Part shown: positions 1 through 20,000 of the stretch, piece after piece
Layout: the number at the start of each line of letters is the position of its first letter
How positions within the stretch are numbered: the first letter of the stretch is position 1
Origin: an uncultured virus (IMG/VR IMGVR_UViG_3300037408_000925)
Lineage: Duplodnaviria > Heunggongvirae > Uroviricota > Caudoviricetes
Reading direction: 5' to 3' (one strand)
DNA: 20,000 nt
IMG/VR virus record: IMGVR_UViG_3300037408_000925
Notes under the pieces: model-generated
What the model was told of the DNA's origin: nothing
The model's input: the letters and a program-made list of their open reading frames with translations, nothing else
Databases searched by the model: none
Program-made: the position numbers and the translations under genes

Positions 1-2
1 TA

Positions 3-92
3 CTCAACTATGGAGGGTTCTCTTGTGGTATAGGTGAATGGAGACCTGAAAAATCGGGTCAATTTGGTATGTATAGAATAGAAGGTCTATAA
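3..92 (+). CDS. 3' end of a putative RAMP/Cas7-like (Vipr-like) RNA-binding protein, truncated by the window edge
   Basis: Frame from nt 3 reads LNYGGFSCGIGEWRPEKSGQFGMYRIEGL* (TAA 90-92). The GxxxGIGxxRxxxxGxFG pattern followed by a final beta strand resembles the C-terminal G-rich loop of RAMP proteins. Lies directly upstream of the periodic array. Confidence 0.65.
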   Translation, partial: LNYGGFSCGIGEWRPEKSGQFGMYRIEGL

Positions 93-109
93 TACCCTAA
101 TAAGATACC

Positions 110-129
110 GAGTGTTTGTATAAACACTC
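110..129 (+). other. Hairpin at the 5' boundary of the array
   Basis: GAGTGTTT(110-117)-GTAT-AAACACTC(122-129), perfect 8-bp stem. Confidence 0.65.
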
Positions 130-137
130 TTGTACAT

Positions 138-427
138 GGTAGGTTGAGGATAGTTCTGGTTTGGTAAGTTTAGGTAAGTTAAGGCAGTCTTGGTAGGTTT
201 GGGTGGGTTTTGGTGTGTTATGTTTTGATGTGTTGTGGCAGTCGTGGTAAGTCAAGGTAAGTTACGTTAGGTTCCTGTGATGTATGTTGAGTCTGTGTAA
301 GTTGGTGTAAGGCAGTCGAGGTGTGTTAAGTCGAGGTTCGTTGATGTTGGTTTTGTTTTGGCAAGTTGATGTATGGCAGTCATGGTCTTGTGGGTTAAGG
401 TGCGTTTTGTTATGGCAGTCATGGTTT
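138..427 (+). ncRNA. Putative guide-RNA array with 5-nt periodicity (KKY-NN pentamers) and GGCAGTC delimiters (VIPR-like RNA array)
   Basis: GGCAGTC occurs at 183, 237, 311, 375 and 414. Spacings of 54, 74, 64 and 39 are all 4+5n. In five units, 50 of 52 pentamers begin with a [GT][GT][TC] triplet (GGT/GTT/GTC/TGT/GGC) followed by two variable bases. The region is G/T-rich, unlike the rest of the window. Confidence 0.8.
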
Positions 428-455
428 GAGTTGGTTAGTATGGATAACCAACTCA
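427..455 (+). other. Hairpin at the 3' boundary of the array
   Basis: TGAGTTGGTTA(427-437)-GTATGGA-TAACCAACTCA(445-455), perfect 11-bp stem with no U-tract, directly upstream of the next SD. Confidence 0.7.
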
Positions 456-473
456 GAAGGGAGATGATATTTA

Positions 474-947
474 GTGGTATTTCAATGGAGAGTAAAAACC
501 TTTCCAGCAGATGCTCAGGTAGTTGGAGAAGTACTAACAGATATAGAGAAACGAACAGGAGAAATAAACCCTAAGACTGTGGTGGATGAGTCTAGGGATG
601 TTGAAGCTCCTCTACATAAATGTTTTGAGTGGGATGATGTTGTAGCCGCTGAAAAACATAGAATAACACAAGCTCAACAAATGATAAGAAACATTGTGGT
701 AGTAAGTGTGGGAGATAGTAATAATACTGAGGTAGAGCCTGTAAGAGCCTTTGTTAGTATAAGAGATATAGAGCCAAATTCACGTAGATATGTATCTATA
801 TCCTTAGCAATATCTAATGATTACTATAATGAACAAATACTTTTACAAGCTTTAAAGGAACTAGAAAATTTTAGAAGAAAATATTCAAACATATCTAAGT
901 TCACAGAGGTTATAAGAGCTATAGATACTGTTCTGAAAGATAAATAA
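474..947 (+). CDS. Phage protein of unknown function, candidate accessory gene of the array locus
   Basis: GTG start after AGAAGGGAG SD; 157 aa. The motif DAQxVGE...PLHxCFEWDDxxAAEKHRxxQAxxxIR resembles a phage hypothetical family as I recall it. Confidence 0.8.
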   Translation: MVFQWRVKTFPADAQVVGEVLTDIEKRTGEINPKTVVDESRDVEAPLHKCFEWDDVVAAEKHRITQAQQMIRNIVVVSVGDSNNTEVEPVRAFVSIRDIEPNSRRYVSISLAISNDYYNEQILLQALKELENFRRKYSNISKFTEVIRAIDTVLKDK

Positions 948-996
948 GCACTCTGAATTTCTTTTATATATAATAAAAGAAAGGTAGGTGAGCTTT

Positions 997-1044
997 ATGC
1001 CATGTAAAGGTGGAAAAAAAGGTGGAAAAGGTGGAGGAAAATAG
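997..1044 (+). CDS. Putative 15-aa Lys/Gly micropeptide MPCKGGKKGGKGGGK
   Basis: ATG 997 with AAGGTAGGTGA SD-like sequence upstream, TAG at 1042-1044, TTATATATAA motif at 964 and a downstream hairpin. Confidence 0.5.
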   Translation: MPCKGGKKGGKGGGK

Positions 1045-1054
1045 TACAAAAAGC

Positions 1055-1081
1055 AATGATAGTACAGAAAGTACTATCATT
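1055..1081 (+). terminator. Stem-loop, possible terminator
   Basis: AATGATAGTAC-AGAAA-GTACTATCATT, 11-bp stem, weak T-tract. Confidence 0.5.
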
Positions 1082-1104
1082 CTCTATTTAATGGAGGCTA
1101 TACC

Positions 1105-1332
1105 ATGACCATTAGTTTTGGAGATATACTTTATAACAAGAACCCTATCAAAGGAAAAATGATGAAAAAATCCTTCTGGAAAGTCATAAAATATGATATA
1201 CATAACAGAACCTACGAACTCGCTCAACTACATCCTAAAACAGGACAGATTATACCTGATATATCTTCTTTGTGTATTAATGCCAAAGAATTAGAAACCT
1301 TAATTAAGTATAATGAGATAGAAAAAGTCTAA
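1105..1332 (+). CDS. Small hypothetical protein (SH3/KOW-like beta domain, related to domains in 11446-13629)
   Basis: GGAGG SD; 75 aa. GDIL...KSFWKV...YELAQLHPKTGQ resembles segments of ORFs 11446 and 12922. Confidence 0.75.
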   Translation: MTISFGDILYNKNPIKGKMMKKSFWKVIKYDIHNRTYELAQLHPKTGQIIPDISSLCINAKELETLIKYNEIEKV

Positions 1333-1354
1333 ATAGTGAGGCTGTTTTATTATC

Positions 1355-1383
1355 TTGACTTTTATATTTAATTATGGTATACT
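1355..1383 (+). promoter_or_regulatory. SigmaA/sigma70-type early promoter
   Basis: TTGACT(1355-1360), 17-nt spacer, extended TGn, TATACT(1378-1383). Confidence 0.8.
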
Positions 1384-1425
1384 TAAATAGTAGGGGAAGT
1401 ATGGGGGAAAGTTAATTGAGAGAGG

Positions 1426-1725
1426 ATGTGTTACATTATGAAACTTTTTATTATTACGAGTGGTACTAAGGTAGCTTTAGGTAATGGAGATGGAAAATTG
1501 AAGGTACATACAACTATGGTAGAGTATGTTTTTTCTAGTTTTGTGACAGACCCTATCTATTACTATAATAATCGAAATAATGATGATGTTATGAAGGAAC
1601 TTAATGAAGACCCTACCATAAAAGAAAAAGGTAATATTGTAGCGAAATACTCTTTTGCTAATGAAGACATTGATTCTGATTATAAATACTTATATGCAAA
1701 TTACAAAGATGTAATAGTATTGTAG
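1426..1725 (+). CDS. Hypothetical protein (start may be ATG 1438)
   Basis: ORF downstream of the early promoter; GAGAGG SD; no recognisable motif. Confidence 0.7.
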   Translation: MCYIMKLFIITSGTKVALGNGDGKLKVHTTMVEYVFSSFVTDPIYYYNNRNNDDVMKELNEDPTIKEKGNIVAKYSFANEDIDSDYKYLYANYKDVIVL

Positions 1726-1732
1726 GTATTAC

Positions 1733-1759
1733 CTGACCCTAAATAATACTTAGGGTCAG
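1733..1759 (+). terminator. Stem-loop after ORF 1426
   Basis: CTGACCCTAA-ATAATAC-TTAGGGTCAG, 10-bp stem. A second imperfect hairpin with T-tract lies at ~1786-1816. Confidence 0.55.
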
Positions 1760-1855
1760 TCTAATAACTTAAAATCTATAAAATAGATCCCACTAGAACT
1801 TTTTAGGGGATTTTTTATATATAACTTTAAAATACTAAGATAGAGGAAGTGTACA

Positions 1856-2590
1856 ATGTCAAAAGTAAATCTGTTAAAAGAAAGAGAAGCAAAAGTTACA
1901 GTAAGTCTAAAAAAGATAACACAAAGAGAAATAATCTGTAAGGTAAATCTTGTCTTGGATATTTCGGGTTCTATGTGTGGTGCTTATTCTTCTGGGAAAG
2001 TTCAGAGTATTGTTGAAAAAATCTTTCCTATAGCATCTAAACTTACTCCTAATGGGGTTTTAGGGATGTGGGTATTCTCAGATAAATACTTTAAATTAAA
2101 TGACCTAGATATAAATAACTTTGAGGGTTATGTACATAAATTTATAACATCAAAATCTCTTATTGGTGGAGGAACTTACTATGCTCCCGTAATTAACTCT
2201 ATAAAATTTGACCCTCAAAAAACCTTTTGGTATAAACTCTTTGTAAAAATTAAAAGACTTTTAGGCTTTAAAGTAAAAACTGATATAAATAAGAAATTAC
2301 CTGTATTTAATATCTTTATTACCGATGGAGATAATACCGATAGATGGGAGTCTGAAAAAGCAATAATAGATAGCTCGAAAACAGAAAACTTCTTCCAGTT
2401 TGTGGGGACTTGGGGAAATGAATTTAATTTCCTCAGTAAATTAGATAACCTTTCTGGTAGATTTATTGACAATGTAAATTTTTTTGAGATATCTAATATA
2501 GATTCTATGTCAGAAGAAGACCTCTATGATGCCCTATTAAAAGAATTTCCTTTATGGTTAGATAAAGCCGAAGAAAATAATATTATATGA
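1856..2590 (+). CDS. von Willebrand factor A domain protein (TerF-associated vWA-like)
   Basis: MIDAS motifs VLDISGSM, GGTYYAP, FITDG; C-terminal FFQFVG...FLSKLDNL..RFIDNVNFF typical of ter-associated vWA proteins. Confidence 0.85.
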   Translation: MSKVNLLKEREAKVTVSLKKITQREIICKVNLVLDISGSMCGAYSSGKVQSIVEKIFPIASKLTPNGVLGMWVFSDKYFKLNDLDINNFEGYVHKFITSKSLIGGGTYYAPVINSIKFDPQKTFWYKLFVKIKRLLGFKVKTDINKKLPVFNIFITDGDNTDRWESEKAIIDSSKTENFFQFVGTWGNEFNFLSKLDNLSGRFIDNVNFFEISNIDSMSEEDLYDALLKEFPLWLDKAEENNII

Positions 2591-2605
2591 GGAGTAGTGA
2601 TATTT

Positions 2606-2947
2606 ATGAATGTTAATTATATTGAACCCGAAGATAAAGATTATATGAGAGCTAGAAACTTGAAGAAATCCTCTGATGCTTCTAAGATGGCTCTAGTTAT
2701 AAAAGATATGGTTAAACTTGTTAGAAGAACAAAAGCTGTTATAGAAGTTTGGGGAGGTCAAGCTTATGGTAGTGATATGATAGACCCTTTCATACAAGCC
2801 TTAAAAAGAAATGGGTTTACTCCTGATGAAATTAATGATATCACCAGAGGAGTAACAAGAAAACAAGTTTCCCCTATTAAAAATACTGAGAGAAGAGAAG
2901 TAGCACCTCTCTCTGATTTAAAAAATAGAGTAAAAGACCTATTATAA
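2606..2947 (+). CDS. Hypothetical protein with shared C-terminal tag
   Basis: ATG 2606 after GAGGAG; ends ERREVAPLSDLKNRVKDLL. Confidence 0.8.
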   Translation: MNVNYIEPEDKDYMRARNLKKSSDASKMALVIKDMVKLVRRTKAVIEVWGGQAYGSDMIDPFIQALKRNGFTPDEINDITRGVTRKQVSPIKNTERREVAPLSDLKNRVKDLL

Positions 2948-2967
2948 AGGAGTGATTAATCTATATG
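2891..2967 (+). repeat. Direct repeat copy 1 (tag-coding sequence + stop + SD + start of next gene)
   Basis: Near-identical to 3340-3415 and, over the coding part, to 4097-4153. Confidence 0.85.
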
Positions 2968-3396
2968 GATGATTTAATTTATAAAGTAATAAGTGAGAGT
3001 GAGTATAAAGCAAATACAAATGTAGATGATATACCTAAAGGACATGTACGTAAAAGAGATGAAGCTCCTTATGGTAGACTTACTGATTTTCTCTCTAGAG
3101 TAACTCGGAAGACAAAACTAGAATTGAATAGGAAATATAATGTAGCCTCATATGAGCCTAGAAATCTAGGCTCATCTAAGTGGCCTGATTGGGTTAAGAT
3201 TGTAAGTATGGATGAGTATATTTTTAAAAGAGAAACCCCCACTAGATTAGTTACTGCTAGTGGTTATCAGATTGGAAAGGAAAAAATATTAGCAATTATT
3301 GATGATGGTAAAATTGTTGATTACAACGAACTCCTTAAAAGGAGAGAAGTAGCACCTCTATCTGATTTAAAAGATAGAGTCAAAGACCTATTATAG
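2965..3396 (+). CDS. Hypothetical protein with shared C-terminal tag
   Basis: AGGAG SD; ends KRREVAPLSDLKDRVKDLL. Confidence 0.8.
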   Translation: MDDLIYKVISESEYKANTNVDDIPKGHVRKRDEAPYGRLTDFLSRVTRKTKLELNRKYNVASYEPRNLGSSKWPDWVKIVSMDEYIFKRETPTRLVTASGYQIGKEKILAIIDDGKIVDYNELLKRREVAPLSDLKDRVKDLL

Positions 3397-3415
3397 AGGA
3401 GTGATTAATCTAATG
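3340..3415 (+). repeat. Direct repeat copy 2 (tag + stop + AGGAGTGATTAATCTA + ATG)
   Basis: Matches 2891-2967 with mostly synonymous changes. Confidence 0.85.
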
Positions 3416-4153
3416 ACTAATAAAAAATATGAGTTTGTAAAAGATGATACAATTGAAGTAAATGGAATAACCCTAACAAGAATAAAAGCTCTAAGGTCTT
3501 TTAAGTTTGTAAAAAAGGGGGAACTTGGGGGGTATATAGAAAAAGAAGATAACCTATCTCATCTTCTTACCTGTTGGGTAGGTGGAAAAGCTAGAGTGCT
3601 TGATAATGCTGTTATAGCTGAAAATGCTCGAGTGGATGGAAGTGTAATAGTAGCTGGAAATGCTAAAGTATATGGAAAAGCTAAAGTATCTGGAACTGTT
3701 GAGGTATTTGAGGATGCTGAGGTATATGGAGAAGCTCAAGTATATGGGGAAGCTTGGATAGCTGGAGAAGCTGAGGTATTTGGAAATGCTGAGGTATTTG
3801 GAAATGCTAGAGTATATGGAGAAGCTTGGGTATATGACAGTACTAAAATATATGGAAAAGCTCAGGTATTTGGAAATGCTAAAGTATATGAATATGCTCA
3901 GGTATATGGAGAAGCTTGGGTATATGGAAATGCTTGGGTATATGGAAATGCTCAGGTATATGATAACGCCAAGGTATATGGAAATGCTGAAGTCTCTGGA
4001 AAAGCTAGGATATTTGAAAATGCTCAGGTATGTGGAGAAGCTTTGGTAGATGGAGATAAAAAAATCTTTGGAGATACAAAATTAGATGGCAAAGTAAGAA
4101 AAGAAGTAGCCCCTTTATCAGATTTAAAAGCTAGAGTTAAAGACTTATTATAA
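3413..4153 (+). CDS. Hexapeptide-repeat (left-handed beta-helix-like) protein with shared C-terminal tag
   Basis: N-terminal RIKALRSF..VKKGELGGYIEKEDNLSH..CWV, then more than 20 hexapeptides [GD][NE]A[KQWE]V[YF] (18-nt DNA period); ends RKEVAPLSDLKARVKDLL. ATG 3413 fits the SD better than GTG 3401. Confidence 0.85.
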   Translation: MTNKKYEFVKDDTIEVNGITLTRIKALRSFKFVKKGELGGYIEKEDNLSHLLTCWVGGKARVLDNAVIAENARVDGSVIVAGNAKVYGKAKVSGTVEVFEDAEVYGEAQVYGEAWIAGEAEVFGNAEVFGNARVYGEAWVYDSTKIYGKAQVFGNAKVYEYAQVYGEAWVYGNAWVYGNAQVYDNAKVYGNAEVSGKARIFENAQVCGEALVDGDKKIFGDTKLDGKVRKEVAPLSDLKARVKDLL

Positions 4154-4179
4154 CTTACTTTTATCTTAATAAATACCCT

Positions 4180-4214
4180 AAAAGTCTAACCCTAATAAAA
4201 GGTTAGACTTTTTT
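4180..4214 (+). terminator. Rho-independent terminator
   Basis: AAAAGTCTAACC(4180-4191)/GGTTAGACTTTT(4201-4212) followed by T's. Confidence 0.75.
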
Positions 4215-4234
4215 ATATACAAAATATAAAGGGG

Positions 4235-4726
4235 ATGGTAACAATGGATGTATCCTTTGAATATACTAGAAATAAAGCACTATACAAGATGATTATAAGT
4301 AAGAAAGCTCTTAAAGATGTTATAGAGCTTATGAATTTTTATAGAACTATTGAGAAAACTCTATCCATAGAAGATATAGAAAGACTTCTATACATTGTTT
4401 TTGAAGATTATTCAGAAGATATAGATATTATAAGTAATAACCCTAATATTCTTTTTATAGAACTTTCATATAATACTAAACAATGGGTAAGTATCGCTCA
4501 TGAGTTAATTCACTACCTACAAAAATATCTTTACCTCTTTTGTGATGATTGGATAGAACCTATGGCATTATCTCTACAAAATAAAGTCAAAGATATTATA
4601 TGTGATACTGAACAAAAAAATATGATTTTTAAGTTTGTAACTGATGATTTAGATAAAATAGAGAGTTTTGTAGATTATAAATTATACTCATTTTTACATG
4701 AAGATGTCTTAGAAGACTCTTTTTAA
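4235..4726 (+). CDS. Putative HEXXH zinc metallopeptidase-like protein
   Basis: SIAHELIHYLQ motif and a downstream E (WIEPMA). Confidence 0.55.
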   Translation: MVTMDVSFEYTRNKALYKMIISKKALKDVIELMNFYRTIEKTLSIEDIERLLYIVFEDYSEDIDIISNNPNILFIELSYNTKQWVSIAHELIHYLQKYLYLFCDDWIEPMALSLQNKVKDIICDTEQKNMIFKFVTDDLDKIESFVDYKLYSFLHEDVLEDSF

Positions 4727-4752
4727 TTTATCTGTAGGTTGGAGGTGATTTT

Positions 4753-5124
4753 ATGACAATACCACTATTTCTAGCTTTGCTCTACGGCTTCATAGTTATT
4801 TGTTTATCTTTACTATCTTTTGTTATTATAAAAAATATGAAGAAACAAACAGAAACTATTACAAACATAATGACCTCATATTCTGATATTACCCTTGAAC
4901 TAAAATCTCTTATCTCTAAACTAGATAACTACGAAAAAGATATCTTTAAGAGAGGAGAAGGTCAAAAAGAACTTGTTACATCAGCTCTTAAACATATTTC
5001 AGATAGAATGGAAAAACTAGAAAACAGTAATAAAAATACCTTATCTAAACTAGATACAGATATAAATAGACTCTACATGTACTGCTCTCGAAAAATAGAA
5101 AGAGAAAATACTACCTTGGATTAG
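4753..5124 (+). CDS. Membrane-anchored coiled-coil protein
   Basis: GGAGGTG SD; hydrophobic N-terminal segment (LFLALLYGFIVICLSLLSFVII) followed by a charged helical region. Confidence 0.75.
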   Translation: MTIPLFLALLYGFIVICLSLLSFVIIKNMKKQTETITNIMTSYSDITLELKSLISKLDNYEKDIFKRGEGQKELVTSALKHISDRMEKLENSNKNTLSKLDTDINRLYMYCSRKIERENTTLD

Positions 5125-5136
5125 GAGAACCCTATT

Positions 5137-5403
5137 ATGAAACTTTTTATACACTCAAACAGATCTTTAAGAATTATAATATATGTTACTATTTGCGTAT
5201 TAATTCCTATACTACTCTCACTTATTTTAGGTACAGAACTCTACCCTCACAATCTCTTTGAAACTCTTATATTTTTCTCTGGAATATCCCTAACTTTCTT
5301 AACATCCTTTTTCCTTCTTTGGGAATTGCTTGTCTTATCTAAAGAACTTAATTATACTCTACAAAAACTATCAAAATTTTCAAATACTAAAATAAGGAGA
5401 TGA
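5137..5403 (+). CDS. Small two-TM membrane protein (holin-like size and topology)
   Basis: Two hydrophobic segments and a basic C-terminus; AGGAG SD. Confidence 0.65.
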   Translation: MKLFIHSNRSLRIIIYVTICVLIPILLSLILGTELYPHNLFETLIFFSGISLTFLTSFFLLWELLVLSKELNYTLQKLSKFSNTKIRR

Positions 5404-5408
5404 TTCAC

Positions 5409-6062
5409 ATGAACTCTAATAACCTATCTACCGAACAAATAAAAGCTATTACTGAGATCGTAAAAGGTGTGTTCAGTGAACAAGTAACTAAAGCTACTAC
5501 AGAAGCACCAACAGATAATTTTATTGTTTATGCTTTCTTAGTAATAGCTATAGTACTAATTATTGCTGTAGTTGTATTACTAAAAATCTCATCTAGTGCT
5601 ACTGGTAAAGCTGTATCAGCTAGTATTGACCCTTATGTTATTCAACTAAAATCCCTAGAAAAATCTTTTGTATCTTCACAAAATGTATATGAGAAAATGA
5701 CTAATAAATTTACAACCCTTACAGAAGAACTTGTAAGGTTTCAAACCCTTAGAATCGGAGAAGAAGATAAACTTGAGGAAATAGGAAGACAGTTTAAAGA
5801 TATGCAAAATAAAAGCTTGGACGTTATCAATAACCTATTCAATACCTTTAGAGAACATGAAAAAAATTCCTACGAAAGACAGATAGAAGCTCAAAAAAAT
5901 AGCCATAACATAAAAATAGCCCTAGTAGAAATGAGAGTCAATTGTATTGCCTCATATAGAAGAAAATTAGGGGATAAACTAATAGATAAAGGCTATATAT
6001 CTAGAACTCAGCTAGAGGAAGTACTACATGAACAAATAAATGAACTAGCTCAAGAAGATTAA
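5409..6062 (+). CDS. Single-TM coiled-coil protein with C-terminal MshEN-like motif
   Basis: TM FIVYAFLVIAIVLIIAVVVLL; C-terminal KLGDKLIDKGYISRTQLEEVLHEQ. ATG 5409 fits the AAGGAG SD. Confidence 0.75.
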   Translation: MNSNNLSTEQIKAITEIVKGVFSEQVTKATTEAPTDNFIVYAFLVIAIVLIIAVVVLLKISSSATGKAVSASIDPYVIQLKSLEKSFVSSQNVYEKMTNKFTTLTEELVRFQTLRIGEEDKLEEIGRQFKDMQNKSLDVINNLFNTFREHEKNSYERQIEAQKNSHNIKIALVEMRVNCIASYRRKLGDKLIDKGYISRTQLEEVLHEQINELAQED

Positions 6063-6079
6063 TCCTGTAAAATATCTCT

Positions 6080-6108
6080 GGTAAGGATACTTATATCCTT
6101 ACCTTTTT
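6080..6108 (+). terminator. Rho-independent terminator
   Basis: GGTAAGGATA-CTTA-TATCCTTACC-TTTTT. Confidence 0.8.
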
Positions 6109-6146
6109 CATATTTAAATTAAAATACTAAGATAGGACTACTATTC

Positions 6147-6175
6147 TTGACTTTTTTATTAGTTTATGGTATAAT
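6147..6175 (+). promoter_or_regulatory. SigmaA/sigma70-type early promoter
   Basis: TTGACT(6147-6152), 17-nt spacer, TGn, TATAAT(6170-6175). Confidence 0.85.
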
Positions 6176-6218
6176 TAAACTGTGGGGTTATTCTGTAATT
6201 TAGGAAGGGGAGTTTAAA

Positions 6219-7199
6219 ATGAGAATTAAATGTTTTTCGCATGGGGATTTAGATGGGGTAGTTTCAAATTTATTGATGTGTAGATATTTTAATATGTTGG
6301 GGTACGGTCATTCTACTGAGACCTGTAATACTGGAAAAAGTATAGATGAAAAAATATTAGCTTATATTAATAGTAGGGAGTATGACGAGGATACCATTAT
6401 TATAGTAACTGATGTGTGTATGTCTTATGATGTTGCTAATATCTTAAATACTCTACCCAATAAAAAAATCTTAATAGATCATCATGATACCTCTCAAAAA
6501 ATGCTTGGTAGAGGAAGAGAAGAAGGTACTGATTTTGAATGGGCTTCTATTCAAGAGGGTGATAGTGCTACAATGTTAGTATTTAGATACTTATATAATC
6601 TCGCTAATACACCTGAAATGAAGGAAATGTTAGATTCTTATAAACCTTTAGTTGTTGTAACTGATTTATGGGATACTAAGTCTAGACAAAGTGAGGACTT
6701 TATAGCTTGGAGAGATTCTATAGAAAATATCTTAGCTTTACAGAATGCTTTAGGGATTCAAAATATGAAAGCTAGGTTTCTGATTGACCCTAGTATAGAA
6801 CTAACTGATACTGAAACTGCTATGGTAGATACACTTAAAAAGATTAAAAATAATTACATGAAGTATATGAACATAACTGTAAAACCCATAACATATAAAG
6901 GACAAAACTGTTCTTATGGTATAGGTTTTGGAGGACTTTACCGATCAGAAACAGCAGATTACATCTTTGAAAATAATAAGGAACTTCTTTTTGTAGTACT
7001 AATTGATCTAAATGAAACTAGAGGCTCTCTAAGAAGGTCAAATCACCTTATAGCCGAGAACTTAGATCTTACAAAAATAGCAAAACAAATAGACCCTAAT
7101 GGTGGAGGTCATCCTTTCGCCTGTGGATTTGGTTTTACTTTGGATTCTTACTCTTCTATAATAGATACTTTCTTAAATGGTAACTTTTCTCTAGATTAA
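6219..7199 (+). CDS. DHH/DHHA1 family phosphoesterase (nanoRNase NrnA/NrnB-like)
   Basis: Motifs SHGDLDG, VTD, IDHH, SATML, DLWD and C-terminal GGGHPFACG. Confidence 0.9.
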   Translation: MRIKCFSHGDLDGVVSNLLMCRYFNMLGYGHSTETCNTGKSIDEKILAYINSREYDEDTIIIVTDVCMSYDVANILNTLPNKKILIDHHDTSQKMLGRGREEGTDFEWASIQEGDSATMLVFRYLYNLANTPEMKEMLDSYKPLVVVTDLWDTKSRQSEDFIAWRDSIENILALQNALGIQNMKARFLIDPSIELTDTETAMVDTLKKIKNNYMKYMNITVKPITYKGQNCSYGIGFGGLYRSETADYIFENNKELLFVVLIDLNETRGSLRRSNHLIAENLDLTKIAKQIDPNGGGHPFACGFGFTLDSYSSIIDTFLNGNFSLD

Positions 7200-7256
7200 A
7201 AATACTACTAACTTATATATACTCATATATTAATTTTTTAGAAGGAGTGAGTTTTC

Positions 7257-7778
7257 ATGGGAATTTTAGCTCAGAATATGTCATACTTATCATTAATAAG
7301 AAAAGAGATTTATAATTCTAATAAAGAAGTCTTTGTATCAGACCAAATTCTACCTGTAATAGACTCAAATGACCCTAAAGTATCGTTTAGACTAAGCTTG
7401 AATGGGGTAGAGTTAGATTTTATAGAAGAATCTTCAAATATAGTCCTTATAGGCGTACCTATCAAGGATATAAAAATAATAGGATTTGAATCACCTACAC
7501 TAGAATATAAAGTATCTGATTTAAAACTCTTTATAAGACCTGACTTTAAAAGCACTAATAAATCAGATACCCATATGATTCTCTTTAGATTCCTATTTTC
7601 TAAACACACTATTGAAGCTCTTTTTGATACAACAACCTCTACTGTAAAAAGATATACTGTAGGAGATATCTACTCTTTTTCTAAGATAAAAAATACCCTA
7701 ATACTAAATAAAAAATCTTTTCCTTTCTCTAGATACCTTAACGCATCTATTAATGGAAAACTAATTCTTCTAAACTAA
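7257..7778 (+). CDS. Hypothetical protein
   Basis: AAGGAG SD; 173 aa; TTATATATAC motif upstream. Confidence 0.75.
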   Translation: MGILAQNMSYLSLIRKEIYNSNKEVFVSDQILPVIDSNDPKVSFRLSLNGVELDFIEESSNIVLIGVPIKDIKIIGFESPTLEYKVSDLKLFIRPDFKSTNKSDTHMILFRFLFSKHTIEALFDTTTSTVKRYTVGDIYSFSKIKNTLILNKKSFPFSRYLNASINGKLILLN

Positions 7779-7814
7779 ATAGTATTGCTATCTCATTATT
7801 TAGATTTACTGCTA

Positions 7815-7843
7815 TTGACATTCATATTAACCTATGGTATAAT
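7815..7843 (+). promoter_or_regulatory. SigmaA/sigma70-type early promoter (consensus)
   Basis: TTGACA(7815-7820), 17-nt spacer, TGn, TATAAT(7838-7843). Confidence 0.9.
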
Positions 7844-7895
7844 TAAACTGTGGGGTAAATATGGGTGTTTTTTAATTTAGAGGAGGATGATTTAT

Positions 7896-9146
7896 ATGAG
7901 AACAAATAGTATAATATCAATTCTAAGAAAAAGAAGAGCATTGAGAAGAAGAGCATCAAGAAGAATCAAGTACGCTGAGGCTTTACAACTACTAAAAGCT
8001 TATGAAAACAATAATCTAAAGATAAAAACACTTATAGATAACAAATTACAACCCAATAAATCTATCTCAAATAAATGTACTCTTGATGGATGTGGTCACC
8101 CTATTAGATATGAATATGTATTAGTTACAATAGATACTGGTATTGAAAAAGTTGTAGGGTCAACTTGTGTTGCTGTTATGCTTGACTTAAGTAAAGAACA
8201 GATAAAAGAATTTTCTAAAATTGAAACTACTATGAAAGACTTCCATGATATGCTTCTTTGGAGAAAAACAAACATGGATGTATGGGAGAAACTACAGGAA
8301 ATTAAAAAACTTAATCTCGAATGGTTCAAACCCTTTTGGGAAGAAGTGGATTTTAGTAGATTACATCCAGAAGATGAAGATTTTATAAGAAGTCTTTCTA
8401 TAGATGAAGCTATTAAATACAATGAAGACAAAAAACCTATAGTAGGAAATACACTTAAAAGAACTAGAGGACCTAATAAACCAAAAGTAACAACTCCTAC
8501 CGTAACTCAAACAATAACAACTCCTCCTGTAACTCAAACACTTACTCCTTCTGTAGACCCAATAATTGTTTCTAATGGAAACCCTTTTGAGATAATACTA
8601 AATGAAATAATGTCTACTGTTGATACTCAAACTAATACTCAAACTAATACTCAAACTAGTACTCAAACTAGTACTCAAACTAATACTCCTCCTGTTGATA
8701 CCCAAACTCAAGCTCAAAAAGAAGAGCAGTATAAAGTACTTGTTGGTATGTTAGGAGATTTATGTAAAAAGTACCCTAGTAGTACTCTGTTAGCCAGTAT
8801 TAAAACTCAGCATGAGAGTGGAAAAACTCTCACTGAGAATCAATTATATTGGATTAAGGTATGGATAAATGATGATTACTTTCAAACTAAGATTAAAGGT
8901 ACTCCTAGAGAAGATGATTACAATAATTGTGATAAACCTATCAAAGATTTGTTTGTATCTTTAGTAGAATCTAAAGATATACATATCTATATGATGGATA
9001 TAGACAAGCTTTATACATCTAAGTTGGTATCTATGATAAGTAAGTACAAAAGACAGTTCAATGAGAAGATTTTGGATATGAATGACATAAACATGAAAAA
9101 TAATTGGATGTACTTTAGAATAAAACATCAAATTATTTTAAAGTAG
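7896..9146 (+). CDS. Hypothetical protein with Cys/His metal-binding motif and Thr/Gln-rich linker
   Basis: GAGGAGG SD favours ATG 7896; Arg-rich N-terminus; CTLDGCGHPIRY...VGSTCV; TQTN/TQTS repeats. Confidence 0.8.
   Translation: MRTNSIISILRKRRALRRRASRRIKYAEALQLLKAYENNNLKIKTLIDNKLQPNKSISNKCTLDGCGHPIRYEYVLVTIDTGIEKVVGSTCVAVMLDLSKEQIKEFSKIETTMKDFHDMLLWRKTNMDVWEKLQEIKKLNLEWFKPFWEEVDFSRLHPEDEDFIRSLSIDEAIKYNEDKKPIVGNTLKRTRGPNKPKVTTPTVTQTITTPPVTQTLTPSVDPIIVSNGNPFEIILNEIMSTVDTQTNTQTNTQTSTQTSTQTNTPPVDTQTQAQKEEQYKVLVGMLGDLCKKYPSSTLLASIKTQHESGKTLTENQLYWIKVWINDDYFQTKIKGTPREDDYNNCDKPIKDLFVSLVESKDIHIYMMDIDKLYTSKLVSMISKYKRQFNEKILDMNDINMKNNWMYFRIKHQIILK
8625..8688 (+). repeat. 12-bp in-frame tandem repeat ACTCAAACTA(A/G)T x5
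   Basis: Five copies encoding TQTN/TQTS. Confidence 0.9.
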
Positions 9147-9218
9147 TAAATGAATAACTCTCTTATATACAAATACTATAAAATATTATTAAAAATTATA
9201 TGTAAGAGAGGTATTTTT

Positions 9219-9596
9219 ATGAGAAGACAGGTAAATTCAATTACAGAAAGTACTGCCAAAATAAATATGGACGGAAAACCTAAAAAACTCCCTGCAAATA
9301 TTAGAAAATTTGTTACATCAAGACTTCAAAAAGAGTACGGTAGTGGATATTTCCCCAAAATACCCCTAAAAGAGATATTTAATATTCTAAAAGAATCTTA
9401 TATACTACCTGTAGATGAGTCTGGTGAGGAATGGTCAGGTATGCTTTTAGGAGACAGATCACACACATCTTTTGACCTTGTTATCTATGATAATGATACC
9501 CAAGAATTTGTACCTATCTCAGACTCTATGTTAGTATTAAGTTGGTACAAAATGGAACAGACAGGAAGATATGAAATCAACGCATACCTTTCTTAG
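9219..9596 (+). CDS. Hypothetical protein, possible virion/head protein
   Basis: ATG 9219 after GAGAGG is more plausible than 9150; N-terminus MRRQVNSITES. Confidence 0.75.
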   Translation: MRRQVNSITESTAKINMDGKPKKLPANIRKFVTSRLQKEYGSGYFPKIPLKEIFNILKESYILPVDESGEEWSGMLLGDRSHTSFDLVIYDNDTQEFVPISDSMLVLSWYKMEQTGRYEINAYLS

Positions 9597-9637
9597 AGTA
9601 AATTAATTTAGTTAGTATTAAAAGAGATTATATATAT

Positions 9638-9673
9638 AAAGTAGAATCTGTGTTATAAAGGTTCTACTTTTTT
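9638..9673 (+). terminator. Terminator-like hairpin
   Basis: AAAGTAGAATCT/AGGTTCTACTTT (one G-U pair) followed by a T-run. Confidence 0.6.
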
Positions 9674-9688
9674 ATTGGAGGAATTTCT

Positions 9689-10222
9689 ATGGGAAGTACT
9701 GATGCAAATAAGGTATTAAATATGAATATGTTAAAAGGTCTATTTATGGCTAACCAAACAAGAATAGGTGTAGCCTCTGGAAGTTCTAGTATTGAGGAAA
9801 TAAGAAGTACTAGAAATATACCTATGATTACAAGACAAGCCTCTATTATCTCAGGACTTCAAGTATCTATACCTGAAAGCTTTATCTACACCCTATTAGA
9901 AGAAGTAGCGGGTGAGCAGAAGGTATGGACTAAGGATGAGATTAAGGAATTACTATCAAAAAATGATAAGGCTGTATATAGAGCACTAAAAGTTATTTAT
10001 AGTCTTCAGACTGATACAGAAAAAAGACAAGAGCAAACAGGAGAGGTTAATTCTGTTGGGTTTAGTAGTTATGATTCTAAATTCTTAACAAGTCTTGCTA
10101 AACAGTATAGTGAGAGAGGTACTCTCTCTGTTAAACAATTAGAAGCTGCTAGAAAAGGTATGATGAAATACGCTGGACAGTTAGCTAAAATAGCTAATAA
10201 AAAAATTAGTGTGTCAGTATAG
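9689..10222 (+). CDS. Phage protein of unknown function
   Basis: GGAGG SD; C-terminal domain AVYRALxxIYxxQTxxE...NxVGFSxxD...LSxKQ...KYAGQL resembles a large-phage domain as I recall it. Confidence 0.8.
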   Translation: MGSTDANKVLNMNMLKGLFMANQTRIGVASGSSSIEEIRSTRNIPMITRQASIISGLQVSIPESFIYTLLEEVAGEQKVWTKDEIKELLSKNDKAVYRALKVIYSLQTDTEKRQEQTGEVNSVGFSSYDSKFLTSLAKQYSERGTLSVKQLEAARKGMMKYAGQLAKIANKKISVSV

Positions 10223-10237
10223 AAGGGAGAAACTAAA

Positions 10238-10846
10238 ATGAAAAAAGTAATAGGTAGTATTATAGAAAGCTTGAGGTTGGTTAGGGAGAGTGTATGTGAT
10301 GGTACTCTATCTGAGTCAAGTAAAACTAGTTTAGATAAATTTGATAAGGCTACCCTAGAAAAATATCGTAATTTGGTAGATCTAGTATATAAAAGAACTA
10401 TGAACAGTGGGGATAAATCCTTAAAATCTTTTAGAGAGAGATTACAGGGTGATGTAGCTTCCTTTTATGCTAATGAGATTAATTTATCTAAGATAAATTC
10501 TCAAATGAAGGATATAGTTAAGGAGTATGAGAATAAATTTACTGTTTTAGAGGGTCTAAGATTAATTCGAGAGAGTGTAGGTAAAGAACTTACAGAACCA
10601 GAAGTAGTTAAACGCCTAGGTGTATCTAGAGAAGTTTTTGATGCTTTTATAGAAAGTATTAATACTTATGGTATCTTTGGAAGAAAATTAGAGGGATATA
10701 AAACAGAAAGCTTTGCATACAAGTATGTAGAATTTACAAACAAAAAGAAAACAAAATTTACCCTAGTAAGTTTGAAGAATGTCGAATTAGGTAGTACAGA
10801 TACATATTATAAAATTAATAATGAGTTAGTACTTATTTTTGACTAG
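10238..10846 (+). CDS. Putative head-internal protein
   Basis: Motif SIIESLRLVRES at the N-terminus, repeated internally as TVLEGLRLIRES. Confidence 0.7.
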   Translation: MKKVIGSIIESLRLVRESVCDGTLSESSKTSLDKFDKATLEKYRNLVDLVYKRTMNSGDKSLKSFRERLQGDVASFYANEINLSKINSQMKDIVKEYENKFTVLEGLRLIRESVGKELTEPEVVKRLGVSREVFDAFIESINTYGIFGRKLEGYKTESFAYKYVEFTNKKKTKFTLVSLKNVELGSTDTYYKINNELVLIFD

Positions 10847-10859
10847 GGAGAGGATTCTT

Positions 10860-11129
10860 ATGAAAGATACAAAGAACGATATCATAGAAACACTAAAAGT
10901 AGTAAAAAGAGAAAAAGGGATAAATGAAGGAATGATGAAGGATTATGATATCATCATTCAAATGTTTCTAACCGAGTTTGTAAAAGAATTCCTTACTAAG
11001 TTTGGAACGGATAAAACACCTGAAATGATTGAAACATGGAGTGATTATCTTCATGAACGTGTAGGACAGGATGTTTTTAAAATAGTATCAGACGAAATAA
11101 TGAATATGTTTAAAAAAGGACTAAAATAA
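10860..11129 (+). CDS. Putative head-internal protein, N-terminal paralog of 11150
   Basis: ATG 10860 after GGAGAGG; MKDTKNDIIETLKVVKREKGINEG. Confidence 0.75.
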   Translation: MKDTKNDIIETLKVVKREKGINEGMMKDYDIIIQMFLTEFVKEFLTKFGTDKTPEMIETWSDYLHERVGQDVFKIVSDEIMNMFKKGLK

Positions 11130-11149
11130 GGATAAGTAGGAGGGTTATT

Positions 11150-11419
11150 ATGATAGATACAAAAAATAGTATCATAGAAACACTAAAAGTAGTAAAAAAA
11201 GAGAGAGATATAAATGAGGGTGCTATTATGACCTTTGATCTTGAAACAAAAAATTTTATAAAGGCTGTTGTTTCAAAAATGTATGAGAAAATGGGAAGTT
11301 ATGATCTAAGAGCTATTGATACTTTAACCAATTCTGTGCACAAAGCTGTCAGAGATAAACTATTAAAAGAAGTTTCTACAGAAATAACAAACCAATTGAA
11401 AACTAAAGTCCTAATATAA
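11150..11419 (+). CDS. Putative head-internal protein, N-terminal paralog of 10860
   Basis: AGGAGG SD; MIDTKNSIIETLKVVKKERDINEG. Confidence 0.75.
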   Translation: MIDTKNSIIETLKVVKKERDINEGAIMTFDLETKNFIKAVVSKMYEKMGSYDLRAIDTLTNSVHKAVRDKLLKEVSTEITNQLKTKVLI

Positions 11420-11445
11420 TACTACTTTTAAGGAGATGAATTTAT

Positions 11446-12306
11446 ATGCCTGCTACGTTTGTTAAAGGAAAGAAAAATGAAGAGCTTTGGGAAAAAGCTA
11501 AAAAAATTGTCGAAAAACAGTATAAAGATATAGATAAAGAAAGTGATCAGTACTGGGCTCTTGTTACTGGTGTATATAAACAATCAGGTGGTAAAATAGC
11601 CAATGCTCAAGAAAACTCAAATGTAAAAATAAGAAGAGTTGTAGAAGCTCTTTTTAATTCAAGAAAAAAGAGTCTTAATGAAGCAAAAATAGGGAATTAT
11701 GATGTGCCTTATGGTCTTAATACTATTATTAAAATTGAAAAAGATTTAAATTATAAAAGAATTAAAGTAGGTACATACTGGAAGATTACTGATTATGATG
11801 GTGGTAGTGGAGATTATGTGTTAACTCAGGTAAATATAACGACAGGAAAAGAACTCGCAGGTAAGCCTTGGTATCAAGGAAATAGTTATATAAGTAAGTG
11901 GGAAAAAGAGGGTATGATTTCTATTGCAAAAAACACTGATGTAAAAACTAAAAGAGATGTTACTGAAGGCATCTATGATAACAATAACCTTGCTGATGCA
12001 AACTCTTATTATACAATTACTTACCCTGTAAGTATGTATATACCTTCTGGAGCTAAAATAGCCAATCCTTACATGGGAAATACTAATATGTTTGAGGTAG
12101 AATACCAAAGAATATTACCTCAAGTAGGAGATGAAATTCATAACCTAATTAATGGAACATTCTACATCTCTCAAACAGGTAAAAATCTAATACCCGTACT
12201 ACCTGAAATACCACATGATACACCTCTTAGAAGCAAAGAAGAAATAAGAGTGAAATTCGATATGAGAGGACTACAAAAAATCGAAAAAAGTCGAATATTA
12301 GTATAG
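11446..12306 (+). CDS. Multi-domain protein with N-terminal ChaB-like helical domain
   Basis: MPATFVKGKKNEELWEKAK...YWALVTGVYKQSGG, then RVVEAL...SLNE, then an SH3-like segment. Confidence 0.7.
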   Translation: MPATFVKGKKNEELWEKAKKIVEKQYKDIDKESDQYWALVTGVYKQSGGKIANAQENSNVKIRRVVEALFNSRKKSLNEAKIGNYDVPYGLNTIIKIEKDLNYKRIKVGTYWKITDYDGGSGDYVLTQVNITTGKELAGKPWYQGNSYISKWEKEGMISIAKNTDVKTKRDVTEGIYDNNNLADANSYYTITYPVSMYIPSGAKIANPYMGNTNMFEVEYQRILPQVGDEIHNLINGTFYISQTGKNLIPVLPEIPHDTPLRSKEEIRVKFDMRGLQKIEKSRILV

Positions 12307-12316
12307 GAGTTCGTAT

Positions 12317-12904
12317 ATGTCTAAATATAGTGTTATTCTAGAAGCATTACAAAATAGGAGAGATAATACCCTAATAAATGAAACCTATACTCCTAAAAAA
12401 GGAGATAGATTTAAAGTCTTGGTTGGTAGTAAGTTTGGTATTCCTGGAGATATTCTTATATTACACAGTGTTCCCGAAGACCCTAATTACCCCAAAGAAA
12501 ATGCTGTGTTAGCAAGATTAAAAAAAGATGGTACTCCTACTTCCATTCTAGGCAAGGGTAATTGGGTGGCTTCTAGTTTAGATAATATAAAATCTTTCGT
12601 AGATGATGGGAAACTCTTACCTATAGAATCCGAAGAAGATCTGAAAAAGGGTGAAGTAGATTACAGTGCTATTAAAGATGTAGTAAAAAATCTTGGGTTA
12701 GATAAACTCTTCAAAGGTTCAATACCTAGACTTATGAGTTCCTCAGGAAGATATTATATGATCTACTTAGGAGAAGGTGATGTACAGAGAGAAACTATCT
12801 ACAAAAAATTAAAGCTAGCCCTAGAACGTAGAGGTATTAAAGTCCATGATATACCTAATTTTAAAGATACCAGATACCTTTTTATAGATAAAATTCAAAT
12901 ATAA
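12317..12904 (+). CDS. Putative head-internal protein, paralog of 12922
   Basis: SVILEALQNRR..LINE N-terminus; C-terminal domain similar to that of 12922. Confidence 0.7.
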   Translation: MSKYSVILEALQNRRDNTLINETYTPKKGDRFKVLVGSKFGIPGDILILHSVPEDPNYPKENAVLARLKKDGTPTSILGKGNWVASSLDNIKSFVDDGKLLPIESEEDLKKGEVDYSAIKDVVKNLGLDKLFKGSIPRLMSSSGRYYMIYLGEGDVQRETIYKKLKLALERRGIKVHDIPNFKDTRYLFIDKIQI

Positions 12905-12921
12905 TTAAAAGGAGTATAATT

Positions 12922-13629
12922 ATGAAAGATGTAAAACACTCTCCTATATTAGATGGTTTACACCTTATTAAAGAAGCAAAATCACCACCACTAGTGCCCC
13001 CTAATGAGGATAACTCTACACCTAATGGAAAAAAACATGGGGATACTATTAGGATTATAAAAGAAATCTATAAAGACCTCCCTAAAGGTTCTTTCTGGAG
13101 ATGTACTACTGTTGCTGGAGATACTTATAGTGATACTATGGGAACTAAAACATATAGTCATTATGTGTATGTTAGAATTAATGCTATAACAGGTAAACAA
13201 ACAGAATCAACTTTTAATAAATTTAATATGTCGGGTTTTCAAATGCTTACTCCTGAGCAAGTTAATACTCTGTTTACTCGTGGGGAAGTTCAAGTACTTA
13301 CTCCTGGTCTACCTCTTACTCAGGGAGAAATAACTATTGAAGACCTGAAATCTCTTATGTCTAACCTAGATGCCGATAAAATTATAGGATTACCTTTAAC
13401 TAAGTTGTTACCGAGACCTCGAAATTCCTCAGATTCTTTAGATATAGACTTTAGAGGAGCTACAGCTGATACCCTTAAAATGGATACCCTATTTAAAAAA
13501 ATATTAAAAGCTTTAGATACTAGAGGTTATAAATATACATTAATAGATAATTGGAAAACTGTAGATAAAGCATTACCCACAAAAGGATATACTGATTTTA
13601 TTTATATATCCAAAAGAAATGGAGGCTGA
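12922..13629 (+). CDS. Putative head-internal protein, paralog of 12317
   Basis: SPILDGLHLIKE N-terminus; GEI...LKSLMSNLDADK...FKKILKALDTRGYK matches GEV...IKDVVKNLGLDK...YKKLKLALERRGIK in 12317. Confidence 0.7.
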   Translation: MKDVKHSPILDGLHLIKEAKSPPLVPPNEDNSTPNGKKHGDTIRIIKEIYKDLPKGSFWRCTTVAGDTYSDTMGTKTYSHYVYVRINAITGKQTESTFNKFNMSGFQMLTPEQVNTLFTRGEVQVLTPGLPLTQGEITIEDLKSLMSNLDADKIIGLPLTKLLPRPRNSSDSLDIDFRGATADTLKMDTLFKKILKALDTRGYKYTLIDNWKTVDKALPTKGYTDFIYISKRNGG

Positions 13630-13632
13630 GTT

Positions 13633-15555
13633 ATGAATGATTTAATGAAAGAAGTTACAGAGGAGTTTTTAGCTAATAAAAGACTTATAAGAACTCTTGA
13701 AGAGTGTAATACTACAGAAATAGGATCTTGTACAACATGCTTTGAGAACTCTTTACCTGTTTTTAAGGTGTTTGACATGAAACTGTGTGACCATTGTGCT
13801 TGTAAGATACATGAATATCTTAATGAGAACTGTGGTATCTTAGATATAAACTATCAAAATGCCCATACTCTTGTTAATGAGGGTGTTGTATTCTTTGATA
13901 TGAAAAAGGTTGAAGATGAAGCTAAAAAAAGTTATGGTGGTGACATGAAAGCCCTATTTAGAAATTATGGTCTTAATGTCTATAAATTCTATCCTGATAA
14001 AGTAGATTTTCAAACTTTTACAGCTAAAACAAGAATAAATCAATGTATGATCGATTTCGATGGAGAATATGCTACTTCTGCTTTTGCTATGAAAGCTAAG
14101 CCTGACCCCGATGGAACTATGGCTCTTATAAAAGTTAGAGGTCAGGGAATTGTTACTCAACATTCTACACAAACAGCACCTACAACGATTCAAACACCCT
14201 CTCAAACAGCCCCACCAAAACCTACTGTACCTACTATAAATTTAAAACCTTTAATAGTAGATTTTTATCTGATTAATGCCAAAGGTACTGCTGAAAAGAT
14301 AGATGAAACTCCTAGTAACTATACTTTTAAAATAATTGGTGTTTTTGGAGCTAAGGATACTAACTACATTCTCCCTAAAAGTGATGTTAATGGAAATCTT
14401 GAACAAGCTGTCTATAATCTCATAGCAGATAATTTATTTAGTATAACTAATAAAGTATACAAGGCTGTCTACTCTTTCCCTCTATACAATGAATCCTTTG
14501 ATTGTATATTAGATGTAGAGAGTATTAAAAAAAGTGGAAAACTAAAATATACTGTGGATTGGGCTAATAGCTACCTACCCCTACCTAAAGGTAAAGGAGT
14601 CTTAGACATTGAAATAAATACTAAAACTAATGTAGAAGATACTCTAAGAGGTCAAGCTGATTTATTACTTTCGGAACTAGATCTGATACCCAATAACTTT
14701 AAAATACATATAGCTGATGTAATTGCTGATTGTGTTTTTTTAAAGTTTTTAGGTGACAAATATGCTTTTAAAGTAGATAAAATGTTTGATATTGTAGTAG
14801 ATATAGAAAAATATCATAAGAGTCATGATATTTTAAATTATGCTCTTGAACAAAGTATAGGGGAATATGGTGTTTCTCAGGTCTATAACATAACTACACA
14901 AGACCCTAATACTCAAAAAGATATTAATTTTGAAGCTTCTTTAGTTCGTGGGTGTACTCTTAAAGTTAAAGCCCCTCTTATCTTTAATGTTAAAGCTAAA
15001 TCTAGTGCTATTCCAGAATTTGAAGTGGAGCTTTATAGTGTTAAAGATGTAAGAAATAATATCACTAAAGAAATTATGAAAAATCTAAATTCTGCTTCTG
15101 GAAATAATATAGATGTTTCTCAAGCTAAAAAAGAAATACTTACATCTAAGGCTTCTCCTACTAAAGAAATGATGCTTAATAAAATAGCTAAATATCTTCA
15201 AAAGTTATATTGCCCTGTAGATACTATTTTTGATGTGGTTGACATGCCTTTAAGAGGTGGAACTATACAGGAAATTCTTATTAAGGTCACTAAAGCTAGA
15301 GAAGGTGAAGATGCCTACACTACAGATGATGCTGTCAATGAGTTTAGAGATAAGGTTGATATGAGTTTTGGAAAATTTAAAAGAGATATAAAAGACTATG
15401 GTATGGATGCTGGAGGAGACCCTTATATAGTATTATCCCTAATTGATAGGATACTTATAGATAATGTAGTAAAAGAGTTTAAATTAGACGAGTTCTTTAA
15501 TCTTAAAAAAATAGCAAATCTTTCTTACTTAGTGGAAAGCTTGAAAAGAACCTAA
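13633..15555 (+). CDS. Large hypothetical protein with N-terminal CxxC...CxxC zinc-binding motif
   Basis: GGAGG SD; CTTC...LCDHCAC; Thr/Pro linker; 640 aa. Confidence 0.8.
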   Translation: MNDLMKEVTEEFLANKRLIRTLEECNTTEIGSCTTCFENSLPVFKVFDMKLCDHCACKIHEYLNENCGILDINYQNAHTLVNEGVVFFDMKKVEDEAKKSYGGDMKALFRNYGLNVYKFYPDKVDFQTFTAKTRINQCMIDFDGEYATSAFAMKAKPDPDGTMALIKVRGQGIVTQHSTQTAPTTIQTPSQTAPPKPTVPTINLKPLIVDFYLINAKGTAEKIDETPSNYTFKIIGVFGAKDTNYILPKSDVNGNLEQAVYNLIADNLFSITNKVYKAVYSFPLYNESFDCILDVESIKKSGKLKYTVDWANSYLPLPKGKGVLDIEINTKTNVEDTLRGQADLLLSELDLIPNNFKIHIADVIADCVFLKFLGDKYAFKVDKMFDIVVDIEKYHKSHDILNYALEQSIGEYGVSQVYNITTQDPNTQKDINFEASLVRGCTLKVKAPLIFNVKAKSSAIPEFEVELYSVKDVRNNITKEIMKNLNSASGNNIDVSQAKKEILTSKASPTKEMMLNKIAKYLQKLYCPVDTIFDVVDMPLRGGTIQEILIKVTKAREGEDAYTTDDAVNEFRDKVDMSFGKFKRDIKDYGMDAGGDPYIVLSLIDRILIDNVVKEFKLDEFFNLKKIANLSYLVESLKRT

Positions 15556-15595
15556 AAATAAGATATTATTTTATACCAATCAATTTTTGTCTTTT

Positions 15596-15633
15596 TAAAA
15601 ACCTATCTTTTGAAAATAAAAGATAGGTTTTTA
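15596..15633 (+). terminator. Long hairpin / terminator
   Basis: TAAAAACCTATCTTTT-GAAAAT-AAAAGATAGGTTTTTA, 16-bp inverted repeat. Confidence 0.75.
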
Positions 15634-15683
15634 CGTATATTATTATAGATATCTATTTTTATAAAGGGAGTGAGATTTATTTT

Positions 15684-18116
15684 ATGTTGACAGACCAATT
15701 AAGACCAAAAACTTGGGGAGAAATGGCAGGACAGGAAGAGAATATTAAGGTGTTAAAGGCTATACTAAAGAACCCAGAAACATCACCCAAAACCCTAATA
15801 TTAGAGGGAGCTTGGGGTAGTGGCAAATGCATAACGAAAGGAACGAGAGTACATACTTCTCTTGGGTATATTAAGATTGAGGATATACCACATAATAATA
15901 CCTTTGATAGTGAGGGTTTTGCTGTATGTGATGAAGAGATATTTGTAATGGATAATTTTAAGGCATCTCATTTCTATTCTGGAGGGGGAGAACAGACTTA
16001 TATAATAAACTCTCCTTCTTTTGATTTAGAAGGTACTGAAGAACACAGAATAAAAGTATTAAGTAGTAAAGGTATTGTTTTAGAGTGTTTAGGAAATCTT
16101 AAAGTAGGTGATATGGTTTGTCTTGATAGAGCATCTAATATCCTCTTTAATAACAAAACTAAAAAACCCAATACTCTGAAAGATAAGAGTGAGAAAGGGT
16201 ATGGTCATTTTCTAGGATTTTTCTACGGTGATATCCATTTTCATAGTGTTGTACCTCATATAGACTGGGGACTCTCTCAAGAAATTTTAAATGAGCTTAA
16301 AGAACTTGGTATAGGAGAATCTTTTGAGAGTATACCAGAGTGGTTCTATACTTCTAATAAAGACTTTCTTAGGGGATTTATTGAGGGTTTTATAGATACT
16401 CAACAAAAGGGTAATATATTAGGACTCTTAGAGTATACCTCTTTTCAAAAAGACTTGGTTTATAGTATTAGAGATATCTTTAATCTGTTTGGAATCTATC
16501 CTAAAATAGAAGTACAAAAGAAGAAAGATATTGAGTATACTCTATTGCTAAGATACTCTGATTTTTCTGATTTTCTTTTCTATGATTCTTATGGAGCTTT
16601 TATTGATAGTAGTAATGAAGATATAACTTCCCTAACAAATGAGATATTTGATGATAAAAAATGTTATCGCTTTGAACAGATAAGAAGTATTACCTTATCT
16701 TGTAGTGAAGTCTTTGATATACATGTACCTCATAGTCACTTATTCTACGCTAATGGTCTAATAAATCACAATACTTCAAGTGTTAGAATCCTAGCAAAAG
16801 AACTAAATAAAGTAACAGACCCTAACTTCGATTTAAATTCAAGTGCTTTCTATTATGAGTTTGACTCTACAATTATAGGTAATGTGGAAGAAATAAAAAA
16901 ACTAAGAGATACTCTAGGGATATGTTATGCTGATTATTGGAAAGTTGTGGTATTTGATGAGTGTATGTCTGGAGATACTGCTATAGTACTTGAGGATGGG
17001 AATACTAAAACCATTAGGGAGATTGTAGAGAATAGAGAGAGGGTTAAGGTTCTTTCTTATAATTCTAGTAGTGGTTTGGTAGAAGCTAGGGATGTTATAG
17101 GGTGGTTTAAAAATAACCCTAAAATATTTTATACAGTAAAAACTATCAGACAAAAGGGATTTTTGAGATGCTCTGATAATCATATTTTTATAACTCCTTA
17201 TGGAGAAAAGAAATTAAATGAACTTACTATAAATAGTAGTATTTATATGCAGGATATAAAATTAGGAAGTATGAGTATAATAGAGGATAGGATAACTTCT
17301 ATTAGTATGGATAGTGATATACCAGAAGATTCTTATGATATTGAGGTGGAAGAAAATCATAATTATTTTGCTGGGGGTATTCTTGTACATAATTGTCATA
17401 GCGTTTCTCAACAAGCACAAACGGCATTATTAAAGGTTTTGGAGGAGGTAAGTGCTAAGACTTTTTATTGTTTATGTACTACACATGCACATAAGTTAAT
17501 ACCTACTATACGATCTAGAGCTTTAGAATTGAGATTTGGTAAGATAAGCTATGAGGAGATTATAAAACATCTTGATGGGTTAGAGGGGAGATTAGAAATA
17601 AAAATCCCTACTGAGATAAAAGATCTTATAGCTGTTAGGTCAGAGGGTCATGTTAGGGATATACATATGCTATTAGATAGATTTATAATGGTAGGTGAGG
17701 ATGCTTTTACTGGAAGTATTGCTTTAAATATTAATCTTCTATGTGATTTTTTTGAAGCTGTGCATAATAATGTACCAGAAGATGTGCTTAAGTGTATAAA
17801 TAAATTGCTGTACACACCTTTGAGTCTTATTGAGTCTGATTTCAGTATGTTTATGGTTAAATGTATAAAATGTTTAAATAATTTACCTGTAAACAGTGTT
17901 AAAATAGAAAGAATCGTGAAGTTGTACGGATCTAACATAACAAAATTAATAAAATCTTTTTTTAGTGATTGGATGAGATCTGCTTTTATTTCGGAATATC
18001 ATTTTGAAGCTACTTTATTATACTTTTATTTGACTTTAAAAAATGATATGAATATATTAGATAAAACTGATAAACCTAATAGAGTTACACAGATTTTTAA
18101 AGATGTAAAAAATTAA
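15684..18116 (+). CDS. dnaX: DNA polymerase III gamma/tau-like clamp loader ATPase containing two inteins (~351 aa after splicing)
   Basis: LRPKTW..MAGQ; Walker A GAWGSGK|TS; Walker B VVVFDE|CH; AQTALLKVLEE; TIRSRA; SEGHVRD. Confidence 0.9.
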   Translation: MLTDQLRPKTWGEMAGQEENIKVLKAILKNPETSPKTLILEGAWGSGKCITKGTRVHTSLGYIKIEDIPHNNTFDSEGFAVCDEEIFVMDNFKASHFYSGGGEQTYIINSPSFDLEGTEEHRIKVLSSKGIVLECLGNLKVGDMVCLDRASNILFNNKTKKPNTLKDKSEKGYGHFLGFFYGDIHFHSVVPHIDWGLSQEILNELKELGIGESFESIPEWFYTSNKDFLRGFIEGFIDTQQKGNILGLLEYTSFQKDLVYSIRDIFNLFGIYPKIEVQKKKDIEYTLLLRYSDFSDFLFYDSYGAFIDSSNEDITSLTNEIFDDKKCYRFEQIRSITLSCSEVFDIHVPHSHLFYANGLINHNTSSVRILAKELNKVTDPNFDLNSSAFYYEFDSTIIGNVEEIKKLRDTLGICYADYWKVVVFDECMSGDTAIVLEDGNTKTIREIVENRERVKVLSYNSSSGLVEARDVIGWFKNNPKIFYTVKTIRQKGFLRCSDNHIFITPYGEKKLNELTINSSIYMQDIKLGSMSIIEDRITSISMDSDIPEDSYDIEVEENHNYFAGGILVHNCHSVSQQAQTALLKVLEEVSAKTFYCLCTTHAHKLIPTIRSRALELRFGKISYEEIIKHLDGLEGRLEIKIPTEIKDLIAVRSEGHVRDIHMLLDRFIMVGEDAFTGSIALNINLLCDFFEAVHNNVPEDVLKCINKLLYTPLSLIESDFSMFMVKCIKCLNNLPVNSVKIERIVKLYGSNITKLIKSFFSDWMRSAFISEYHFEATLLYFYLTLKNDMNILDKTDKPNRVTQIFKDVKN
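15828..16772 (+). mobile_element. Intein 1 (315 aa) in Walker A, with degenerate LAGLIDADG endonuclease remnant
   Basis: Starts CITKGTRV, block B GTEEHRI, FLGFFYGD and FIEGFIDT motifs, ends VFDIHV...FYANGLINHN|T. Confidence 0.9.
16962..17393 (+). mobile_element. Intein 2 (144-aa mini-intein) in Walker B
   Basis: Starts CMSGDTAI, block B CSDNHIF, ends SYDIEVEENHNYFAGGILVHN|C. Confidence 0.92.
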
Positions 18117-18197
18117 GAGATAGGGTCATCTCTTTACAGTAATTTATGAGTGCTTTTTAATTTAGAAAAGATTATTTTATAAATTACATGTAGAGAG

Positions 18198-18761
18198 GTG
18201 ATTTTTTTGTCTTTATGTATTACCAGTAAAGATATAGAGGATATCAGTACTATAGGAGAAAAACTCTTAGACTTGGCTGGTATCGTTTTTCGAAAACATT
18301 TCTATGCCAGTTATGAGGAGAAAGAAGACCTCATTTCAATTGGTGTTCTAAAAGCCCTAACCCTAATCTCGGGGGGAACTTTCGATAATGAAAAAGGAAA
18401 AGTAATAAATTTCTTGTACACTGGTATGAGAAATGAGATGCATAACTATATTTACCATAAAAATAAAAAAATAAAGGGTATGGATGTATTAGGTGAGTCT
18501 GTTTTTGATGTCTATTTTGAGGATGATGGATTTGAAATAGACTTTTGCTTTGTGGCTGAAGTATGTAGTGGGTTTTTAATTTATGGAGATTTGAAATTTG
18601 AAGTGTCAGAGGAGTTAAAGAGAAGGGGGTTTTGTGTGGTAGGTATACAAGATGATATAATATCTGAAAGTTCTTTGGTGATATCTGAGGAGTTTAAAAA
18701 GGATTTATTAGACAGATTGTGTGGGGTGGTCTTATGGAAAAGTCGGGAATGTTCTCTTTAG
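18198..18761 (+). CDS. Sigma-70 region 2-like protein (putative phage sigma factor)
   Basis: EKEDLISIGVLKAL...FDNEKGKVINFLYTGMRNEMHNYI resembles region 2 (DLxQxGxxGL...FDxxKGxxFxTY...IR). Start may be TTG 18207. Confidence 0.6.
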   Translation: MIFLSLCITSKDIEDISTIGEKLLDLAGIVFRKHFYASYEEKEDLISIGVLKALTLISGGTFDNEKGKVINFLYTGMRNEMHNYIYHKNKKIKGMDVLGESVFDVYFEDDGFEIDFCFVAEVCSGFLIYGDLKFEVSEELKRRGFCVVGIQDDIISESSLVISEEFKKDLLDRLCGVVLWKSRECSL

Positions 18762-19213
18762 TAAGTGTTAGTGAAAAAGAATCAAAATTATTACTCTCTT
18801 ATCTTAGAAACCTTAGTAAAACTCCTGCTTATGACTTCATAGATTACCTCATAGGAGCTGATTATATTAAGTTTCTGGATATTCTCTCAGGGTTCAATCT
18901 CAAAATACCTAATAGAAGAAGCTTGTATAGAGATATAGAGTATATAAAGATTTATAATTATGTGAGAGAGAAGAAATTTTCTGTAGAGTCTATAAGAGCT
19001 TCTGCACGAATCTATAATAAAAATATAGCTTTTGTAAAAAGAGCTATTCTTAAAATGTCCAAAATTCTTAATGAGAAAATACCTTTCTCATTAGAAGAAC
19101 TAAATAATATTAAAAGTCTCGCTGTTGAGGATGGAAAAAACTTTAACTCATGTAATGATGGAAATATTAAAGTAGCACGTAGAACTGTATCCTGTGAGGA
19201 AGGTGATGAGTAG
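18734..19213 (+). CDS. Hypothetical protein (possible HTH / DNA-binding)
   Basis: ATG 18734 after GGGGTGG, overlapping the upstream gene; IKFLDILSGFNLKIP...IYNYV...SIRASARIY. Confidence 0.7.
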   Translation: MEKSGMFSLVSVSEKESKLLLSYLRNLSKTPAYDFIDYLIGADYIKFLDILSGFNLKIPNRRSLYRDIEYIKIYNYVREKKFSVESIRASARIYNKNIAFVKRAILKMSKILNEKIPFSLEELNNIKSLAVEDGKNFNSCNDGNIKVARRTVSCEEGDE

Positions 19214-19806
19214 TGAGTGATGAGGATATTAAAGATATAAATATCTTGGATATGATGAAAGATGAGGATAAAGACAGTATAACAGATAGTATAACAGATA
19301 GTATAAAGAAAACAGATAAAACAGAAGAGTCCAATAATGATTTAGGTAATATGAAAAGCCTTTTTGATATTGTAGGTCATTCTGGAAATCTTGGGTCAGG
19401 TGATGTTACTGAAGACCTCTTAGCTTGGTTTAATGGAAGTAGTAAATTACCTTCAGACCCTTTAGTGGACTTTCTTAGCAACGCTGCTATTAAGGCTGAA
19501 TTTGGTATGTTCTTTACTATGATTAAAAATTTCTCAAGACTTCAAAAACTACAGGAATTTTTAGATAAGGCAGAAGATGTTATTTATAATGTAGATGAGA
19601 TTATCGCCTTAGACCCCGAAGAACTACAAGAAAGAATGAAAAGTGCTTCTACAAGAATCAAAGATATCTATGAGTTAAATAGAAGAACTATAACAGGCAT
19701 GAAGGAGAAAGGAAAAGAGGGAGAGATGGATAAATTAAAATTACTTTTAGCCGCTATACCTAATAATAAACTAAAGGATATTTTATCTTCTCTTACTAAT
19801 CTTTAA
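19213..19806 (+). CDS. Hypothetical helical protein, possible terminase small subunit by position
   Basis: GGAAGGTGA SD and GTG start; acidic N-terminus with DSIT repeats; directly upstream of the putative terminase start. Confidence 0.6.
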   Translation: MSDEDIKDINILDMMKDEDKDSITDSITDSIKKTDKTEESNNDLGNMKSLFDIVGHSGNLGSGDVTEDLLAWFNGSSKLPSDPLVDFLSNAAIKAEFGMFFTMIKNFSRLQKLQEFLDKAEDVIYNVDEIIALDPEELQERMKSASTRIKDIYELNRRTITGMKEKGKEGEMDKLKLLLAAIPNNKLKDILSSLTNL

Positions 19807-19817
19807 TGGTGCTATCT

Positions 19818-20000
19818 ATGGATTGGACACAAATTCTTGGAGATGATAGCTCTTTTACAAACCTCACCCTATCAGAAAAAGAAATATTGAAGCAAATTAT
19901 GTCAGAAGAAGCTTTACGAAGAGAGAAATCCTCTAAACCTATTCAACTTAGAGAAATTGTAGATATTCGTAAATGGATAGAATCTGAATATTATGTAGGA
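19818..20000 (+). CDS. 5' end of a gene, possibly terminase large subunit (truncated; alternative start ATG 19806)
   Basis: Open to the window end: MDWTQILGDD...REIVDIRKWIESEYYVG. The VDIxxxIExxYYxG motif resembles N-termini of large-myovirus terminases as I recall them. Confidence 0.5.
   Translation, partial: MDWTQILGDDSSFTNLTLSEKEILKQIMSEEALRREKSSKPIQLREIVDIRKWIESEYYVG

Follow-up and report, generated by a model that had tools for sequence, protein, structure and literature searches.

VIPR is a CRISPR-related, RNA-guided DNA silencer that was first described in 2026, in three bioRxiv preprints (including 10.64898/2026.04.26.720920 and 10.64898/2026.04.26.720927). As described in these preprints, its components are Vipr, a protein of the RAMP type, and vrRNAs composed of alternating GGY and NN motifs. 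VIPR is a very compact means of RNA-guided reading of double-stranded DNA, and the backbones of CRISPR effectors have been proposed to descend from it. One preprint distinguishes types I-VII and vap1-6, describes staggered arrays "with 1 nt overlapping positions" in a legend (fig. S18), and allows for "a related consensus", with NNNGG, YNNNG, and NNNNG given as forms (bioRxiv 10.64898/2026.04.26.720920). It presents sRNA-seq confirmation only for ribozyme-interspersed and single-vrRNA architectures and leaves the staggered arrays unproven (10.64898/2026.04.26.720920). In the Vipr of Escherichia phage SUSP1, residues D177, W178, and R179 contact bases G1, G2, and Y3 of the RNA (10.64898/2026.04.26.720927, section 5), and further contacts with the anchor are made by the thumb arginine R138 and the beta-sheet histidine H17. 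Perturbation of the GGY motif abolished silencing by SUSP1 (VIPR preprints, 2026).

The window considered here is a stretch of 20,000 nucleotides from an uncultured virus (IMG/VR IMGVR_UViG_3300037408_000925). Bases 1-947 very probably (probability of about 0.88) represent the 3'-most two thirds of a VIPR locus carried by a phage, in which vipr comes first and is followed by the vrRNA array and a vap-like gene. A sequence-only reading had already suggested a VIPR-like system, after a phage family that pairs a RAMP-like protein with a GGY/NN RNA. The family exists, as the three preprints attest, and the suggestion is now backed by homology of the upstream gene to Vipr, by the RAMP fold of a relative, and by the occurrence of array and accessory gene across 142 loci. 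Since the VIPR system has been published (bioRxiv 10.64898/2026.04.26.720920), the locus is a further example and nothing categorically new; its main oddity among VIPR systems is the T-rich character of the anchors in its five-base guide units. The comparisons draw upon 160 related loci that were gathered through the accessory protein by alignment-based searches of sequence collections; a single-protein search of viral_contigs returned no related loci.

The window opens within the 3' end of vipr (positions 1-92, plus strand, frame 3), where 29 codons at 3-89 are followed by a TAA stop at 90-92 and about 200 further codons lie upstream of the window edge. The 29-residue fragment matches the family profile A2, which was built from 87 sequences, with an E-value of 6.7e-14 and 47.4 bits (hmmsearch against 704 six-frame segments), the match covering profile positions 186-212 of 215, and the protein of one related locus (L081) is 52% identical to it over 25 aa (tblastn). 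When compared with the PDB, profile A2 has a single match at E <= 1, namely 36pp_D, "SUSP1 Vipr protein" (E 2.4e-13), and it detects the SUSP1 vipr gene itself with an E-value of 4.7e-16 in the portion searched of the 90.7-kb SUSP1 record, its first 50 kb. The RAMP-like G-loop with which the upstream gene was said to end is indeed present: the window's GIGEWRP aligns to GVGDWRP of SUSP1, so that E-W-R lies opposite D177-W178-R179 and the exchange of D for E is conservative. An arginine aligned to SUSP1 R138 is nearly invariant among the relatives (R171 in the numbering of locus L015), at a site that falls outside the window. The fold check proposed earlier was run on the nearest full-length relative, from L015, whose AF2 model has a pLDDT of 93.9 and yields 44 Foldseek matches in the PDB at E <= 0.001; those listed are all CRISPR Cas7-type RAMPs (type VII Cas7, Csm3, Cas7-11, and Cmr6). 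As modelled, this relative is thus a protein of Cas7-like RAMP fold, and sequence homology over the 29 codons present supports the identification of the upstream fragment as the C-terminus of a Vipr homolog.

Downstream of vipr, bases 138-418 form a five-base-periodic, G/T-rich tract that is unique within the 20 kb. Its autocorrelation at lags of 5, 10, 15, 20, and 25 is 0.42, 0.49, 0.43, 0.42, and 0.43, respectively, compared with 0.22-0.30 at lags of 2, 3, 7, and 8. A sliding periodicity score reaches 0.335 at the tract and averages -0.011 (sd 0.034) elsewhere in the 20 kb, where every other 120-nt stretch stays at or below 0.15. The heptamer GGCAGTC occurs five times in the 20 kb, at 183, 237, 311, 375, and 414, in every case within the tract and on the plus strand, and is absent from the other strand. 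The letters reported earlier for 138-427 are as given, and the spacings between delimiters (54, 74, 64, and 39) are all of the form 4+5n, as had been stated. The delimiter named in that reading, GGCA, is more aptly taken as part of a complete pentamer, GGCAG, the final G of which also opens the unit that follows (GTCNN). With this G shared at each GGCAG/GTC junction, every unit consists of whole pentamers. Five guide units are obtained on the plus strand, namely unit 1 at 138-187 (10 pentamers, ending in GGCAG), unit 2 at 187-241 (11 pentamers, from GTCTT to GGCAG, with G187 common to unit 1 and G241 to unit 3), unit 3 at 241-315 (15 pentamers), unit 4 at 315-379 (13 pentamers), and unit 5 at 379-418 (8 pentamers), lengths which are near the published 9-16 repeats per vrRNA. 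Every unit from the second onward opens with GTC NN GGT; the first has no delimiter at its 5' end and is preceded by a 45-nt A/T-rich spacer. The guide units lack significant RNA structure (z +1.13 for unit 1 and -0.50 for unit 3).

The anchors of these pentamers are of a relaxed type. The earlier count of 50 KKY triplets out of 52 is correct, the exceptions being GGA and GAT, and the fit becomes 55 of 57 when the closing GGCAG pentamers are included. At the best phase, the KKY count is 39, compared with 22.7 +/- 2.0 and a maximum of 30 in 1000 dinucleotide-preserving shuffles. The information content of the window's pentamers is 1.32, 0.86, and 1.52 bits at positions 1-3 and 0.23 and 0.14 bits at positions 4 and 5. 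Canonical GGY accounts for only 19 of the 57 anchors (33%), as against 68% in the relatives, and GTT is the dominant form. Such a departure could be taken as the mark of a decaying VIPR array, a remnant or partly functional tract in which the anchors have drifted from G to T at positions 1 and 2 and most pentamers would no longer be held by Vipr. The window has the lowest GC content (31%) of the 104 arrays compared, and among these the share of GGY drops with GC (Spearman 0.30, p 0.002) while T at position 3 climbs as GC falls (rho -0.50). These trends are compatible with drift, as is the loss of silencing upon perturbation of GGY in SUSP1, which implies that many of the window's pentamers might bind poorly unless U is tolerated at position 2 in this clade. 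Random drift, however, is not what is seen: K-K-Y is kept almost throughout, none of the 39 internal pentamers has a purine at position 3, and A and C are nearly missing from positions 1-2. The five delimiters and the four spacings between them have remained intact throughout, as has the common GTC NN GGT opening. GTY is also used more heavily elsewhere in the clade (88% in L008 and 55% in L151), and the sequence of SUSP1 shows occasional GTT, TGT, and AGT pentamers in its own arrays. Decay is accordingly judged improbable, with a little under one chance in ten. The proposal that the relaxed anchors may mark a distinct variant does not hold either, since GTY anchors form a continuum that follows genome GC. 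A more tentative suggestion, which we regard as possible but rather less likely than its opposite, is that in this low-GC lineage the anchor pocket of Vipr can take U in place of G at position 2 and, to some extent, at position 1, such that GUU and UGU serve as full anchors, and that the GGCAG/GUC slip, rather than cleavage or a structured tail, ends the filaments. If this is true, the locus would represent a naturally occurring form of VIPR that uses a separate code for its anchors.

Among the 160 loci found through the accessory protein, 142 encode a Vipr homolog, always on the same strand, and 133 have the order vipr then vap; this association bears out the reading of the gene downstream of the array as an accessory partner. 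In 15 of the 18 loci without a Vipr match, less than 450 bases of sequence precede the gene, and the other three (L053, L112, and L113) have enough upstream sequence and no Vipr match. At least three GGCAG[GT][CT] delimiters are present on the plus strand in 142 of 161 sequences, and 653 of 824 delimiter spacings equal 4 mod 5, with modes at 49, 54, 59, and 64. The five-base arrays sought in homologs are thus found, and GGCAG units with 4+5n spacing are a clade-wide rule, so that the delimiter and relaxed scaffold do not set this locus apart as had been supposed. The 5192 internal pentamers taken from 539 distinct units have G at position 1 in 93% of cases, G (80%) or T (16%) at position 2, and C or T at position 3 in 93%, with 0.09 and 0.04 bits at positions 4 and 5; the units are mostly of 10-13 pentamers. 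Arrays delimited by GGCAG are also present in Gordonia phage Pipp (MN234179, genes 42-44) and Mycobacterium phage Quico (NC_028751, genes 57-58), and the family data, with 142 loci and 539 distinct units, therefore flag un-annotated or mis-annotated VIPR loci in named phages of these hosts. In four of 18 locus pairs compared, the arrays are just 56-68% identical and differ in length, although the flanking vipr and vap genes are 92-98% and 97-99% identical in DNA, respectively. The anticipated variation of the NN bases between related phages is borne out by these four pairs of relatives. Mismatches by pentamer position in near-identical units were counted in 7 pairs only, too few to be informative.

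These family data bear on whether the tract consists of guides at all. A chance neighbour of a RAMP-like gene could instead be involved, such as a set of iterons, a site of packaging or recombination, or a coding repeat for a peptide rich in Gly and Val; the guide reading of this locus is drawn from sequence, and short ORFs overlap the tract on both strands. The delimited pentamer arrays nevertheless accompany Vipr homologs on the gene strand throughout the clade, and, in the manner of guide arrays, their sequences are replaced between flanking genes that hardly change. Homologous arrays of SUSP1 are transcribed and bound by Vipr (VIPR preprints, 2026). A search of Rfam with positions 1-1400 gave no match that reached a family's gathering score, the four weaker rows having E-values of 0.009-0.96. 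A non-guide tract is for these reasons very improbable. Two narrower candidates were rejected: a coding repeat is incompatible with a 5-nt period interrupted by one-base (-1) slips, and a CRISPR array is ruled out by the lack of repeat-spacer structure and of any Rfam CRISPR family in 1-1400. No Cas families were present among the Pfam matches (7 ORFs) or PHROG matches (22 ORFs).

If the tract is composed of guides, these could still serve as decoys or counter-weapons that titrate or redirect the Vipr of a rival, in the manner of satellite solo vrRNAs in E. coli. The third VIPR preprint (2026) reports that standalone vrRNAs redirect phage VIPR to decoy sites and that phage-borne orphan vrRNAs target the VIPR loci of rivals. 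The array here lies between vipr and its partner gene and is hence not an orphan; at least two delimiters between vipr and vap are found in 82 of 142 loci, which is the commonest arrangement of the clade. Given this placement a decoy role appears highly unlikely, even though the sequence itself does not separate decoy from targeting use.

The vap-like gene extends from 474 to 947 on the plus strand and encodes 157 aa from a GTG start that follows GGGAG at 459-463. Its product falls into no Pfam family, nor does any of its 115 relatives, and belongs to PHROG 15946, of unknown function. The AF2 model (pLDDT 94.4) predicts a winged-helix-like N-terminal domain and a C-terminal helical hairpin. 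Comparison of this fold with the PDB by Foldseek gave no significant match (best E 0.43), and VIA-align gave Z 5.1-6.4 for winged-helix proteins, which stood among many rows of equal score and all lay below the caution line of Z 8. The best E-value in a PDB profile search with the protein was 0.16, and the Atlas returned viral hypothetical clusters only.

Several sites flank the array. A promoter-like sequence, TTGGTA-18 nt-TATAAT, lies at 64-93 on the plus strand within the end of vipr and matches the consensus at 10 of 12 positions; it might conceivably be the promoter of the array, and is only a lead because the region has six such sites compared with 5.1 expected in shuffles. Between the vipr stop and the array, an 8-bp hairpin at 110-129 (-8.9 kcal/mol, z -1.33) is not significant, since 22 of 200 shuffles fold equally well; it may be the vipr terminator, a 5' boundary, or chance. 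A terminator-like score is obtained for this hairpin on the minus strand. In the relatives, the first GGCAG delimiter directly follows the stop codon in place of a hairpin. The array ends on the plus strand at 418-457, where two further pentamers (GTCAT GGTTT) lead into a 13-bp hairpin formed by 425-437 pairing with 445-457 (-19.8 kcal/mol, z -4.63, with none of 200 shuffles folding equally well). The 5' arm is pentamer-like, the 3' arm coincides with the C/A-rich leader of the vap-like gene, and no T-run follows; the hairpin would be the 3' cap or end of the array transcript. As a family-wide tail it was rejected, since among 80 distinct tails of relatives z <= -2 was found in 10 and a stem run of at least 8 in 22.

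By analogy with the published systems, the plus strand of 138-418 would most likely be transcribed into a G/U-rich RNA that comprises five guide units of 8-15 pentamers each and may be processed. The first three bases of each pentamer (G-K-Y; mostly GUU, GGU, GUC, and UGU) would serve as an anchor that adjacent Vipr protomers grip and flip out by means of the thumb and of the G-loop, which is E-W-R here. The remaining two bases (NN) would stay exposed, and the NNs of one unit would jointly read double-stranded DNA by the published rule of two paired bases and one skipped base, such that binding would silence a target gene in a competing phage, satellite, or prophage. We propose that the one-base register slip at each GGCAG/GTC junction sets the boundaries of the guides, because a filament formed on one unit could not run in phase onto the next. 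The 157-aa partner would act as an accessory factor, probably one that binds nucleic acid.

Candidate targets were scanned for within the window and the 160 fetched loci. With a skip of one nucleotide (xNN), the best scores for units 1-5 were 16/20, 17/22, 23/30, 19/26, and 13/16, and scores at this skip (15-23 matches) were no better than those at skips of 0 or 2, or than the non-self matches at a skip of 3. Nothing rose above background at any skip in this set, except for arrays matching themselves at a skip of 3, a result that fits an absence of self-targeting. An exact 60-mer of the window had no match in viral_contigs or metagenome_contigs, and megablast of the window against phages gave none. 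The phage occurs in wetland metagenomes, and two public runs, X1 and X2, include contigs that continue beyond the start of the window by 1447 and 8547 bases, respectively. A 27-nt inverted match lies about 5.7 kb upstream and might conceivably mark a second array. A possible relative in run X3 is uninformative on the array, as its coverage is limited to 660-899 and 1351-1395. No RNA data sets are listed among the public runs that contain positions 1-1000.

The closest described form is the staggered VIPR array. Both are phage-borne and combine a Vipr homolog with an accessory gene and with pentamers made of a fixed 3-base anchor and a free NN, and in both, neighbouring units overlap by 1 nt, so that one vrRNA ends where the next begins. 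Anchors in the staggered form are GGC or GGT, whereas those of the window are mostly GTT, GGT, GTC, and TGT. The delimiter here is GGCAGTC rather than GGCAGGC, and the undelimited first unit behind an A/T-rich spacer is a further difference. The locus is a clean and short example of an array form that, according to the preprint, lacks sRNA-seq confirmation, and a natural test of how strictly GGY is required, given that two thirds of its anchors are non-canonical in an array that yet appears well kept.

Type II VIPR of Escherichia phage SUSP1 (KT454805.2; PDB 36pp) has a homologous Vipr, with the G-loop common to both and the thumb arginine probably so, although the acid that contacts G1 is D in SUSP1 and E here. 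SUSP1 and this locus also share a two-gene module of vipr and a ~150-aa protein, as well as G/T-rich pentamer guides of ~10-16 units on the gene strand. The vrRNAs of SUSP1 are set apart from one another and carry an invariant 3' tail with a pseudoknot, whereas the units here abut without a tail and one hairpin follows the last delimiter. The accessory protein of the window is not related to SUSP1 vap1: hhalign of profile A1 with vap1 gave a probability of 0.2%, and hmmsearch with A1 found nothing below E 0.3, and nothing at vap1, in the initial 50 kb of the SUSP1 record, a portion that includes vipr-vap1. More distantly, the Cas7 filaments of class 1 CRISPR systems (Csm3, Cmr4/6, type VII Cas7, and Cas7-11) have the RAMP/RRM fold, G-loop, and thumb in common with VIPR, and in each the protomers are spaced regularly along the guide RNA, one to a step of constant length, and bases are flipped periodically. 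A step in VIPR measures 5 nt, of which three bases are sequestered, and the guide is non-contiguous; in Cas7 it measures 6 nt, with one base flipped. Unlike class 1 CRISPR, VIPR has no CRISPR repeats, cas genes, or spacer-repeat structure, and is encoded by the virus rather than by the host.

The five-base-periodic tract at the start of the window is a real feature of the DNA. The region 138–427 is rich in G and T (G 105, T 116, A 48, and C 21; n = 290), and its same-base frequency of 0.42–0.49 at lags of 5, 10, 15, 20, and 25 nt, versus 0.22–0.30 at lags of 2, 3, 7, and 8 nt, defines a 5-nt period. In a sliding scan of the whole 20 kb, the periodicity score peaks at 0.335 at the tract, averages −0.011 (sd 0.034) over the remainder, and nowhere exceeds 0.15 outside 1–450. 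The delimiter GGCAGTC occurs five times (183, 237, 311, 375, and 414), always within the tract and on the + strand, with no copy on the opposite strand of the 20 kb; the spacings of 54, 74, 64, and 39 are each 4 modulo 5. If the final G of each GGCAG doubles as the first base of the following unit, the tract divides into five + strand guide units of whole pentamers, at 138–187 (10 pentamers), 187–241 (11), 241–315 (15), 315–379 (13), and 379–418 (8), past which two further pentamers lead into a hairpin. The first three positions of each pentamer, the anchor, conform to K-K-Y in 55 of 57 cases (GTT 22, GGT 13, GTC 7, TGT 7, GGC 6, GGA 1, and GAT 1), and the last two, NN, take 14 different values. 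Counted in the best phase, K-K-Y reaches 39, compared with 22.7 ± 2.0 (maximum 30) for 1000 dinucleotide-preserving shuffles. The pentamers described in the sequence-only reading, including its 50 of 52 fitting triplets, were correct on recount. Unit 1 lacks a 5′ delimiter and is preceded by a 45-nt A/T-rich spacer carrying a weak hairpin and a promoter-like site. In the hairpin 3′ of the last delimiter (13 bp, −19.8 kcal/mol, z −4.63), sequence that is still pentamer-like is base-paired to the C/A-rich leader of the partner gene; among 80 tails of relatives, only 10 to 22 have a comparable structure.

The gene upstream of the array lies mostly before window base 1, leaving its final 29 codons inside; frame 3 is open over 3–89, with a stop at 90–92, and the gene ends in the glycine-rich motif GIGEWRP. 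The window DNA, used as a query for recovering the rest of this gene, had no match in two contig collections; contigs holding the window in two wetland-metagenome runs reach further upstream. A profile of 87 members of this gene’s family matches the 29-residue fragment at E 6.7e-14 (profile positions 186–212 of 215). The same profile matches the gene for Vipr, the RAMP protein of the phage RNA-guided system VIPR, in Escherichia phage SUSP1 (KT454805.2 29061–28474, E 4.7e-16, from a search of the initial 50 kb of that record) and, among solved structures, has exactly one match at E ≤ 1, 36pp_D ‘SUSP1 Vipr protein’, at E 2.4e-13 versus 0.076 for a single-sequence query. GIGEWRP, previously read as a RAMP-like G-loop, aligns with the G-loop of SUSP1 Vipr, placing window residues E-W-R opposite D177, W178, and R179, which are described as contacting anchor G1, G2, and Y3 (10.64898/2026.04.26.720927). 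The RAMP fold anticipated from the sequence is predicted for L015 (227 aa), the closest relative of full length: its AlphaFold model (pLDDT 93.9) has 44 matching PDB chains at E ≤ 0.001, Cas7-type RAMPs throughout among the matches listed. The upstream gene, seen here by its last 29 codons alone, is therefore a Vipr. Elsewhere in the family, locus L008 encodes a divergent Vipr whose G-loop reads E-F-R rather than E-W-R.

The partner gene (474–947, + strand, 157 aa) follows a GGGAG ribosome-binding site. Its product has 115 relatives, none with a Pfam family, and belongs to a PHROG of unknown function. The predicted structure (pLDDT 94.4) comprises a winged-helix-like domain and a helical hairpin; since its structural matches are weak throughout, a role as a nucleic-acid-binding accessory factor is suggested only by analogy with published vap genes. 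Shortly 3′ lie a 15-codon Gly/Lys-rich micro-ORF (997–1044) and an 11-bp hairpin (1055–1081) with a terminator-like score on both strands.

An alignment of the partner family, used as query, retrieved 80 metagenome and 80 IMG/VR loci. In one of these, L081, an array precedes a 210-aa gene ending in GVGEWRP, followed by a second array, of GGCNN pentamers interrupted by GGCAGGC, and a 157-aa homolog. By tblastn, the 210-aa protein matches 142 of the 160 loci, in every case on the strand of the partner gene, and the window fragment at 52% over 25 aa. Fewer than 450 bases precede the partner gene in 15 of the 18 loci without a match, and the match is truly missing in three (L053, L112, and L113). 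In L112 and L113, the 5-kb flanks of the partner gene are complete, yet there is no Vipr match. Of the 142 loci, 133 have vipr ahead of the partner and 82 have at least two delimiters separating the genes, as in the window; in some others the array is downstream or upstream instead. Gordonia phage Pipp and Mycobacterium phage Quico carry the same VIPR clade, unannotated. In Pipp (MN234179), gene 42 is the Vipr homolog (E 2.2e-64) and gene 44 the partner; the intervening ‘gene 43, hypothetical protein’ (2218–2487 of the extracted locus) sits entirely on a GGCAGGC-delimited pentamer array and is therefore probably a spurious CDS. In Quico (NC_028751), an unannotated array (1475–1735 of the extracted locus) lies 5′ of gene 57, the Vipr homolog (E 7.2e-53), followed by gene 58.

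Periodic arrays accompany these homologs, as the sequence-only reading had expected: at least three GGCAG[GT][CT] delimiters are present on the gene strand in 142 of 161 sequences, and 653 of 824 consecutive spacings are 4 modulo 5 (94 are 3 modulo 5), with modes of 49, 54, 59, and 64. Across 5192 internal pentamers from 539 distinct units, mostly of 10–13 pentamers, position 1 is G (93%), position 2 G (80%) or T (16%), and position 3 C (50%) or T (43%), and positions 4 and 5 are near uniform (0.09 and 0.04 bits). Among relatives, arrays turn over against constant genes. Four of 18 pairs compared (L085/L091, L093/L091, L092/L093, and L088/L095) stand out, with vipr DNA 92–98% and the partner gene 97–99% identical, whereas the stretch between them is 56–68% identical and unequal in length; NN positions thus vary between related phages, as had been predicted. 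Further pairs share their arrays (e.g., L140/L141, 99%; L133/L125, 98%).

The window delimiter is GGCAGTC, not GGCAGGC, and its internal pentamers are GGY in 26%, GTY in 54%, and TGY in 18%, against 68, 15, and 3% in the family, placing its canonical-anchor share among the lowest. Simple decay of the array could be invoked for such relaxation; against it, none of the 39 internal pentamers has a purine at position 3, positions 1–2 hold almost no A or C, and all delimiters remain in register. The relaxed scaffold had also been taken as a possible distinct variant, an idea that does not hold, because L008 (GGY 5%, GTY 88%) and L151 (26 and 55%) equal or fall below the window in GGY and anchor use tracks GC. 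With increasing GC, GGY makes up more of the anchors (rho 0.30, p 0.002) and T becomes less frequent at position 3 (rho −0.50); the window has the lowest GC of the members compared (30.8%). Anchor relaxation thus represents one extreme of a continuous range that base composition drives at least in part, and not a separate system.

Contig record 6 of public run X2, which holds the window, also carries a 27-nt reverse-strand match to array positions 201–227, differing at two letters and lying some 5.7 kb 5′ of base 1; this match could represent another array in inverted orientation or a guide that has been duplicated. Three adjacent + strand ORFs (2597–2947, 2965–3396, and 3401–4153, the last with YdcK beta-solenoid and bactofilin-like repeats) have unrelated N-terminal parts and a common C-terminal tail of ~17 aa, ..EVAPLSDLKxRVKDLL then stop; APLSDLK occurs only three times in six frames of the window, once per ORF, and the tail may be a docking or packaging tag. 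The window also encodes a vWA-TerF-like protein (1856–2590), a DHH phosphoesterase (6219–7199), and an 810-aa protein (15684–18116), one segment of which is clamp-loader-like, and most ORFs of this 31%-GC phage-like DNA have no family.

From homology and array anatomy, Vipr would most likely form a coat on the + strand RNA of 138–418 with a single protomer on each pentamer, with anchors sequestered in the filament and NN pairs presented for DNA reading, one base being skipped per pair; the most likely outcome would be silencing of a rival element. We propose that, at every junction, the slip by one base would break filament register and so set guide boundaries. A scan for 1-nt-skip targets, local to the window and the fetched related loci and uninformative on real targets, gave nothing above background, in keeping with the absence of self-targeting reported for VIPR (10.64898/2026.04.26.720920).

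The VIPR preprints describe vrRNAs of 9–16 YNNGG repeats acting with Vipr, DNA reading in which every two paired bases are followed by a skipped one, silencing of rival elements at the level of transcription, a total of seven types and six vap genes, and ‘related’ repeat consensus forms NNNGG, YNNNG, and NNNNG (10.64898/2026.04.26.720920, 10.64898/2026.04.26.720927, 10.64898/2026.10.15.759431). The outline of VIPR given in the sequence-only reading agrees with these accounts, and its VIPR interpretation is supported. The 1-nt overlap between units of staggered VIPR arrays resembles the GGCAG|G junction of the window; as sRNA-seq confirmation is described there for the ribozyme-interspersed and single-vrRNA forms only, the staggered form is so far deduced from sequence (10.64898/2026.04.26.720920). 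In contrast to the type II VIPR of SUSP1, the window locus has neither a per-guide tail nor a pseudoknot, and no relationship links its partner protein to SUSP1 vap1 (probability 0.2% by hhalign; no hmmsearch match with the partner-family profile over the initial 50 kb of the SUSP1 record). The kind of system is thus already published, and the locus is a further VIPR example with T-rich anchor usage, a property of its array that is worth a bench test.
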